Part shown: piece after piece, positions 1 to 58,501 of the stretch
Layout of the letters: each line of letters begins with the position of its first letter
Numbering within the stretch: the first letter of the stretch is position 1
Assembly: GCA_902789675.1 (NCBI GenBank)
Contig: CADAPG010000003.1
Span: 1 to 58,501, forward strand
DNA length: 58,501 nt
Direction of reading: 5' to 3'
DNA from: an uncultured Eubacteriales bacterium
GTDB taxonomy: Bacteria; Bacillota; Clostridia; Christensenellales; CAG-138
The notes under the pieces: generated by a model
Database searches by the model: none
What the model saw: only the letters and a program-made list of their open reading frames with translations
What the model was told of the DNA's origin: nothing
Position numbers and translations under genes: made by a program

Positions 1-585
1 GAAGCGAAAAAGACGTATCTGACGTTCGATTACAGCTTTGAGGATGCCAAGTCCCCCCACGATAACGTATTCGATCAGTTCGTGAAGCACTTTTACGGGT
101 TCAGCGATCAAACAAGGCTCATCATGAGCGGGTATTATGATCAGGATAAAAAAGATGTGCTCGTTCTGCATTATACGGGGTATACGCAGGATTCGCCGGT
201 GCAGAAAACGCCCATTGATACGACGCTGAAGCTTGAAAAAGTCCTTCCGGTTATGCTGAACGGCTATGATGTTCTGAATTTCGCGGGAGTATGGAACGAC
301 AACGTCGGAAACAAGTGGATCTTTACGGTGGAGGATGAATCCTCGCACAAGATGAAGCTGAAGATGATCTCGGCGGACGGGGAGGCGTTTACCGATACGT
401 TTTCGTTCATATCTCTGAAGATGGACGAAAACGGAAAGCCGAAGCTGATGCGACTGTTTGCAATGAACCCGGACAGTAAAAAATCCAAGACGTTTTACAT
501 CGAAGTAAAGGACCTGATCTTCAAGGGCAATGAGATCGTGATCAAGACCGATTCCGAGGAACTTGTTCTGAAACCGGAGGGTTAA
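1..585 (+). CDS. hypothetical protein, 5'-partial (frame open to window start)
   Basis: Frame 1 is open from base 1 (EAKKTYLTFDYSF...) to TAA at 583-585; no recognisable motif. Confidence 0.7.
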   Translation, partial: EAKKTYLTFDYSFEDAKSPHDNVFDQFVKHFYGFSDQTRLIMSGYYDQDKKDVLVLHYTGYTQDSPVQKTPIDTTLKLEKVLPVMLNGYDVLNFAGVWNDNVGNKWIFTVEDESSHKMKLKMISADGEAFTDTFSFISLKMDENGKPKLMRLFAMNPDSKKSKTFYIEVKDLIFKGNEIVIKTDSEELVLKPEG

Positions 586-705
586 AAAGAGTATTCGTAC
601 AGGTCAGCAAACAGCCGCAGCGCTTTCTTTCCGAAAGCGGATCCGGCGCGGCTTTGCTGCCCTGCTGCGCAGAGGAATAACAGGTCGCAACGCGACCGCT
701 CAGCA

Positions 706-731
706 CGGGGCTCAGAACGAGCCTCGTTTTT
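706..731 (+). terminator. intrinsic terminator
   Basis: CGGGGCTC-AGAAC-GAGCCTCG followed by TTTTT; the G-U pair favours the + strand. Confidence 0.65.
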
Positions 732-967
732 CATTTGACTTCGCATTCTTTTTCAATCAGCTCGATCAGCTCATGCGGCGAAATGTCAAAAGCATTCGAC
801 AACTTCCAGATCGTTTCCAGATTCGGAAGTTTTGTTCCCGCTTCGATCATGGCAAGATGGCTTCGTGCAATTCCCGCGAGCCCGCTCAATACCTCCTGCG
901 ATACATGCTTTTTCTTTCGCAGTCGTTTCATTACAACGCAGATTGCTTTTCTGTTCAGTTCTGTCAT
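731..967 (-). CDS. XRE/Cro-C1 family HTH transcriptional regulator
   Basis: KRLRKKKHVSQEVLSGLAGIARSHLAMIEAGTKLPNLETIWKLSNAFDIS fits the HTH_3 pattern; GGAG RBS upstream. Confidence 0.9.
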   Translation of the reverse strand: MTELNRKAICVVMKRLRKKKHVSQEVLSGLAGIARSHLAMIEAGTKLPNLETIWKLSNAFDISPHELIELIEKECEVK

Positions 968-1036
968 CCACTTACTCCAAACTGATAGCTTATATTGTTA
1001 GAGTAAAGAAAAATGGCGAAAATATGTCTATCAACG

Positions 1037-1065
1037 TAGACATTTTCAAAATTGTATGCTATAAT
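1037..1065 (+). promoter_or_regulatory. sigma-A promoter (TAGACA-17-TGnTATAAT) with overlapping palindromic operator candidate
   Basis: -35 TAGACA 1037-1042, extended -10 TGCTATAAT 1057-1065; inverted repeat ATGTCTA-N6-TAGACAT at 1024-1043 overlaps the -35. Confidence 0.65.
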
Positions 1066-1146
1066 AGACAAAATGTATCATATGACATTATCTGTTTAGA
1101 TACATTCACAATATTTTGAAATAAATATATAAAGGAGATTAAAGTT

Positions 1147-1854
1147 ATGGAAGATTCCAAATTAGAACAGCGCAAGAAAAAGTGTCCCTTGTGGATCATA
1201 CTTACTATTGTTGGCATACTCGTTGGAGTAGGGGTAACTCTATACCTCATTCTATGTCCTAAAGAATGTAAGATATGTCATGGTTCCGGTAAGGTGGCAT
1301 GTGAAAACTGTAAAGAAGGATTTATTGATTGTCCATCTTGTAAAGATGGAACAAAGCTTTGCCCCTCTTGTAATGGGAAAACAACGCAAAAATGTGACAA
1401 ATGTGATGGGAAAGGCTTTGACAAATGCAAAAACTGCAGTGGTACCGGAGAAAAATCTGTCTGGAAAAAGTGTTTTCTATGTGATGGACAGGGAATTGTT
1501 GTCACAAGGTGTTCATACTGTAATGGGAAAGGATATTATACGCAAGCTTACACTCAAATTGTTACTTGTAACTATTGCGGAGGCAGTGGACGCGAAAAGA
1601 AGACATGTCCTACTTGCATGGGCAATAAAGGAAAATATCACGCGGAGACATGTGATTTGTGTAATGGTACAGGATTATCAAAAGATCCCTGTTCAAAGTG
1701 TAATGGCGAAAAAATAGTAGCATGTTCTAAATGTAATGGCAAAGGTCATGTTGTCTGCTCAACGTGCCACGGGAATATGGTTGTGCCTTGTTCTGTTTGT
1801 AAAGGCAAAAGCGAATTAACGTGTCCAAATTGTCTGGGAACAGGTAAAGAATAA
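1147..1854 (+). CDS. membrane-anchored protein with 16 DnaJ-type CxxCxGxG zinc-finger motifs
   Basis: N-terminal TM helix then 16 CxxC motifs; AAGGAG RBS; AT-rich codon usage; no J-domain. Confidence 0.85.
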   Translation: MEDSKLEQRKKKCPLWIILTIVGILVGVGVTLYLILCPKECKICHGSGKVACENCKEGFIDCPSCKDGTKLCPSCNGKTTQKCDKCDGKGFDKCKNCSGTGEKSVWKKCFLCDGQGIVVTRCSYCNGKGYYTQAYTQIVTCNYCGGSGREKKTCPTCMGNKGKYHAETCDLCNGTGLSKDPCSKCNGEKIVACSKCNGKGHVVCSTCHGNMVVPCSVCKGKSELTCPNCLGTGKE

Positions 1855-1858
1855 TTAT

Positions 1859-1887
1859 AAACGGAGCTCAAAGGAGCTCCGTTTTTT
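1859..1887. terminator. bidirectional intrinsic terminator
   Basis: AAACGGAGCTC-AAAG-GAGCTCCGTTTTTT between convergent genes. Confidence 0.75.
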
Positions 1888-1897
1888 GTACAAAAAC

Positions 1898-1920
1898 GGA
1901 CGGGCAAAGCCCGTCCCTAC
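1898..1920 (-). repeat. GTAG-type REP-like palindrome
   Basis: Reverse strand reads GTAG-GGACGGGC-TTT-GCCCGTCC; same layout as the copies at 10632, 10671 and 30495. Confidence 0.7.
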
Positions 1921-1952
1921 CGTCGGGAAAAGAAAACCGTGATACAGCATGT

Positions 1953-3284
1953 TCAATCCATAAACAGCGCGCGGATGGCTTCGGAAATGTCGCCGACGCG
2001 CACGAGCCTGCAGCCGGGATCGGCGATCTTTGCGCGTGCTGGGACGAGAACGGTCGTGTACCCGAGCCGCACCGCTTCCTTGACGCGCGTGTCGAGCTGG
2101 GACGCCGCGCGGATCTCGCCGGTCAGACCCACTTCGCCGATCAGCACGGTCTTTTCGGGCAGCGGCTTTTCGAGGATCGACGACGCGACGCACATCGCGG
2201 TCGCCAGATCCGCGCCGCGGTCGACGATGCGGAGGCTTCCCGCGACGTCGCAGTAGACGTCCTTGTCGGATACTTTAAGCCGCGCCTTGCGCTCGAGCAC
2301 GGCAAGGATCACGTTCAACCGGTTCACATCGAGCCCGACGGCGGTGCGCCGCGGACTCTGGAACGCGGAGGGGCAGAGGAGCGACTGGATCTCGCAGATG
2401 AGCGGACGCGAGCCCTCGAGCACGCAGGTGATCGCGGTTCCCGCAACGTTCCGACCGGACACGAACAGCGCGCCGGGGTCCTTGACCTCGCGCATGCCGG
2501 TCTCGCACATTTCAAACACGCCGAGCTCGTTGGTCGAGCCGAAGCGGTTCTTGACCGCGCGCAAAAGCCGCAGCCCCTCGTGCCGGTCGCCCTCAAAGTA
2601 CAGCACCGTATCGACGATGTGCTCGAGCACGCGCGGTCCTGCGATCGCGCCGTCCTTGGTGACGTGCCCGACGATCCACACGACCGTGCCGGTGTCCTTC
2701 GCAAACCGCGTAAACAGCGCGGTTGCGGCGCGCACCTGCGAGATGCTGCCCGCGGCGCTTTCGGCGGCTTCGGATTCCATCGTCTGGATCGAATCCACGA
2801 TCAGCATCTGCGCCTTCGTTTCTTTGGCGCGTTCGATCGCCGCCTCCGCAGAGGTCTCGGTGTATAGGTAGAGGTTTTCCCCCTTGACGCCCAGCCGGTC
2901 GGCGCGGAGCTTGATCTGCGAATTGCTCTCCTCGCCGGACACATAGAGTACCGGACCGGAGGCGGAAAGGTTGTCCGCGGCTTCCAGAAGAAGCGTCGAT
3001 TTGCCGATGCCGGGATCGCCGCCAAGCAGCACGACCATGCCCTTGACGAGCCCTCCGCCGAGCACGCGGTCGAGCTCTCCGATGCCGGTGGAGATGCGCG
3101 TCTGCGCCTCCGCGCGGACGTTTTGCAGCGGGACTGCCTTCGTAGTGATCTGCGCGCCGGCATGCGACAGCACGCGCTCCTCCTCGACAAGCGTGTTCCA
3201 GCTGCCGCACTGGGGACACTTGCCCATCCAGCGCGGCGTTTCATAGCCGCATTCTCCGCAGACGTACAGGGTTTTTTCTTTCAT
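1953..3284 (-). CDS. radA: DNA repair protein RadA/Sms
   Basis: C4 zinc finger CGECG..CPQC, Walker A GDPGIGKST, KNRFG motif, Lon-like C-terminus; ATG at 3284 overlaps the upstream TGA. Confidence 0.97.
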   Translation of the reverse strand: MKEKTLYVCGECGYETPRWMGKCPQCGSWNTLVEEERVLSHAGAQITTKAVPLQNVRAEAQTRISTGIGELDRVLGGGLVKGMVVLLGGDPGIGKSTLLLEAADNLSASGPVLYVSGEESNSQIKLRADRLGVKGENLYLYTETSAEAAIERAKETKAQMLIVDSIQTMESEAAESAAGSISQVRAATALFTRFAKDTGTVVWIVGHVTKDGAIAGPRVLEHIVDTVLYFEGDRHEGLRLLRAVKNRFGSTNELGVFEMCETGMREVKDPGALFVSGRNVAGTAITCVLEGSRPLICEIQSLLCPSAFQSPRRTAVGLDVNRLNVILAVLERKARLKVSDKDVYCDVAGSLRIVDRGADLATAMCVASSILEKPLPEKTVLIGEVGLTGEIRAASQLDTRVKEAVRLGYTTVLVPARAKIADPGCRLVRVGDISEAIRALFMD

Positions 3285-4462
3285 TGCCGTTCTCCGACCG
3301 TCATAAATTCCATGATGTCCTTGTCGCGCCAGGTGACGTCCATCCACACGATCACGTTTCCGCCCGCGCCGAGGAACATGGCGGTTTCGTCGCTGCGGGT
3401 CGTGCAGAAGGTCGTGCCGTCGCCGTAGTAGTAGACGTAGTTTTTATCGAATCGCGAATACGCGATGAATCCGTCACCGAGCGCAAAATCGACCGCGCCG
3501 GTCACGACCTCGACCGTTCGCTTCCCGTCGTACCAAAGGATCCGACCGGTCCTTGCGTGGTCGGAATCGAGGAAGGCGATGCCGTCCGCGTTCATCTGCG
3601 GATCGTGCACGTAATCGGCGTCGACCGGGACCGTTCTGCTTGCGCCGGTCACGACGTTCAGTGCGGTGAGGCTGCCTTCGGGCGAGACGTAAAGAAGCGT
3701 TCCGTCAAAGACGCAGGGCTTTGAAAGCGCGTAGGACGAGCCGTCAAAGAGCGCGAGCGTCGCGCTTTCGCCGGTGTTGAGATCGACGGCAAAGAGCTTG
3801 TCGCGGTTCTGTCCGGTGCGCTCGATCCAAAACGCCGTGTCCTTCCAGAGAACCGGCTTCGGAAGCCCCGTGTGCACGGTCTTCAGGGCGCGCGCCTCGC
3901 CGGTCTCGCGGTCATACGCCGCCATGCGTCCGCCGCCGTTCGCCGCGGAATCGAAATACACGATCCAGCGGTCGTTCATGACGGGGAAGCGGATGCTCTT
4001 GTATTCGAGCGGCAGCGGCAGATAGGAATGCGTATTCGTTTTGACGTCATACTGCAGCAGCCGCACGAAAGCCGCCGTGCCGTCCTGCGTGTAGTTGCCG
4101 ACGACGGCGAGGATCGTATCGCCCGAAACGGACACGTCCGCGGCGTACTGGAACTCCGGGACGACGATCTCGGTCTGCATCGACTTGAGGTCCGCTCCGT
4201 ACAGCGCGTGATCGGGATACGGATCGTGCGTGGGCGCGGGCGTGGGCGCGGGCGTCGGGGGAGGCGTGGGCGCTTCCTTCTGACAGGTATAGACGCCGTT
4301 GCCGAGGTTCTTGAAAAACGGGATCGCGTAGGTATAGATCGCCCAGCCGAGCGCGGCAAAGAAGCCCAGAACGAGCAGCAGCTCAATCCAGGGCAGAATG
4401 CGGAACCGCATCAGGTGTTTTCCGAATTTGGTCGTGGAGCGATATCGCTTTTCATGCTTCAT
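3281..4462 (-). CDS. membrane-anchored protein with Pro/Thr linker and probable beta-propeller-like extracellular domain
   Basis: TM helix near the N-terminus, PTPPPTPAPTPAPT linker, repeated short beta-strand blocks; translationally coupled to radA. Confidence 0.75.
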   Translation of the reverse strand: MKHEKRYRSTTKFGKHLMRFRILPWIELLLVLGFFAALGWAIYTYAIPFFKNLGNGVYTCQKEAPTPPPTPAPTPAPTHDPYPDHALYGADLKSMQTEIVVPEFQYAADVSVSGDTILAVVGNYTQDGTAAFVRLLQYDVKTNTHSYLPLPLEYKSIRFPVMNDRWIVYFDSAANGGGRMAAYDRETGEARALKTVHTGLPKPVLWKDTAFWIERTGQNRDKLFAVDLNTGESATLALFDGSSYALSKPCVFDGTLLYVSPEGSLTALNVVTGASRTVPVDADYVHDPQMNADGIAFLDSDHARTGRILWYDGKRTVEVVTGAVDFALGDGFIAYSRFDKNYVYYYGDGTTFCTTRSDETAMFLGAGGNVIVWMDVTWRDKDIMEFMTVGERQ

Positions 4463-4468
4463 GTTTTT

Positions 4469-4497
4469 ATTTTACACTTATTTCAAGATTCGGTCAA
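4469..4497 (-). promoter_or_regulatory. sigma-A promoter for the 4462 gene and radA (probably leaderless)
   Basis: TTGACC-17-TAAAAT ending 6 nt before the ATG at 4462; no SD. Confidence 0.6.
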
Positions 4498-4517
4498 CCT
4501 TGCAGACGCTTTTGGCA

Positions 4518-4546
4518 TTGTGAAACGGAAAAGAGTGTGCTATAAT
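4518..4546 (+). promoter_or_regulatory. sigma-A promoter of the dnaX operon
   Basis: TTGTGA-17-TATAAT with extended TG. Confidence 0.65.
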
Positions 4547-4600
4547 ACATCCTGTAGCAGTGTGCGGCAAATTGCGCCGCACGGGAAAGGAACGAACGCT

Positions 4601-6253
4601 TTGGCACGACGCGCATTGTACCGCGAATACCGTCCCGAGACCTTCAGAGAGGTCGTCGGGCAGGACCATATCACCACCATTCTGAAAAATCAGGTGCGGG
4701 AGAATAAGCTTTCCCACGCGTACCTGTTCTGCGGTTCGCGCGGAACGGGCAAGACGACCTCGGCAAAGATCCTGTCCCGCGCGGTCAACTGCCTGGATCC
4801 GAAGGACGGCGAGCCCTGCGGCGCATGCGCCGCCTGTCGGCTTGTCAAGGCGGGCAGCGCCGACGTGATCGAGATCGACGCCGCGTCCAACAACAGCGTG
4901 GACAACGTCCGCACGCTGATTGAGCAGGCGCAGTTCGCGCCGCTGGAGCTCAGGTACCGCGTGTTCATCATCGACGAGGTGCACATGCTTTCGAACGCGG
5001 CGTTCAACGCGCTTCTGAAAACGCTCGAGGAGCCGCCGAAGCACGTCCTGTTCATCCTTGCGACGACCGAGCCGCAGAAGCTCCCCGCGACCATCATTTC
5101 GCGCTGTCAGCGCTTCGATTTTCACCGTCTCACCATCGCGCATATCGTGGCGAATCTCACCGCCGTGCTCGAAAAGGCGGGGGCGAGCATCGAGCCGAAC
5201 GGGCTTCGGCTGATCGCCCGCGCGGCGGACGGCGGCATGCGCGACGCGCTGTCGCTTGCCGACCAGTGCCTGTCCTATGCGGGAAACACCGTTTCCGAGC
5301 AGGACGTTCTGAACGCGCTCGGCACGGTCTCCTCGGCGGTGCTGGAGGATACCGCAGGCGCGCTGCTCTCCGGCAGCGCAAACGACGCGGTGCGCGCGCT
5401 TGACGAGGTCGTGCGAAACGGCCGCGATCTCGGCGTGTTCCTTGCCGATCTTGCAAAGCATTTCCGGGCGCTGCTGCTCGCAAAGACCTGCGGCGACTGC
5501 GCGGACCTTCTGGACTGCACCGACGATCAGATGCAGCGGTATCTGAAGGTCGCAAAGGGCGCGGACGAAGCGCGGATCCTTTACGCCATGGAGCAGATCC
5601 TTGCGGTGCAGAGCAAGCTCCGGCTGTTCCCCGCGCCGCGGATCCCGATTGAAACGGCGTTTTTGCGCATCTGCCGCCCGGCGGACGACGCAAGCCTTTC
5701 CGCGCTCGAAGCACGCGTGGCGCTTCTCGAATCCCGTCCCGCGGCGGCCGCACCGCAGAAGGCAGCGGTTCCCGCAGAGGACGTCAACCCCGGCGTCCCG
5801 CCTGTAAACGCTGATAAAAAGCCTTCTCCTCGAGGGGAAGGTGTCTCACAGAGCGAGGCGGATGAGGTGTCTTTTCCCGTAACAAACGCCGACCCCGGCG
5901 TCCCGCCCGTAACGAACGCCGACCCCGGCGTTCCGCCCGAACCGGCGAACGAGGCGGAAACGCTCTGGGCGCAGGCAAAGCAGAAGATCATGGAGATGAA
6001 CCCGATGGTTTATTTCTATGTGAAGGAAACGCGCGGGACGGCGCTCCGTGACGGCGTGCTGACGGTCGAGTTTCCGGCGACGCAGGAGAGCATGCTGAAC
6101 GGCATGCGCGCGGCGCGGAATCTGCAGATCGCGAAGAACGCGATCGAGGCGGTGCGACCCAAGACGGAGCTTTCGTTCCGGCTTGCGGCGCTCGCAAACG
6201 AAAACGAAGAAAAGCTCAAAGCGCTTTTCGGAAGCAGTTTAACCATCAAATAA
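4601..6253 (+). CDS. dnaX: DNA polymerase III subunit gamma/tau
   Basis: ALYREYRPETFREVVGQ, Walker A GSRGTGKTT, zinc module, IIDEVHML, SRC motif; TTG start after GAAAGG. Confidence 0.97.
   Translation: MARRALYREYRPETFREVVGQDHITTILKNQVRENKLSHAYLFCGSRGTGKTTSAKILSRAVNCLDPKDGEPCGACAACRLVKAGSADVIEIDAASNNSVDNVRTLIEQAQFAPLELRYRVFIIDEVHMLSNAAFNALLKTLEEPPKHVLFILATTEPQKLPATIISRCQRFDFHRLTIAHIVANLTAVLEKAGASIEPNGLRLIARAADGGMRDALSLADQCLSYAGNTVSEQDVLNALGTVSSAVLEDTAGALLSGSANDAVRALDEVVRNGRDLGVFLADLAKHFRALLLAKTCGDCADLLDCTDDQMQRYLKVAKGADEARILYAMEQILAVQSKLRLFPAPRIPIETAFLRICRPADDASLSALEARVALLESRPAAAAPQKAAVPAEDVNPGVPPVNADKKPSPRGEGVSQSEADEVSFPVTNADPGVPPVTNADPGVPPEPANEAETLWAQAKQKIMEMNPMVYFYVKETRGTALRDGVLTVEFPATQESMLNGMRAARNLQIAKNAIEAVRPKTELSFRLAALANENEEKLKALFGSSLTIK
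5817..5869 (+). repeat. palindromic repeat copy inserted in frame in the dnaX linker
   Basis: AAAAGCCTTCTCCTCGAGGGGAAGGTG..CGAGGCGGATGAGGTG closely matches the intergenic copies at 30592-30646 and 10725-10771. Confidence 0.8.
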
Positions 6254-6267
6254 CGGAGGTAATCAAT

Positions 6268-6603
6268 ATGGCAAGAGGCGGATTTCCGATGGGCGGCGGC
6301 ATGAACATGCAGCAGATGATGATGAAGGCCCAGAAGATGCAGCAGGAGATTCAGAAGAAACAGCAGGAGCTGTATGAGAGAGAATTCACGGCGACCGCGG
6401 GCGGCGGCATGGTCACGGTGACGGTCAAGGGCGACAAGACCGTGCAGTCGATCAAGCTCGATCCCGCGTGCGTGGATCCCGACGACGTCGAGATGCTCGA
6501 GGATCTGATCGTTGCGGGCGTGAACGCCGCGATCAAGGAAGCGAGCGACACGGTCGAGCGCGAGATGAGCCGGATCACCGGGGGCATGAACCTCGGCTTC
6601 TGA
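6268..6603 (+). CDS. ybaB: YbaB/EbfC nucleoid-associated protein
   Basis: NMQQMMMKAQKMQ..AGGGMVTVTVKG..DPDDVEMLEDLI; lies between dnaX and recR. Confidence 0.95.
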   Translation: MARGGFPMGGGMNMQQMMMKAQKMQQEIQKKQQELYEREFTATAGGGMVTVTVKGDKTVQSIKLDPACVDPDDVEMLEDLIVAGVNAAIKEASDTVEREMSRITGGMNLGF

Positions 6604-6604
6604 T

Positions 6605-7198
6605 ATGGCGATCGAATCCATTGAAAAACTGACGACGCAGCTTTCGAGACTTCCCGGCATCGGCCGCAAAACGGCGCAGCGGCTTGCGTACCATCTTCTG
6701 CGGGTGCAGAAGGAGCAGGCGACCGAGCTTGCCGAGGCGATCCTCACGGCGCGCGAAAAGGTGCATCCGTGCCCGATCTGCGGCGCGTTCACCGATCTCG
6801 ACACCTGCGAGCTGTGCGCCGATCCGAAGCGCACGGACGAGGTCGTGTGCGTCGTTTCCGACGCGCGCGACGTGCTGTCCATGGAGAAAACGCGCGAGTT
6901 CCACGGCAGATATCATGTGCTGAACGGCTCGCTCTCGCCGATGAACGGCATCGGTCCGGGCGCGCTGCGTATCAACGCGCTTCTGGAGCGCTGCAAAACC
7001 GGCACGGTGAAGGAGGTCATCCTTGCCACGAATCCCGACGTGGAGGGGGAGGCGACCGCCGCGTACATCGCGAAGCTTCTGAAGCCGATGGGGATCATGA
7101 CCACGCGCATCGCGCACGGCATCCCGATCGGCGGCAATCTGGAATATACCGACGAGGTCACGCTTGCAAAAGCGCTTGAAGGACGAAGGATCGTATGA
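6605..7198 (+). CDS. recR: recombination mediator RecR
   Basis: HhH LPGIGRKTAQRLAY, C4 zinc finger, TOPRIM ILATNPDVEGEATA. Confidence 0.97.
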   Translation: MAIESIEKLTTQLSRLPGIGRKTAQRLAYHLLRVQKEQATELAEAILTAREKVHPCPICGAFTDLDTCELCADPKRTDEVVCVVSDARDVLSMEKTREFHGRYHVLNGSLSPMNGIGPGALRINALLERCKTGTVKEVILATNPDVEGEATAAYIAKLLKPMGIMTTRIAHGIPIGGNLEYTDEVTLAKALEGRRIV

Positions 7199-8139
7199 AG
7201 AGAATCAGCAGCCTGATCGCCGCGATACTGTTTCTGCTCCTTGCGCTCGCCTGCGGAACAACGCAGACGGCGGAAGGTCCGGACGCGTCTGCGCCGACGG
7301 ACATGCCGGAACAGATCGACGAGATCGCGGCGCCGGACGTGGAGACCGTTTCCCTGGAAACGCCGGCGCCCACGCCCGAGCCCACGCCGGAACCGACGCC
7401 CACGCCCGAGCCCACGCTCCCGCCGACGCCGGAACGCACGCCGGAGCCCACGCCGACCCCGAGCCCGGAGCCGAAGCCGCTGGCGGGCGTTAAAATCGGA
7501 CTGGATCCGGGACATCAGCAGCGCGCGAACTACAATAAGGAGCCGGTCGCGCCGGATTCGGACGAGACGAAAGCAAAGTGTTCGTCCGGCACGCGCGGCA
7601 TCGCGAGCGGGATCTATGAATACGAGGTCAATCTGCTCGTCGCGCTGAAGCTCAAGGCGCTGCTGGAGAACGGCGGCGCGGAGGTTTTCATCACGCGCGA
7701 ATCGAACAATGTGAATCTTTCCAACCGCGAGCGCGCGGAGTTTTTCAACGAACACGAGGTTGATCTGGCGATCCGTCTGCACTGCAACGGCGCGGACGAC
7801 ACGAACGTCCGCGGCGCGTTCATGCTGCTCCCGACCAAGGAGCGCACGCCGTTCTACAACGAGAACGTGCGCGCGGCGACGGCGATCATCGAGCAGTACT
7901 GCGCGGCGACGGGGCTCGGCATGCGGAAGCGCAACGGCATCTCCTACAGCGGCGAGCAGACGGGCTTCAACTGGTGCAAACGACCGATCGTTTGTATAGA
8001 AATGGGTCATTTGAGCAACGAAACGGAAGACTTGCTCTTGACGAGCGATACTTTTCAGGATAAGATGGCATTTGGGATCTACGCCGGCATACTGGCATAC
8101 TTCGATCCCGAGTCGACCGCAGAAGGAGGAAATCCATGA
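7195..8139 (+). CDS. N-acetylmuramoyl-L-alanine amidase (Amidase_3), lipoprotein
   Basis: Lipobox LALAC, PTPEP linker, LDPGH / E.EVNL / LHCN / IEMGHLSN motifs. Confidence 0.9.
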   Translation: MKRISSLIAAILFLLLALACGTTQTAEGPDASAPTDMPEQIDEIAAPDVETVSLETPAPTPEPTPEPTPTPEPTLPPTPERTPEPTPTPSPEPKPLAGVKIGLDPGHQQRANYNKEPVAPDSDETKAKCSSGTRGIASGIYEYEVNLLVALKLKALLENGGAEVFITRESNNVNLSNRERAEFFNEHEVDLAIRLHCNGADDTNVRGAFMLLPTKERTPFYNENVRAATAIIEQYCAATGLGMRKRNGISYSGEQTGFNWCKRPIVCIEMGHLSNETEDLLLTSDTFQDKMAFGIYAGILAYFDPESTAEGGNP

Positions 8140-9356
8140 AGAAACCGATTTGCGTGCAGTCCGAGGTCGGAAGACTCAAAACAGTCATGCTGCACCGTCC
8201 GGGCGCGGAGCTCGAAAACCTGATGCCCGATTACCTTTCGAGGCAGCTCTTTGACGACATCCCGTATCTGGTCCACGCCAAGGAAGAACACGATCAGTTC
8301 GCAAAGACGCTCCGCGACTGCGGCGTCGAAGTGCTGTATCTCGACGCGCTCCTGAAGGAGGCGATCGAGGCGGCGGACGCGAAGGACGAGCTCATCTGGG
8401 AGTACATCCGCGAGGCGAACATCGCCGCGGAGGGCGCCGAGCAGGCGGTCAACGCGTACCTCAATGAACTTTCGCTCGATCGGCTCATTCAGGTCCTTGC
8501 GGGCGGCGTCAGAAAAAGCGACATCCCGAAGGTCGAAAAGCGGCATCTGGTGGACTTTACCGACGACAAATATCCGTTCTACGTCGATCCCATGCCGAAC
8601 CTGTACTTCACGCGCGACCCGTTCATGAACGTCGGCGACGGCGTGCTGATCTCGCGCATGGCAAACGAGGTCCGGCGGCGCGAAACGCTGTTCGCGAAGT
8701 ATATCTTCAAGTATCATCCGGTCTATAAGTGGGTCCCGAAATTCCATGACCGCACCGACGTGCATTCGCTGGAGGGCGGCGACTGTCTGGTGCTCTCGCC
8801 CGAGACCGTGGCGTTCGGCATGTCGCAGCGCACGAGCGCGCAGGCGGTCGAGCTGGCGGCGAACCGTCTGATCGGCGAGCGTACCGGCATCCGCGAGATC
8901 CTTGCGGTCGACATCCCGAAGGTCCGCGCGTTCATGCACCTCGACACCGTTATGACGATGGTCGACGTCGACACCTTTGTGGTGCATCCGAACATTCTCC
9001 GCACGATGCGCGCGTTCCGGCTCACAAAGCCCGAAGGCAGACAGCTGAAGATCGAGGAGGATCCGCGTCCGCTCGTCGAGGTCTTCTCCGACGTGCTGGA
9101 TCGCAAGGTCCGCTTCATCGAATGCGGCGGCGCGAGCGAGATCGACGCGGCGCGCGAGCAGTGGAACGACGGCGCGAACACGCTGTGCGTGGCGCCCGGC
9201 GAGGTCATCACCTATTCGCGCAACTATGTCACCAACCGGATCCTCCGCGAAAACGGCATCACGGTCCACGAGATCCCGTCCGCAGAGCTTTCAAGAGGAC
9301 GCGGCGGTCCGCGCTGCATGAGCATGCCGTTTGTCCGCGAACCCATCCAACCGTAA
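8136..9356 (+). CDS. arcA: arginine deiminase
   Basis: SEVGRLKTVMLHRPG, PMPNLYFTRD, EGGD, MHLDT, EQWNDG, SRGRGGPRCMSMP. Confidence 0.97.
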   Translation: MKKPICVQSEVGRLKTVMLHRPGAELENLMPDYLSRQLFDDIPYLVHAKEEHDQFAKTLRDCGVEVLYLDALLKEAIEAADAKDELIWEYIREANIAAEGAEQAVNAYLNELSLDRLIQVLAGGVRKSDIPKVEKRHLVDFTDDKYPFYVDPMPNLYFTRDPFMNVGDGVLISRMANEVRRRETLFAKYIFKYHPVYKWVPKFHDRTDVHSLEGGDCLVLSPETVAFGMSQRTSAQAVELAANRLIGERTGIREILAVDIPKVRAFMHLDTVMTMVDVDTFVVHPNILRTMRAFRLTKPEGRQLKIEEDPRPLVEVFSDVLDRKVRFIECGGASEIDAAREQWNDGANTLCVAPGEVITYSRNYVTNRILRENGITVHEIPSAELSRGRGGPRCMSMPFVREPIQP

Positions 9357-9392
9357 ATCCAAAAAATATCACATACAGAAAGGAAACCAATT

Positions 9393-10385
9393 ATGTTCCA
9401 GGGAAGAAATTTTCTCACGCTGCTCGACTACACACCCGACGAGATCCGCCAGCTTCTGAAGCTTGCGCATCAGGTCAAGGCCGAAAAGAAACAGGGCATT
9501 TTCCCGAAGCGCATGGCGAACAAGAACGTCGTGCTGCTGTTCGAGAAGACCTCCACCCGTACCCGCTGCGCGTTTGAAACCGCGGCATACGACGAGGGCG
9601 CGAACGTCACGTTCCTTAGTAACAGCCAGATGGGCAAAAAGGAATCGCTCGAAGACACCGCAAAGGTGCTCGGCAGATTCTATGACGGCATCGAGTTCCG
9701 CGGCTTCAAGCAGGAGACCGTCGAGCTGCTTGCCAAATACAGCGGCGTTCCGGTGTGGAACGGCCTCACCGACCTCTATCATCCGACGCAGGTCCTTGCG
9801 GACTGGATGACGATCGAAGAGCACGTCAAAAAGCCGCTCCATGAGGTCAAGTTCGTGTACGTCGGCGACGCGCGCAACAACATGGGCAACTCCCTGATGA
9901 TCGGCTGCGCCAAGATGGGCATGCACTTTGTCGGCATCGCGCCGAAAGAGCTGTTCCCGTCCGAGGAGCTCGTGAAGAAGATGCGCGAGCTCTGCAAGGA
10001 GACCGGCGGCAAGATCGAGCTTTCTGACTCCATCGACGCGGTCGAAGGCGCGGACGTCATCTATACCGACGTCTGGGTGTCCATGGGCGAGGAAGCGCAG
10101 TTCGAAGAGCGCATTCGTCTTCTGGAGCCGTATCGCGTCACGATGGACATGCTGAAGAAGACCGGCAATCCGGACGTCATCTTCGAGCACTGCCTGCCGT
10201 CCTTCCACGACCTCGAGACGAGCGTCGGCAAGGATATCTACGATCGCTTCGGTCTCAAGGAAATGGAGGTAAGCGACGAAGTGTTCCGTTCGAAGCACAG
10301 CGTCGTGTTCGACGAGGCGGAGAACCGCATGCACACGATCAAGGCGGTCATGGTCGCCACGATGTCCGACACGCTGGACAAATAA
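9393..10385 (+). CDS. argF: ornithine carbamoyltransferase (probably catabolic, ArcB role)
   Basis: STRTR, HPTQ, DVWVSMG and HCLP motifs; directly follows arcA. Confidence 0.95.
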
Positions 10386-10396
10386 TTCCGTTATAC

Positions 10397-10433
10397 AGCG
10401 ATCCCGGAGGATTCCCTCCGGGATCGCTTTTTT
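10397..10433 (+). terminator. intrinsic terminator of the dnaX-argF run
   Basis: AGCGATCCCGGAGG-ATTC-CCTCCGGGATCGCT followed by a T run. Confidence 0.85.
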
Positions 10434-10475
10434 ATGCGGGTCGACCCTCTCTGCAACCGTATGTGTACAGCTAAA

Positions 10476-10822
10476 GGCCTTCCTCTTGAGGGGAAGCGGA
10501 TATCGTGTACCGTCGTCTCCTACAGACCGCTTCTACGGTATCTTTGCGCGCCGAAGGCGCATATCGTGCCGCAAGGTATATCGTGCCGCAAGGCATATCG
10601 TGAATCCCGCAGGGATTTATATCGCGCAGCCGTAGGGGAAGATCGTATCTTCCCGTTCCGCTGTTGCGGCGGGCGGATGATATCCGCCCCTACGGGTTCA
10701 TTGGCAAGAATGTCGCCTGCCCTTGCCTTCCCCTTGAGGGAAAGGTGGCGAGAAACGAGCCGGATGAGGTGAACACGCAGAAAAGCGTCAAGCTTTTCGC
10801 GGATGGATGAATTGTGCCTGCG
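10476..10822. repeat. composite cluster of REP-like and hairpin repeats
   Basis: CTTCCTC/GGGGAAG hairpin at 10479, ATATCG-spaced mini hairpins at 10548-10626, inverted GTAG-REP pair at 10632-10654 and 10671-10693, and a ~98 bp unit at 10725-10822 shared with 30596-30697. Confidence 0.8.
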
Positions 10823-11163
10823 GCAGATATGGGGACGCCGACGGACTCATTCGGGCTTAAGAAGATCCACTGACCGTTCAGGTACAGCGCGACGCCGTCG
10901 TCCAGATAGATATACGGCGCATTCTCGTCGCCGATGTTTGCTTCGTCCCGGTGCGTCGGCATGCTCGTCGCGGGCACGACCGAGCCGATCCGTCCCGAGA
11001 TCCCGCGTTCCGGCAGCTCTTTGACCTCGATGCCCGTCCAGTAATAGGTATAGTTTCCGATCAGCACCGCCGGAGTCGGCTGCGCCTCGATCGTTTCGAC
11101 CTTTCCCGCGGAGCAGCCCGTCAGGAGCAGCAGAATCATCCATACGGAAAGCAGTTTTTTCAT
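10690..11163 (-). CDS. lipoprotein (C-terminus probably extended by a 1-nt frameshift)
   Basis: MKKLLSVWMILLLLTGC lipobox; GGGAG RBS; the tail runs through the repeat cluster, and an alternative frame stops at 10847. Confidence 0.65.
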   Translation of the reverse strand: MKKLLSVWMILLLLTGCSAGKVETIEAQPTPAVLIGNYTYYWTGIEVKELPERGISGRIGSVVPATSMPTHRDEANIGDENAPYIYLDDGVALYLNGQWIFLSPNESVGVPISAAGTIHPSAKSLTLFCVFTSSGSFLATFPSRGRQGQATFLPMNP

Positions 11164-11298
11164 GGTCGATCTCCCTGTCATTCTCTACCTATAAAGACGT
11201 TTCAAACCGTCGAAAGGTGACGCTTTTTGCAGACAAATAAAAATCCCGCACCGTTCTGTAATACATAACGATGCGGGAGGCAAATGCGCTGCAGTTTT

Positions 11299-12393
11299 TT
11301 ACGGCTGAATTTCTCTGAGACTTTCGGCGATTTTGACGATCTCCTCCGCGGACAGGGTTCCGCTTACGGCAAAGATCGCGTTTTCGGTCGACCAGGTGAG
11401 CGTCGTCCAGTCGTCGCTGACGATCAGCAGCGCTTCTTCGCCGCGGACCGTGACGGATTCAATCCTTTGGGCATGCTCCGTGTCATACTGCGAAACGGCG
11501 GCGGGACCGTTTACCTCGATGCACAGATATCCGTCCTCGTCCCTGCCGTACGCAAGATCCGTTCCGATCTCGCTGTAGTTTCGGCGGATCGGTTCAAAAC
11601 CCTCCGGAACGTATTCGGGCGCATAGAAAAGATTCGCTTTTTCCAGCGAAGGATCCAAGGGCACGTCCGCAACGGGGACCAATTCTTCCTGAACGTGCTC
11701 TGCGATCATCAGGATTTCCGCTTCGGTCAGGGTCCCTTCCAGCCGGAAGGACGCTTTTTCGTTCGACCAAAGGAGCTCCAGCGAATCGTCCTGCCGCACG
11801 ATCAGCATGGCGGTCGCGCCGCGGAGCGGAACCGTTCGGATCTCCTTCGCGTTCTGCGTGTCGATCTCCGTACCGTCTGAACCGTACGTTGCGCGGAAGC
11901 GCATGTACCCGTCCTCGCCGCGCGTATAGAGCTCATCCGTGCCGGACGAAATGCGTTCCGAAACGAGCTCAACGCCGTCCGGCAGATATCCGATCCGATA
12001 GCGGTATGCCTTTTCGGTCTGTTTGCTTCCGTCGTTGTTGTCCAGGCTGACCTCGGCGTAATGCGGTGTGATCGAAACGAGGAATTTCGTGATCCGTCCG
12101 CGCACGGCTTCGGAGGACATCACGGTCACGAACAGGATCACGATGCAAGCCACCGCTGCAACGAGCACCTTGCCGAGGACGCGCGCGGCATGCGAAAGGG
12201 CGGGATGCTCCTTCTTCGGCTTTTTCTGCGCGGCGTCGTCGAGCGCACGGTCCAGCATTTTTTCAAAACGGCGGCGGGAAAACTCCGGGATCTCCTGTGT
12301 TTCGGGGCGTTCGGAAACAAGGATCCGGCTCTCGTATGCCGCATCCCGCGAGATCACTTCGCGGAACAGCGCGTCAAGTTGTTTCTTCGACAT
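11299..12393 (-). CDS. putative anti-sigma factor with two DUF4367-like extracellular domains
   Basis: Overlaps the ECF sigma stop; single TM ending EAVR; two repeats (YLPDG/YVPEG..LxW..GTLxxxEI). Confidence 0.8.
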   Translation of the reverse strand: MSKKQLDALFREVISRDAAYESRILVSERPETQEIPEFSRRRFEKMLDRALDDAAQKKPKKEHPALSHAARVLGKVLVAAVACIVILFVTVMSSEAVRGRITKFLVSITPHYAEVSLDNNDGSKQTEKAYRYRIGYLPDGVELVSERISSGTDELYTRGEDGYMRFRATYGSDGTEIDTQNAKEIRTVPLRGATAMLIVRQDDSLELLWSNEKASFRLEGTLTEAEILMIAEHVQEELVPVADVPLDPSLEKANLFYAPEYVPEGFEPIRRNYSEIGTDLAYGRDEDGYLCIEVNGPAAVSQYDTEHAQRIESVTVRGEEALLIVSDDWTTLTWSTENAIFAVSGTLSAEEIVKIAESLREIQP

Positions 12394-12952
12394 AGCCTTT
12401 CTCCTTGCAGATCCGATAAACCGCCTGCCTCGCCCGCGTCAGGTAGCTGCGGACGGTCGTTTCCCTGACGCCGAGCGTCTTTGCGATCTCCTTGTCCGTC
12501 ATCTCGAGAAGATACTTATAGCGCAGCACGTCCTTCAGGCTTTCGGGCAGAAACGTAAACGCCTGCCGCACCGTCTCGACGTCAAGCTTCAAAAGCGCTT
12601 GTTCCTCGGTCGAAAGCCCGGGCGCGGGCGGCTCGAAATGCGTTTCTTCGTCGTCCATACTGCCGACGATGTGCTTGCTGCGGGTTTTCTGCATGCGAAT
12701 ATAGTCCAGACACTTCCTTTTGATACACATAACGACGAAGAAGGGCAGGTTGCTGCAGGGGACTTTGTAAATTTTATCGAGATTTTTCGCGAAGTACAGA
12801 AACGTATCCTGTATGACATCCTCGACGGCGGATGCGTCCGAAAGCATGGATCTTGCTTTTTTCACCATCGCGTCGTAGTTGTCTTCATACAGGCCGCTCA
12901 GAAACGCCCGGTCCGTTTCATTCTCGATTGTCGCAAGCAATAAGGAAAGCAT
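12374..12952 (-). CDS. ECF-family RNA polymerase sigma factor
   Basis: Region 2 AVEDVIQDTFL and region 4 LPESLKDVLRYKY..EIAKTLGVRETTVRSYLTRAR; AGGAG RBS before 12952. Confidence 0.93.
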   Translation of the reverse strand: MLSLLLATIENETDRAFLSGLYEDNYDAMVKKARSMLSDASAVEDVIQDTFLYFAKNLDKIYKVPCSNLPFFVVMCIKRKCLDYIRMQKTRSKHIVGSMDDEETHFEPPAPGLSTEEQALLKLDVETVRQAFTFLPESLKDVLRYKYLLEMTDKEIAKTLGVRETTVRSYLTRARQAVYRICKEKGYVEETT

Positions 12953-12970
12953 TTCATTCTCCTGCTGTCT

Positions 12971-12998
12971 ATTGTATCGTTTCGGCACGGTTTGTCAA
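12971..12998 (-). promoter_or_regulatory. sigma-A promoter of the ECF sigma operon
   Basis: TTGACA-16-TACAAT on the minus strand. Confidence 0.65.
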
Positions 12999-13071
12999 TT
13001 CCCGCGTTGATGCGAAGGGAGGAGCCCCGAACGGCGATTTTTCAAAAAATCAAAACTTTTTTTCAAAAACG

Positions 13072-13106
13072 TCAAACCCGAACGGATTTCTTTGCGTCTA
13101 TACAGT
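13072..13106 (+). promoter_or_regulatory. ECF-type promoter TCAAACCCGA-N12-GCGTCTATACAGT
   Basis: AAC/CGTC ECF signature; near-identical copy at 56018-56052 on the minus strand. Confidence 0.7.
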
Positions 13107-13153
13107 GAAAAGCAAAACAAAAAGCGTTTGCAAAAGAAAAGGAGAGTATCACC

Positions 13154-13606
13154 ATGAGAAAAACGTATGCGTATAATTCCATCATCTTCGGCGTCCTGCT
13201 CGGCATTCTGGTCTACTGCACGACGGAGAGCATCGCGCTGACCGTCCTGACCGGCATCGGCGTTTCGGTCGTCGGCTTCTTCCTCATCCGTATGCTCGAG
13301 AAAGCGCTCTATAAGGGTGCCGACAAGGCGGCGGAAAAGATCACGGAGGCGTATCACCGCCGCAAGGAACAGAAAGCGATCGAAAACGGCACGTATCGGA
13401 AGCCCGAACCCACCACGCAGATGCCCGTGAGAACGGCGACGCAGATGCCCATGAGACCGGCAATGCAGACGACCGCCGGCACGGTTTGGGAGAAACCCAT
13501 CGAGAAGCCGGTCGTGTCGGAAACGAACTATTGCCCGTACTGCGGCAAGGCGGTGGACGGCGTTTCCCGCTTCTGCCCGTACTGCGGCAGATCGATCGAA
13601 GAATAA
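13154..13606 (+). CDS. membrane protein with C-terminal zinc ribbon
   Basis: Two TM helices; YCPYCG..FCPYCG; AGGAG RBS. Confidence 0.85.
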   Translation: MRKTYAYNSIIFGVLLGILVYCTTESIALTVLTGIGVSVVGFFLIRMLEKALYKGADKAAEKITEAYHRRKEQKAIENGTYRKPEPTTQMPVRTATQMPMRPAMQTTAGTVWEKPIEKPVVSETNYCPYCGKAVDGVSRFCPYCGRSIEE

Positions 13607-13622
13607 GAAGGAGGGAACGGAT

Positions 13623-14102
13623 ATGTGGATCGGGATTCTGGCTGCGTGCATCGCAGTTGCAATCGGCGTGATCATCGGGGTCAAGCGCGGCAAGGAGATC
13701 AAGGCGCTGCAGGAGGAAGGCAAGATCATCAAACGGGACATGAACTATGCGGAAAAGGGGCAGGAGTTCACCGCAAAGATCGGGACCTTCAGCGCGCTGG
13801 CGCAGGCGCTGAAGCAGCAGGGGATCCCCTGCACGGCGGAAGGCGCAACATCGGTGCAGGTGCTGTTTTCCGGCACGGATTTCCGGGCGCGGCTCTATAA
13901 AACGGATTTCGACGAGCCGTCCGGCATCGGCGTGTTCCGGTTCGAATTTACGCAATGGAAGATGCAACGGTATACGTATGCAAACGAAACGGGTATGAAC
14001 ATGCTTCTGACGGCGGTCGAAAAGGCGTTCTTAAGCCTTGACCCGAATACGGGCGTGGCGACCTACCCGCTGAATTACAAAACCAAACATTCGATTTTTT
14101 AA
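13623..14102 (+). CDS. membrane-anchored hypothetical protein
   Basis: N-terminal TM, GGAGG RBS, operon position. Confidence 0.8.
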   Translation: MWIGILAACIAVAIGVIIGVKRGKEIKALQEEGKIIKRDMNYAEKGQEFTAKIGTFSALAQALKQQGIPCTAEGATSVQVLFSGTDFRARLYKTDFDEPSGIGVFRFEFTQWKMQRYTYANETGMNMLLTAVEKAFLSLDPNTGVATYPLNYKTKHSIF

Positions 14103-14114
14103 GGAGGAACGGGT

Positions 14115-14303
14115 ATGCCGGATTGGGTCTGTCTTATCGGATTTTTCGTACTGATCGGGATCGTGATGGCGGTCGTCGGATTTATCGGCAACAAGATGTC
14201 GGACGGCGTGGAGAACGCGCTGCGCGCCAGGAAGCACCGGAATCGGCCGGAGCGGAAGAGCGAAAGCGCAAGCCTTTCGGAAAGATATCAGGCAGAACGC
14301 TGA
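14115..14303 (+). CDS. small single-TM protein
   Basis: AAGGAGG RBS; hydrophobic helix followed by a basic tail. Confidence 0.7.
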   Translation: MPDWVCLIGFFVLIGIVMAVVGFIGNKMSDGVENALRARKHRNRPERKSESASLSERYQAER

Positions 14304-14323
14304 CCGAAAGCACAAAAGGGATG

Positions 14324-14353
14324 AAAAAAAGGACGAATCGCTTCGTCCTTTTT
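14324..14353. terminator. bidirectional intrinsic terminator
   Basis: AAAAAAAGGACGAA-TCGC-TTCGTCCTTTTT between convergent genes. Confidence 0.75.
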
Positions 14354-14376
14354 CGTGTTTTGTATATCCGGTTGGA

Positions 14377-14571
14377 TTATTCCTTTTTCTCCTCGGGTTC
14401 GATCACGACGTCCGCCTTCGGTTCTTCCTTCTGTTCGTCGTCCTTGTTCGCCCAGTCCGAAACGACTTTCGCGCCGGTCTTGACGGAATTGACGATGCTC
14501 TTGCCCAGATCCTTGCCGAGCGAACCGAAGTCCTGTCCGACCTTCTTCCAGTTTTCCTTTAACTCTGTCAT
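14377..14571 (-). CDS. small hypothetical protein
   Basis: AAGGAG RBS; amphipathic helix and acidic tail. Confidence 0.65.
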   Translation of the reverse strand: MTELKENWKKVGQDFGSLGKDLGKSIVNSVKTGAKVVSDWANKDDEQKEEPKADVVIEPEEKKE

Positions 14572-14644
14572 ACGCGTATCTCCTTTTCCCGTTTTTCTTC
14601 AGTATACCATATCTGTTCCGGATTGCAAGTACCGATCCCGCATT

Positions 14645-16357
14645 TTAATCCCAGATGCGGTATGCCATCAGGAAGTGCTCCTTCCAGTACTTGCTTCTCA
14701 GGATGCTGTCGGTGATACGCACCTTGCCCTTCGAGGAGGATGCGTCGATCATTTTGCCGCTTCCGAGATAGATGCCGACGTGACCGGTCGCCATCGACGA
14801 TCCCTTGAAGACCATGACGTCGCCGCGCTTGATGTCGCTCATCGAGGTGATCCGCTTATACTTGGTGCAGGTACGCCACGTTTTGCTCGTCATGTAGCTC
14901 TGCTTGACGCCCGCCTGGTTCAGACACCAGTAGACGAACCCGGAGCAGTCGAACCGGTTCGGACCCTTCGCGCCGCGCACGTACTTGCAGCCGAGCTTGG
15001 ATTCCGCGATCTTGATGAACGCTTCCTTGCCCTGGCCGTAGTCGATGGTGTGACCCGGGGATCCGGTGTCGCCTTCCGGCTTTTCCGTCGGTTTCGCGGT
15101 CGGCTTCTTGGTGGGCTTCGGCGTTGTGCCGGGCTTCGGCGTCGCCGTCTTTGAGGGCTTCTTGGTTGCCTTCGGCGTTGCGGGTCTCGGCGTCGTCGGC
15201 GCCTTGACGGCTTCCTCGCCCAAAAGCAGCTGCATCGTCTCAAAATCGACCGAGCCGTTGTCTTCGACGCCGTTGCGCGTCTGGAAGTTCTTCACGGCGG
15301 CCTGCGTCTTTTCGCCGTAATAGCCGGTGACCTGATTGCCGGACAGATAGCCGAAATGCGCGAGCCGCTCCTGGATGCGGTGCACGTCCGCGCCTTCCAC
15401 GCCGACGGTGAAGGTGAACGAATCGGCTTCGCCGCTCTTCAGAAGATTGATGGTGGATTTGCCGAGGCAGCCGTCCACGACGAGACCGTTCTCCTCCTGG
15501 AAACGCCGCACCGCGTTCTGCGTCTGCTTTCCGAAGATGCCGTCCGGCAGGTAGGTGAGGTAGCCGAGCTCGTACAGGATCTGCTGGCAGTCCTGAATGG
15601 CTTCGTCTCTGTCCCCGATCGCAAAGGCGTTCGAAACGGTTTCGTCGCCGAGCAGCACTTCAAACGCGTCGTTGTCGATGATCACGCCGTCCGGCAGGTT
15701 GTTCTTCTGGCGGAACCGGCGCACCGCGGCTTCGGTCTCCTCGTCGTAAGCGCCGAACGGCATGCTGTCGAGATAGCCGAGCTCATACAGCCGCTCCTTG
15801 ACGATCTCCACATCGTCGCCGGTCGAGCCTTTGACCATGGCGTAGGTCAGAGCGTCGTCGGAGAACAGCTTCTCGTAGGTCTCCTTGTCGCAGATGCCGT
15901 TGACGTGCAGCCCGTTGCGCGCCTGGAACGAACGGACGGCGTCCGCCGTACCGTCGGAGTATTCGTCGTCCGGCTGTTCGAATTCCAGATAGTTCAGCTC
16001 CATCAGACGGATCTGGATGTCCACCACGACCGGCTCCTCGTCGCCGATCAGAAGCGAATCGCCGTTCAGCGGGTGACGCGGCGGCGTCGGCGTGGGGGAG
16101 GGGGTGGGCGTCGGAGACGGCGTCGGCGTCGGGTCAAGCGACGGCTCGGGCGTAAACTGCGCGGGGTCCGGCGTGACCATTGCCTGTTCCGGCGTCGGCG
16201 GTTCCTCAAATACGACGTCGTCGGCGGGAACCTCCGCTTTCTGCTGCGTGCCGGCGGTTACGGCGCAGCCGATCAGGAGGATCGCAAGAATGCCCGCCGT
16301 AAGCCAGACGGCGTACGTCCTCCGGGGTTTTTGTGCATTTGTATCCGGATGTTTCAT
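14645..16357 (-). CDS. peptidoglycan-binding-repeat NlpC/P60 cell-wall endopeptidase
   Basis: Four PG_binding_1-like repeats (LxELxYL..T.xAVxxFQxxNGL), PT linkers, catalytic FDCSGFV..GHVGIY; start MKHPD after GGGAG. Confidence 0.9.
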   Translation of the reverse strand: MKHPDTNAQKPRRTYAVWLTAGILAILLIGCAVTAGTQQKAEVPADDVVFEEPPTPEQAMVTPDPAQFTPEPSLDPTPTPSPTPTPSPTPTPPRHPLNGDSLLIGDEEPVVVDIQIRLMELNYLEFEQPDDEYSDGTADAVRSFQARNGLHVNGICDKETYEKLFSDDALTYAMVKGSTGDDVEIVKERLYELGYLDSMPFGAYDEETEAAVRRFRQKNNLPDGVIIDNDAFEVLLGDETVSNAFAIGDRDEAIQDCQQILYELGYLTYLPDGIFGKQTQNAVRRFQEENGLVVDGCLGKSTINLLKSGEADSFTFTVGVEGADVHRIQERLAHFGYLSGNQVTGYYGEKTQAAVKNFQTRNGVEDNGSVDFETMQLLLGEEAVKAPTTPRPATPKATKKPSKTATPKPGTTPKPTKKPTAKPTEKPEGDTGSPGHTIDYGQGKEAFIKIAESKLGCKYVRGAKGPNRFDCSGFVYWCLNQAGVKQSYMTSKTWRTCTKYKRITSMSDIKRGDVMVFKGSSMATGHVGIYLGSGKMIDASSSKGKVRITDSILRSKYWKEHFLMAYRIWD

Positions 16358-16608
16358 ACGGAAACTCCCTCTCTGTATATTTTCAGATGTTATCATTATA
16401 AAGGGAGAATGCAAGCAAAGTGTGCAATTTTGATGAACAAAACGCAACAGAAATGTTAAAAAAGAAAGAACAAACCGGCGAAACCGGCGGAACGGAGAGG
16501 GATCGGCGCCGAATCCCGCCGCACAACAGCAAAAAACCTGCGGGATTCCGGCGCGCTTTGAAAAGTTTCTGTTGCGTTCGGCGCGCAAAAAGGGTATGAT
16601 AACAATGT

Positions 16609-17049
16609 ATGAGCATGCATTCCGACATCATCCGTTCCATGGAGCTTGCGCGGCCGGCGGACCCGCTTTCGCTGCCCGCGCTGACGCTGGCGTACATCGG
16701 CGACACGATCTACGATCTGTACGTCCGCACGACGCTGGCGGAGACCCTGCGCCTTCCGATGCGCGCCCTGCACCTTGAGGCGGCAAAGTACGTCTGCGCC
16801 GCGGGGCAGGCGGCGGCGTTCCGCCGCATCGAGGACCGGCTTTCCGAAAGCGAGCGGGCGGCGTTCCGCCGCGGACGCAACGCGCATTCCGGCACCGTGC
16901 CGAAGCACGCGGACGTGCGCGACTACCGCGTGGCGACGGGACTCGAAGCGCTGCTCGGGCATCTGTATCTATTGGGCGAGGACGCGCGCATCGGCGAGCT
17001 GATGCGCCTCGCCCTGCAATCTGCGAATGAATCCGAAAAGGAGTCTTGA
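16609..17049 (+). CDS. mrnC: Mini-ribonuclease III
   Basis: LAYIGDTIYDLYVR, RRGRNA, YRVATGLEALLG; upstream of rlmB. Confidence 0.93.
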   Translation: MSMHSDIIRSMELARPADPLSLPALTLAYIGDTIYDLYVRTTLAETLRLPMRALHLEAAKYVCAAGQAAAFRRIEDRLSESERAAFRRGRNAHSGTVPKHADVRDYRVATGLEALLGHLYLLGEDARIGELMRLALQSANESEKES

Positions 17050-17050
17050 C

Positions 17051-18163
17051 ATGAACGATCAAAGGAAAGAGTACGGCAAACGCCCCGCATCGGGGGACAC
17101 CGGCGCGCGCACGCGCAAACAGTATGAAAAGCCCTACGGCAAGAAGTCCTATCCGAACGACAGGCGCGGCTTCGGTTCCGACGAGCGGGACTATCCGAAG
17201 CCCGTTTACGACCGACCCTACGCGGGCGATCACCGCAAGAAGAACGCCGAGCAGAAGGGCGATTATCCGAAAAAGCCGTACGACCGCAAGCCCTACGGCA
17301 AGCCGGATGAGCGCAAGCCCTTCGATCGGAACGAAAAGCCGTACGACCGCAGACGCGACGAAAAGCCGAAGAAGCCGTACGAGCCCGCGCCGGTCGAGAA
17401 CGAGCGCGACGAGCAGCCGTATCTGCTGATCGGCAGAAACGCGGTGCGCGAAGCCCTGAAGAGCGGCAGAAGCATCGACCGCGTGCTGGTAACGACCGAG
17501 CACGACGGTTCCCTGGGCGAGATCGTGACCCTTGCGCGCGAGCGGAAGCTTGTCGTGCGCGAGGTCGACCGCAAAAAGCTCGACGAGCTGTGCATGCCGT
17601 TCGGACACGGCGGAAAGACCGCGAACCATCAGGGCGTCGTGGCGTACGCGGCGGGCGTGACCTACTGCGACGTTTCCGACATTCTCGACGCGGCGAAGGA
17701 AAAGGGCGAAGCGCCGTTTATCATCGTGCTGGACGGCGTGGAGGATCCGCACAACCTCGGCTCCATCATCCGCAGCGCGGACTGCGCCGGCGCGCACGGC
17801 GTCATCATCGGCAAGCGCAGAAGCGCGTCCGTCACCGCAGCCGCCGTCAAGGCGAGCGCGGGCGCGACCGAATACGTCAAGATCGCGCGGGTCGTGAACA
17901 TCTCCGCCGCGATCGCGCAGCTGAAGTCCGCGGGCGTATGGGTCGCGGGCGCGGACATGCAGGGCGAAAGCATGCGCACCGCCGCAATGAAGGGACCGCT
18001 GGCGATCGTCATCGGCAACGAGGGCGAGGGGATCTCGAAGCTCGTGCGCGACAACTGCGACTTCCTCGTCTCCATTCCGATGCAGGGACACATCGATTCG
18101 CTGAACGCGGGCGTCGCCGCCGCGATCCTGATGTTTGAAAAGAAGCGGCAGGACGCCGAGTAA
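17051..18163 (+). CDS. rlmB: 23S rRNA Gm2251 methyltransferase with long low-complexity N-terminal extension
   Basis: IGRNAVREAL, HQGVVA, LDGVEDPHNLGSIIRSA, GNEGEG, SLNAGVA SPOUT motifs; AAAGGAG RBS before 17051. Confidence 0.93.
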   Translation: MNDQRKEYGKRPASGDTGARTRKQYEKPYGKKSYPNDRRGFGSDERDYPKPVYDRPYAGDHRKKNAEQKGDYPKKPYDRKPYGKPDERKPFDRNEKPYDRRRDEKPKKPYEPAPVENERDEQPYLLIGRNAVREALKSGRSIDRVLVTTEHDGSLGEIVTLARERKLVVREVDRKKLDELCMPFGHGGKTANHQGVVAYAAGVTYCDVSDILDAAKEKGEAPFIIVLDGVEDPHNLGSIIRSADCAGAHGVIIGKRRSASVTAAAVKASAGATEYVKIARVVNISAAIAQLKSAGVWVAGADMQGESMRTAAMKGPLAIVIGNEGEGISKLVRDNCDFLVSIPMQGHIDSLNAGVAAAILMFEKKRQDAE

Positions 18164-18165
18164 GC

Positions 18166-18762
18166 ATGAACATACAGACCGACGAACAACTGCTTGCCCG
18201 GATCCGGGAGGGCGACGAAGAGGCGGAACGGCTGCTGTACGAACGGTACAAGCAGCTGGTTCGTTCGCGCGCGCATTCGTATTTTCTGATCGGCGCGGAC
18301 CACGAGGACCTCGTGCAGGAGGGCATGCTGGGGCTCTATAAGGCGGTCTGCGAATACGACGAGGAGAAGGCGGCGTCCTTCAAAAGCTTTGCGGAGCTGT
18401 GCATCACGCGGCAGATCCTGTCGGCGATCAAAAACGCGACGCGCAAAAAGCACACGCCGCTGAACCACTATATCTCGCTGAACCGCTCGCCGGTCGAGGC
18501 GGAGGGGGAGATGACGCTTCTGGACACCATGCGCTCGCTGACCGTCGCCGACCCCGAGGACGTGGTGATCGGGCGCGAGAATTTCGAGCGGATGGTGGAA
18601 TACCTCGAAAAAACGCTGTCGCCGATGGAGCGGCGGGTCTTGAGCCTGTATCTCGACGGACTGTCCTATCCGCAGATCGCGGTCCGCATCGAAAAGCCGC
18701 TGAAATCGGTCGACAACGCCATGCAGCGCGTCAAGCACAAGCTCGAGGGGTTCAAAAACTGA
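18166..18762 (+). CDS. sigH: RNA polymerase sigma-H factor
   Basis: YFLIGADHEDLVQEGMLGLYKA, SFKSFAELCITRQ, KSVDNAMQRVK; follows mrnC-rlmB. Confidence 0.95.
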   Translation: MNIQTDEQLLARIREGDEEAERLLYERYKQLVRSRAHSYFLIGADHEDLVQEGMLGLYKAVCEYDEEKAASFKSFAELCITRQILSAIKNATRKKHTPLNHYISLNRSPVEAEGEMTLLDTMRSLTVADPEDVVIGRENFERMVEYLEKTLSPMERRVLSLYLDGLSYPQIAVRIEKPLKSVDNAMQRVKHKLEGFKN

Positions 18763-18845
18763 ACGAAACAGGGGATGTTCAAAAAACGCACGGTCGTTTC
18801 CGAACATCCCCTTTGCATGATCCGACGACGTACCGGAGAAAAAGA

Positions 18846-18875
18846 AAGGGGGTTCCGCACGGGAACCCCTTATTT
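18846..18875. terminator. intrinsic terminator between sigH and the convergent lipoprotein
   Basis: AGGGGGTTCC/GGAACCCCT stem with A/T flanks. Confidence 0.6.
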
Positions 18876-18896
18876 CTGTTTTGCCGTTTGCGGCGG

Positions 18897-19670
18897 TTAT
18901 GCGCCGTAGGTGCAGAGCGCGCCGACGTCGAGGTCGATCGTCTGGGTGATCTCCGCGCCGCCCTCGAGGTTTTCATATACGTACACGAGCGCGTAGTGCG
19001 GAACGGGATTCGGCACGACGGGCGTGATCTTGCAGAGCAGGCAGCGGTTCTGTCCCGCGACGACCTGCGTCGCAAGGTTTGCGACCGGCTCGTAGTTTGC
19101 GCCGTCAAGGGATGCAAGCGCCTTATCGAGGTTCGCCTTGATCTCGTCGGTGATCTCATACGATTCTGCGTATGTCCAGCCGCCCATCAGCGTTTCGTCC
19201 GCGGGGATCGGCTCCGCCTCGCCGTACTCGTTCGGAATGACGGGCATATCGGCAAAGTTCATGACCGAGGCGTTGCCCTGCAGGTCCTGATAGATGTACA
19301 CGAGCACATAGGTCGGCTTTGCGTCGGGATAGACGACCGTCGCCTGCGCGAGGAAGCAGTAGTTGGTTCCCGCCACGACCTGCGTGCCGAGGCATGCAAT
19401 GGGCGTGTAGTTCACGCCGACCAGTTCCGCAAGCGCCTTCTCAAAGACCGCGCGAAGCTCGTCGGTCAGCGCGGGATCCTCCGCGTTTGCCCAACCGCCG
19501 GCGATCGGCTCGTTGACGGGGGATTCTTCCGTCTGCGCGTTCTCCTCCGCAGCCGCCTGCGGTTCGTCGTTCTTCTGTCCGGCGGGCGCGTTTGCCTCCG
19601 TCGTCTTTCCGCATGCGGCGAACGCCGCGATCAGCAGCGCGCAAAGCATCAAAGCGATCAGTTTCTTCAT
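18897..19670 (-). CDS. lipoprotein with two tandem cystatin-like (QVVAG) domains
   Basis: Lipobox FAAC; two ~95-aa repeats GGW..helix..TQVVAG.N. Confidence 0.75.
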   Translation of the reverse strand: MKKLIALMLCALLIAAFAACGKTTEANAPAGQKNDEPQAAAEENAQTEESPVNEPIAGGWANAEDPALTDELRAVFEKALAELVGVNYTPIACLGTQVVAGTNYCFLAQATVVYPDAKPTYVLVYIYQDLQGNASVMNFADMPVIPNEYGEAEPIPADETLMGGWTYAESYEITDEIKANLDKALASLDGANYEPVANLATQVVAGQNRCLLCKITPVVPNPVPHYALVYVYENLEGGAEITQTIDLDVGALCTYGA

Positions 19671-19904
19671 GGTATTGATTTCCTTTCTGTATCATGTATT
19701 GTTGTTCAGGCAATTTTGCGCGGGCGCTTCGGCGTCCGTACATCATATATACTGTATGATACGGGATTCGGTTGCGCGGCACAAGAGATTTTTTGTAAAT
19801 ATTCTGCGAAACCGCAAAAAAAAGCTGTGCGGAAAAGCCCTTGCGGGATGGGAAAAAGTATGGTACGATACCGGAAAGATCCGAGAAACGCAAGGGAAAC
19901 AACC

Positions 19905-20477
19905 ATGCTGCCTGTGCTGCTTCTGAACGCGGTGAACGCCGTGCTTGTCGCGGGATGTATGATCTGGGCGATCCGGCATACGAATCCCGCCCGCGGTCTG
20001 TTTCGCTTTTTCACCATACTGTCCAACCTGTTCTGCGGGGCTGCGTCGCTGGTCACGGCGATCTTTGCGGCGACCGGCAGCCTGCCGTTCTTCGTGCTGC
20101 TGCTGAAGTACGCCGCCACGTCGGCGGTCGCGGTGACGCTGCTGACGGTGCTGTTCTTTCTGGTCCCTGCCACGCGCGATTTCAAGCGGATGCTGACCGG
20201 TCCGGAGTTCTTTCTGCATCTCCTGTGTCCGCTGCTTGCGATCGTGTCCTTCCTTGCCTTCGAAAAAAAGACCGCCATGCCCGCGTGGACGATCGCCGTC
20301 GGCGTCGCGCCGGTCGTGCTGTACGGACTGGTCTATATGAAGCAGGTCATCTTTACGCCGGAGGGACGCGGCTGGGACGATATCTACGGCTTCAACCGCA
20401 CCGGCAAATGGCCGGTCGCATTTGCCCTGATGCTGCTCGGCACAGTGCTGATCGCGTTCCTGCTCTGGCTGATCTGA
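19905..20477 (+). CDS. multi-pass membrane protein (FAR-17a/AIG1/Pr6Pr-like)
   Basis: FFTILSN and HLLCP motifs, about six TM helices, DIYGF; ATG at 19905 in frame with the long ORF. Confidence 0.75.
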   Translation: MLPVLLLNAVNAVLVAGCMIWAIRHTNPARGLFRFFTILSNLFCGAASLVTAIFAATGSLPFFVLLLKYAATSAVAVTLLTVLFFLVPATRDFKRMLTGPEFFLHLLCPLLAIVSFLAFEKKTAMPAWTIAVGVAPVVLYGLVYMKQVIFTPEGRGWDDIYGFNRTGKWPVAFALMLLGTVLIAFLLWLI

Positions 20478-20589
20478 ACGGTTTTTTCCCGCCGCCCCGT
20501 GCGGCTTTCTTTTTTTTACAAAAAATAAAACCAAACCGGTCGTCTGACACTCCTATTAGTCGAAAAGCAACAAACGGGGGACAAAAACA

Positions 20590-21105
20590 ATGGATAAATC
20601 GGGATTTTTTGTAATCGGCGGGTTCGTCATGATCCTCTGGATCGTCGGTCTGGTGATCCGGCTCTGCGCAGGCTCCAGAAGCGAACAGGCGGTCACGGAC
20701 GTCGATACGGACATGCAGAAGCTGGACGCGCTCGCACAGCGCGTGCAGAAGCTGAACGGGGTCTTTCGCAACACGCTGCGCGGCGGTGCGGCGGAGAACG
20801 AGGTCAGGAGACTCCCTGCGTACCTGAAGGAATACGCAGAGCTCGCGCAGGAATATTCGCAGCGCCGCAAGGAGCTGCGCGAGCAGTTCAACAAGGCAAG
20901 CGAAGCGCTTGAAGGTCTGCGCATGTCGCAGAACATGCTGGGCGGCGCGAACGACCTCGGCGCGATTCCGTACTATATCCGCGAACACGACTATAACAAA
21001 GCGGTACGGCAGTTCAACAGCATGTCCGCAGACGATCTTTTCGATCCAGAATTATACCGGCAGGTCTGCGAATACTGGAAAAAACGCTGCGCTTTGGCTG
21101 CATGA
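20590..21105 (+). CDS. membrane-anchored coiled-coil hypothetical protein
   Basis: N-terminal TM, helical body, GGGGGA RBS. Confidence 0.75.
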   Translation: MDKSGFFVIGGFVMILWIVGLVIRLCAGSRSEQAVTDVDTDMQKLDALAQRVQKLNGVFRNTLRGGAAENEVRRLPAYLKEYAELAQEYSQRRKELREQFNKASEALEGLRMSQNMLGGANDLGAIPYYIREHDYNKAVRQFNSMSADDLFDPELYRQVCEYWKKRCALAA

Positions 21106-21128
21106 AACAAAGAAAGGAGATACTTCAT

Positions 21129-21545
21129 ATGAAACGCAGATTCTTCACGATCTTCACAGGTCTTTTACTTACCGCTCTTCTTCTCGGCACGGTCGGCTGC
21201 GCAGACAGCGTCCTGCAGACGTCTCTCAGGGGACCCTTCGAAAACGCATTTACGCTCGAACAGCCCGGGGAGAACGAAACGATCCTGATCCAAAGCCCGC
21301 AGGACGACGAGCCCGCACCCGTCTATGCAGCGCCGGAACCCGAAGAGGCGCCGGAACCCGAGCCTGTGCAGGAAGAAGCGCCGCATCAGGAGATGCCGGT
21401 GTACACGGCTCCGCAGCACGTCGTCTGCCCGCAGTGCGGCGGATCGGGACAGTTCTATAACCCGATCCTGTACTTTGACGGCATGTTCTGGCAGGGCGGA
21501 TATACCGCCTGTCCCACCTGCGGCGGAAGCGGCTGGTTATATTGA
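21129..21545 (+). CDS. lipoprotein with C-terminal CxxCxGxG zinc finger
   Basis: AAGGAG RBS, lipobox TVGC, P/E linker, CPQCGGSG..CPTCGGSG. Confidence 0.8.
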   Translation: MKRRFFTIFTGLLLTALLLGTVGCADSVLQTSLRGPFENAFTLEQPGENETILIQSPQDDEPAPVYAAPEPEEAPEPEPVQEEAPHQEMPVYTAPQHVVCPQCGGSGQFYNPILYFDGMFWQGGYTACPTCGGSGWLY

Positions 21546-21580
21546 GTTTGTTCCTCCTGTATCATATCCCTCCCACATGC

Positions 21581-21617
21581 GGGAAAAGCCTCCGTTTTTC
21601 GGAGGCTTTTCTCTTTC
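21581..21617 (+). terminator. intrinsic terminator
   Basis: GAAAAGCCTCCG-TTTTT-CGGAGGCTTTTC followed by TCTTT. Confidence 0.7.
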
Positions 21618-21732
21618 ATGTCCGGTTTTTCGGACATGGCATATGTTATGTTGAGATCGTTAAAACCAAAGGACGGTCTTTTCTGTCCTTACTGACAAAA
21701 GAAACGCAGAAGCGTTCGAAAGGAGAACAGTC

Positions 21733-24231
21733 ATGAAAAAAACGATTGCATGGATCCTCTGCATCCTGATGATGCTTGCCCTCATTCCCGCCGCGTTCGC
21801 GGACGGAAACGTGCTGCCGCCGGCGGAAGCGCTCAGCGACGACACGGTCCTCGTCGGCGTTTCCGGCACGTTCACGGAGGACCACGCCGCGGTGCTCCGG
21901 GAGCTGAACCGCATCCGCTATCTCGCCTGCTATTACGGCGATCCCGACCCGCGCAACCGGGAGCACGCGCTTTCGCTTGCGGACACGTCCGGCGGCGAGG
22001 AGCCCTCGGACGCCGTGCTGGCGCAGGAGAACGGCGACTACGTCCCCGCACAGTGGGATTCCGATCTGCAGCGCATCGCGGAGATCCGCGCGGTTGAAGC
22101 AAGCATCAGCTTCAGCCATACCCGCCCGAACGGCATGAGCTGCTTCACCGTGGAGATCAACGGCACGGGCAGCTTCTGCGAATGCCTTGCGTCGTCGTCC
22201 GACGCGGTCTATTCGCTGACCATGTACCGCAGCGAACGGCAGGACTGGATCGACGGCACCGACGCCGTGACCGGTCACTATACCGCAATGATCTCGCCCT
22301 CCCGCCGGTATTACGGCATCGCGGGGTTCCGTGATGTGTCCGGCTACGGCGCTTCTTCGCTGGAAGCGTGCGGCTCGCTCGGCGGCAGCACGACGCCGAT
22401 CGCGCGGAGCGGCGTGTATATGCAGATCACGGAGCTGCCGACAAGCGTCTTCGACGGCGCGGCGCTGAACGGAAACGACGCGATGAAGGTCGGCGAAACG
22501 CAGACGCTTGAGATGCTTCTGAAGCGCGGGACCAAGCGCACCTTCACCCCGTACGAGCCCGTAACCTGGCAGAGCAGCGATCCCGACGTTCTGACCGTCG
22601 ACGAAAACGGCAGGGTCGAAGCGCTGAAGAGCGGCACGGCAACGGTCACCGCGACCTTTGCGGAACAGACGGCGACGCTGGAGATCACGGTCACAACCGA
22701 CGGATCCGCGGAGCCCGAAGATCCCGAACAGCCTCAGGAACGCTCCGGACAGTGCGGCGACAACGTCTTCTGGAAGCTCGGCGACAACGGCGTGATGACC
22801 GTATCCGGCGAAGGCGAAACGTGGTGGTTCTGGGACGAGAATCCCACCTTCTGGGAATATCGCGGGGATGTGAAGGAGATCGTCTTTGAGGACGGCGTCA
22901 CGGGCATCGGCGGCTACTTCCTGTACGATATGTACAACCTTGAAACCATGCGTATCTCCAAGACCGTCCGGACCATGCAGGAAGGCAACTGGGGCACCCC
23001 GCGCCTTGCGGTGATCACGGTCGATCCGGACAGCACGCACCTGACCGCGATCGACAACGTCCTGTACTCGAAGAACATGCGGGCGCTGTGCAAGTACGCC
23101 TCGCAGAAGCCCGACACGTATTACCGCATCCCGGACGGCGTGGAAGAGGTCTGTGAAGCGGCGATGTATTCGAACAATCTTCGTACGGTCGTGCTGCCCG
23201 AAAGCATAAAGCTGCTGGAGCCTGTGGCGATCAGCGGCAAAAACCTGACGGACGTATACTTCCGCGGACTGCCCCCCGAAGACGGCGGCGCGGGCAGCGA
23301 CGTATTCGGCGATCCGGACCTGATCACGGTGTGGTATCCGGACTGGCTGCGCGACGCATGGGCGCCCAACGGCGAAACGATGATGGATATCTACCGGATC
23401 GCGCCGTATTACTCACCGGTGCAGCAGATCGAGCTGAACGCGGAGGACGTCGGCTACAAGGGCGAAACGCCGTACGTCGTCTATGACGGCAAGGCGCATA
23501 CGCCGCGCTTCACGGTGCTTGACAGAAACGGCAGCGTCGTCGACGAAAGCGAATACACCGTGACCTACCGCGACAACACCGCGCCCGGCACCGCCTATAT
23601 CGACGTGCAGTGGAAGGAAGGCGGTCCCGTCGTGACGCAGTTCTTCAAGATCTATCTGTCCGAAACGACGGAGACGTACGTCGAAAACCGCGCCGACGGC
23701 GTCCGGATCACATGGAAGCCGGTCGAGGGCGCGAAGGGCTATGTCATCTACCGCCGCGCGTGGAACCTCACGAGCGCCGGCTGGACGGGGTTTGCGCGCT
23801 GGTACAACACGACCGAAACCACGTGGACGGACACCAAGGTCTATGCCGGCACGCGCTACCAGTACGGCGTCAAGGCATACTTCTCCGATCCGATGGACAA
23901 CTACAATCTCGGTCTGGTCGGACCGCTGAAGACGACCGTGCGCATCACCAGCCGCACGCTGCTCGGCGTCGACGCGGGTGAAAAGCAGATGACGGTCCGC
24001 TGGTCCGGCTCGAAGTACTTCACCGGCTATCAGATCCGGTATTCGACCGATCCGACGTTCAAGACCGGTTCCGTCGCGTTCAAGGTCACGCGTCCGGACG
24101 CCTACCGCAACACGGTCAAGAACCTCGTTTCCGGCACGACCTACTACGTGCAGGTCCGCTCCTATCACGAATTCGAGGGCATGACCTACTTCGGCGAATG
24201 GTCCGAAGCGCTCTCCTGCACCGTACGGTAA
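21733..24231 (+). CDS. secreted multidomain protein: CAP/SCP + Ig-like (Big_2) + BspA-type LRR + FN3 repeats
   Basis: Signal peptide AFA; FSHTRPNG..GHYTAM (CAP); VTWQSSDPDVLTVDENGRVEAL (Big_2); LRR_5-like blocks; two FN3 domains. Confidence 0.85.
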   Translation: MKKTIAWILCILMMLALIPAAFADGNVLPPAEALSDDTVLVGVSGTFTEDHAAVLRELNRIRYLACYYGDPDPRNREHALSLADTSGGEEPSDAVLAQENGDYVPAQWDSDLQRIAEIRAVEASISFSHTRPNGMSCFTVEINGTGSFCECLASSSDAVYSLTMYRSERQDWIDGTDAVTGHYTAMISPSRRYYGIAGFRDVSGYGASSLEACGSLGGSTTPIARSGVYMQITELPTSVFDGAALNGNDAMKVGETQTLEMLLKRGTKRTFTPYEPVTWQSSDPDVLTVDENGRVEALKSGTATVTATFAEQTATLEITVTTDGSAEPEDPEQPQERSGQCGDNVFWKLGDNGVMTVSGEGETWWFWDENPTFWEYRGDVKEIVFEDGVTGIGGYFLYDMYNLETMRISKTVRTMQEGNWGTPRLAVITVDPDSTHLTAIDNVLYSKNMRALCKYASQKPDTYYRIPDGVEEVCEAAMYSNNLRTVVLPESIKLLEPVAISGKNLTDVYFRGLPPEDGGAGSDVFGDPDLITVWYPDWLRDAWAPNGETMMDIYRIAPYYSPVQQIELNAEDVGYKGETPYVVYDGKAHTPRFTVLDRNGSVVDESEYTVTYRDNTAPGTAYIDVQWKEGGPVVTQFFKIYLSETTETYVENRADGVRITWKPVEGAKGYVIYRRAWNLTSAGWTGFARWYNTTETTWTDTKVYAGTRYQYGVKAYFSDPMDNYNLGLVGPLKTTVRITSRTLLGVDAGEKQMTVRWSGSKYFTGYQIRYSTDPTFKTGSVAFKVTRPDAYRNTVKNLVSGTTYYVQVRSYHEFEGMTYFGEWSEALSCTVR

Positions 24232-24287
24232 TACCCTGCGGAGGCGGTCGGCATGTCTGCCTTTCCTGCCGACCGCGCTCTTTCCCG

Positions 24288-24323
24288 AAGGACCTCCGGA
24301 CCCCCGCTCCGGAGGTCCTTTTT
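24288..24323 (+). terminator. intrinsic terminator
   Basis: AAGGACCTCCGGA..TCCGGAGGTCCTTTTT. Confidence 0.7.
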
Positions 24324-24416
24324 CTGCGGACGAGGGGCGGCTTCCCCGCAATACGGGCTTGTCAACGCGGCGGAGATTTGGTATACTGTAAACTGAAGAA
24401 ATCTGTGGGAGGACAT

Positions 24417-25352
24417 ATGGGAAAGAAAGCGAATCATCCCTCGAACGCGGACCGCGGAAAGCGGATCCTGCGCGAAGCGAAAGCCGTCGTTCTGATGTCG
24501 CTGATGATCACGATCGAGGCGCTGGCGGTCACGCTGCTGTACACGCCGGCGGGCGTGGTCACGGGCGGCGTCACCGGTATCGCGATGCTGATCACATACG
24601 CGACGAACGGCGCGGTTCCGAACTGGATCTTCGTCGCGGTCGCCAACATCCCGCTGCTGATCCTGGCGTTTAAGTACCTGCACATCCGGTTCACGGTCTA
24701 CACGCTTCTGATGACGGTGCTGTTCGCCGCGGAGCTTGCGCTGTTCGGCAACCTGCAGTTTCCGGCGCTGTTCGACATGAGCGAGCCGGCGTGGCGCGTG
24801 GTGAGCGTGATCTTCGGCGCGGTCACGATGGGCGTTGCGGGCGGCATGATCGTGCGGCTGGGCGGCAGCACGGGCGGCATGGACATCGTTTCGCTGCTGC
24901 TGAACCGCAAGTTCTCGATCTCGATGGGCACGATCTCGATGTCGCTGAACGTCGTGATCGCGCTTGCGCTGGGCGTCGTGAAAGCGATCGGCGCGGGCGA
25001 TTACCGCATCGGCGTGGAGAGCGCCGCACTGTCGTTCATTGCGCTGTTCGTCACGAGCATTGCGTTCAACAACATCATCCTCGGCATCAACCGCACCAAG
25101 ACGCTGTTCATCATCTCCGACAAGTGGGAGGAGATCGCGCCGGACGTGCTGAACAAGATGCACCGCGGCGTCACGTATATCCCGTGCCGCGGGGCGTACA
25201 CCAATCAAGAAAAGACGCTGGTCTATATCCTGACGAAGACGATCGAGCTCGGACGCATTCGCCGGATCGTCCTCGAAAAGGATCCGAAGGCGATCATTTC
25301 CATCATCGATACGCGGGAGGTCATCGGCAAGGGCTTCTCCGCAGTCAACTGA
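24417..25352 (+). CDS. YitT family membrane protein
   Basis: GGVTGIA, NIPL, GGSTGGMD, HRGVT..GAYT, DPKA..VIGKGF; GGAGG RBS. Confidence 0.9.
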   Translation: MGKKANHPSNADRGKRILREAKAVVLMSLMITIEALAVTLLYTPAGVVTGGVTGIAMLITYATNGAVPNWIFVAVANIPLLILAFKYLHIRFTVYTLLMTVLFAAELALFGNLQFPALFDMSEPAWRVVSVIFGAVTMGVAGGMIVRLGGSTGGMDIVSLLLNRKFSISMGTISMSLNVVIALALGVVKAIGAGDYRIGVESAALSFIALFVTSIAFNNIILGINRTKTLFIISDKWEEIAPDVLNKMHRGVTYIPCRGAYTNQEKTLVYILTKTIELGRIRRIVLEKDPKAIISIIDTREVIGKGFSAVN

Positions 25353-25373
25353 CAGAAAGGAAGGAAATTTGCT

Positions 25374-26705
25374 ATGAAGAATCGGATCGAAGAAACGCTG
25401 CGCGATCAGATCGAAGACCTCAAGGCGCTCGTGCGCATCCCGTCCGTGTCCCGCGGGGATCCCGCGGAGCCGGGTAAGCCGTTCGGCAAGACGGTGTACG
25501 AAGCGCTGCAGGCGGCGCTGGCGATCGCGCGCAGGCTGGGTCTCAACGCGTGGGACGTCGACGGGTACTGCGGCGTCGTCGAGTACGGCGAGGGCGAGGA
25601 GGTCCTCGGCATCCTGGCGCATCTCGACGTCGTTCCGGAGGGCGAGGGCTGGTCGGTCCCGCCGTACTCCGCAACGGAACGCGACGGCCGCATCATCGGA
25701 CGCGGCACGCTGGACGACAAGAGTCCCGCGCTCTCCGCGATCTACGCGCTCGCCGCGATCAAGGACCTCGGCTTCCCGATGAAGCGCCGCGTGCGCGTCA
25801 TCCTCGGCTGCGACGAGGAGATCGGATCTCTGGGCGTCGAGCACTATCTGAAGGTCGAGGGACAGCCGACGCTGGCGTTCACGCCGGACGCGGAATACCC
25901 CGCCGTCAATTCCGAGATGGGCATCATGCACACGACGTACGAAAAGCAGTACCGTTCGGAACTTCGGATCGACTGCGGTTCGGCGGCGAACGTCATCCCC
26001 GGCGTGATCCGCGCCGAGCTCCCGTGCGAGGCGATCCCGGTGGAAGCGCCCGAGGGCTACACGGTTACGTACGAAGGCAGCCGCATCACGGTCGAGGGCC
26101 GCGGCGGTCACGCCTCCATGCCGGAGTTTGCGAAGAACGCGCTGCAGGCGCTTTTGCTGATCCTTGTGCAGCAGCCGCTTCCCGCAGAGGATAAGGCGAC
26201 GGTGCTTGCGCTGCACGCGCTCTGGAAGCTCGACATGCACGGCGAAACGCTCGGCATCGACGTGACGGACGAATCCGGCAGGATCACCTATCAGCCCGAC
26301 GTGATCCGCTTCGACGAAAACGGCGTGCGCTTCATCGCCGACTGCCGCCATCCGTTCTCCGCAAAGGCGGAGGATCTGCTCGCGACGTGGGACGCGGCGT
26401 ACGGCAAGGCGGGCTTTGTCCGCACCGATACGGTCATCAAGCCGGGACACTTCATCCCGGCGGACAGCGAGCTCGTCTCCACGCTGATGAACGTGTACAA
26501 CGAGATGAACGGCTCGGACTCCAAGCCGCTTTCGATGGGCGGCGGCACCTACGCGCGCGAGCTCGACAACGCAGTTGCGTTCGGCACCGTGCGCGAGGGC
26601 GAGGAGAGCATGTGCCACATGCCGGACGAGTCGATCTCGATCGAGGACATCCGCTTCAACACCAACGTCATGGCGGAGGCGATCCGCCGTCTGGCAACCG
26701 TATAA
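25374..26705 (+). CDS. M20 family dipeptidase (PepV/Sapep-like)
   Basis: AHLDVVP, GRGTLDDK, GCDEE, PDAEYP, GGGTYAR, H.PDE. Confidence 0.9.
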   Translation: MKNRIEETLRDQIEDLKALVRIPSVSRGDPAEPGKPFGKTVYEALQAALAIARRLGLNAWDVDGYCGVVEYGEGEEVLGILAHLDVVPEGEGWSVPPYSATERDGRIIGRGTLDDKSPALSAIYALAAIKDLGFPMKRRVRVILGCDEEIGSLGVEHYLKVEGQPTLAFTPDAEYPAVNSEMGIMHTTYEKQYRSELRIDCGSAANVIPGVIRAELPCEAIPVEAPEGYTVTYEGSRITVEGRGGHASMPEFAKNALQALLLILVQQPLPAEDKATVLALHALWKLDMHGETLGIDVTDESGRITYQPDVIRFDENGVRFIADCRHPFSAKAEDLLATWDAAYGKAGFVRTDTVIKPGHFIPADSELVSTLMNVYNEMNGSDSKPLSMGGGTYARELDNAVAFGTVREGEESMCHMPDESISIEDIRFNTNVMAEAIRRLATV

Positions 26706-26706
26706 T

Positions 26707-27378
26707 ATGGCGCTCGTATACATTGCAGAAGACGATACCGACATCCGCGAACTGGAGACCTACGCGCTGAAAAGCGCAGGTCTCTCGGTCGAATCGTTCC
26801 CGGAAGGAACGTCGTTCCTTGCGGCGGTGAAGGAACGCCTTCCCGATCTCGTTCTGCTCGATATCATGCTGCCCGGCGCGGACGGGCTGCAGCTTTTGAA
26901 GCGGCTCCGGAACGACCCCGAAACGCGGTCGATCCCGATCATCATGGTCACGGCGAAGACGTCCGAAGCGGACAAGGTCAAAGGGCTCGATTCCGGCGCG
27001 GACGATTACCTTTCGAAGCCGTTCGGCGTCATGGAGCTGGTGTCGCGCTGCAAGGCGCTGCTGCGCCGCACGCACCGGCCCGCCGAAGCGGTGCTGCGCT
27101 TCGGTTCGATCGAACTGGACGACAGCCGCCACCGCGTGACCGTCGACGGACGGGAAACCGAGCTGACGTTCAAAGAATACGGGCTTTTAAAGCATATGCT
27201 TTCCAACATCGGCACGCCCGTTACGCGCGCGCAGCTCATGGAAGCCGTGTGGGGCTTTGCCTTCACCGGCGAAACGCGTACCGTGGACATGCACATCAAG
27301 ACGCTGCGCAAAAAGCTCGGCGACGCAGGGAACCTCATCGAGACCGTGCGGAACGTGGGCTACCGGATCGGGAGGTAG
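26707..27378 (+). CDS. OmpR/PhoP-like response regulator
   Basis: IAEDD, LLDIMLPG, GADDYLSKPF, RTVDMHIKTLRKKL..VRNVGY. Confidence 0.92.
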   Translation: MALVYIAEDDTDIRELETYALKSAGLSVESFPEGTSFLAAVKERLPDLVLLDIMLPGADGLQLLKRLRNDPETRSIPIIMVTAKTSEADKVKGLDSGADDYLSKPFGVMELVSRCKALLRRTHRPAEAVLRFGSIELDDSRHRVTVDGRETELTFKEYGLLKHMLSNIGTPVTRAQLMEAVWGFAFTGETRTVDMHIKTLRKKLGDAGNLIETVRNVGYRIGR

Positions 27379-27383
27379 GCGTG

Positions 27384-28367
27384 ATGAACGAAACGATGCT
27401 CTCCGGCATCCTGGACGCGCTGGAGGACGGCGTTGCGGTATTCGATCTCGAAGGCACCGTGCTGTTTCTGAACGCAAAGGCGTGCGAGCTGCTGCATATG
27501 ACCCCGACGACGCTCCGAAGGATCCACGACCTGCCGGAGGACGTGCACGCGTTCTTCGGCGGCGTCCGCAGCGGCAGAAGCGAAACGGTCGAGCTGTTCG
27601 GGCAGGCGGTACGTCTGCACTACCAGGACACGTATCAGGACGGTCTGCGCACCGGCGCGGTGCTGATTCTGACCGATCTCGGCGAGCAGCAGCGGGCGGA
27701 CCGGATCCGCCACGAGTTCACTGCGAACGTCTCGCACGAGCTGAAGACCCCGCTGACCTCGATCTCCGGCTACGCCGAGATGATCGAAAACGGCATGGCG
27801 AAGGACGAGGACGTGCGGCGCTTTGCCGAGCGCATCCGCCGCGAATCGAACCGCATGCTGTCGCTGGTGTCGGACATCATCACGCTGTCCGAACTCGACG
27901 AGCGGGAGATCCTGGAGCAGGCGGAGACCGTCGATCTCTATGCGCTTGCGCAGGAGACCGTCGAGACGCTGAAAAGCGCCGCCATGCTGCGCGGCGTTTC
28001 GGTGCAGCTTTCGGGCGGATCGATGGCGGTCCACGGCGTTCGCTCGCTTCTCTCCGAGCTCATCTATAACCTTCTGGACAACGCGATCCGCTATAACCGC
28101 GATAACGGAACGGTCTCCGTGCGCGTTGCGGACCGGAAGCTGTCCGTGCGCGACACGGGCATCGGCATCCCCAAGCATCACCAGAGCCGCATCTTCGAGC
28201 GGTTCTACCGCGTGGACAAGAGCCGCAGCAAGGCGACCGGCGGCACGGGACTGGGACTTGCGATCGTCAAGCACATCTGCGAGGAGCACGGCGCGGACCT
28301 GAAGCTGAAAAGCGCCGAGGGCATCGGCACCGAGATCACGGTCACCTTTCCCGCGTTCGAATTGTGA
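27384..28367 (+). CDS. PhoR-like sensor histidine kinase without TM segments
   Basis: PAS-like N-terminus, FTANVSHELKTPL, NLLDNAIRYN, DTGIGIP, FYRVDKSRS, GGTGLGL. Confidence 0.92.
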   Translation: MNETMLSGILDALEDGVAVFDLEGTVLFLNAKACELLHMTPTTLRRIHDLPEDVHAFFGGVRSGRSETVELFGQAVRLHYQDTYQDGLRTGAVLILTDLGEQQRADRIRHEFTANVSHELKTPLTSISGYAEMIENGMAKDEDVRRFAERIRRESNRMLSLVSDIITLSELDEREILEQAETVDLYALAQETVETLKSAAMLRGVSVQLSGGSMAVHGVRSLLSELIYNLLDNAIRYNRDNGTVSVRVADRKLSVRDTGIGIPKHHQSRIFERFYRVDKSRSKATGGTGLGLAIVKHICEEHGADLKLKSAEGIGTEITVTFPAFEL

Positions 28368-28424
28368 AAGAATCGAAAAAAGTACAAAAGAAAAAAAGGA
28401 TTTTTGAAAGAAACGTCGTATAAT

Positions 28425-28560
28425 AATATTGTTCTTAAGAAGAATATTTTTCTTAAGAAGAATGATTTAATTCAATTTAATTAAGAAGAATATTGTAATT
28501 ACATCTACTTAAGAAAAATCATTGTAATTACATCTGCTTAAGAAGATCGTTCTTAAGAAG
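28425..28560. repeat. AT-rich array of six TTAAGAA(G/A) motifs with embedded palindromes
   Basis: Motifs at 28435, 28453, 28481, 28509, 28538 and 28553; palindromes TTCTTAAGAA x3, TGTAATTACA x2, AATATT x3. Confidence 0.85.
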
Positions 28561-28605
28561 ACAGTCTTCTGATCCGGCTGCAATGCGCCGGAAAAAAAGA
28601 GAAAA

Positions 28606-28644
28606 GAACAGGAACGGGCAAATTTTGAAGCCCGTTCCTGTTTT
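28606..28644. terminator. intrinsic terminator between convergent genes
   Basis: AACAGGAACGGGC..GCCCGTTCCTGTT stem with A/T flanks. Confidence 0.7.
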
Positions 28645-28681
28645 AGTAAGAAAACAATTTGCATGCGCCGCGCTGCGTGTC

Positions 28682-29401
28682 TTACCGCGGACCCGAGAAG
28701 TGCAGAACCTGCGACGACGGGAAGCAGAACGTGTCCACCAGCATCGGAACGCCGCCGTAGCCCTCGCAGAGCAGCTCCACATGCAGGACCGCCGATCCGA
28801 CGGGGACCGACAGCGCTTCCGCAACGGTGGGATCGGCAAGCTCCGCGCGGAATTCGACGTGCAGCGATTCAATGTGCAGAAGCCGGCTGCTCACGATCAG
28901 CTCGGCAAGGGAGGTCTTGAACTCCCGCCGGAAGATCTGCGGGACCATGTCGGTACGCAGATATGCCGTGCCGTACGCAAACGGCTTGTCTTCCGCCATG
29001 CGCACGCGCGTGACCCGGCGGACCTTCGTATGCGGCGGGATCTTCAGCAATTCCGCGATTCCCGGCGGCGCGGGCACGAACGAGATCGAAAGATTCCGGA
29101 TCCTGGATTCGATGCCGACCCTGCGGATCGAATCGATAATCGTCGGCTCGACCGTAAAGCGGTACAGCGTTTCCTTTGGTTCCGTGCGGAACGAGCCGCG
29201 TCCGCGTTCGCGCGTCAGGATCCCTTCGCGCACCAGAACGTCGAGCGCGCGGCGCACCGTGTCGCGGCTGACGCCGTATTCGACCGCAAGCGCCTGTTCC
29301 GGTTCAAGCGGCGCGCCGATCGGCATCGTCATGAGCTTTGCGCGCTGCTCGTCGGCAATGCAAAGGTATTGCGGGATCCCGGATGATTTGTTCATAAGCA
29401 T
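28682..29401 (-). CDS. GntR family regulator (HutC/UTRA type)
   Basis: PEQALAVEYGVSRDTVRRAL..RGRGSF wHTH plus UTRA-like C-terminal domain. Confidence 0.9.
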   Translation of the reverse strand: MLMNKSSGIPQYLCIADEQRAKLMTMPIGAPLEPEQALAVEYGVSRDTVRRALDVLVREGILTRERGRGSFRTEPKETLYRFTVEPTIIDSIRRVGIESRIRNLSISFVPAPPGIAELLKIPPHTKVRRVTRVRMAEDKPFAYGTAYLRTDMVPQIFRREFKTSLAELIVSSRLLHIESLHVEFRAELADPTVAEALSVPVGSAVLHVELLCEGYGGVPMLVDTFCFPSSQVLHFSGPR

Positions 29402-29448
29402 TCCTCCGTAACGGTCGATGAGGTCGTTTTGGGAATGTGAAATTCAGT

Positions 29449-30246
29449 TTATTCGGCAAGCAGCGCTTCGATTTCCGGCAGCGCGCGCTCGGCGCATTCG
29501 CGGCCGATGCGGATCGCTTCCGCCGCGCCGGCGGTGGAGACCATGCCCATAAAGGACACGTCCGGCTTGATTCGGACGTCCACCGTGTCGGTCCTGAGCC
29601 TTGAGATCTCCTTCTGCATGATGCTGAACGTGCGCAGCAGCGCGGAATGTGCGCCGGGCGCCTTGTCCTCGGGGATGACGAATTTCTTCTTGATCGACAG
29701 ATCCACGCCGATCACGATATCCGCGCCGTGTTCCCGCAGCACCTCGACCGGAAGCTCCTGCAGCATGCCGCCGTCGACGTACCAGTGCCCGTCGATCTTC
29801 ACCGGCGTGAACACGCCCGGGATCGCCATGCTGGCGCGGCCCGCTTCATACAGCTTGCAGTGCTCGAAGATGTGGAACTCCGCGGTTTCCAGATCCGCCG
29901 CGCCGATGAAGCAGGGGATCTTCGTCTGCTCCACGGTCAGATCGTGCGTCAGCGTCCGAATGATCTCCGCAACCTTGTTGCCCGAGAAGAAGCCGCCGCG
30001 CGTGACCACCGTCGGATCGATGATGTCCTTGGGCATCAGCGTGCAAAGGTATTTTTCCAGCATGTAGAGGTCCGTGCCCGCCGCGTAGATCGCCGCGACC
30101 AGCGCGCCGGCGCTTGCGCCGGAGACCATGTCGATGGGAATGCCGTGCTCCTCCAGCACCTGCAGCACCCCGATGTGCGCCATGCCGCGCCCGCCGCCGG
30201 AGGCAAGCGCGAGGCCGACTTTTTTCCGTTCGCTCAAAGCGTTCAT
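29449..30246 (-). CDS. patatin-like phospholipase
   Basis: SGGGRGMAHIG, GASAG and DGG motifs. Confidence 0.93.
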   Translation of the reverse strand: MNALSERKKVGLALASGGGRGMAHIGVLQVLEEHGIPIDMVSGASAGALVAAIYAAGTDLYMLEKYLCTLMPKDIIDPTVVTRGGFFSGNKVAEIIRTLTHDLTVEQTKIPCFIGAADLETAEFHIFEHCKLYEAGRASMAIPGVFTPVKIDGHWYVDGGMLQELPVEVLREHGADIVIGVDLSIKKKFVIPEDKAPGAHSALLRTFSIMQKEISRLRTDTVDVRIKPDVSFMGMVSTAGAAEAIRIGRECAERALPEIEALLAE

Positions 30247-30420
30247 CCTTTCATCTCGAGAACGATCGTTCGTTCCTTTTCACCCCGATTATATCAAAGG
30301 ACGCGACAGTTTGCAAGGCTGCGCAAAGGATTCTCTTTATGTCCGCAGGACATTTCATGCCGCATGACGGGGCATCCTCCCGAACGCCCCGCATGACGGC
30401 AGGCAATACATGATACAAAA

Positions 30421-30697
30421 AGATCCTTCGTCGCCGTTCCGGCTTCTCAGGATGACACAACAGGGGTGCGCGGCATTACAGGTTCCGCTGTTACGGGCGG
30501 ATGCGATCCGCCCCTACGGTACATTTGCGCGCCTCATGCGCGTGACAATTCCCCCCCCTTTACACAAGGGGGGCAAGGGGTTCGCGCAGCCAAAAGCCTT
30601 CTCCTCCGAGGAGAAGGTGGCGAGGTTTGCCGAGCCGGATGAGGTGGACACGCCGAAAAGCGGAACGCTTTTCGCGGATCAATGAATTGCGCCTGCG
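30421..30697. repeat. second composite cluster of REP-like repeats
   Basis: AGATCCTTCG..CTCAGGATGACA at 30421-30457, reverse GTAG-REP at 30495-30517, C8/G6 hairpin at 30551-30573, and a unit at 30596-30697 homologous to 10725-10822. Confidence 0.8.
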
Positions 30698-30812
30698 CCG
30701 CATAACGGGGCGCAGGGAAGCGTGCAGCGCACAATTTCACGGGAGAGGGAAGATTTTTCTTCCCTTTTTCCGATCGCTTTGTTATAATATAAGGGTTAAG
30801 GAGAGTGTGCTT

Positions 30813-32501
<1,689 letters not shown>

Positions 32502-32502
32502 T

Positions 32503-33783
32503 ATGCTGGATATCAAGTTCGTCCGGGCAAATCCGGACCTCGTAAAGGAAAACATCAAAAAGAAGTTTCAGGATGACAAGCTCGTTCTGGTCGACGAAGT
32601 GCTTGCGCTCGACAAGGAATACCGCGAGGCGCACGTCCGCTGCGACTGGCTCAGAAACCAGCGCAACGTGATCAGTAAATCCATCGGCATGATGATGGCG
32701 CACGGCGAGCGCGACAAGGCGGAGGAAGCCAAGGCGCAGGTGGGCGCGATGGCAAAGGAGATGGCGGAGCTCGAGGTCCGCGAGACCGAGCTCGAGGGCG
32801 AGATCAGAAAGCGCATGCTCGTCATCCCGAACATCATCGACCCGACGGTCCCGATCGGCAAGGACGATTCCGAAAACGTCGAGATCGAGCGCTTCGGAGA
32901 GCCCAAAGTGCCCGACTTCGAGATCCCGTACCATGTGGACATCATGGAGCGTTTAAGCGGCATCGATCTCGATTCCGCGCGCAAGACGAGCGGCAACGGG
33001 TTCTACTATCTCATGGGCGACATCGCACGCTTGCACAGCGCGGTGCTTTCCTATGCGCGCGACTTCATGATCGACCGCGGCTATACCTACGTCGTGCCGC
33101 CGTTCATGATCCGTTCCGCGGTCGTCGACGGCGTGATGAGCTTTGCCGAGATGGAGAACATGATGTACAAGATCGAGGGCGAGGACCTCTATCTCATCGG
33201 CACGTCCGAGCACAGCATGATCGGGCGGTTCATGAACACGTTCCACGACGAAAGCACGCTGCCGCTGAAGCTCACGAGCTATTCGCCCTGCTTCCGCAAG
33301 GAGGTCGGCGCGCACGGCATCGAGGAGCGCGGCGTGTACCGCATTCATCAGTTCGAGAAGCAGGAGATGATCATCGTCTGCAAGCCCGAGGAGAGCAAGG
33401 CGCTCTATAACGAGCTGTGGAGCAACACGGTCGACTTTTTCCGCTCGCTCGACATCCCGGTGCGCACGCTCGAATGCTGCTCCGGCGATCTCGCGGATCT
33501 GAAGGTCAAGAGCTGCGACGTGGAGGCATGGTCCCCGCGGCAGCAGAAATACTTCGAGGTCGGCAGCTGCTCGAACCTCGGCGACGCGCAGGCAAGACGC
33601 CTCGGCATCCGCATCAAGAACAAGGAGAAGGGCAACTACTTTGCGCACACGCTGAACAACACGGTCGTTGCGCCGCCGCGCATGCTGATCGCATTCCTCG
33701 AAAACAACCTGCAGGCGGACGGCACGGTCCGCATCCCCGAGGTGCTGCGTCCCTACATGGGATTCAGGGATCACATCGGATAA
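32503..33783 (+). CDS. serS: serine--tRNA ligase
   Basis: MLDIKF, coiled-coil arm, YLIGTSEH, CFRKE..RIHQFEKQE, SCSN, HTLNNT. Confidence 0.97.
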   Translation: MLDIKFVRANPDLVKENIKKKFQDDKLVLVDEVLALDKEYREAHVRCDWLRNQRNVISKSIGMMMAHGERDKAEEAKAQVGAMAKEMAELEVRETELEGEIRKRMLVIPNIIDPTVPIGKDDSENVEIERFGEPKVPDFEIPYHVDIMERLSGIDLDSARKTSGNGFYYLMGDIARLHSAVLSYARDFMIDRGYTYVVPPFMIRSAVVDGVMSFAEMENMMYKIEGEDLYLIGTSEHSMIGRFMNTFHDESTLPLKLTSYSPCFRKEVGAHGIEERGVYRIHQFEKQEMIIVCKPEESKALYNELWSNTVDFFRSLDIPVRTLECCSGDLADLKVKSCDVEAWSPRQQKYFEVGSCSNLGDAQARRLGIRIKNKEKGNYFAHTLNNTVVAPPRMLIAFLENNLQADGTVRIPEVLRPYMGFRDHIG

Positions 33784-33789
33784 GCATGC

Positions 33790-33820
33790 AAACGGGAAGG
33801 ACGCGCCTTCCCGTTTTTTT
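33790..33820 (+). terminator. intrinsic terminator after serS
   Basis: AAACGGGAAGG..CCTTCCCG followed by a T run; a second hairpin follows at 33831-33861. Confidence 0.75.
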
Positions 33821-33869
33821 GCAGACAAAGAAGCCGGAAGGAGCAATCCTTCCGGCTTTTCATTGATCG

Positions 33870-34628
33870 TCAGTTCGGCTTGCGCATGCCGCAGAGGTAG
33901 CAGAAATTCGCTTCCGTTTCGTTCTTCGTGCCGCAGTTCGGGCAGTTCCATTCGGTCGGAACGGGCGCGGGCTTCGGAGCGGGCGCTTCTTTAAGCGGTT
34001 TTCCGCAGCGCAGACAGGTCTTGCGTTCCGCGCTCTGCCGCTGACCGCAGTGCGGGCAGGAGATCACATCGGGATTTGTCAGCGTCTCTCCCTTGAATTT
34101 CACGCCGCAGTTCCAGCAGACCCGGCGATCCGCGGGCTGCACCGCATCGCACTGCGGGCAGCGGATCCGATCCTCGCCGTGGATGATCGGTACGACGATA
34201 AGGTTCGGATCCACCTTCGGCGGTTCCTTTTTCGGTTCGGGATATTTGACACCGAGGTCCTTCGGCGCCGCTTCGATTTCCTTCGGCGCGGCGGTCGGAA
34301 CGCCGTTTTGCAGGAGCTGCTTGATGTCGGAGAGCAGCTTTTTGCTTTCCTGATTCGTTTGCCGGTTGATCGCCGTATCCTCCACATACTGTCCCAACGC
34401 GTACATCCCCGCGCAGCTGAGCCATGCGGTAAAGGTTCCCAGCGCCATGACCAACAGGAACATACCGAACCCGGCGAAGAATCCGGCGCCGTCGCCTCTG
34501 TAGGCGCATGAAGACAGTTTCCCTGTGACGACCGCCAGATAGATCGCATAGGCGATCGTTCCGACCATCATGAGACCGAAGAGCACTTTTGCAAAGCTTT
34601 TGAGCTTGCTTCCGATATCGTCAAACAT
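33870..34628 (-). CDS. membrane protein with three C-terminal zinc ribbons
   Basis: Two TM helices; CPQC..CWNC, CPHC..CLRC, WNCPNCG..FCYLCG (RanBP2-like). Confidence 0.85.
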   Translation of the reverse strand: MFDDIGSKLKSFAKVLFGLMMVGTIAYAIYLAVVTGKLSSCAYRGDGAGFFAGFGMFLLVMALGTFTAWLSCAGMYALGQYVEDTAINRQTNQESKKLLSDIKQLLQNGVPTAAPKEIEAAPKDLGVKYPEPKKEPPKVDPNLIVVPIIHGEDRIRCPQCDAVQPADRRVCWNCGVKFKGETLTNPDVISCPHCGQRQSAERKTCLRCGKPLKEAPAPKPAPVPTEWNCPNCGTKNETEANFCYLCGMRKPN

Positions 34629-34845
34629 AGAAAGTCCCTCCTCCGTTCATTATTGAAATTGTATTTCTTTTCGCGGGGATTGTCAATCGCCTGCGCGAAA
34701 ATCCGCGAAAAATGCGATCCGGCGGCAGGGGATTGCGCTGCAGCAAGGGCGGGGAAGCGGCGCCGCTTCTTGACGAGCCGCCCGCGCGCATGCTATCATA
34801 GGAGCAGAAAAACGATTCCGGTCCGAAGGACCGAACGAGGGGTTT

Positions 34846-36753
34846 ATGGATGTATTCAACGTGATCTCCCTGATGGGCGGGCTTGCCATGTTCCTGTACG
34901 GCATGCGGCTCATGGGGGATTCCTTAAAGGAGAATTCTTCCGGAACATTGAAACGCGCCATGAGCAAGGTGACGAACAATCCCCTGAAGGCGTTTGTTCT
35001 CGGCGTGCTCGTGACCGCGCTGATCCAATCCTCGACCGCGACGATCGTCATCACAGCGGGTCTGGTGGGCGCCGGGATCCTGACGCTGCATCAATCGCTC
35101 GGCATCATCATCGGCGCGAACGTCGGCACCACGGTCACGGGTCAGATCATCCGCCTTCTGGACATCGACTCCTCCGGCTCGTCGTTTCTGCGCGTGTTTC
35201 AGCCGTCCACGCTCGCCCCGATCGCGCTGATCATCGGCATTGTGCTGATCATGACGAGCTTCTTTAAAAATGCCCGGTCCGTCGGCAACATCGCGATCGG
35301 CTTCGGCATCCTCTTTTCCGGTCTTCTGAACATGACCGGCGCGGTCAATACGCTTGCCGATGCGGGCGTGTTCGACAAACTCTTCGCGCGGCTCGGGGAC
35401 AACCCGTTTCTGGGCTACGTCACCGGCGCGGGCGTGGCGTTCACGCTGCAGAGCTCCTCGGCGACCATCGGCATCCTGCAGGCGTTCTCGCAATCGGGGA
35501 TGCTGGCGTTCAAATCCGTCTATTCGGTCATCGTCGGCGTCTACCTCGGCGACTGCGTGACCACGGCGATCGTCATCTTCATCGGTTCCAAGGCGGAGGC
35601 GCGCCGCGTGGGCGTCGTCAACATCCTGTTCAATCTCTGCAAATCGGCGCTGGTGCTGATCGTTGTGACCGTCGTGCACAAGCTGGGGCTTCTGAACGGG
35701 CTGTGGGACAAAACGGTAAACTCCGGCATCATCGCGAACACGAACACGATCTTCAACCTCTGCTGCGCGGCGGCGCTGCTGCCGATGATGGGCGTTTATG
35801 AAAAGCTGAGCCGGAAGATCGTCAGGGACAAGCCTGCGAAGGACAGCAAGTACAAGGACGTCACCGACGCGCTGAACCCGGTCTTCTTCAACACCCCCGC
35901 GCTTGCGCTGCAGAGCTGCTACAAGACGCTGCTCGCGATCTTCTCCGCCGCGCGAACGGGCATCGAGCGGTCCTTCGGACTGCTGACGGCGTTCGATCCC
36001 GCCGTCTGTCAGGAGATCCTCAGGGAAGAGGAAGAGATCGACCGCATGACCGACGCGCTGAGCAAGTATCTCGTGAGCTTTCTGCCGCATCTGACGATCG
36101 AGCATCACGTTTCGATCCTGAATCAGTATTACAAGGTCGCGTCGGAATTCGAACGTCTGGGAGACCATGCGGTGAACATCGCGCAGCTTGCGGAATCCAT
36201 GCAAAAGAACGGCACGCACTTTTCCGACGCCGCCGTTTCGGAGATCACGGTCCTCGAAAGCGCGCTCATCCGCATCCTTGACGAGACCGAGCAGACCTTC
36301 ACGAAGCGCGACGTGGACGCCGCGGCGCGGATCGAACCGCTGGTGCAGGTTTCGGGCGATCTCATCAACAAGCTGAAAAAGAACCATCTCCGGCGCATGA
36401 GCACGGGCGAATGCAACGCCTACGCCGATACGACCTTCTCGAACCTGATGGTGGAGTTCCACCGGATCGGCGACGTGTGCAGCAACGTCGGCATCGCGAC
36501 GATGGTCCGCGTACATCCGGAGCTTGCCGATCATGAGCATCTGTATTTCGAACGGCTGCACGCCGGCGGCGACGAGGCGTTCGACACCGCGTACAAGCGC
36601 GCGTACCGGCAGTATTTCTCGCTGCTGGAGCGTCCGACGCCGTCCGCGCCGAAAGAAAACGAAACGCCTGCGGAGAACGAACCGTCCGCAGAGCGCGAAC
36701 CGTCCGCCGTACCGCAGGCGGAAGAAGCAAAGCCGCAGTCCGCAAATCCGTAA
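34846..36753 (+). CDS. Na+/phosphate cotransporter family protein with PhoU domains
   Basis: GGLAMFLYGM, QSS repeats, GANVGTT, ERLGDHAVNI. Confidence 0.92.
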   Translation: MDVFNVISLMGGLAMFLYGMRLMGDSLKENSSGTLKRAMSKVTNNPLKAFVLGVLVTALIQSSTATIVITAGLVGAGILTLHQSLGIIIGANVGTTVTGQIIRLLDIDSSGSSFLRVFQPSTLAPIALIIGIVLIMTSFFKNARSVGNIAIGFGILFSGLLNMTGAVNTLADAGVFDKLFARLGDNPFLGYVTGAGVAFTLQSSSATIGILQAFSQSGMLAFKSVYSVIVGVYLGDCVTTAIVIFIGSKAEARRVGVVNILFNLCKSALVLIVVTVVHKLGLLNGLWDKTVNSGIIANTNTIFNLCCAAALLPMMGVYEKLSRKIVRDKPAKDSKYKDVTDALNPVFFNTPALALQSCYKTLLAIFSAARTGIERSFGLLTAFDPAVCQEILREEEEIDRMTDALSKYLVSFLPHLTIEHHVSILNQYYKVASEFERLGDHAVNIAQLAESMQKNGTHFSDAAVSEITVLESALIRILDETEQTFTKRDVDAAARIEPLVQVSGDLINKLKKNHLRRMSTGECNAYADTTFSNLMVEFHRIGDVCSNVGIATMVRVHPELADHEHLYFERLHAGGDEAFDTAYKRAYRQYFSLLERPTPSAPKENETPAENEPSAEREPSAVPQAEEAKPQSANP

Positions 36754-36775
36754 CCGCAGCCCTGTTTTCGATAAT

Positions 36776-37453
36776 TTAACCTTCCTTCGCGTCCATCAGC
36801 ATCCAGCCGAGGCTGACCGGCGCGGTAAACGGCGTGCCGCAGAAGACGCAGACCCGCGCGCCGACGGCAGGCAGGGGGCCGCCGCAGTTCGGGCAGTTGA
36901 AGCCGACGACCTCGCTGTCCGGATCGTCCGCGTAGCCGGCGACGTAGGTCAGAACGAGCCGCTTTTCGCGCAGGACGTCGGTCTTGTCATTGTAGCCCAC
37001 CGCCGCCTGACAGGTCAGGAACTTCCGGCGCGACGCGTTGTCGTACCCCGCGATCGAAACGCGGTGCACCTCGATCCCGTCCTTCACGTCGTCGGGCAGA
37101 CGGTCCTCGAACGACTCGCGGAATTCCGCCGTCGCGTCGTCCTTATAGAGAACCTTTTCCTGCACGCCGCTTTCATAATACGTCTTTGCGTCGCGGCGTA
37201 CACGCTGACCGAAGATCCGCGCGTTGAAATCCGGAAAATCCTTCAGAAGCTTCGGCAGCACCACCGATTCCAGCGAGGACAGCGAACGCGGTTTTTCCGG
37301 TTCCTTGTCCGCGGCGATCGCCTCGTCCAGCGCGTTTTTGAGATAGCCGATCCGCTCGCGCATGCCGCGCGTGGCGCGTCGAATGCCCAGAAAGCCGCCG
37401 AACAGCGTCAGAATCCCGCCGCCGACGATCAGCGCGATCACCCATTTTTCCAT
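36776..37453 (-). CDS. membrane-anchored protein with C-terminal zinc ribbon
   Basis: N-terminal TM, DFPDFN, NCPNCGGPL..CVFCG; GGAGG RBS. Confidence 0.8.
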   Translation of the reverse strand: MEKWVIALIVGGGILTLFGGFLGIRRATRGMRERIGYLKNALDEAIAADKEPEKPRSLSSLESVVLPKLLKDFPDFNARIFGQRVRRDAKTYYESGVQEKVLYKDDATAEFRESFEDRLPDDVKDGIEVHRVSIAGYDNASRRKFLTCQAAVGYNDKTDVLREKRLVLTYVAGYADDPDSEVVGFNCPNCGGPLPAVGARVCVFCGTPFTAPVSLGWMLMDAKEG

Positions 37454-37660
37454 ACGATTCCTCCGAAAAACAGTTCCTTTTCTTCAGTTTGGACGCAATC
37501 GGGAAAAAAGTCAAGAGCAATCTTTCCGGCGGTCCGGATTTTTCCGATAATTGCGACAAAATAGCACCAATCCGGGTTGACATTAGCCGCGCCTTGCCTT
37601 AAAATATATGATAAGAATGTATATCATTCCAAACCAAATAAAGAAATGAGAGGGGTTTGC

Positions 37661-38494
37661 ATGGAAGAAAAGAAAAGAACGATCACCAAAGTCGAAGACG
37701 GTGAAAAGGTCAAGAAGACCGTAAAGAAGGCGGAGGAAGTCAAAGAAGCCGTCGAAGAAGAAGTCAAAGAAACCAAAAAGACAAAGCAGGTTGAAACGCT
37801 GACCAAGGCGGAGGAGAAGAGCAAGGCAACGACGCTGCGCATTGTCGCCGCAATTCTTTGGGCGTTTGCAATCGGTTTTGAGGTTCTTGCGATCCTCTTC
37901 CTGTTCAAGAAACTGTACATTCCGTGGCTGCCGCAGATGTGGGCAATGATCATCTGCATCGTGCTCGATCTGATCTGCTGCGTCATTGCGGCGCTGCTCT
38001 GGAAGAAAGCAAGCCACCTCGATCCGTTCAAGAAGACCAACAACAAGGTTGGCTTCTTCATTCTCACACAGCTCGGCGTGATCATGGCGGCGATCTGCTT
38101 CATCCCGTTGATCGTCCTCGTCCTTGCCAGCAAGGATAAGCTCGACAAGAAATCCAAGATCGTCGTAACCGTCGTTGCGATCGTCGCGCTGCTCATCGCG
38201 GGACTTCTGGGCGCAGACTTCAACCCGATCTCCGCGGAAGAAAAAGCGCAGGCGGAAGATTCCATCACCGGGGACGTCTTCTGGACCGCGTTCGGTCACA
38301 AGTATCACCTCTATGGTGATTGCGGCTCTCTGAAGAATTCCGCAACGCTGTACAACGGTTCCGTCACCGCCGCGATCGACAACGGCCGCGGAGAACTGTG
38401 CTACTTCTGCGCGAACAGAGCGGAGAAGGAACAGCAGCTCAAGCTGGATGGTCTCAATGTCGAAGAAGGCGTCGAAGCCGCAACCGGAGAATAA
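37661..38494 (+). CDS. four-TM membrane protein with C-terminal His/Cys metal site
   Basis: Charged N-terminus, four TM helices, KYHLYGDC..LCYFC; GAGGGG RBS. Confidence 0.8.
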   Translation: MEEKKRTITKVEDGEKVKKTVKKAEEVKEAVEEEVKETKKTKQVETLTKAEEKSKATTLRIVAAILWAFAIGFEVLAILFLFKKLYIPWLPQMWAMIICIVLDLICCVIAALLWKKASHLDPFKKTNNKVGFFILTQLGVIMAAICFIPLIVLVLASKDKLDKKSKIVVTVVAIVALLIAGLLGADFNPISAEEKAQAEDSITGDVFWTAFGHKYHLYGDCGSLKNSATLYNGSVTAAIDNGRGELCYFCANRAEKEQQLKLDGLNVEEGVEAATGE

Positions 38495-38497
38495 GCC

Positions 38498-39442
38498 ATG
38501 GCGGGGATCGATATGAAGTCCCTGATGGGGCTGGTCGGCAGCGACGGCATCGAAGCGCTGGCGAAATCGACGAAGACCGATAAGAGCAAGGTCACGGCGG
38601 TGCTTTCCGACGCGCTTCCCGTGCTGGTCGGCAAGATGTCCGACAATGCGTCGACGAAGGACGGCGCGGAATCGCTGAACAAGGCGCTGAACGAGCACAA
38701 GACCGGCGACACGATCGACGCTGCGGCGTTCCTTGCGTCGGCGGACAGCGACGACGGCAAGAAGATCCTCGGGCATATCCTCGGCAGCGACGAAGCCGCG
38801 GCGACCAAGGCGATCTCGAAAAAGAGCGGCGTGTCCGGCAAGAAGGTCGGCACGATCCTTTCCACGGTTGCGCCTCTGCTGCTGTCGCAGCTCGGCAACA
38901 AGAAGGACGACGATTCGAGCGCAGGCATCGGCGGGCTTCTGGGCGGACTTCTGGGCGGCGGCTCGCAGAGCAGCTCCGGCAGCATCGGTTCGACGCTGCT
39001 CGGCAGCCTCTTGGGCGGCGGAAGCAGCTCGCAGCAATCCTCGTCCGGCGGTCTGTTCGGCGGACTTCTGGGCGGACTTTTAGGCGGCAAGGAAGAGGAG
39101 AAGGAAGAGGAAAAGGAAGAGGAGTCCGGCGGTCTTCTGGGCGGGCTCGGCTCGCTTGCCATGAACCTGTTCGGCGACAGCTCCGCGCTTTCCGAATCGA
39201 CCTCCGGCAAGAAAAAGACCGGCAAAAAGACCGGCACATCCTCGGCAAAGAAAAAGACCGGCACGACCTCGAGCGGCAAGAAGACCGCGGCGAAGAAGCC
39301 TGCGTCGTCGACCGCCAAGAAGACGGGAACGACCGCGACCGGCAAAAAGACCGCGGCAAAGAAGCCCGCATCGTCGACCGCCAAGAAAACCGGCACGACA
39401 GCAACGGGCAAAAAGACCGCCAAGAAAACGACCGGCAAGTAA
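38498..39442 (+). CDS. DUF937-like protein with GGLLGGLL repeats and a Lys/Ala/Thr-rich tail
   Basis: ALPVLVG..SLNKALNEH..GKKILGHILG..APLLL pattern; 22-aa KKTAAKKPASSTAKK repeats. Confidence 0.8.
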   Translation: MAGIDMKSLMGLVGSDGIEALAKSTKTDKSKVTAVLSDALPVLVGKMSDNASTKDGAESLNKALNEHKTGDTIDAAAFLASADSDDGKKILGHILGSDEAAATKAISKKSGVSGKKVGTILSTVAPLLLSQLGNKKDDDSSAGIGGLLGGLLGGGSQSSSGSIGSTLLGSLLGGGSSSQQSSSGGLFGGLLGGLLGGKEEEKEEEKEEESGGLLGGLGSLAMNLFGDSSALSESTSGKKKTGKKTGTSSAKKKTGTTSSGKKTAAKKPASSTAKKTGTTATGKKTAAKKPASSTAKKTGTTATGKKTAKKTTGK

Positions 39443-39453
39443 TTCATAAAAAC

Positions 39454-39496
39454 AAAAAAGAGGCTGTTCAATCGTTTTTTGAACAGCCCCTTTTTT
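39454..39496. terminator. bidirectional terminator
   Basis: AAAAAAGAGGCTGTTCAA..TTGAACAGCCCCTTTTTT. Confidence 0.7.
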
Positions 39497-39506
39497 ATGC
39501 GCGGAT

Positions 39507-40352
39507 TCAGACCGTGCCGGTGAGCGTGACCGTCAGCACGCCCGGATTCACGGTGATCGTGCCGGCGTCGTCCTGCGTGAACGTCGCGGCGGGCACGGAG
39601 AGCGTTCCCTGCGTGCCGGAGGGCAGCGTGAAGGTGTTCGCCGCAAAGGTGAAGTCCGTCGAAGGCGCGCCGTTCACGGTCACGGCGACGTCCGAAAGCG
39701 TCAGCGGGAAATCGTCGGTCAGGGACAGCGCCGTCGCCTCGACGTTGCCGCGGTTTTCGATCGTGAAGGTCACGAAAAGCTGTCCGCCGCCGGTGATCGG
39801 GTTCGGACCCATTTCCTTTTCGATCGACACGTCCGCGTATTCCGCGACGGGCACGGTCGCGGAAGCGGTCAGCGGTTCGGCTTCTCCGACCGAGACCGTG
39901 TTTGTGATCTCGCTGCCGACCGAGAGCGGCGCAAAGGAATTTGCCGTCGCCTGATAGATCAGCAGCGCGTTCGCGTCCGCAGGGATCGACGGGATCGTGA
40001 ACTGAACGCCGCCGGGCACGGTCTGCGGTTCGAGCTCCTCCGAAAACGTCCCGTTCACGTACAGCGTTGCGCTTTCCGCAAGGGTCAGCGGCACGACCGG
40101 CGTGTCGGAACCGGCGGGGGTGTACGCGCCGAGATCGTCGGTGACGGCAAGGTTTTCGATCGCCGCCGCGCTGAGGTTGTGCAGCGAGATCAGATAGGTC
40201 AGCGTCGAGCCCTCGCGGTATTCGTCCTCGAGCGCGCGCTTTTCGACGGAGAGGGAAGCGTTCCATTCGGTCTCCGCAAGGTTGGACAGTACGGACGCGG
40301 TCGTCGTGCCGTAGGTATATGTAAGGTTTGCCTGATTTGTGATCGTTGCCAT
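39507..40352 (-). CDS. DUF11-like Ig-fold repeat protein
   Basis: ITNQANL, LTYLISLHN..VTDDL, VTFTIENRG..LTDDF repeats; AAGGAG RBS. Confidence 0.75.
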   Translation of the reverse strand: MATITNQANLTYTYGTTTASVLSNLAETEWNASLSVEKRALEDEYREGSTLTYLISLHNLSAAAIENLAVTDDLGAYTPAGSDTPVVPLTLAESATLYVNGTFSEELEPQTVPGGVQFTIPSIPADANALLIYQATANSFAPLSVGSEITNTVSVGEAEPLTASATVPVAEYADVSIEKEMGPNPITGGGQLFVTFTIENRGNVEATALSLTDDFPLTLSDVAVTVNGAPSTDFTFAANTFTLPSGTQGTLSVPAATFTQDDAGTITVNPGVLTVTLTGTV

Positions 40353-40491
40353 GGGATACTCCTTTCCGGACGGCGTACGCCGTCCTCGGTATACTATGCA
40401 GAACGTAAAAATCCGGTTACAAAACAGGGCTCGCCGAAATAAAAAAGCCCCCCTCTTGTCTGAGGGAGGCAAACCGTTTGCCGTGTTGCGA

Positions 40492-40908
40492 TCAGAATCC
40501 GGACGCGGTCACAATGACGGAGAAGATCCACGTGATGAAGATACAGATGAGCGCAAACGTCAGCGCGCCGATCCCGAGGCAAAGCCCCACGGCGGAGAAG
40601 ACGATGCCCTTGACCGAACGCGTCGCGCGGCGAATGCTGCGGATCAGACCGAGCACGCCGAGAACGACGGCAGCCGCGCCGAGAAGCATGGCGAGGACGA
40701 TCAGAACGATCAGGACCGGACCGTATACGGGCATTCCTTCGTACTGATAATTGGCGGCGCGCCAGATATTGCCGAACAGTGCAAGAAAGTATGTGATCAG
40801 CGACAGGACAAAACCGACGATGCCGAGCGTCAGCGCGGCGCCCTGAAGCCGGATCGGAACGGGCTGACGGGCAGGCTGTTCCGTGACGGTGGTTTCATAA
40901 TACTCCAT
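40492..40908 (-). CDS. three-TM membrane protein
   Basis: AAGGAG RBS; hydrophobic helices. Confidence 0.75.
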   Translation of the reverse strand: MEYYETTVTEQPARQPVPIRLQGAALTLGIVGFVLSLITYFLALFGNIWRAANYQYEGMPVYGPVLIVLIVLAMLLGAAAVVLGVLGLIRSIRRATRSVKGIVFSAVGLCLGIGALTFALICIFITWIFSVIVTASGF

Positions 40909-41014
40909 GTAAATGCTCCTTTTCCGAAATTGCAGGTTTCATCCGGGTCTGCGGCGTGTTCACTGCACCGAACGCGTCGGGCAGATCGTGCCGCAGACGC
41001 CGGTTCCGATGTTC

Positions 41015-42487
41015 TTATTGATCGGCGGGGAGATAGTACGCCTTGATCATTTCGTACGTCTCGCGATGGAAGACCGCCTTCTCCTTGGCTTCGGTGAGCC
41101 ATTCGTCGAACTGCGCTTCCCACGCATCCTCCCGAAGCGCCGCCATCGCCGCGATCCGGACTTCCTCCTCGATCGACGCGCGGTCGACGGGACCTGCCTT
41201 CACGACCTCGATGAGCTTCACGATCACGTACGCGTCGTCGACGAGGACCGGCTTGCTGTACGTGCCGGGCTCCAGATCCTTTGCGTAATCGCCGAGCGAG
41301 CCGTTGCGCGGGTCGTCGCCGTTCACGTACACCAGACGCTCGTCCAGACCGGACTCGTTTTCGGGCGTGCCGTTGTAGGTCTTCATGACGTCCTCAAACG
41401 TCGCGCCGCCTTCGAGCGCGGCATACGCCTCGTCGATCCTGGTGCGGATGTCGCCGTAGTAGCCTTCCTCCAGCGCGTCGTTCTCCGCCTTCAGCGCCGC
41501 GTATTCCTCCGCGATCTCCGCCTGACGATCCGGGTTTTCGTTGTTCAGCATGAGCGCGCCGTATTCCGCTTCCAGATCCTTCATCTTCGTCGCGTTTGCT
41601 TCAATCTTTTCATCGGGCTCGCCGTTCGGCGCAAGCCGGATGACCTGCACGCGGATATAGCCTTCCGGCACGTACAGGACGGGCGTTTCGCTGTCGACAT
41701 CGATGCCCTCCGCATGGTAGTAGTACTCCAGCGGGTTCTCGTCGAACGTCTTCTTCTGCATTTCCAGCGTCGAGTCGTACCATGTGTCGATCGCATCCGT
41801 GTCGATCTCGTCCGCGTTGAGGTTCGCCTTCAGCGTTTCGCTGAGCTTGTCGATCCGGAGACCTTCGAGAATGCTGTCGTGCTCCATCTGCAGATAGTCG
41901 TCAAAGACGAAGCCCTCGTGGAACATCTGGGCAAGCTGCTCGTTGATCGCGTTCAGCGCGACGTCAAGCTGTTCCTGCGTGAGCTGGGTCGCGCTCTCCG
42001 GGATCTCGTCGGTCGCACCGTAATAGTACGCAAACTGGCACAGCAGCGCGTCGCGCTCCTCCTCGACTTCCGCATGCGCTTCGCCGTTCAGTTCCAGCTC
42101 CTCCTCTTCGGTGAGGGCGACGCCGAGCTCCTCCGCCTTCCAGAGCGGCACATAGTTCCGAATGATCTCGTCCTCCGCCATGGAAAAGCACTGGTCGACG
42201 ATCTCCTCGTTGATGGAACCGGAGTAGCTGAACATGCCGATGTAGGAGTCGAACAGATTGGCAACGTCGTTTGCCTTGATCTGAATGCTGCCGAGCTCAA
42301 CGGCGATCGCTTCGCCGTCAAATTCCGGTTCGGAGGATTCGCCGGAAACCGGCGCGGGCACGGCCTGCGGACCGCCGGCAGACGTGTCGGCGGGCGTGTC
42401 CTCTTCCTTCGGAACGAGGCAGCCGACGAGCGACAGCGTCATCAGAAGCGCGGTCAGAAGCGCAAAAAAGCGTTTGGTGAGTTTCAT
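41015..42487 (-). CDS. acidic lipoprotein, probable PrsA/SurA-like foldase (parvulin-like)
   Basis: Lipobox LVGC; ALEGGATFEDVM..LEPGTYSKPV..YVIVK; located downstream of mfd. Confidence 0.7.
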   Translation of the reverse strand: MKLTKRFFALLTALLMTLSLVGCLVPKEEDTPADTSAGGPQAVPAPVSGESSEPEFDGEAIAVELGSIQIKANDVANLFDSYIGMFSYSGSINEEIVDQCFSMAEDEIIRNYVPLWKAEELGVALTEEEELELNGEAHAEVEEERDALLCQFAYYYGATDEIPESATQLTQEQLDVALNAINEQLAQMFHEGFVFDDYLQMEHDSILEGLRIDKLSETLKANLNADEIDTDAIDTWYDSTLEMQKKTFDENPLEYYYHAEGIDVDSETPVLYVPEGYIRVQVIRLAPNGEPDEKIEANATKMKDLEAEYGALMLNNENPDRQAEIAEEYAALKAENDALEEGYYGDIRTRIDEAYAALEGGATFEDVMKTYNGTPENESGLDERLVYVNGDDPRNGSLGDYAKDLEPGTYSKPVLVDDAYVIVKLIEVVKAGPVDRASIEEEVRIAAMAALREDAWEAQFDEWLTEAKEKAVFHRETYEMIKAYYLPADQ

Positions 42488-42523
42488 ATGATTCAGGGAT
42501 CCTTTCTTAATATGCTTGTCCTA

Positions 42524-45500
42524 TTATACTCCGAGTTCGGCGTCTGCGCAATGCATCAGCCTGTAAATTAATTGTGGAAGATTTTTGACAAAATCGCGAA
42601 TACCGCGCTTTTTGTCGGTCCATACGATCGCCGGCGGCTCGTTTGCAAGCAGCCGAAGATTCGGTTCGGAGGACAGCACGGCAAGAAGCTGCATGCCGTC
42701 CGGATGCGCGGAGGCGTCGTACGTGAGCGTCGTCTTGCCTTCGCGCACGGTGACGGAGGAGAAGCCCGCGCGCTGCGCGTACGCGCGGATCAGCGCAAGC
42801 TGCATCAGCGTCAGCACCGGTTCCGGCAGGTCGCCGTAGCGGTCGTTGAATTCGTCGAGCAGATCGGTGTACGAATCGCTGTCGCCGATCCCCGCGATCC
42901 GCTTGTACATGGCGAGCCGGTGCAGCTCGGAGGGCAGGAACGACTTCGGAACGTACGCATCGATCGGCACGTCGACCGTCGTTTCGATCTCCGGCGCAAG
43001 CGTTTCGCCCTTCGCCTCGGCCACGGCGCTGCGCATCAGCTTGCAATAAAATTCATAGCCGACGTCCGTGATATGCCCGTGCTGTTCCGCGCCTAAAAGA
43101 CTGCCCGCGCCGCGGATCTCCAGATCGCGCATCGCAAGACGGAAGCCCGCGCCGAACTGCGTGAACTCGCGGATCGCCAGAAGCCGCTTCTGCGCCGTTT
43201 CCGAAACGGCGCGCGCCTGCGGCACGGTAAAGTACGCATACGCCATGCGGGTCGACCGTCCCACCCTGCCGCGAAGCTGATAGAGCTGCGCAAGCCCGAG
43301 CTTGTCCGCGTCGAGCACGACGAGCGTGTTCGCGTTCGGAATGTCCACGCCGCTCTCGATGATCGTGGAGCACAGGAGGACGTCGATCTCCTTTCGCAGA
43401 AACGCCATCATCGTGTTCTCCAGAAGCGCTTCCGGCATCTGTCCGTGCGCCATCGCGATACGCGCCTCCGGCAGCAGCGCCTGCAGGTGTTCGAGCGTCG
43501 AGCCCATCGTGATCACGCGGTTCGACACGACGAACGCCTGTCCCCCGCGCGAAAGCTCTTTCTGCAGCGCGGCGGCGACGAACGCATCGTTGTATTCCGT
43601 GACGAACGTCTGTACGGGGAAGCGGTTTTCCGGCGGCGTTTCGATCGTGCTGATGTCGCGGATGCCCGTCATCGACAGGTTCAGCGTCCGGGGGATCGGC
43701 GTCGCGGTCAGCGTCAGCACGTCGATCTCGCTGCGCAAGGCCTTGATCTGCTCCTTGTGGTTCACGCCGAAGCGATGTTCCTCGTCGATGATGAGAAGCC
43801 CGAGATCCTTGAATTTCACCGATTTCGCCAGCAGCGCATGCGTGCCCACGACCACGTCGATTTCGCCGGTCTCAAGTCCGCGCTTGACCTCGGCGCATTC
43901 CTTCGGCGACTGGAAGCGGGAAAGGCACGCCACGTGCACCGGAAAGTCCGCAAAGCGCTGCAGCAGCGTATGATAATGCTGCTGCGCAAGGATCGTCGTC
44001 GGCACCAGGAACGCCGTCTGCTTGCTGTCCTGTGCCGCTTTGAACGCCGCGCGCATCGCGACCTCGGTCTTGCCGTAGCCCACGTCGCCGCACAGCAGCC
44101 GGTCCATCGGACGCGGCGACTCCATGTCCGCCTTGACGTCCTTGATCGCCTGCGCCTGATCGGGCGTCTCCTCATAGGGGAAGGCGTCCTCGAGCCGTTT
44201 CTGCCACGGCGAATCCTTGGAAAACGCAAAGCCGCCGTTCTGACTTCTCGCCGCGTAAAGCCGCGCAAGGTCGATCGCAAGCTTCTTTGCGCCGGCGCGC
44301 GCCTTTTCCACGCGCTGCTGCCAATCCCTGCCGCCGAGCTTGCTCAGCTGCGGGGGCACCTCGGCGTCCGCACCGATGTATTTCTGGATCCGGTCCAGCT
44401 GATCGGTCGGGATGAAGAGCCGATCCTCGCCGCGGTAGGCGAACAGCAGATAGTCCTTCGTGCAGCCGTTGACCTTGAGCTGCTCCACGCCCAAAAACCT
44501 GCCGATGCCGTACGCCTCGTGCACCACGTAATCGCCGACGGACAGGTCGGAAAACTTCAGCGTGCCGTTCTTTTTGCGCACGCGCGCGGCAGGGCGTTTG
44601 CCGAACAGCTCCTGCGCCGTCAGAACGCAGAGATGCGATTCCGGGAACACAAAGCCCTGCGGCAGGGATTCCGAAAGGATCAGCGCTTCGCCGCGCACCG
44701 GCGGACGGGACAGCGTTTTCGCATAGCCGATGGAAAGATTGACGTCGCCGAGGACGTCGCGCATGCGCTCCTGCGCTTCGCCCACGTACAGCAGCACCGC
44801 CTCGCGCGATTTCAGAAGCTTTGACAGCTCGGTGACAAACTGCGCGGAATCGTTGAGGTACGCGGGCGCGGGCTCCGCGGTGAAGCTCACGCGCGCACGG
44901 TGGCGGTAATTGGCATAGGGGCGGAACAGCGCGTAATACGCCGCGGTATGCCGCGTGTCGAGCCGCCGCATGACCGTGTCCGCGCCGCAGAGAAGCTTCC
45001 CCTGCGACGGGTGTCCCTCGCCGCGCTCCAGCGTCGCCGCAACCGTTTCGGCAAAGATCAGCTCCGCGGCGCGCGCCTCGTCCGCGATCCGTCCGGGATC
45101 GTTCAGCAGAAGCACGCTGTCCTCGGGCAGATAGTCGACGAGCGTTTCGGTGACGGGGTACAGAAGCGGAACGAGCACGTCCGCGCCGACGCACGGCCGC
45201 CGTTCCTTCCACGATTCGCGCTGCGCGTCAAAGCCCTGCGCGTTCTTTAGAAGCCGCAGCGCGCGCGCCATCGCCTCGGCGGTCTGCGGCGTTTCAAAGG
45301 CGGGCGGCAGCACGGCGGAATCGACCTGTTCGACGCTGCGCTGCGTCAGCGGATCGAACACGCGCATCTGATCCACGTCGTCGCCGTAAAACTCGATGCG
45401 GTACGGATACGCCGCCTGCGGGGGATAGACGTCCAGGATGTCCCCGCGCGACGCAAACTGCCCGGGTCCCTCGATCTCCGCCGTGCGCTCGTAGCCCGCG

Positions 45501-45964
45501 TCCGCAAGCTGCGCGATCAGCGTGCGCGGATCGACCGTATCGCCGACCTGAACGCGCACGATCTGCGACAAAAACGTCTCATGCTGGACAAGACGCTCCA
45601 TCAGCGCCTCGGGACAGGTGATGATCAGGGAGGGGACCGAAAGCGCCAGGCGCGAAAGCACCGAAAGGCGCGAGGATCTGCGCTCGGAGGAGACCGCCTC
45701 CAGATGCACAAGCGGCAGCTCGCGCGGCAAGAAAAGCCCCGTATCCGGGCGATATGCGCGCTGCAGCTCAAAAAGCCGCATCGCCTCCGCGGGCGTCGGC
45801 ACGACCCAAACGACCGTCCGCTCCTCCGCAAGCGCGGCGTTGACGACGGGGCGATGCGCCTCCGAAAGCCCGAAGACGGCGACCGTTCCGTCACCGTTTT
45901 CCAGCGATGCATGCAGTTGTCGATAGCCGGGGTCGTTTGCGACCGCGCGTAAAAGCTCTTTCAT
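42524..45964 (-). CDS. mfd: transcription-repair coupling factor
   Basis: UvrB-like module, CarD/RID GDYVVH, CGDVGYGKTE, DEEHRFG, TATPIPRTL, RDLEIRGAG, TRCF; an alternative TTG start at 45982 is possible. Confidence 0.97.
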   Translation of the reverse strand: MKELLRAVANDPGYRQLHASLENGDGTVAVFGLSEAHRPVVNAALAEERTVVWVVPTPAEAMRLFELQRAYRPDTGLFLPRELPLVHLEAVSSERRSSRLSVLSRLALSVPSLIITCPEALMERLVQHETFLSQIVRVQVGDTVDPRTLIAQLADAGYERTAEIEGPGQFASRGDILDVYPPQAAYPYRIEFYGDDVDQMRVFDPLTQRSVEQVDSAVLPPAFETPQTAEAMARALRLLKNAQGFDAQRESWKERRPCVGADVLVPLLYPVTETLVDYLPEDSVLLLNDPGRIADEARAAELIFAETVAATLERGEGHPSQGKLLCGADTVMRRLDTRHTAAYYALFRPYANYRHRARVSFTAEPAPAYLNDSAQFVTELSKLLKSREAVLLYVGEAQERMRDVLGDVNLSIGYAKTLSRPPVRGEALILSESLPQGFVFPESHLCVLTAQELFGKRPAARVRKKNGTLKFSDLSVGDYVVHEAYGIGRFLGVEQLKVNGCTKDYLLFAYRGEDRLFIPTDQLDRIQKYIGADAEVPPQLSKLGGRDWQQRVEKARAGAKKLAIDLARLYAARSQNGGFAFSKDSPWQKRLEDAFPYEETPDQAQAIKDVKADMESPRPMDRLLCGDVGYGKTEVAMRAAFKAAQDSKQTAFLVPTTILAQQHYHTLLQRFADFPVHVACLSRFQSPKECAEVKRGLETGEIDVVVGTHALLAKSVKFKDLGLLIIDEEHRFGVNHKEQIKALRSEIDVLTLTATPIPRTLNLSMTGIRDISTIETPPENRFPVQTFVTEYNDAFVAAALQKELSRGGQAFVVSNRVITMGSTLEHLQALLPEARIAMAHGQMPEALLENTMMAFLRKEIDVLLCSTIIESGVDIPNANTLVVLDADKLGLAQLYQLRGRVGRSTRMAYAYFTVPQARAVSETAQKRLLAIREFTQFGAGFRLAMRDLEIRGAGSLLGAEQHGHITDVGYEFYCKLMRSAVAEAKGETLAPEIETTVDVPIDAYVPKSFLPSELHRLAMYKRIAGIGDSDSYTDLLDEFNDRYGDLPEPVLTLMQLALIRAYAQRAGFSSVTVREGKTTLTYDASAHPDGMQLLAVLSSEPNLRLLANEPPAIVWTDKKRGIRDFVKNLPQLIYRLMHCADAELGV

Positions 45965-45993
45965 ACGTTCGTTATGGTGCAAAATCGCACCAA

Positions 45994-46602
45994 TCAGGCT
46001 TCGTCTTTGTGTCCGTCGATCGAGACGGAGCGGTTCTTTTCATGCTTTTTATTGTACTTGCTCTGCGCCTCGCCGATGTTGCCGGAGACGATCAGCGCGG
46101 CGGCGTCCGCGGCGTTTTCGAAGACCTCGTCCAGCGTCTTCTGCTCCTCCTTCGAGGGGCGCTTCAGCACGTAGTCGCGCAGCAGGATCGATTCGTCCTT
46201 GCCGACGCCGATGCGGATGCGGGAAAAGTTCTCGGAATGGATGCAGGCGATGATCGAGCGCAGCCCGTTGTGCGTACCGGCGGAACCGTTCGCGCGGATG
46301 CGCATGCTGCCGAGCGGCAGGTCGATGTCGTCACAGAGCACAATGAGACGCTCCGGCGCGAGCTTGTAGAAATGGAGAAGGCTTTGCACCGCGTCGCCGC
46401 TGAGATTCATATAGGTCTGGGGCTTCGCTAAGATCACGCGCTCGTTTCCGATGCGCCCCTCGCCGTACAGCGCAGAAAAGCCCTTGGTCTTCACGCGGAT
46501 ATCCAGCTTTTCCGCAAGCGCGTCCAGCGCCTGAAAGCCCGCGTTGTGCCGTGTTTTTCTGTAACTCAGCCCGGGATTGCCGAGCCCGACGATCAGATAC
46601 AT
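45994..46602 (-). CDS. pth: peptidyl-tRNA hydrolase
   Basis: LIVGLGNPG..TRHNAGF, KPQTYMNLSG, GTHNGLRS. Confidence 0.97.
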   Translation of the reverse strand: MYLIVGLGNPGLSYRKTRHNAGFQALDALAEKLDIRVKTKGFSALYGEGRIGNERVILAKPQTYMNLSGDAVQSLLHFYKLAPERLIVLCDDIDLPLGSMRIRANGSAGTHNGLRSIIACIHSENFSRIRIGVGKDESILLRDYVLKRPSKEEQKTLDEVFENAADAAALIVSGNIGEAQSKYNKKHEKNRSVSIDGHKDEA

Positions 46603-46779
46603 ATCCGTTCCTCTCCGAAAATGGTATTTCCCCACGCCCCGGACGGGGGAGGGGTATTGAACGGGCGTGTGCCCGTATCCTTTATTATAGCATGCTTTCT
46701 CTCCCCGCGCAACCGGAATTGCGGCGTCCGGCGCGTAAAAAATCCCGCCGGGGTTCCGGCGGGATCGGATCGGGCTCGG

Positions 46780-48855
46780 TCAGGAGTAGATCTTGCAGTT
46801 CGGGAGCGCCGCCTTCAGCGCGTCGATCTGCGATTTTTCCACCTTGTTTCCGCTCAGGGACAGGGTGGTCAGGTTCGTCAGCGTCAGCAGAACGGAGGTG
46901 TCCGTGACGGCGTTGTTCGAAAGGTTCAGATACGTGAGCTTCGTAAGCTTCCGCAGAAAACCGATATCCCGGATGCCGTTGTCCGTCAGATAGAGCTTTT
47001 CGAGGTTCTCGAGCTTGCCGATCGGGGAGTAGTCGCCGATCGGGTTCTTGCCGAGGTCGAGGATTGTCAGGTCCGTCAGATCGCCGAGCACGGAAACGTA
47101 TTTGACCTGATTGTTGTTCATGTACAGCGTCTGCAGCGCCTTCATATCGCCGACCGCGGAGATGTCCTTGACCTGATTGTCGGTCAGGTTCAGGTAGGTC
47201 AGCTTGGTCAGGGCGCGCAGGAACGAGATGTCGTCGATGCCGTTTCCGGCAAGAAAGAGCTTCTGGAGATTCACAAGACCGGCGAGCGGATACAGCTCTT
47301 CGATCTTGTTGTGCCCGAGGTCGAGGATCGTAAGGTTCTTGAGCCCGTCGAGCGCGGAGATGTCGACGATCCGGTTGTTGTCGAGATAGAGCGTTCTGAG
47401 CTTCGTCAGAAGCACCAGCGGGGAGACGTCCTCGATTTCGTTGTTGGCGAGGTTCAGATAGCTGAGGCTTCGGAGCCCGCGCAGCATGGAGATGTCGCGG
47501 ATGCGGTTGCTGCCGAGATACAGCGTCTTCAGCTTGGTCAGCTTGCTGAGCACGGAGAAATCGGAGATCTTGCTGTTTGCGAGATCCAGCGTTTCAAGAC
47601 CGGTCAGCTTTTCGAGCACGGAGATATCGGCGATCCCGTTTTCCTTCAGGAACAGCGCGGTCAGATCCGGCATGCCGCCGACAACGGAAATATCCTTGAT
47701 CTGATTGCCGGAGAGGTTCAGCGAGGTCAGCTGATGAAGATTTGCAAGCACGGAGATATCCGTGACCTTGTTGTTCGCAAGCTGCAGGTCCTGCATCTCG
47801 GTCAGATCCTGCAGCACGGAGAGATCCTTGATCTGGTTGTTGCTGAGCTCAAGACGCGTCAGATGCTTCATCTCCCGAAGCACGGAGATATCCGTGATCG
47901 CGTTATCCGAAAGCCGCAGATCGGTAAGCTCGGTCATGCCGGCAAGGAAGGAGAGATCCGCGACCTTTGCGCCCGCGAGCGACAGCGCCGTCAGACCGTT
48001 GAGATCCTTGAGCACGGAGGGATCGGCAACGGGATTGCCGGACAGGAACAGCCTGCGAAGTCCCGTCATGCGGCCGAGCACGGACACGTCCGCCACGGCA
48101 TTGCCTTCAATGTCCAGCTCCGCAAGCGCGGGCAGCTTTTCGAGCACGGAGATGTCGGAGATCCTGTTGCGGGCAAGCTTCAGGCGCGTCAGCCCCTTCA
48201 GATTCTGCAGCACGGAGATGTCGGAGATCCCGTTGTCCTCGAGATACAGCGAGGTGAGGTTTTCAAACAGCGCAAGGTCCGAGATGTCGGTCAGCTCCGC
48301 TTTCGGCAGCCGCAGCTCCGTCACCGCAAGGACGTCCGTGATCCGGATATCGTCGGTCAGGCTGTACGCCTGGCGGAAGGCGGTCTCGAACGCCGGATCC
48401 CGGAAGGAAACCGTGGGGACCTCCGTCGCCTTCGGGGCTTTCGTCGCCTCGGACGTATCCGTCTTGCCGGCTGCGGTGGGTTCGCTCACAGCGGGGCGAT
48501 CCGTATCGGCGGGCTCGACGTCCTTTTCCTTGATCAAAAACAGAATGATGAACACGACGGCGGCGATCAGCAGCAGCGCGGCGATGGGCAGAATGATCCA
48601 AAGCGCGCGGCTGCCGTTCTTCCGCTCGCGTGCTTTGCGTCCGCTCTTCTGCACGATGGCGGGCTTCTTCTTCGGGCGTTCGCCGTCGGGCTTGCCGCCG
48701 TTCATGGAATGCGCTTCGTCCGGCCAGAGGGACGGGTCCGGCGCAGGCTCCGGATTGCGCGATACCGGTTCCGCGGGGGGATCCAGCGGCGCGCCGCAGC
48801 ATGCGCAGAAGGACTGATTTTCATTGACGACAGTTCCGCATTGTTTACAAGTCAT
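46780..48855 (-). CDS. zinc-ribbon / single-TM / internalin-type LRR protein
   Basis: CKQCG..FCACCG, Pro-rich linker, TM, then about 22 consecutive 22-aa LxxLxLxxNxIxDIS repeats and a cap LKAALPNCKI. Confidence 0.9.
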   Translation of the reverse strand: MTCKQCGTVVNENQSFCACCGAPLDPPAEPVSRNPEPAPDPSLWPDEAHSMNGGKPDGERPKKKPAIVQKSGRKARERKNGSRALWIILPIAALLLIAAVVFIILFLIKEKDVEPADTDRPAVSEPTAAGKTDTSEATKAPKATEVPTVSFRDPAFETAFRQAYSLTDDIRITDVLAVTELRLPKAELTDISDLALFENLTSLYLEDNGISDISVLQNLKGLTRLKLARNRISDISVLEKLPALAELDIEGNAVADVSVLGRMTGLRRLFLSGNPVADPSVLKDLNGLTALSLAGAKVADLSFLAGMTELTDLRLSDNAITDISVLREMKHLTRLELSNNQIKDLSVLQDLTEMQDLQLANNKVTDISVLANLHQLTSLNLSGNQIKDISVVGGMPDLTALFLKENGIADISVLEKLTGLETLDLANSKISDFSVLSKLTKLKTLYLGSNRIRDISMLRGLRSLSYLNLANNEIEDVSPLVLLTKLRTLYLDNNRIVDISALDGLKNLTILDLGHNKIEELYPLAGLVNLQKLFLAGNGIDDISFLRALTKLTYLNLTDNQVKDISAVGDMKALQTLYMNNNQVKYVSVLGDLTDLTILDLGKNPIGDYSPIGKLENLEKLYLTDNGIRDIGFLRKLTKLTYLNLSNNAVTDTSVLLTLTNLTTLSLSGNKVEKSQIDALKAALPNCKIYS

Positions 48856-48888
48856 AGAATGCACCTCTTCCGATTGATGATGGGACGG

Positions 48889-49269
48889 TCATGCTTTATC
48901 GCGTTCAAAGACCAGGAAATCCTTTTTACCCTGGCCGATGGGCACCTGAAGCTGGAGCGTGTCGCCGTTCAGCGAATACGGGATCTGGATATCGTCCATC
49001 ACCAGGATCGCCGTGCCCCGCTCGATGAGCTCATAGCGGAACGAGCCCGAGGTCGTCTTTCCGTCCGAAAAAACGGTCCGGGTCCCTTTGCCGTGTCCGT
49101 CGAAGGTGTAGGATGCGGCATAGGTGCCGTTTTTGATCTCCTCGGCGCGCTCCTTGTGCTGCATGGAAGCGACCATGTTCCATGTGCCGGCAAGCGCGTC
49201 CTGCTTTCCGCAGCCGATGAGCGTCAGCGCGGCCGCCGCAAGCAGAATCCATGCGATCCATCGTTTCAT
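48889..49269 (-). CDS. small lipoprotein (LxGTW beta-rich domain)
   Basis: GGAGG RBS, lipobox LIGC, LAGTW..YTFDGHGKG. Confidence 0.8.
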   Translation of the reverse strand: MKRWIAWILLAAAALTLIGCGKQDALAGTWNMVASMQHKERAEEIKNGTYAASYTFDGHGKGTRTVFSDGKTTSGSFRYELIERGTAILVMDDIQIPYSLNGDTLQLQVPIGQGKKDFLVFERDKA

Positions 49270-49411
49270 ATAAAGCAAACCTCCCGTCCGATGATATTAT
49301 CAGTATAGCGGCAAGCCGATTTGATGTCAATAAACGGAACGGCGTTTCGTCGGATGTTTCTGCCGGGGAACGAAAAAAGCGGCGCAAACGCGCCGCATAA
49401 CGGAGGCTAAG

Positions 49412-50653
49412 TCAGCCTTCCTTCTTCGACATATAATAGGAAACGACGAAGCCCGCGGCAAGACAGAGGACCGCAGCGGGGATGAACCACCACTGCGCAA
49501 GGCTTGCGCCGAACGCGGGACCGAAGCACTTCGCCTTCAGGAAGATCGCATAGGGCGAGGCAAGCATCAGCGCAAGGATGCCGTAATAGGTCGGCGTGGG
49601 ATGCTTGTCAAGGAGCCACCGGATCGCCTTCGACACGATCAGAAGACCGAGGATAATGCCGATGCCGAACGGGATCAGCACCAGAAGATGCGGACCCATC
49701 GCGGCAAAATTCAGCGTGAAGAGACAGACCACGGCGCTCTTGAGGTGCGTCATGACGCTGTAGTAGTATCCCAGCACGAGCATGACCATCGAGCCGGAGA
49801 TGCCCGGTACGATCATGGTGCCCGCCGCGATAAAGCCGAGCAGCAGAGCAAGGAGCGCGCTCCACACGCCGTTGTGCAGCGCGTCGACGGCGCGGTAGGC
49901 GGGGGAGGTCAGCGTTTCGCCGGAATCGCGCGCGGTGATCGTCAGCGTGCCGTCCGCGTTCATCTGCAGATCGAATACGCTCGCGTTTTCCTTTTCGACG
50001 GTCAGGAACGCTCCGCCGGAAAGCTGCAGGAACAGCTTCTTGTCCGTGCCGCTGCGCAGCTGGTAGCCGTCAGAAGGCTTGCCGAACGTGCCGCCTGCGC
50101 TCTTGATCTCCCACACGGAAACGCTCGTGTCGCCGTTGTGCACGGTCAGCGTGTCTTCGCCGCTCTCCGTCAGCACCACGCGCTCGCCCACGGAAAGCGT
50201 GTCGGCGGCGGAAAGCTTTTTGAAGCTTTCGGACGTGTTGCTGTTCAGATACGGCAGCAGCACCATCAGCGCGATCATCACGAGCGCGACGAGGATGTAG
50301 CCGGGCTTTACCTTATGTCCCCTGATGTTTTTGAACAGCATCGGAAGCGAGCCCAGGATCAGACCCGAGAACAGCAGGATCGTGAAGAACTCGAAATTCG
50401 CGAGCAGCCATGTGACGACGAACGACAGCGCGACGACGCCGAGTACGATGCCGACCGCATACGGGATCAGCTTTTTGATCGCGGCGCGGCGGCGGACTTT
50501 GTCCTTTGAGGTGATGGAGACGGCATCCTCGTAGACGCCGATGGCGAGAAGCATCGATCCGCCGGACACGCCGGGGATGACGATGGCGAGACCGACCAGC
50601 GTGCCCTTGAGCACGGCGACGATCCAGTTTAAGATTTTCTTTGACGTTTTCAT
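49412..50653 (-). CDS. DUF368 family membrane protein with a ~125-aa soluble insertion
   Basis: Two PG(V/I)SG motifs (IPGVSGGS, VPGISGS..LGYY); hydrophilic insert between the two halves. Confidence 0.85.
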   Translation of the reverse strand: MKTSKKILNWIVAVLKGTLVGLAIVIPGVSGGSMLLAIGVYEDAVSITSKDKVRRRAAIKKLIPYAVGIVLGVVALSFVVTWLLANFEFFTILLFSGLILGSLPMLFKNIRGHKVKPGYILVALVMIALMVLLPYLNSNTSESFKKLSAADTLSVGERVVLTESGEDTLTVHNGDTSVSVWEIKSAGGTFGKPSDGYQLRSGTDKKLFLQLSGGAFLTVEKENASVFDLQMNADGTLTITARDSGETLTSPAYRAVDALHNGVWSALLALLLGFIAAGTMIVPGISGSMVMLVLGYYYSVMTHLKSAVVCLFTLNFAAMGPHLLVLIPFGIGIILGLLIVSKAIRWLLDKHPTPTYYGILALMLASPYAIFLKAKCFGPAFGASLAQWWFIPAAVLCLAAGFVVSYYMSKKEG

Positions 50654-50834
50654 GGTTCCATTGTACGGCAGCGCGGCCGTTTCGTCAACCGTGCGCGGGG
50701 ATTTCTTACATCTTATTCACAAACGGGTCTGCGGCGTTTTTGTTCGCAAAACGTTGAATTTCCGACAAACTCATTTCACAATCGGCGCATACAATAGCAA
50801 TCGTAAAATCAAACATGCGATGGAGGTCGCTCTG

Positions 50835-52085
50835 ATGGAATATAACGGATACAACGGATATCGCGGATACAACGCATCCTATGAACCGAAACGGAAAAAG
50901 CAAGGCGTCGGCGCCGCGGTGCTGATCGCCTGCACGGCGATGGCGGTGGTGATCGGTCTGTTCGCGGGCGTTCTGCTGATGAACAGCACGATCCGGAAGG
51001 AACGCGCCGCAGAAGTGAAGCCTGCGGTGACTGCAGCGGCAGAGGAGCCTGCGCAGATGCCTTCCGGAGAGACGGCGGCGGCGACTTCCGAGCCGGCGCA
51101 GGCGGGATCGGTCTCGACCGGATTCGCCTATGAAGGACAGTATACGCGCGCGCAGATCGTGGAGCTTTGCGCGCCGAGCGTCGTCGGCATCGACGCGGTG
51201 TTCGAAACGACGGTCTCCTACTGGGGCAGACCGCAGACCTATGAACAGCAGGGCAGCGGCAGCGGCGTGATCCTGACCGCGGACGGCTATATCGCCACCT
51301 GCGCGCACGTCGTGGACGGCGCGAAGTCGATCACCGTCACCCTGAACGACGACGTATCCTATCCGGCGACGCTCGTCGGTTCGGACGCGCGCAACGATCT
51401 TGCCATCATCAAGATCGAAGCGACGGATCTCGTTCCCACCGTGCTCGGCGACAGCGACATGCTGACCGTCGGCGAGGACGTGATCGCGATCGGCAATCCC
51501 CTGGGCGAGCTGCGCGGCACGGCGACCGGCGGCATCATCTCGGCGGTCAAGCGCAGCATCACGGTCGAGGGAACGGACATGCAGCTGATCCAGACGGATG
51601 CGGCGATCAGCCCGGGCAACTCCGGCGGCGGACTCTTCAACGCCTCCGGCAAGCTGATCGGCATCGTCAACGCGAAGGTGTCCGATTCGAACGCGGAGGG
51701 TCTCGGCTTTGCGATCCCGGTCAACAGCGTGGTCAAGGAGATCAACGATCTTCTGAACTTCGGCTACGTCACCGGCCGCGCGTACCTCGGCGTATACACG
51801 CAGAACGTCACGCTGACGAACGACTTCGGCTTCTTCTCCTACGGCGGCACGCGCTGCGTGCAGATCACGGACGTGGTGAAGGGCGGTCCGGCAGAGGCGG
51901 CGGGACTGAAGGCGGGGGATCTGATCCTGGAGATCGACGGCAAGACCGTATCCTCGAACGACGTTCTGTCCGATCTGATCGCGTCCTACAACGCGGGCGA
52001 TTCCGCAACGCTGACCGTTCGCCGCGACGGAAACCGCACGGAGATCCGCGTCACGTTCGCGGAGTATGTTCCGACCGAACCGTAA
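50835..52085 (+). CDS. htrA: HtrA-family serine protease with PDZ domain
   Basis: TM, GSGSGVI, TCAHVV, DLA, IQTDAAISPGNSGG, C-terminal PDZ; GGAGG RBS. Confidence 0.92.
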   Translation: MEYNGYNGYRGYNASYEPKRKKQGVGAAVLIACTAMAVVIGLFAGVLLMNSTIRKERAAEVKPAVTAAAEEPAQMPSGETAAATSEPAQAGSVSTGFAYEGQYTRAQIVELCAPSVVGIDAVFETTVSYWGRPQTYEQQGSGSGVILTADGYIATCAHVVDGAKSITVTLNDDVSYPATLVGSDARNDLAIIKIEATDLVPTVLGDSDMLTVGEDVIAIGNPLGELRGTATGGIISAVKRSITVEGTDMQLIQTDAAISPGNSGGGLFNASGKLIGIVNAKVSDSNAEGLGFAIPVNSVVKEINDLLNFGYVTGRAYLGVYTQNVTLTNDFGFFSYGGTRCVQITDVVKGGPAEAAGLKAGDLILEIDGKTVSSNDVLSDLIASYNAGDSATLTVRRDGNRTEIRVTFAEYVPTEP

Positions 52086-52095
52086 CATTCAAATG

Positions 52096-52142
52096 AAAAA
52101 CGGGAGCCGCTGCAGATTCTGCAGCGGCTCCCGTTTGTTTTT
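52096..52142. terminator. bidirectional terminator
   Basis: AAACGGGAGCCGCTGCAGA-T-TCTGCAGCGGCTCCCGTTT. Confidence 0.8.
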
Positions 52143-52157
52143 CGGGAAAAGGGTGCG

Positions 52158-53054
52158 TCAGCGCCTCAGCGGAGGCAGGTCGGACGGCGTGGTCGCCTTG
52201 GTGACCTTGAATTCGCGGGAATAGAGGACCTTTCCGCTCTTGCTCTGGTATTCGACCAAAAGGCTGACGTCGCTGATGTATGCGCCGAGCGCGTTCACGC
52301 CGTTCTGATAGAACGACGCAGACAGATCCACGCCGTATTGCAGCGAGGACCGGAGCTGTTCTTCGCTCGTGTAATAGGGATCGACCGTATAGCGGGCGCA
52401 AACGGTGATCCGATGCCCGCTCAGGGAGACGTCGGTGCGAAGCGTGCCGAGCGACAGCAGACCCGAGAGCGAGGAGGCGAGGTTCGCGTCGTCGATCCAT
52501 TTCTGCAGCATGCGGTCCTGTCCGCTCTTGATGTCGCTTTTCGCGGAGGAGCAGAAGGACGACCACCTGGAATCGAGCTTCTTCAGCGCGTCCCGGTCGC
52601 GATCGGCGAACGCCTCTTCGGTGCTGTCCTGCAGATCGTAGTATTCCTCAAGCTTCGACGAGGACAGGAAGGCGAGCTCCGTCTGACGGAACGGGGTCTG
52701 ATTGATGGAACGGTACGTCGAGAAGACGGAGCGGAGGTTGTTTGCAAACGCGGACCACTCGTCGATGCGATCCTCCAGATCCTCCAGCTCGCCGTCTTCG
52801 CAGGCGTTGCGGATGGCTGCTTCCAGCGCGCGGTTTTCGGCGGACTCGCTGTCGGTCAGATACTTCTTCTCGTCGGCGGTCAGATATTTCGTCTGGATCT
52901 CGGCAAAGATACGTTCCTTGGTCTGCTCCTCCGTTTCGGAGAGCAGGTCCCACAGATCCGACGCGGCAGGCGTGCTGCGTTCGGCGACGGAGGCGCACGC
53001 CGCGCAGGTAAGCAGCGTCATAAGCGCCAGTATCACGGCAATGATTCGTTTCAT
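52158..53054 (-). CDS. putative lipoprotein
   Basis: MKRIIAVIL..CAAC signal; GAGG RBS; helical body. Confidence 0.75.
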   Translation of the reverse strand: MKRIIAVILALMTLLTCAACASVAERSTPAASDLWDLLSETEEQTKERIFAEIQTKYLTADEKKYLTDSESAENRALEAAIRNACEDGELEDLEDRIDEWSAFANNLRSVFSTYRSINQTPFRQTELAFLSSSKLEEYYDLQDSTEEAFADRDRDALKKLDSRWSSFCSSAKSDIKSGQDRMLQKWIDDANLASSLSGLLSLGTLRTDVSLSGHRITVCARYTVDPYYTSEEQLRSSLQYGVDLSASFYQNGVNALGAYISDVSLLVEYQSKSGKVLYSREFKVTKATTPSDLPPLRR

Positions 53055-53103
53055 AATCTGATCCTCTTTCGTTTTGCGGCAGTTGTTTGTTCGGTTTGCG
53101 GAC

Positions 53104-54927
53104 TCAATCGTCCAGATCCACGAACTGGCTGTGGATGTAGGCGAATCCGTCGTCGTATACGATCATCGCCCATTCGCCCTGGATCTCGATGACCTCGACC
53201 TTCTTTCCTTTGTTGATCGCGCCGAGACGCTCGCTTTCGACGTCCGGCTCCCTGCGCACGGTGACGCGGTTGTTGACCCGCACGATCGTGCCGATATGGT
53301 GCACGGCGACGTAGTCGCGGTGGACGTAGGCGACGCCGCCCATGTATTCGATCATCACCCAGTCGCCGACTCTGCCCAGCACGATGACCGTTCTGCCCCA
53401 CTTGAATGCGTCGAGCTTCCTGCTGTCGGAGTTCGGCTCCTCGCGGACGTTTGCGGCGTTGTTGCAGTGCAGGATCGTGGCGACCCTCCGCTCGGTTGCG
53501 GGAACCGGCGTCGGGGTCGGCGTGGGAGTAGGCGTGGGCGTAGGCGTGATGTACGGCGTGGCTGTGATGTCCGGCTCGGGCGACAGCGTAATGGGCGGAT
53601 CGTTCATCAGATCAAAGGGGGCGGGATCCGACTTTGCGGTCGGCGTCGGATCGTCGTGCGGCAGTTCCGCCGGGCGCTGTTCGGGCGCTTCCGTGATCTG
53701 CGCGGCCGACGCTTCGACCTGCTGTGAGACCGGCGTCTGCCCGTCTGCGACGGAGAGGTATTCGTTGATCCGCACGGCGGAGACCTTGGATCCTTCGAAC
53801 AGGAACGATTCCGTTTTGGCGATCTGTCCGTTCGGACCGTAGGTGATCCGTTCGACCGGCTTTTTCGACAGGGAGATCTCCTTGAACCCATGGATCACGG
53901 AGAGATAGGACTCCTTCGTCAGGAGCGTTCCCGCATCGTCGTAGGAATAGGTGAAGATCTCTCTTCCGAGCGTATCCTCAAGATCGCCTTTCGCTTCCGC
54001 GATCAGCCCGTGAAGCCGCGTTCCGGGGACGGAAGGCTCCTTCTCCAGGAAATAGCGGATTCCGATCTCGACGGGCTCGACGTCGTTGAATTCGTATGTG
54101 ACATGCACCAAAAGGTCCCTGGCGTCGTAAACGCTCGTTTCGCGCAGGGTGAAGCCCGCCGCGTTGTCATAGGTCGAGAGCGTCTCGGTCCGTCCGCCGT
54201 CCGGATCCGGAACGACCGTTTGCTCAGAAATGAATCCGAAGACGGCTTCGCCGTTGCGGTATTGCGTCATCAGTCCCCCGTACGAGAACTTTGCGTTTGC
54301 GTACTGCGGATAGCTCTTCAGGCATTCCATCGCGAAGGAGCAGCAATCGGCACGGGTAAAGGAACCGCGGGAAACGTCCGTAAGCTTCACGACGGGTACG
54401 GCGTCGGTCGGATTCTCGCATGCGATCCGAACGTCATACCGGCAGCCGTCCTGTTCCCAACTGATGAGGGAGGGGCTGTTTTCGGCGTCGTATTCGTATC
54501 GGAAGGTCAGCGTCTCCGCGTCGGTGCGCTTCTCGCGAACAAGGCAATTCGGCTCATACGAATAGATCGTGGAGGACAGACGACGGAGGGAGCCGTCCGA
54601 TTCGACGCTGTTGAGCGAGGACTCGCGCAGCACCGTCCGGTTCGCTTCCTGCTTTTTTGCGGCTGCCTGTTTTCCGGACAGGAGCAGAAGCGTCGCGCTC
54701 GCCGCGATGAGGGCGACGAGGGCAAAGAGGATCGTAAGCCCTGCCCAGAGCGGGAAACGCTTCTTTTCGCCTTTGGGCTTGCTTGTCTTTGCACGGGCGG
54801 GCTCGGGCGAAGACGGCGCGGGGACTTCTTTTCTGCGATAGACCTTTCCGCAGCGGGGGCAGCGGAAGCTTTCACCGGGCTTGATCCGGTCGGTATTGAT
54901 ATTTGTCTGACAGTTTTTGCAGATCAT
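53104..54927 (-). CDS. zinc-ribbon / single-TM protein with YD-like beta region and two bacterial SH3 domains
   Basis: CKNC..CPRCG, TM, YEYD/YSYD strands, PT linker, two NVR.EP..S..L..W..I.Y..AY(V/I) SH3b repeats. Confidence 0.85.
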   Translation of the reverse strand: MICKNCQTNINTDRIKPGESFRCPRCGKVYRRKEVPAPSSPEPARAKTSKPKGEKKRFPLWAGLTILFALVALIAASATLLLLSGKQAAAKKQEANRTVLRESSLNSVESDGSLRRLSSTIYSYEPNCLVREKRTDAETLTFRYEYDAENSPSLISWEQDGCRYDVRIACENPTDAVPVVKLTDVSRGSFTRADCCSFAMECLKSYPQYANAKFSYGGLMTQYRNGEAVFGFISEQTVVPDPDGGRTETLSTYDNAAGFTLRETSVYDARDLLVHVTYEFNDVEPVEIGIRYFLEKEPSVPGTRLHGLIAEAKGDLEDTLGREIFTYSYDDAGTLLTKESYLSVIHGFKEISLSKKPVERITYGPNGQIAKTESFLFEGSKVSAVRINEYLSVADGQTPVSQQVEASAAQITEAPEQRPAELPHDDPTPTAKSDPAPFDLMNDPPITLSPEPDITATPYITPTPTPTPTPTPTPVPATERRVATILHCNNAANVREEPNSDSRKLDAFKWGRTVIVLGRVGDWVMIEYMGGVAYVHRDYVAVHHIGTIVRVNNRVTVRREPDVESERLGAINKGKKVEVIEIQGEWAMIVYDDGFAYIHSQFVDLDD

Positions 54928-55952
54928 AACATATCTCCTGTGAAAACCGGTACGTCGTCATCTTCCGTTTCTTCCGTCGGTTCGGTACTCTGCGGGGGAT
55001 CCTTCTTTTCGGGCGCGGGGTCCGCTTTTCTCGCGGGCAGGGACCGGAAATACAGGATCAGACCGACGACGCCCATCGCAAGGATCGCCCATCCGAACAG
55101 TCCGATCAGGAACTTGCCGAAGGCGCCGGAAACATGGAAGGTGTTTTCAAATTTGTATTCTCCGCGCAGGACCGCCTGGATCCATCGGATCATGACGGCG
55201 TTCACGGAAACCACGTGCCGTTCGAAGGTCGAAAGGGAAAGCTTCTCGACCGTCGAGCGGATCCCGGACAGCACGGCGGCGTTCCAGATGATGACCGTGA
55301 GACCGTCCGCGATCAGAAGACCGTAGGTGAACGGATGTTCGCCTTTTCGCCTGCGCAGCAGCAGCGGCAGCAGAACCGGCAGCGGCAGCAGAAGCAGGAT
55401 CAGCATCTCCGGATGCCCGACCAGCGTAAACGAGGGCGCGTTGGTGCCGCTGAGGGTGAATTCGCCGCCGAACGCAAGCTTCATAAACGGCATCCCGGTC
55501 GAGCGCGCCGCAGAGTAGACGAAGCGGCAATACGGGAGGAACGCCGCGAGCACGACGAGCAGCAGCAAGAGCTTCGAAACGAGGGAAATGATCCCGAACG
55601 CCTTTTGCTCGCGCGTCCGGAATTCGATCGCGCGATTCAGACGGGCATTGAACGACGCGGGCTTCGGCGCGGACGGAACGGGTTTTGATTCCGGCTTCGG
55701 CGCGGGCGCCGCAGGCGGGATCCGCTGCGGCTTGCTTTGGGTTACGGGCTTCGGCTCCGGCTTCGGCGCGGGGGCCGCAGGCGGGATCCGCTGCGGTTCG
55801 CTTTGGGTTACGGGCGGAACGACCGCGGGCGATTCCGCAATCGGCTGTTCCGCCGCCTGCTTCGGGATGCTCCGCTTCTTGATGGGCGATCCGCAATGAA
55901 CGCAGAATTCTGCGTCGTCGCGAAGCTGTTTTCCGCAAGTTTGACAATACAT
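54924..55952 (-). CDS. zinc-ribbon multi-TM membrane protein
   Basis: MYCQTCG..FCVHCG, Pro-rich 22-aa duplication, four TM helices; AGGAG RBS. Confidence 0.85.
   Translation of the reverse strand: MYCQTCGKQLRDDAEFCVHCGSPIKKRSIPKQAAEQPIAESPAVVPPVTQSEPQRIPPAAPAPKPEPKPVTQSKPQRIPPAAPAPKPESKPVPSAPKPASFNARLNRAIEFRTREQKAFGIISLVSKLLLLLVVLAAFLPYCRFVYSAARSTGMPFMKLAFGGEFTLSGTNAPSFTLVGHPEMLILLLLPLPVLLPLLLRRRKGEHPFTYGLLIADGLTVIIWNAAVLSGIRSTVEKLSLSTFERHVVSVNAVMIRWIQAVLRGEYKFENTFHVSGAFGKFLIGLFGWAILAMGVVGLILYFRSLPARKADPAPEKKDPPQSTEPTEETEDDDVPVFTGDML
55691..55815. repeat. 66-bp-period coding tandem duplication
   Basis: PVTQS(E/K)PQRIPPAAPAPKPE occurs twice; DNA copies at 55691-55749 and 55757-55815. Confidence 0.85.
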
Positions 55953-56017
55953 ACCTGTTTTCTCCTGCTTTTTCGGTTTATGTTTGTTCGTGCAAACCGG
56001 TTCTCTTTGCCTATTAT

Positions 56018-56052
56018 ACTATATAGACGCGGGAACGGACAATCGGGTTTGA
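56018..56052 (-). promoter_or_regulatory. ECF-type promoter TCAAACCCGA-N12-GCGTCTATATAGT
   Basis: Matches 13072-13106 at 22 of 23 non-spacer positions with the same spacing. Confidence 0.7.
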
Positions 56053-56159
56053 TGATTTTTCGATTTTTTTAAAAGAAAAAAAGATATTTGCGGGAGATGG
56101 ATCGAAAAAAGCCCGGGACGAACCCGTCCCGGGCATGTGTTTTTACGGATGATGCGGCG

Positions 56160-57296
56160 TCAGAACTGGATGACGATCATCGGTCGGACAGCCTTTCCGC
56201 TGAAGTTCACCTGATATTCCCAAATATCGCCGTCGTCGTGTACGCAGTAGGCGCAGTTCGCCAGACTGGTATCATACCACCACCAGCCGTAATACTCAAC
56301 GAACTCATAGGTCTTGCTGAAATCGCCGACCCACCAGAGGCAGCGCTTCGCGTCCGCTCCCTGCGAGATCGCGTACTCGGTCGAGGACGTTTTCCGATAA
56401 TTCAGCGGCAGCCGCTTCGCGTCCTCCTTGCTCATCAGCGATACCGGCGAAGCCATCACGGCAGTCTCCTCGCTGCTGAACGCTCTGTTCCTGAAATCTT
56501 CGTTCAGCCACTTAAAGATGTCGCTGCCCAGGAAGGTGACCTCTTCGTTCTTGTTGTGGAACTTCCTGCTGTCGAGCGCGTAGACGGACAGCAGCGTGAC
56601 CTTGTTGCCTTCCTTTTCGACCACGTACCATTGGATCGGCTTCTCGCTGCCCATGGACGTCTGCGGATAGTTGCCGAACGTTACGACGTCGTACAGCGAA
56701 AGCTCGCTTGCCGATGCGACCGCTCTGCCGTTTTTCTTCAGCGGATGATCCGGCGCCGGTGTGGGCGTGGGTTCCGGCGTCGGCGCGGGTGTGGGTGTGG
56801 GCGTCGGTGCGGGCGTGGGTTCGGGCGTGGGTTCGGGCGTGGGTTCCGGCGTCGGCACGGGTGTGGGTTCGGGCGTCGGCACGGGTGTGGGTTCCGGCGT
56901 TGGCGCGGGCGTGGGCGCTTCGGTCGGCGCTTCCGCGAGCGCGGGCGTCGTCGCTTCTGTGGATTCGGACGTCGGCGCTTCGACCGGCTCTGCCGTTGCC
57001 GCAGCTTCGACCGGCTTTTCTTCCGTTTTACCGTTGCAGTTCGTTGCGGAGAAAACGATCCAGACGACTGCCGCCAGCAGCAGCGCGGACAGAACGGTGA
57101 CGCAGGCGATCAGTACCTTTTTCCCTTTTTCGGGCGGCTGCTGTCCGCCGTTCCTGTCATACTGAGAACGGGTCCCCCTCGGCGGCTCGGCATATTGATC
57201 CTTCGGTCCCTTTGATACGGGCGTTAGCTTTTTGGTTCCGCTCGGAAACGCGGTCTGTCCGTATTCCGAGCCGTTTTTATCGTACTGATTTGCCAT
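56160..57296 (-). CDS. single-TM protein with PT linker and DUF6273-like C-terminal domain
   Basis: VTFGNYPQ..PIQWYV..LLSVYALD..WLNEDF..AFS..WW..AVRP. Confidence 0.8.
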   Translation of the reverse strand: MANQYDKNGSEYGQTAFPSGTKKLTPVSKGPKDQYAEPPRGTRSQYDRNGGQQPPEKGKKVLIACVTVLSALLLAAVVWIVFSATNCNGKTEEKPVEAAATAEPVEAPTSESTEATTPALAEAPTEAPTPAPTPEPTPVPTPEPTPVPTPEPTPEPTPEPTPAPTPTPTPAPTPEPTPTPAPDHPLKKNGRAVASASELSLYDVVTFGNYPQTSMGSEKPIQWYVVEKEGNKVTLLSVYALDSRKFHNKNEEVTFLGSDIFKWLNEDFRNRAFSSEETAVMASPVSLMSKEDAKRLPLNYRKTSSTEYAISQGADAKRCLWWVGDFSKTYEFVEYYGWWWYDTSLANCAYCVHDDGDIWEYQVNFSGKAVRPMIVIQF

Positions 57297-57377
57297 ATGA
57301 TCCCCCTTTTACAATAACATGTGTGATCCGCGGCGATGCCGCAGTACGGTCATTCCTCGTTGCCGTCCGCGGCGGGT
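57283..57377. repeat. direct repeat copy 1 (leader and start of the MANQY gene)
   Basis: 57283-57356 is identical to 58321-58394 (74 bp); similarity continues to 57377/58415 and into the coding region. Confidence 0.9.
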
Positions 57378-57385
57378 GTACAGCG

Positions 57386-58334
57386 TCAGGATTCGATATT
57401 GATCCACAAAGCGGGGCGAACCGCGCCGTCCCAGGTGTGGACACGAACGCCGTCATAGCCGACGGAGCCGACATAGTTGACAATTGCGGCGAGAAAAGAA
57501 TTCATGCCGGGCGACCGCAGCCACCACCAGCAATTCCCGTCAAGAGGATTGATGTAAGCGCCGCGCTTCACAGCGTATGCCGTTGCCTGACATTTCCTTG
57601 CGCTCTCCCCGGTGAGGTATTGATTGACTTCCGTAATGCTCAGGAGGAACACCTTGTCCGTCGTGTCGCGTCCGGGAGAAGTACCGTATGACGGATTCCG
57701 ATCCGCCGTAACCGTTTCGGTTCGGATCATGGCCTGTTCATCGGCGCTGAAGGCGTTGTTGAGGAAGGTATCGTTCAGCCAGCCATGTAAAAAACAGGTT
57801 TCCCATGTTACTTCCTGTTCCTTGGCGTTATATGGCCGGCAATCGAGCGCATACCGGCTGATCACAAGCACCCGATCTTTTTCTTTTGCAAGAACCAGCC
57901 ATTCAATATCCTCTGTGCCGTTGTATGGATTGTTGTCCTGCTCATAAGAGCCGAACAGAATGATATCTCCTGCTTTTGTGCCGTCGGGTAAACGCAGTCC
58001 CGGGCGTCGGCGCTTTTGTCGTTTTTGGCGTTTCCGCGGCAGCGATGGGGTTATCTTCCGTCTTGCCTCGGTGTGTTGCGGAGAAGACGATCCAGACGAC
58101 CGCCGCGAGCAGCAGCGCGAACAGAACGGCGATGCAGACGATCAGGACTTTTTTGTTTTGATCGGGCTTTTGACCGCCGTTCCTATCATACTGAGAACGG
58201 CGTTTTCCCGACGACCCGGCATATTGATCCCCCGGGTCCTTTGACGCGGACGTCAGTTTTTTGGTTCCGCCCGGAAACGCGGTCTGTCCGTATTCCGAAC
58301 CGTTTGATCCGTTTTTGTCATACTGATTTGCCAT
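57386..58334 (-). pseudogene. frameshifted paralog: MANQY N-terminus + TM + DUF6273-like domain
   Basis: Removing one base near 57999-58004 joins ..KAPTP to GLRLPDGTKAGDIILFGSYEQDNN..IEWLVL..WWWLRSPG..VRPALWI; could also be a sequencing error. Confidence 0.75.
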
Positions 58335-58415
58335 ATGATCCCCCTTTTACAATAACATGTGTGATCCGCGGCGATGCCGCAGTACGGTCATTCCCGATTG
58401 CTGTCCGCGGCGGGT
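58321..58415. repeat. direct repeat copy 2
   Basis: Partner of 57283-57377. Confidence 0.9.
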
Positions 58416-58501
58416 TCCTCCTGCGCGGCTTTCTTTTTGCGAACCGCGAGCAGGAACACCAGAAGCAGGGCGAGGTAGGCGACGAGCAGACCCAGCGTGA
58501 T
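58388..58501 (-). CDS. C-terminal fragment of a membrane protein (partial at window edge)
   Basis: Reads ITLGLLVAYLALLLVFLLAVRKKKAAQEEPAADSNRE-stop. Confidence 0.6.
   Translation of the reverse strand: MTLGLLVAYLALLLVFLLAVRKKKAAQEEPAADSNRE

What the first reader, a model, noticed from the sequence alone, without database searches (positions are those of the whole stretch)
5786..5940. An intergenic palindromic repeat inserted in frame inside dnaX
Seen: 5817-5869 is a close copy of the intergenic element at 30592-30646 and 10725-10771 (CCTTCYCC hairpin, GGTG, CGAG.CGGATGAGGTG). Here it is translated (KKPSPRGEGVSQSEADEV) and lies between copies of a 30-bp tandem repeat (VTNADPGVPP) in the linker after the clamp-loader domains. 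Established: coding-inserted palindromic elements are known (Rickettsia RPEs). Inference: an analogous element family that can contribute peptide sequence to an essential replisome protein in this lineage.
Basis: partly seen in the sequence, partly recalled or inferred. Interest (0 to 1): 0.75.

Follow-up and report, generated by a model that had tools for sequence, protein, structure and literature searches.

The report
Repeat hairpins translated inside dnaX linker
In this rumen Clostridia genome the floppy linker of the essential replication protein DnaX is built largely from small selfish DNA hairpin repeats that normally lie between genes, a known kind of event (as in Rickettsia) that here recurs and turns over quickly across a whole genus.

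Summary
Window 5817-5869 is a full-length, in-frame copy of a two-hairpin repeat. A profile built from 20 intergenic copies, without the dnaX copy, hits it at E 3.6e-11. It is the only one of 30 genomic copies with coding sequence on both sides.

The flanking 30-bp "tandem repeat" is itself repeat-derived. There are three decayed copies of a GTAG-tagged REP whose 20-nt core occurs exactly 16 times in the genome. So about 165 nt (55 codons) of the linker is repeat DNA.

The stretch is not an assembly artefact. Three database proteins, a metagenome contig and contigs from three other studies carry it, with small in-frame variants.

AlphaFold gives the region pLDDT about 30, between two folded domains.

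In the genus, 10 of 23 dnaX linkers hold repeat modules of several families. The nearest species (2.8% divergent in the flanks) has a different module at the same place. No clean empty site exists. A second species carries an independent copy of the same element.

The element fits the BoxC/PIT "intrastrand triplex" layout with a hairpin in its second loop, and occurs in several phyla.

It is an RPE-like, probably neutral capture. Earlier notes of this scan report similar in-frame repeats on other DNA.

The parts
4601..6253 (+). dnaX (DNA polymerase III tau-type subunit). The start is probably TTG 4601, which has a GGAAAGGA-like site upstream; the stop is TAA 6251-6253.
   Evidence: NCBIfam PRK05563 at 509 bits and TIGR02397 at 423 bits. 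Pfam DNA_pol3_delta2, DNAX_ATPase_lid and DNA_pol3_gamma3 cover residues 18-358. Start candidates are listed.
5735..5944 (+). Predicted disordered linker, residues 376-445 counted from 4610. It lies between clamp-loader domain III and the folded C-terminal domain.
   Evidence: AlphaFold2 on a 38-sequence alignment gives pLDDT 29-34 and no secondary structure for 376-445. The flanking helix 363-375 and the domain 446-540 (pLDDT 84-92) are well predicted.
5774..5802 (+). REP-a, a degenerate copy of the GTAG-tagged REP. GTAG has become GCAG and the stem carries 2 changes.
   Evidence: The REP profile built from 20 intergenic copies aligns model positions 4-31 here, 17.3 bits. The 20-mer scan finds it with 2 mismatches.
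5816..5869 (+). Module 1, the two-hairpin (BoxC/PIT-like) element, read as KKPSPRGEGVSQSEADEV.
   Evidence: nhmmer E 3.6e-11, full length, from a profile built without this copy. It folds as two hairpins at -19.0 kcal/mol, like the intergenic copies.
5822..5841 (+). Hairpin 1: pyrimidine arm CCTTCTCC (5822-5829), loop, purine arm GGGGAAGG (5834-5841).
5843..5859 (+). Hairpin 2: GTCTC / GAGGC stem around a 7-nt loop. This is the variable, covarying part of the family.
   Evidence: In other genomes there are 75 distinct hairpin-2 sequences, and 65 of 75 fold more stably than their own shuffles.
5860..5867 (+). Conserved tail GGATGAGG. It is a near mirror image of the purine arm and the candidate third strand of a triplex. 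It supplies a TGA in the -1 frame.
5878..5907 (+). REP-b, first 30-bp tandem unit, read as VTNADPGVPP. GTAGGGG has decayed to GTAACAA.
   Evidence: Exact 20-nt REP core; profile hit at 18.0 bits; TRF.
5908..5937 (+). REP-c, second 30-bp tandem unit, read as VTNADPGVPP.
30592..30646 (+). Intergenic sibling of module 1, upstream of argS, inside a mosaic of other hairpin modules (30490-30700).
   Evidence: Best nhmmer hit, E 1.9e-13; sequence.
10722..10771 (+). Intergenic sibling of module 1, preceded by two GTAG REPs in opposite orientation (10631-10705).
   Evidence: nhmmer E 1.9e-12; sequence.

Best explanation
About 165 nt of the dnaX linker is a mosaic of non-coding genomic repeats that were captured in frame and are now translated. 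The mosaic has one two-hairpin element of a BoxC/PIT-like family (module 1). It is flanked by three decayed copies of a GTAG-tagged REP, two of them as a 30-bp tandem. These elements normally lie between genes. They persist here for two inferred reasons. The linker between the clamp-loader domains and the C-terminal domain is intrinsically disordered and tolerant of length changes. The frame in use carries no stop and gives Pro/Gly/Asp/Glu-rich peptide like the native linker. Once a repeat sits there, the site probably keeps changing by further insertion, tandem duplication and exchange with other genomic copies. That would explain why sister lineages carry different modules. What is shown: family membership, in-frame translation potential, restriction to one lineage, population variants, recurrence in the genus, and predicted disorder. 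What is inferred: the insertion mechanism (RAYT-type transposition for the REPs, recombination or gene conversion for the swaps), neutrality for DnaX function, and triplex folding of module 1.
For: Family membership. The profile without the dnaX copy hits it full length at E 3.6e-11, and there are 30 copies. The REP 20-mer core is exact at 16 sites, and 33 sites match within 3 mismatches.

Coding status. Only the dnaX copy has an open frame with coding-type GC3-GC2 on both flanks (0.24 and 0.36). The other 29 fail this test. Their long spanning ORFs are antisense-like or lie upstream of real starts.

The sequence is real. P0001, P0002 and P0003 carry the peptide with A/V/T variants. Contig L032 differs at 10 of 750 nt. 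Contigs of 3 DNA runs from 3 studies span 5650-6050 in one piece. One of them has a 24-nt in-frame extra partial REP unit.

Lineage restriction and turnover. 22 of 22 other orthologs lack module 1. G018 differs at 40 of 1413 nt outside the linker but has an unalignable block of about 125 nt inside it. That block matches other multi-copy repeats of G000.

Recurrence. 7 linkers have 11-40 dispersed hits in G000. 3 more carry palindromic modules that I recognised by eye, with 3-5 hits each. A second, independent module-1 copy lies in the dnaX linker of another species, L051/L052, at E 2.9e-8, on the same strand and in the same frame but at another position.

Tolerance. pLDDT is 29-34 over residues 376-445.

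Other genes. A 1225-aa membrane protein has 4 GTAG-tagged hairpins under my strict pattern, read VGDADPGVP in the same frame as in dnaX; the looser 20-mer scan gives 7 matches in that ORF. The RAYT-like gene has one REP inside it.

Candidate mobiliser. One RAYT-like gene (PF01797 at 38.7 bits, NF047646 at 76.1 bits) has REPs directly downstream.
Against: No clean empty site, target-site duplication or insertion boundary was found, so the insertion itself is inferred from family membership and phylogenetic distribution.

The RAYT link is circumstantial. The gene scores below the NCBIfam cut-off (76.1 against 80). The REPs flanking it belong to other subfamilies than the one in dnaX.

Repeat-rich genomes do not always have dnaX insertions. 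G017 has 36 strict module-1 copies and G008 has 18, yet both have plain linkers.

The clade holding all 10 repeat-bearing linkers has weak support (82/55), so the number of independent gains is uncertain.

All genomes are metagenome bins. Neutrality for DnaX is untested. The G000 and G018 linkers lack the PW[DE] motif that 18 of 23 orthologs keep, which could mean a functional cost or change.
Confidence: 0.85

Rival explanations
1. The repeat block has been exapted. The translated peptide, or the linker length it provides, is now a selected functional part of tau, for example a new partner-binding segment that replaces the lost PW[DE] motif.
For: The G000 and G018 linkers are both exactly 77 codons despite an unalignable block of about 125 nt. 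Every REP-derived copy that I read in dnaX linkers and in the C20 protein uses the frame giving VGDADPGVP-like peptide, although by my reading of the sequence 5 of 6 frames are open. The changes seen inside module 1 between strains are 3 synonymous changes and 2 replacements at one codon.
Against: The peptide is absent from 22 of 22 other species. It is replaced by an unrelated module in the nearest one. The region is predicted disordered. The variants are too few for a dN/dS test. Frame uniformity can come from a filter against Arg-rich or stop-containing frames without any positive function.
Confidence: 0.08
2. The element acts as a recoding device. T AAA AAG at 5815-5821, followed by hairpin 1 and a -1-frame TGA inside GGATGAGG, would give a truncated gamma-like DnaX by -1 frameshifting, as in E. 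coli dnaX.
For: AAA AAG lies in the zero frame directly 5' of an 8-bp hairpin. The -1 frame reads 14 codons and then TGA. The dnaX copy has five A where intergenic copies usually have four.
Against: The spacer between AAG and the stem is 0-1 nt. By my recall, not from a call, known stimulators sit 5-9 nt downstream. The heptamer is not X XXY YYZ, because the P-site codon would re-pair on TAA. I saw no upstream Shine-Dalgarno-like stimulator in the sequence. AAAAG and the TGA belong to the family consensus, so they are present for reasons unrelated to dnaX. The independent copy in L051/L052 is aligned only from model position 7 and encodes ...ATASPQ..., with no Lys-Lys site. The nearest species lacks the element altogether.
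Confidence: 0.03
3. Assembly artefact: a de Bruijn graph path wandered through a repeat and stitched an intergenic copy into dnaX.
For: The genome is a 147-contig bin. Repeats sit near contig ends: 11 of 83 GTAG hairpins lie within 300 nt of an end.
Against: The dnaX copy is not identical to any other copy; the best match is 93% over 28 nt. The frame is kept. Independent assemblies reproduce it with their own SNPs: P0001-P0003, L032, and single contigs of runs X2, X9 and X13 from three studies spanning the whole stretch.
Confidence: 0.01
4. Reverse direction: the dispersed intergenic copies derive from a dnaX fragment that became mobile.
For: None beyond the shared sequence.
Against: The family occurs in many genomes and phyla whose dnaX lacks it. 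Hairpin-2 lengths range from 10 to 29 nt with no 3-nt periodicity, which fits a non-coding element. Intergenic copies carry no dnaX flanks.
Confidence: 0.01

Closest known systems
Rickettsia palindromic elements (RPE; Ogata et al. 2000, 2002, as summarised in the review PMC10969869, of which I read passages)
   Same: These are palindromic repeats of a multi-copy family inserted in frame in unrelated genes, including housekeeping genes. They are translated as extra peptide at positions judged compatible with the fold.
   Different: RPEs are about 150 bp according to that review, and belong to Rickettsia families. Here the units are 30-55 nt, belong to REP and BoxC-like families of Clostridia, and are piled up as a mosaic at one disordered linker. 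They are not scattered through folded domains.
Intragenic GTAG-tagged REPs (Di Nocera et al. 2013, PMC3733652; abstract and passages read, supplement searched)
   Same: The flanking units are GTAG-type REPs: a GTAG tag followed by a 9-bp G+C-rich stem and a 4-nt loop. The family has tens of copies, lies mostly between genes, and comes with a RAYT-like gene in the genome. That paper reports REPs inside genes, many of them replication or repair genes, and notes that insertions may be neutral in flexible linkers.
   Different: That survey has no occurrence of Firmicutes or Clostridi- in its main text. It has no dnaX entry among the held supplement files, only dnaE of R. conorii. In dnaX the tag has decayed to GTAA or GCAG, and the unit is tandemised with a 30-bp period.
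BoxC / PIT / TM-ECO intrastrand-triplex repeats (Holder et al. 2015, PMC4666352; abstract and passages read)
   Same: Module 1 has the same three-block layout: a pyrimidine arm, a purine arm, and a third G-rich block that mirrors the purine arm. Compare CCTTCYCC / GGRGAAGG / GGATGAGG with CCCTCNCCC / GGGNGAGGG / GGGNGAGGG. Both are multi-copy and found in several phyla. That paper links the motif to local genome rearrangement, which matches the fast turnover seen here.
   Different: The second loop here is a 10-30-nt covarying hairpin, not 3 nt. The arms differ by an A/T position. TM-ECO is reported as always intergenic in E. coli K-12. Triplex folding of this variant is untested, and one of the 8 triplets is non-canonical in the commoner C/G arm variant.
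BIMEs (bacterial interspersed mosaic elements of E. coli; recalled, not read here)
   Same: Intergenic copies sit in mosaics of REPs in alternating orientation plus other short conserved motifs.
   Different: The module sequences differ, the host is a Clostridia lineage, and the mosaic here also occurs inside a coding region.

Membership tests
GTAG-tagged REP (Di Nocera 2013) | An unpaired GTAG tag at one end of a short palindrome (stem 5-13 bp, loop 2-20 nt). | tested here: met
   The genomic family consensus is GTAG followed by a 9-bp stem and a 4-nt loop. I found 83 GTAG-tagged hairpins in G000. The dnaX copies keep the stem and loop, but the tag has decayed to GTAA or GCAG.
GTAG-tagged REP (Di Nocera 2013) | Multi-copy and predominantly extragenic. 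| tested here: met
   Of the 83 GTAG hairpins, 5 lie inside ORFs: 4 in C20:5383-9060 and 1 in the RAYT-like gene. The GACGCC subfamily has 33 matches within 3 mismatches.
GTAG-tagged REP (Di Nocera 2013) | Association with a RAYT (Y1 HUH) transposase gene flanked by REPs. | tested here: inconclusive
   There is one Y1_Tnp gene, with PF01797 at 38.7 bits (above the cut-off) and NF047646 at 76.1 bits (below the cut-off of 80). GTAG REP-type palindromes lie directly downstream in the read sequence, one of them found by the strict pattern, and one REP lies inside the ORF. These belong to other subfamilies than the dnaX units. Activity cannot be tested here.
BoxC / PIT / TM-ECO intrastrand triplex motif (Holder 2015) | Three consecutive blocks: a pyrimidine arm, a complementary purine arm, and a third block that mirrors the purine arm by the purine-motif code (G on G-C; A or T on A-T). 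| tested here: met
   With arms CCTTCTCC / GGAGAAGG, 8 of 8 triplets are canonical. With the commoner CCTTCCCC / GGGGAAGG, 7 of 8 are. At the next stem position, C..G goes with third-block G in 24 of 25 copies, and T..A goes with T in 36 of 40. The copies are related, so this is not an independent-events test.
BoxC / PIT / TM-ECO intrastrand triplex motif (Holder 2015) | Short loops (N3-6 and N3) as in the TM-ECO consensus. | tested here: not met
   The second loop is a structured hairpin of 10-30 nt. I therefore file module 1 as BoxC-like, not as TM-ECO.
BoxC / PIT / TM-ECO intrastrand triplex motif (Holder 2015) | Forms a stable intrastrand triplex (shown for TM-ECO by CD and NMR). | not testable with these tools
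   No tool here models triplexes.
Rickettsia palindromic elements (RPE) | Sequence membership in the RPE families of Rickettsia, about 150 bp. | not tested
   No RPE sequence was compared. The size (30-55 nt) and the host differ, so the likeness is one of behaviour only.
Programmed -1 frameshift cassette of dnaX (E. coli type) | An X XXY YYZ slippery heptamer, a downstream stem-loop at a spacing of about 5-9 nt, and a nearby -1-frame stop. | tested here: not met
   The heptamer is T AAA AAG, which is not X XXY. The spacer is 0-1 nt. A -1 stop is present after 14 codons. The spacing rule is recalled, not taken from a call.
DnaX (tau-type clamp-loader subunit) | N-terminal AAA+ clamp-loader domains I-III plus a C-terminal extension. 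| tested here: met
   TIGR02397 at 423.5 bits (cut-off 250), PRK05563 at 509 bits (cut-off 400), and Pfam domains over residues 18-358. A folded C-terminal domain covers 446-540.

The most novel reading that the evidence does not exclude
The tau linker is not merely a passive dump. It may be a preferred, self-perpetuating landing and exchange site for triplex- and REP-type elements across this genus. Their DNA or RNA structures inside an essential replisome gene might matter, for example by pausing ribosomes or polymerases to tune tau output, or by yielding a truncated gamma-like product through the AAA AAG, hairpin and -1 TGA arrangement. The rapid linker turnover would then be adaptive and not neutral.
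Probability: 0.06. Interest if true: 0.8.

Novelty: new variant of a known kind. Interest (0 to 1): 0.5.

Why it matters
The finding extends protein-coding selfish palindromes from Rickettsia and a few Proteobacteria to gut and rumen Clostridia, and to an essential replisome subunit.

The disordered tau linker turns out to be a recurrent sink. At least five repeat families have been captured there, duplicated and swapped, within about 3% sequence divergence.

For annotators, it explains odd low-complexity peptides such as VGDADPGVP, PSPRGEG..DEV and APLAQGSQ in DnaX and other proteins of these bins.

It also delimits a widespread, unnamed two-hairpin relative of the BoxC/PIT triplex motif. Its three-way covariation makes the triplex idea testable with a simple oligonucleotide experiment.

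Tried and rejected
- **Rfam.** There were no matches at gathering threshold in the whole window. At E up to 10 over 30400-30800 there were only weak hits elsewhere (sroE at 20.9 bits against a gathering score of 51) and none on the element.
- **Empty site.** A global alignment of the G000 and G018 linkers gave no boundary, only an unalignable block.
- **Genome-wide scan for multi-copy 14-mers inside 1093 GC3-confident ORFs.** It returned Walker-A and Pro/Thr-linker words and missed both known positives, dnaX and C20. I therefore draw no enrichment or "dnaX is special" claim from it.
- **Hairpin-2 flush-stem count.** My first count was too strict, 18 of 90. I replaced it by folding against shuffles.
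- **RNA evidence.** An RNA-labelled library (X15) has a 151-nt contig over 5819-5969. Contigs cannot show transcription and DNA carry-over is possible, so I make no expression claim.
- **Earlier scan notes.** The look-up by sequence found nothing.
- **Frameshift reading.** Considered and set aside; see the rival explanations.
- **Polarity of the G000/G018 swap.** The G018-type block also occurs in L017, L050 and L054, which suggests that the G000 block is the derived one. The tree is unresolved, so this stays a guess.
Full report
**What is there.**
The best-holding sequencing runs are labelled bovine or gut metagenomes.

The gene is dnaX. Its N-terminal 358 residues match the clamp-loader domains (TIGR02397 at 423 bits, PRK05563 at 509 bits, and the Pfam delta2, lid and gamma3 domains). 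The likely start is TTG 4601 and the stop is TAA 6253. AlphaFold2 on a 38-sequence alignment predicts a folded C-terminal domain at residues 446-540 (pLDDT 84-92). Between that domain and domain III lies a stretch, residues 376-445, with pLDDT 29-34 and no secondary structure. The finding lies entirely within that stretch.

**The observation.**
Tandem Repeats Finder gives 5876-5939, period 30, 2.1 copies.

I built an nhmmer profile of the core element from 20 intergenic copies, leaving out the dnaX copy. It hits 5817-5869 over the whole model (positions 1-52) at E 3.6e-11 against the genome. This hit ranks 11th among 30 hits with E below 1e-3.

Similarity to any single copy is modest: 25-28 nt at 92-93%. 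The match is therefore to a family consensus.

**Anatomy of module 1.**
All copies share four parts in the same order:
- a hairpin with conserved arms, GCCTTCYCC and GGRGAAGG;
- the dinucleotide TG;
- a second hairpin whose sequence varies while its pairing is kept (for example GGC/GCC, GCC/GGC, GTCAC/GTGAC, GGTCCC/GGGATC, ACCGC/GCGGT);
- a conserved tail, GGATGAGGTG.

The dnaX copy keeps both hairpins, with GTCTC/GAGGC in the second, at -19.0 kcal/mol.

In other genomes there are 75 distinct second hairpins. Of these, 65 fold more stably than their own shuffles, with mean -4.56 against -1.45 kcal/mol under DNA parameters. Their lengths run from 10 to 29 nt with no 3-nt periodicity. The family is therefore non-coding by nature.

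**Coding versus intergenic.**
I tested each of the 30 copies for an open frame across the copy and 240 nt on each side, with a coding-type GC3-minus-GC2 contrast. Real genes here give about 0.4. Only the dnaX copy passes, at 0.24 and 0.36.

The long ORFs that span other copies are of three kinds: Arg-rich antisense-type frames, runs of repeats, or stretches upstream of real starts such as argS and a LOG-family gene. The census is therefore 1 coding copy of 30.

**The tandem repeat is a second repeat family.**
The 20-nt core of the 30-bp unit occurs exactly at 16 sites in the genome and within 3 mismatches at 33 sites. Outside dnaX it is preceded by GTAGGGG. This makes a GTAG-tagged REP with a 9-bp stem and a 4-nt loop, as defined by Di Nocera et al. 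(PMC3733652, abstract and passages).

A profile built from 20 intergenic copies aligns three places in dnaX: 5774-5801, 5886-5906 and 5914-5936, at 15.5-18.0 bits. Each is borderline on its own at genome scale, with E from 0.013 to 0.082. In dnaX the tag has decayed to GCAG or GTAA.

G000 holds 83 GTAG-tagged hairpins of several subfamilies. It also has one RAYT-like gene. That gene scores 38.7 bits on PF01797 and 76.1 bits on NF047646, just under the cut-off of 80. REPs lie directly downstream of it.

**Is the sequence real?**
Three database proteins from other assemblies carry the module-1 peptide, each with its own differences. P0001 reads SEVDEV. P0002 has a divergent N-terminus. P0003, with 26 member sequences, reads SETDEV and has an extra unit, PVGDADPGVLP.

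A metagenome contig, L032, differs at 10 of 750 nt. Its three changes in or next to the element are synonymous.

Logan contigs of three DNA runs from three studies each span 5650-6050 in one piece, with 4, 10 and 7 differing letters. The X9 contig also has a 24-nt in-frame insertion behind 5898, which is another partial REP unit. An assembly artefact is therefore excluded, and the array varies in copy number in nature.

**Orthologs.**
All 41 genomes searched have dnaX. I extracted 23 orthologs from the same genus. Their linkers cannot be aligned with each other. Most are Pro/Glu-rich and contain a PW[DE] motif: 18 of 23 have it, and it is absent in L001, L002, L004, L009 and L023. None of the other 22 has module 1.

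I then compared each linker with the G000 genome outside dnaX:
- Seven linkers (L001, L002, L007, L008, L012, L017, L018) have 11-40 dispersed hits.
- Three more (L005, L009, L019) carry hairpin modules that I recognised by eye, with 3-5 hits each.
- The other 13 have 0-6 hits, on non-palindromic Pro/Glu-coding words.

The modules belong to at least five families, read for example as VGGDDLGAP, APLAQGSQ, SPCTGEAR, QSPSVTA and RDGTAVTKR.

All 10 repeat-bearing linkers fall in one group of 13 on a DnaX tree built from residues 1-370. That branch is weakly supported, at 82/55.

Strict-pattern module-1 counts per genome in the genus range from 0 to 55, and the reversed-pattern control gives 0 everywhere. 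Species with plain linkers mostly have 0-1 copies, but G017 (36 copies) and G008 (18 copies) are exceptions.

**No empty site, but a swap.**
G018 is the closest species. It differs from G000 at 40 of 1413 nt outside the linker, 27 of them synonymous. It shares the two 30-bp units. Yet it has an unalignable block of about 125 nt where G000 has REP-a plus module 1, and both linkers are 77 codons long.

The G018 block matches other multi-copy repeats. It recurs in L017, L050 and L054. This hints that the G000 state is the derived one.

**Independent recurrence.**
Two identical metagenome loci from another species, L051 and L052, are 54% identical to the query in the C-terminal 250 residues. They carry a module-1 copy at another position in the linker, on the same strand and in the same frame, read SPQGEGGSRSETDEA. 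The nhmmer score is 27.4 bits, E 2.9e-8, against the set of linkers.

**Other genes.**
In G000 a 1225-aa protein with a signal and membrane segment (C20:5383-9060, minus strand) has a C-terminal low-complexity tail. That tail holds four GTAG REPs under my strict pattern, plus weaker copies and a 21-bp tandem. All are read VGDADPGVP, the same frame as in DnaX.

The RAYT-like gene itself holds one REP in frame, read PVGADTIRP.

**What module 1 resembles.**
The 80 loci listed are mostly Clostridia bins (Oscillospiraceae, Acutalibacteraceae, Ruminococcus, Lachnospiraceae) plus named strains such as Gemmiger formicilis and Pseudoflavonifractor. They also include Alpha-, Gamma- and Deltaproteobacteria, Planctomycetes and Acidobacteria.

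I read the abstract and passages of Holder et al. 2015 (PMC4666352).

The tail GGATGAGG is a near mirror of the purine arm. Read antiparallel to the arm, it gives 8 of 8 canonical purine-motif triplets with GGAGAAGG and 7 of 8 with GGGGAAGG. The next stem pair covaries with the next tail base: C..G goes with G in 24 of 25 copies, and T..A goes with T in 36 of 40. The copies are related, so this is support and not proof.

The second loop is a hairpin and not 3 nt, so I call the element BoxC-like and do not file it as TM-ECO. According to Holder et al., purine-motif triplexes do not form in RNA. If the fold is real, it is therefore a DNA structure.

**How it most likely works.**
Repeats that spread between genes occasionally land in, or are recombined into, coding DNA. 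They survive only where the protein tolerates them and the frame is open.

Module 1 has a conserved TGA in one forward frame. The other open forward frame gives KSLLLEGKVSHRARRMR, by my reading of the sequence. The frame in use gives acidic, Pro/Gly-rich peptide like the native linker. The REP is open in 5 of 6 frames, but it is always seen in the VGDADPGVP frame. I infer a selective filter from these patterns.

Once resident, the repeats probably promote further change. That is consistent with the swap between G000 and G018, with the 24-nt variant, and with the link between such motifs and local rearrangement that Holder et al. report.

**The frameshift idea.**
T AAA AAG, then a hairpin, then a -1 TGA after 14 codons recalls E. 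coli dnaX. It fails on three counts. The spacer is 0-1 nt. The heptamer is not canonical. Both AAAAG and the TGA are family features that also occur between genes.

**Novelty.**
In-frame palindromic repeats are established: RPEs (review PMC10969869, passages) and intragenic REPs, many in replication and repair genes (PMC3733652). That survey does not mention dnaX, Firmicutes or Clostridia in its text. Its held supplement files list only dnaE for "polymerase III". A full-text search for RPE together with dnaX found no report of repeats in dnaX among the 12 papers listed, of 657 that held at least two of the four terms; I saw only the listing. This scan has noted similar in-frame repeats on other DNA.

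What is new here is threefold: the host gene and lineage, the mosaic and its fast turnover across a genus, and a BoxC-like variant with a structured second loop.

Noticed in passing
L031:1459-1482 (G000:C96:5921-5944), inside the RAYT-like ORF L031:1300-1806: A GTAG REP lies in frame inside the genome's only RAYT-like (Y1 transposase) gene, read PVGADTIRP. It sits just before the part of the protein that matches the family profile. GTAG REP-type palindromes follow the stop codon in the read sequence (one met my strict pattern). The family score (76.1 bits) falls just under the NCBIfam cut-off of 80, perhaps because of this insert.
   Followed up: partly
L057:5383-9060, minus strand (G000:C20): A 1225-aa protein with a signal and membrane segment has a C-terminal low-complexity tail built from units of about 114 nt. 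Each unit holds a GTAG REP read as VGDADPGVP. The tail also has a 21-bp tandem read as ADPGVPQ.
   Followed up: partly
window 5735-5944 and the ortholog linkers L001-L023: A short PW[DE] motif, usually PPWEE or PPWDE, is kept in 18 of 23 dnaX linkers of the genus, including distant species. It is missing in G000 and G018, whose linkers are mostly repeat-derived. It could be a short binding motif of tau. Its function is unknown.
   Followed up: partly
window 10440-10820 and 30480-30700: Intergenic mosaics chain several hairpin modules: GTAG REPs in both orientations, a CCCCCCTTTACACAAGGGGGG-type hairpin, module 1, and a terminator-like GAAAAGCG..CGCTTTTC hairpin followed by GAATGAATTG. The layout resembles the BIMEs of E. 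coli.
   Followed up: partly
window 30650-30815, upstream of argS: No Rfam family, including T-box, reaches gathering score anywhere in the 58.5-kb window, although an aminoacyl-tRNA synthetase gene of a Clostridia genome starts at about 30814.
   Followed up: no
L016 (G001:C152) and G001:C3:11077-12423: Genome G001 holds two dnaX-like loci. One is nearly identical to that of G019 and has a frameshifted C-terminus plus a TAG. The bin is listed with 6% contamination, so this may be a mixed bin.
   Followed up: no
L060, L063, L065, L084, L099, L107, L121, L133 (genome-contig loci): The same two-hairpin element with the GGATGAGG tail occurs in Proteobacteria, Planctomycetes and Acidobacteria records, with slightly longer arms (CCTTCTCCCC / GGGAGAAGG) and a GGATGAGGGG tail. 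It appears to be a pan-bacterial repeat type with no match in Rfam.
   Followed up: partly

Follow-up and report, generated by a model that had tools for sequence, protein, structure and literature searches.

Two ECF-type promoter sites in an uncultured Christensenellales genome are likely targets of a membrane-anchored fusion sigma factor

The two promoter sites that head uncharacterized operons in the window, which is the whole 58,501-nt stretch of DNA analyzed here from an uncultured Eubacteriales bacterium (order Christensenellales), are probably target promoters of a membrane-anchored ECF-type fusion sigma factor, which is encoded elsewhere in this genome (G000), on contig C55. This assignment draws on the motif, its conservation and position, its link to the fusion-sigma family and the synteny of the genes involved, each of which is documented below. 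The observation of two sites is thus turned into a testable system, which consists of the promoter class TCAAACC-N16-CGTCTAT, a named candidate sigma and conserved partner genes.

Direct reading of the sequence showed that TCAAACCCGA-N12-GCGTCTATAYAGT is matched with no mismatches at 13072-13106 on the forward strand (site 1) and at 56018-56052 on the reverse strand (site 2), which agrees with the original prediction of two near-identical sites located 43 kb apart. The sites differ from each other only in the 12-nt spacer and at the Y position, which is C in one and T in the other. No further match was found in the window when up to three mismatches were allowed, and two matches were obtained in none of 100 dinucleotide-preserving shuffles of the window (mean 0.00). 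The -35 block TCAAACC and the -10 block GCGTCTAT are located at 13072-13078 and 13094-13101 in site 1, and at 56052-56046 and 56030-56023 in site 2. With the end of the 30-nt core as reference, site 1 is 52 nt from the ATG at 13154, and site 2 is 70 nt from the ATG at 55952. Transcription from site 1 would be expected to start at about 13106-13112. An RNA-library contig (Logan, run X1) covers 13031-13315 and thus spans site 1, which would indicate read-through if it derives from RNA, but it may come from carried-over DNA, and these low-depth Logan contigs, the only RNA data used, can show neither starts nor strand.

The motif was next compared across the genus. The exact core TCAAACC-N16-CGTCTRT was found at 14 sites in four of 28 congeneric genomes (five sites in G002, three each in G004 and G010, and three in G000, whose assembly is 89.5% complete in 147 contigs, so that sites or sigma genes may be missing from it), while the other 24 genomes had none, and the reversed pattern used as a control had no match in any of the 28. 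All 14 sites are intergenic and face a gene, with the first candidate ATG 19-103 nt downstream and, at most of them, a Shine-Dalgarno-like run. Both TCAAACC and GCGTCTAT show little or no variation among the 14, which thus combine AAC in the -35 block with CGT(C) in the -10 block, as is typical of ECF promoters. The distance from TCAAACC to (G/A)CGTCT is always 15 nt, even though the spacer sequences are unrelated, and the same block spacing was seen in other genera. Classical ECF promoters of Bacillota, of the SigW, SigX and SigM type, have the form TGAAAC or TGTAAC, followed after 16-17 nt by CGTA or CGTC. The motif resembles them in the AAC of the -35 block, the CGTC of the -10 block, the 16-17 nt spacer and the presence of a copy upstream of the gene of its candidate sigma, while it differs in having TCAAACC as the -35 block and a -10 block extended to GCGTCTAT(A/G)yrGT. 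The motif given for ECF116, which includes SigX, is TGAAAC / CGTCTAAT, and the strings CAAACC, TCAAAC and GCGTCTA do not occur in the part of the same source consulted here (PMC7826278 supplement). These comparisons support the view that the motif has the properties of a bipartite promoter of the ECF type and defines a regulon, as had been originally claimed.

Alternatively, the shared sequence could be a sigma-A promoter combined with a transcription-factor operator, or the remnant of a repeated mobile sequence. Site 2 is overlapped by a sigma-A-like TTGTCC-18-TATAAT, and the overlap with TTGnnn-18-TATAAT is shared by the third copy in the genome, described below; site 1, however, has neither TATAAT nor TTG, and the same is true of most of the 14 sites. 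Only two non-palindromic blocks are conserved, and the spacer between them is constant in length but not in sequence. The flanks of the sites are unrelated to one another, and the window contains no Rfam match. We therefore regard this explanation as extremely unlikely.

The genes downstream of the two sites encode putative envelope proteins. Operon 1, headed by site 1, consists of 13154-13606, 13623-14102 and 14115-14303, all on the forward strand, and ends with a terminator-like hairpin and T run (14326-14353). Its first product (150 aa) has two N-terminal hydrophobic helices, detected as TM-like segments at residues 6-24 and 27-45 in a Kyte-Doolittle scan, and a C-terminal zinc ribbon (Zn_Ribbon_1, PF13240, residues 126-147, E 1.6e-7). 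The second, p159, carries an alpha/beta domain behind its N-terminal TM helix, and the third, p62 (62 aa), has one TM helix and a basic tail. An orthologous operon, preceded by an orthologue of site 1, is present in G002, where the first product is 55% identical and a p62 homologue with 45% identity occupies the same position. Operon 2, headed by site 2, consists of 55952-54924, 54927-53104 and 53054-52158 on the reverse strand and ends at a bidirectional 18-bp hairpin terminator (52098-52136). Its lead protein (342 aa) contains an N-terminal zinc ribbon (Zn_Ribbon_1, PF13240, residues 2-23, E 3.2e-8), a proline-rich linker and about four hydrophobic helices, scored as TM-like segments by the Kyte-Doolittle method. 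The second product (607 aa), an SH3_3 wall-binding protein, has an N-terminal CxxC...CxxC zinc-ribbon-like motif and a single TM helix, and its ectodomain contains two SH3_3 stretches (E 1.3e-21), while the third (298 aa) is lipoprotein-like, with a signal peptide bearing a terminal cysteine. Hence, the claim that each site precedes an operon led by a zinc-ribbon membrane protein held, and the data support a regulon made up of uncharacterized zinc-ribbon, TM and SH3 envelope proteins.

The genome-wide scan that had been proposed together with the original prediction identified a third copy of the motif, TCAAACCGAATTGCAGTTTGCCGCGTCTATGTAGT, on contig C55 of G000 (C55:3959-3993), 52 nt before the ATG of a gene for a 1257-aa protein (C55:4040-7813), which lies outside the window. 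This fusion sigma has two zinc ribbons at its N-terminus, followed by sigma regions 2 and 4, an alanine- and lysine-rich linker, a single TM helix and an ectodomain of roughly 860 residues with two NPCBM stretches at its end. Pfam assigned Sigma70_r2 to residues 100-166, Sigma70_r4_2 to 202-252 and Sigma70_ECF to 88-257 (E 9.7e-9), with no region 3 or region 1.2 family among the matches, as is expected for an ECF sigma, and the single hydrophobic segment (378-396) separates this domain from the extracytoplasmic part. Between region 4 and the TM helix Pfam detected no anti-sigma domain of the ZAS or FecR-like type; the stretch after region 4 instead carries a conserved EIEEQERKSGQ-F-G sequence, with 8 invariant columns among 24 sequences, before the low-complexity linker. 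Orthologues with at least 67% identity were found in exactly G000, G002, G004 and G010, the next best matches being at most 41% identical. These are the four genomes with the motif, although they may be closest kin, so that the co-occurrence does not provide an independent statistic. The motif is located directly upstream of all five fusion genes in the genus, and the fusion sigma would therefore activate its own gene.

The original prediction assigned the sites to a different sigma, the one encoded divergently from operon 1, and its description of that locus was correct. The gene at 12374-12952 on the reverse strand encodes a 192-aa ECF sigma (Sigma70_r2, Sigma70_r4_2 and Sigma70_ECF by Pfam), while the gene at 11299-12393 on the same strand encodes a candidate anti-sigma, whose cytoplasmic N-terminal part is followed by one TM helix and two DUF4367 stretches. 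If this sigma, held by the DUF4367 anti-sigma, read both sites, that would fit the 120-nt distance between site 1 and its start codon, because the targets of ECF sigmas often neighbor their sigma, and it would also fit the presence of orthologues in the motif-bearing G002 and G004. The motif, however, faces away from the sigma gene, whose operon with the anti-sigma gene has its own sigma-A-type promoter, TTGACA-16-TACAAT (11/12), at 12971-12998 on the reverse strand. Five orthologues with 64-72% identity were compared, and a sigma-A-type promoter was present upstream at all six loci (TTGACA-N16-TAnAAT-like in five and TGGTATAAT in the sixth), while the motif did not occur on the sigma gene's own strand at any of them. 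The distribution of orthologues also does not match that of the motif, as G007, G009 and G026 have orthologues (64-67% identity) and no sites, while G010 has three sites and no orthologue was found in its 74% complete assembly. Nor is the adjacency maintained, because the motif and its operon are 16.5 kb from the sigma orthologue in G002 (sigma at C24:9366, site at C24:26446) and on a different contig in G004. Additionally, the domains of this sigma and of the fusion sigma gave no mutual BLASTP match at E <1e-3.

The neighboring pair resembles ECF106, a group from Firmicutes with a DUF4367 anti-sigma containing one TM helix, which is described without a conserved target motif in the portion of the PMC7826278 supplement consulted. 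The sigma at 12374-12952 agrees with that description, as compared with the supplement text rather than with the group HMM, in having the anti-sigma at +1, one TM helix, DUF4367 and no autoregulatory ECF motif, and the pair differs from it in the two DUF4367 copies of the anti-sigma. Judged from these sequence features, the pair is a separate ECF106-like system, which is not autoregulated and lies beside site 1 by chance. The adjacent sigma is thus probably not the reader of the motif, and its control of both sites is very unlikely. The reassignment to the fusion sigma was foreseen in the caveat to the original prediction that a different ECF could be responsible. It also shows that an ECF-type promoter beside a sigma gene is insufficient for an assignment, which here was changed by comparative genomics.

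Another stand-alone ECF sigma could also read or co-read the sites, in which case the motif before the fusion gene would reflect a cascade rather than autoregulation. The genome contains 26 Sigma70_r4_2 matches above the cut-off, which makes overlapping specificities plausible, and the best candidate is a 174-aa sigma on contig C27 (C27:16671-16823). The sequence TGTAACC-N15-GCGTCTGT upstream of its gene has AACC-N15-GCGTCT and the spacing in common with the motif, so that the C27 sigma could cross-read the sites. On the other hand, the -35 block of this sequence departs from the motif at two of seven invariant positions, and the C27 gene is not preceded by a TCAAACC site. Moreover, the motif follows homologues of the fusion sigma into other genera and families, which is expected of autoregulation and not of a cascade within one genus. 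Such a role of another sigma is considered improbable.

The link between the motif and the fusion sigma was further examined in homologous loci from other genera. Out of 31 loci taken from genome_contigs, four from Bacteroidota (at most 31% identity) and one without upstream DNA were left out, and 26 were used. Among these, 15 carried the relaxed motif [ACT]AAAC[CT]-N16-[CT][GA]TCTNT in the 650 nt that precede the sigma domain, and its density was 15 matches in 16.5 kb of upstream sequence versus 2 in the remaining 141 kb of these loci. These loci are not all independent, as L104 and L106 carry the motif sequences of G004 and G010, and probably represent the same or near-identical genomes, while L115 is near-identical to L118. 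The relaxed motif was absent from the 650-nt window in 10 of the 26 loci, where some of the genes are operon-internal. The locus L108 has an exact TCAAACC-N15-GCGTCTAT farther upstream, at the level of the operon.

Gene order also connects the window operons with the fusion sigma. L108 contains on one strand the motif, a homologue of the 13154-13606 product (59% identity over residues 1-83), a p159 homologue and the sigma-TM gene. The G004 cluster begins, with all genes co-directional, with the motif, the fusion sigma, a second motif, a p159-like gene, a TM protein and a homologue of the 55952-54924 product (51% over residues 137-300), and continues with the orthologue of the 54927-53104 product (35% identity over residues 1-606), a TM protein, a DUF6273 lipoprotein and a last gene, to whose N-terminal part the 53054-52158 product is 44% identical. 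Thus homologues of p159 adjoin sigma-TM genes in both L108 and G004, and by this gene order p159 repeatedly accompanies the fusion sigma. It has no Pfam family, all 58 clusters of its family are unnamed or called hypothetical, and its AF2 model (mean pLDDT 86.3) gave only weak fold matches, with TM-scores of at most 0.40 on the query. At L111, L117 and L123 a separate gene for an 86-109-aa multi-zinc-ribbon protein is located between the motif and the sigma-TM gene, and these proteins align with the fused N-termini.

The fusion sigma could be compared with two known systems. According to the sections consulted of the PMC7826278 supplement and PMC8999054, ECF52 sigmas of Actinobacteria (model SCO4117 of Streptomyces coelicolor) have a zinc finger, a TM helix and NPCBM, with NPCBM/NEW2 named for ECF52s1, and their activation by proteolytic removal of the extension has been proposed. 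Judged by these descriptions, the likeness consists of one polypeptide in which an ECF domain is combined with a zinc module, with one or two TM helices and with a carbohydrate-binding domain on the extracytoplasmic side. The fusion sigma differs in its host phylum, Bacillota (Clostridia), in its far longer ectodomain, which is interchangeable across the family, and in a double rubredoxin-type zinc ribbon (PF13240 / PF12773) N-terminal to region 2, which in the sigma-TM family can be a separate gene, while ECF52 is described with a zinc finger, likely of the ZAS type, that follows region 4. The second system is IutY (ECF243) of Pseudomonas putida, a sigma/anti-sigma hybrid for which experiments have demonstrated release by Prc and RseP, a site-2 protease, according to the part of PMC8999054 consulted. 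Similarly to the fusion sigma, IutY contains a TM segment that links its sigma domain with a sensing part on the extracytoplasmic side, and G000 too encodes an M50 site-2 protease (C21:14641-15789, E 3.9e-59). IutY differs in being a FecI-FecR fusion that cooperates with a TonB-dependent receptor of the Gram-negative envelope; zinc ribbon, NPCBM and p159 partner are all missing from it, and its promoter class is unrelated.

With the sites assigned to the fusion sigma, this protein would drive its own gene and both window operons, 13154-14303 and 55952-52158. Its sigma domain may be kept inactive at the membrane, and could be freed or activated once the ectodomain detects a cue from the cell surface or from a glycan. 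By analogy with IutY, and with the proposal for ECF52, regulated intramembrane proteolysis would be a likely route of release, and the zinc-ribbon and p159 proteins may serve as accessory regulators or effectors of the pathway.

More than 260 related clusters combine a sigma domain with a long C-terminal part, and the ectodomains across the sigma-TM family are interchangeable (NPCBM, Lipase_3, DUF6273, SH3_3, RHS and RCC1-like), which suggests a modular coupling of cell-surface or glycan recognition to transcription. The zinc ribbons that would act as partners in this one-polypeptide sigma arrangement are of the rubredoxin type, and are either fused to the sigma, free-standing or carried on membrane proteins. 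We tentatively propose that gut and rumen Clostridia could possess a large undescribed class of one-polypeptide TM sigma systems, with swappable ectodomains (NPCBM, SH3, DUF6273, lipase-like, RHS) and dedicated cytoplasm-facing partners (zinc ribbons and p159), in which the zinc-ribbon proteins of the regulon might set the gain of the positive feedback, binding either the sigma or RNA polymerase. If this were true, gain control by zinc ribbons would be a regulatory principle unlike that of classical anti-sigma domains. As a pair, the promoter and the sigma domain could also find use in Clostridia as an orthogonal expression part.

A looser copy of the motif had also been claimed before the lipoprotein gene at 11163-10690. 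The site there is real, but it belongs to a different conserved ECF-type motif, GCGTCAC-N16-ACGTCTTTATAGGT (11187-11223, reverse strand). This second motif is maintained upstream of the lipoprotein orthologues in G002, G004, G012 and G013, and its variant precedes the gene of a 170-172-aa sigma in seven loci.

The pattern TCAAACCCGA-N12-GCGTCTATAYAGT was found in the window without mismatches at 13072-13106 (+) and at 56018-56052 (-) (sites 1 and 2), and the Y position and the spacer were the only differences between the two copies. With up to three mismatches allowed the window held no further match, and none of 100 shuffles of it contained two matches. The genes of both operons were described with Pfam and a hydropathy scan. 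Downstream of site 1 lie three tightly packed genes on the + strand, which are 13154-13606 (150 aa, two TM helices and a Zn ribbon at the C-terminus), 13623-14102 (p159; 159 aa, a single TM helix at the N-terminus and no match in Pfam) and 14115-14303 (62 aa, one TM helix), and the operon ends at a hairpin with a T run (14326-14353). Downstream of site 2, on the - strand, are 55952-54924 (342 aa, an N-terminal Zn ribbon and about four TM helices), 54927-53104 (607 aa, a CxxC...CxxC start, one TM helix and two SH3_3 domains) and the lipoprotein-like 53054-52158 (298 aa), with an 18-bp hairpin at 52136-52098 at the end of the operon. An ECF sigma gene (12374-12952, the neighbouring sigma) and its candidate anti-sigma gene (11299-12393, one TM helix and two DUF4367 domains) are divergent from operon 1. 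The sequence, Pfam and hydropathy data confirmed throughout the original prediction of two sites, two zinc-ribbon-led operons and a divergent sigma/anti-sigma pair. The Rfam search gave no match anywhere in the window. Four RNA-library runs from two studies, chosen by means of region 10600-14700 itself, yielded for this region only short, low-depth Logan contigs, which carry no start, strand or level. One such contig (run X1) matches 13031-13315 and spans site 1, and beyond this match its 57 upstream nucleotides are unlike the window, which suggests a strain where site 1 and the operon have another left-hand neighbour.

The occurrence of the 14-nt core of the motif, TCAAACC-N16-CGTCTRT, was compared among the 28 genomes of the genus set. 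Exact matches were found at 14 sites in four genomes (three in the source genome, five in G002, and three each in G004 and G010) and in none of the other 24, and a reversed-pattern control gave no match in any of the 28. All 14 sites are intergenic and point at a gene, whose first candidate ATG is 19-103 nt downstream, with a Shine-Dalgarno-like run at most of them. The sites share an A/T-rich stretch upstream, and their 15-nt spacers are unrelated in sequence. Hits to the core with one mismatch (three in four genomes) were not counted, because they equalled the control (three) and lay inside coding sequence; the 27 mostly intragenic matches of a looser scan with CAAAC-N15-19-CGTCT were likewise taken as background. 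The consensus of classical Bacillota ECF promoters contains AAC and CGTC blocks, and the motif resembles these promoters in both blocks and in their spacing. The TCAAACC motif is very likely an ECF-type promoter.

The third copy of the motif in the source genome (2.35 Mb in 147 contigs, 89.5% complete) was located by a scan of the whole genome at 3959-3993 of contig C55, 52 nt upstream of an open reading frame of 1257 aa. Both searches proposed with the original prediction, one genome-wide and one in related genomes, returned copies of the motif, and this copy precedes a sigma gene. The encoded protein, the fusion sigma, contains two Zn ribbons (residues 2-56), Sigma70_r2 (100-166) and Sigma70_r4_2 (202-252). 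After region 4 come a linker rich in Ala and Lys, a single hydrophobic helix (378-396) and an extended C-terminal part that includes two NPCBM stretches. A motif upstream of its own sigma gene is the classical autoregulatory layout of ECF sigmas. No anti-sigma domain was detectable between region 4 and the membrane. Directly after region 4 a segment EIEEQERKSGQ-F-G is conserved, with 8 invariant columns in 24 sequences (alignment A2), and it could have an inhibitory or protease-recognition role. The invariant positions of this alignment are E181-R187 and G190, in the region of fusion-sigma residues about 258-295 (locus L099), and the segment is the most conserved stretch of the family. Other sigma genes with long C-terminal extensions are present in the source genome at C63:4861-7154 and C2:75560. 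Their open frames measure 1005, 531 and 442 aa, and those of 1005 and 531 aa are about 31% identical to the sigma domain of the fusion sigma; the TCAAACC motif was not found at these genes.

Orthologues that share 67-73% identity with the fusion sigma over its first 293 residues were found only in the source genome, G002, G004 and G010, the next best match being at most 41% identical, and a site lies directly upstream of all five fusion genes in the genus, two of which are in G010. The four site-bearing genomes may be closest kin, so that their co-occurrence would not be an independent statistic; kinship inflates the co-occurrence of motif and fusion sigma, and the positional evidence weighs more. 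In the second G010 copy (C2:2037-2886, locus L067) the Zn ribbon, in an ORF of 68 aa, is out of frame with the sigma-TM part; a frameshift or an error of assembly would explain this, as would a natural split. The composition of the regulon varies between genomes. Its recurrent core consists of the sigma itself, p159 and Zn-ribbon/TM proteins, and the extra targets in G002, G004 and G010 encode lipoproteins and secreted proteins; BspA-type LRR, DUF6273 or weak DUF5050-like matches occur in part of these, and others have no Pfam family.

The original prediction had taken the neighbouring sigma as the driver of the sites. On its own strand this gene has TTGACA-16-TACAAT at 12998-12971, which agrees with the sigma-A consensus at 11 of 12 positions. 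Its orthologues (64-72% identity) in G002, G004, G007, G009 and G026 all have a sigma-A-type promoter, four of them TTGACA-N16-TAAAAT or TAAACT and that of G002 TGGTATAAT, and three of these five genomes have no site. Conversely, G010 (74% complete) has three sites, and the orthologue was not found there. The adjacency is also not conserved: the G002 orthologue of operon 13154-14303 (its genes 55%, 69% and 45% identical) still has a site, but 16.5 kb separate it from the sigma orthologue, and in G004 the sites and the orthologue are on different contigs. Because Sigma70_r4_2 has 26 matches above the cut-off in the source genome, assignment of a promoter by adjacency alone is unsafe. These data argue against the neighbouring sigma as the driver. 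A BLASTP comparison of its sigma domain with that of the fusion sigma gave no match at E below 1e-3. The fusion sigma, encoded on another contig of the draft genome than the window sites, is the likely reader of the motif. By its description in PMC7826278, group ECF106 belongs to Firmicutes, has a one-TM DUF4367 anti-sigma at position +1 and lacks a conserved target motif, and is therefore not autoregulated. The pair 12374-12952/11299-12393 fits this description, since it is from Firmicutes, has a one-TM DUF4367 anti-sigma at +1 and is preceded by a sigma-A-type promoter, not by the motif. A stand-alone ECF sigma of 174 aa (C27:16671-16823 of the source genome) has upstream TGTAACC-N15-GCGTCTGT, which is close to the main motif, and cross-talk is possible. 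Other sigma genes of this genome have ECF-like upstream motifs of their own, GGGAAC...GCGTCTTAC on contig C40 and TGAAAC...CGTTATAT on C121.

The gene order in relatives was compared with that of the window. In L108, a homologous locus from another genus with a sigma domain 63% identical, an exact TCAAACC-N15-GCGTCTAT (338-366) is followed by three genes on the same strand. The first is a homologue of 13154-13606 that lacks the Zn ribbon (59% over residues 1-83), the second is homologous to p159 (40%), and the third is the sigma-TM gene. A co-directional cluster in G004 consists of a site, the fusion sigma, a second site, a p159-like protein, a TM protein, a homologue of 55952-54924 (51% identical in the TM part), an orthologue of 54927-53104 (35% identical along its full length), another TM protein, a DUF6273 lipoprotein and a homologue of 53054-52158 (44%). 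Therefore, counterparts of both window operons adjoin the fusion sigma in a relative. The site of the p159-like gene in G004 (C9:30047-30168; L138:6049-6169) is inside the last 120 nt of the fusion-sigma frame, which may point to another true stop of the fusion sigma or to a promoter embedded in coding sequence. Three further loci (L111, L117 and L123) have, between the site and the sigma-TM gene, a separate gene whose 86-109-aa product consists of two to four Zn ribbons, and these free Zn-ribbon proteins align with the fused N-termini. This pattern of fusion and fission suggests that the Zn ribbon may work with the sigma domain. A complex prediction for the free Zn-ribbon protein of L117 with its own sigma domain and two Zn, made with alignments A3 and A2, gave a score of 0.00, which speaks neither way. 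The predicted model of p159 had a mean pLDDT of 86.3, and Foldseek gave only weak, heterogeneous matches (spermine-synthase N-domain, KA1, PII-like; E no better than 4.3e-4 and query TM-scores no higher than 0.40) and no clear fold relative in PDB. The p159 family comprises 58 clusters, all hypothetical, and the protein Atlas showed 'hypothetical protein' clusters only.

Beyond the genus, relatives of the sigma domain with a long C-terminal part formed 115 clusters of 691-2200 aa (E <= 1e-10), and those of at most 690 aa a further 153 clusters (E <= 1e-30), from MAGs of Clostridia, Oscillospiraceae and Ruminococcus annotated in the source only as 'RNA polymerase sigma factor'. An N-terminal Zn ribbon was present in about 30 of the 115 long clusters by our own count, and their ectodomains include NPCBM, Lipase_3, DUF6273, SH3_3, RHS, RCC1-like and SLH. 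A scan of the genome_contigs set gave 31 loci, of which four from Bacteroidota (at most 31% identity) and one without upstream DNA were left out. Of the remaining 26 loci, 15 have the relaxed motif [ACT]AAAC[CT]-N16-[CT][GA]TCTNT in the 650 nt that precede the sigma domain. The number of independent loci is smaller, because L104 and L106 probably belong to genomes G004 and G010, and L115 is nearly identical to L118. In the same loci there were 15 matches in the 16.5 kb upstream versus two in the other 141 kb. The recorded sources of L115 and L118 are a Candidatus Saccharimonadales MAG and a Lachnospiraceae MAG, and the first of these assignments seems to result from an error in binning. The motif varied by sigma lineage, with TTAAACC...GCGTCTAT, GTAAAACC...GCATCTAT and TCAAACC...GCTGTCTTATA as variants; such drift along the lineage is what a co-evolving sigma/promoter pair would show. 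An order-level protein search gave a match at E <= 1e-45 in only two of 300 other genomes, one with the variant GTAAAACC-N15-GCATCTAT and the other with its gene inside an operon.

A conserved bipartite ECF-type motif precedes fusion-sigma and envelope-protein genes, and it is linked to this sigma family both phyletically and by synteny. In the proposed mechanism, the sigma domain would face the cytoplasm, tethered by one TM helix, and the ectodomain with its NPCBM glycan-binding modules would sense a surface or carbohydrate cue. The cue would activate the sigma domain, most likely via site-1 and site-2 proteolysis, and the activated sigma would then increase the expression of its own gene and of the regulon. 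According to PMC8999054, such proteolysis was shown for IutY and proposed for ECF52, and an M50 protease gene is present in the source genome. We rate the chances of activation by proteolytic release as about even; alternatively, the sigma could act while tethered, via its linker of about 120 residues.

Within the parts of the literature covered, the closest described systems are the sigma/anti-sigma fusions ECF52 and IutY (ECF243). ECF52 of Actinobacteria has a zinc finger, a TM helix and sometimes NPCBM (PMC7826278, PMC8999054). The fusion-sigma system differs from these fusions by its N-terminal double Zn ribbon, which in some loci is encoded by a gene of its own, and by its modular ectodomains; it also has p159 proteins as a companion family and lacks a recognisable anti-sigma domain. 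The promoter given for ECF116 in PMC7826278 is TGAAAC/CGTCTAAT. Within the literature consulted, which included part of PMC7826278, neither a clostridial Zn-ribbon-sigma-TM family nor the TCAAACC motif was found described, and an ECF group number may already exist for the family.

The original prediction had also listed a looser site before the lipoprotein gene 11163-10690. This site, at 11187-11223 (-), reads GCGTCAC-N16-ACGTCTTTATAGGT, and the string CGTCTTTATAG has only two copies in the source genome, the second of which (C141:4-40, +) is at the start of contig C141, before a sigma gene of 170 aa. With up to three mismatches the motif, in its general form GCG(T/A)(C/T)(A/C)C-N16-ACGTCTTTATAGGT, was found in 11 of the 28 genus genomes (control 0). 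It is a second conserved ECF-type motif and falls outside the TCAAACC regulon. Its copies form two groups: GCGTCAC or GTGTCAC...TATAGGTAGAGA before orthologues of the lipoprotein (source genome, G002, G004, G012 and G013), and GCGATCC or GCGATAC...TATAGGTGAACGG before the C141-type sigma (170-172 aa, seven loci). The lipoprotein follows the anti-sigma orthologue in G004, as in the window, and does not in G002. Neither of two candidate readers of this second motif fits all five lipoprotein-site genomes: the neighbouring sigma has orthologues in three of them, and the C141-type sigma is present in four, the search for it in G002 having given no match.

Paralogous DUF6273 membrane or lipoprotein genes are clustered directly upstream of site 2 at 56160-58334 (-), where the cluster ends at a terminator (56134-56111), and further paralogues are on contigs C79 and C67 of the source genome. 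Some homologues of the fusion sigma also have DUF6273 as an ectodomain, and the motif targets in G004 include a DUF6273 lipoprotein. SH3_3 shows the same double occurrence, in regulon proteins and in ectodomains of the sigma family.
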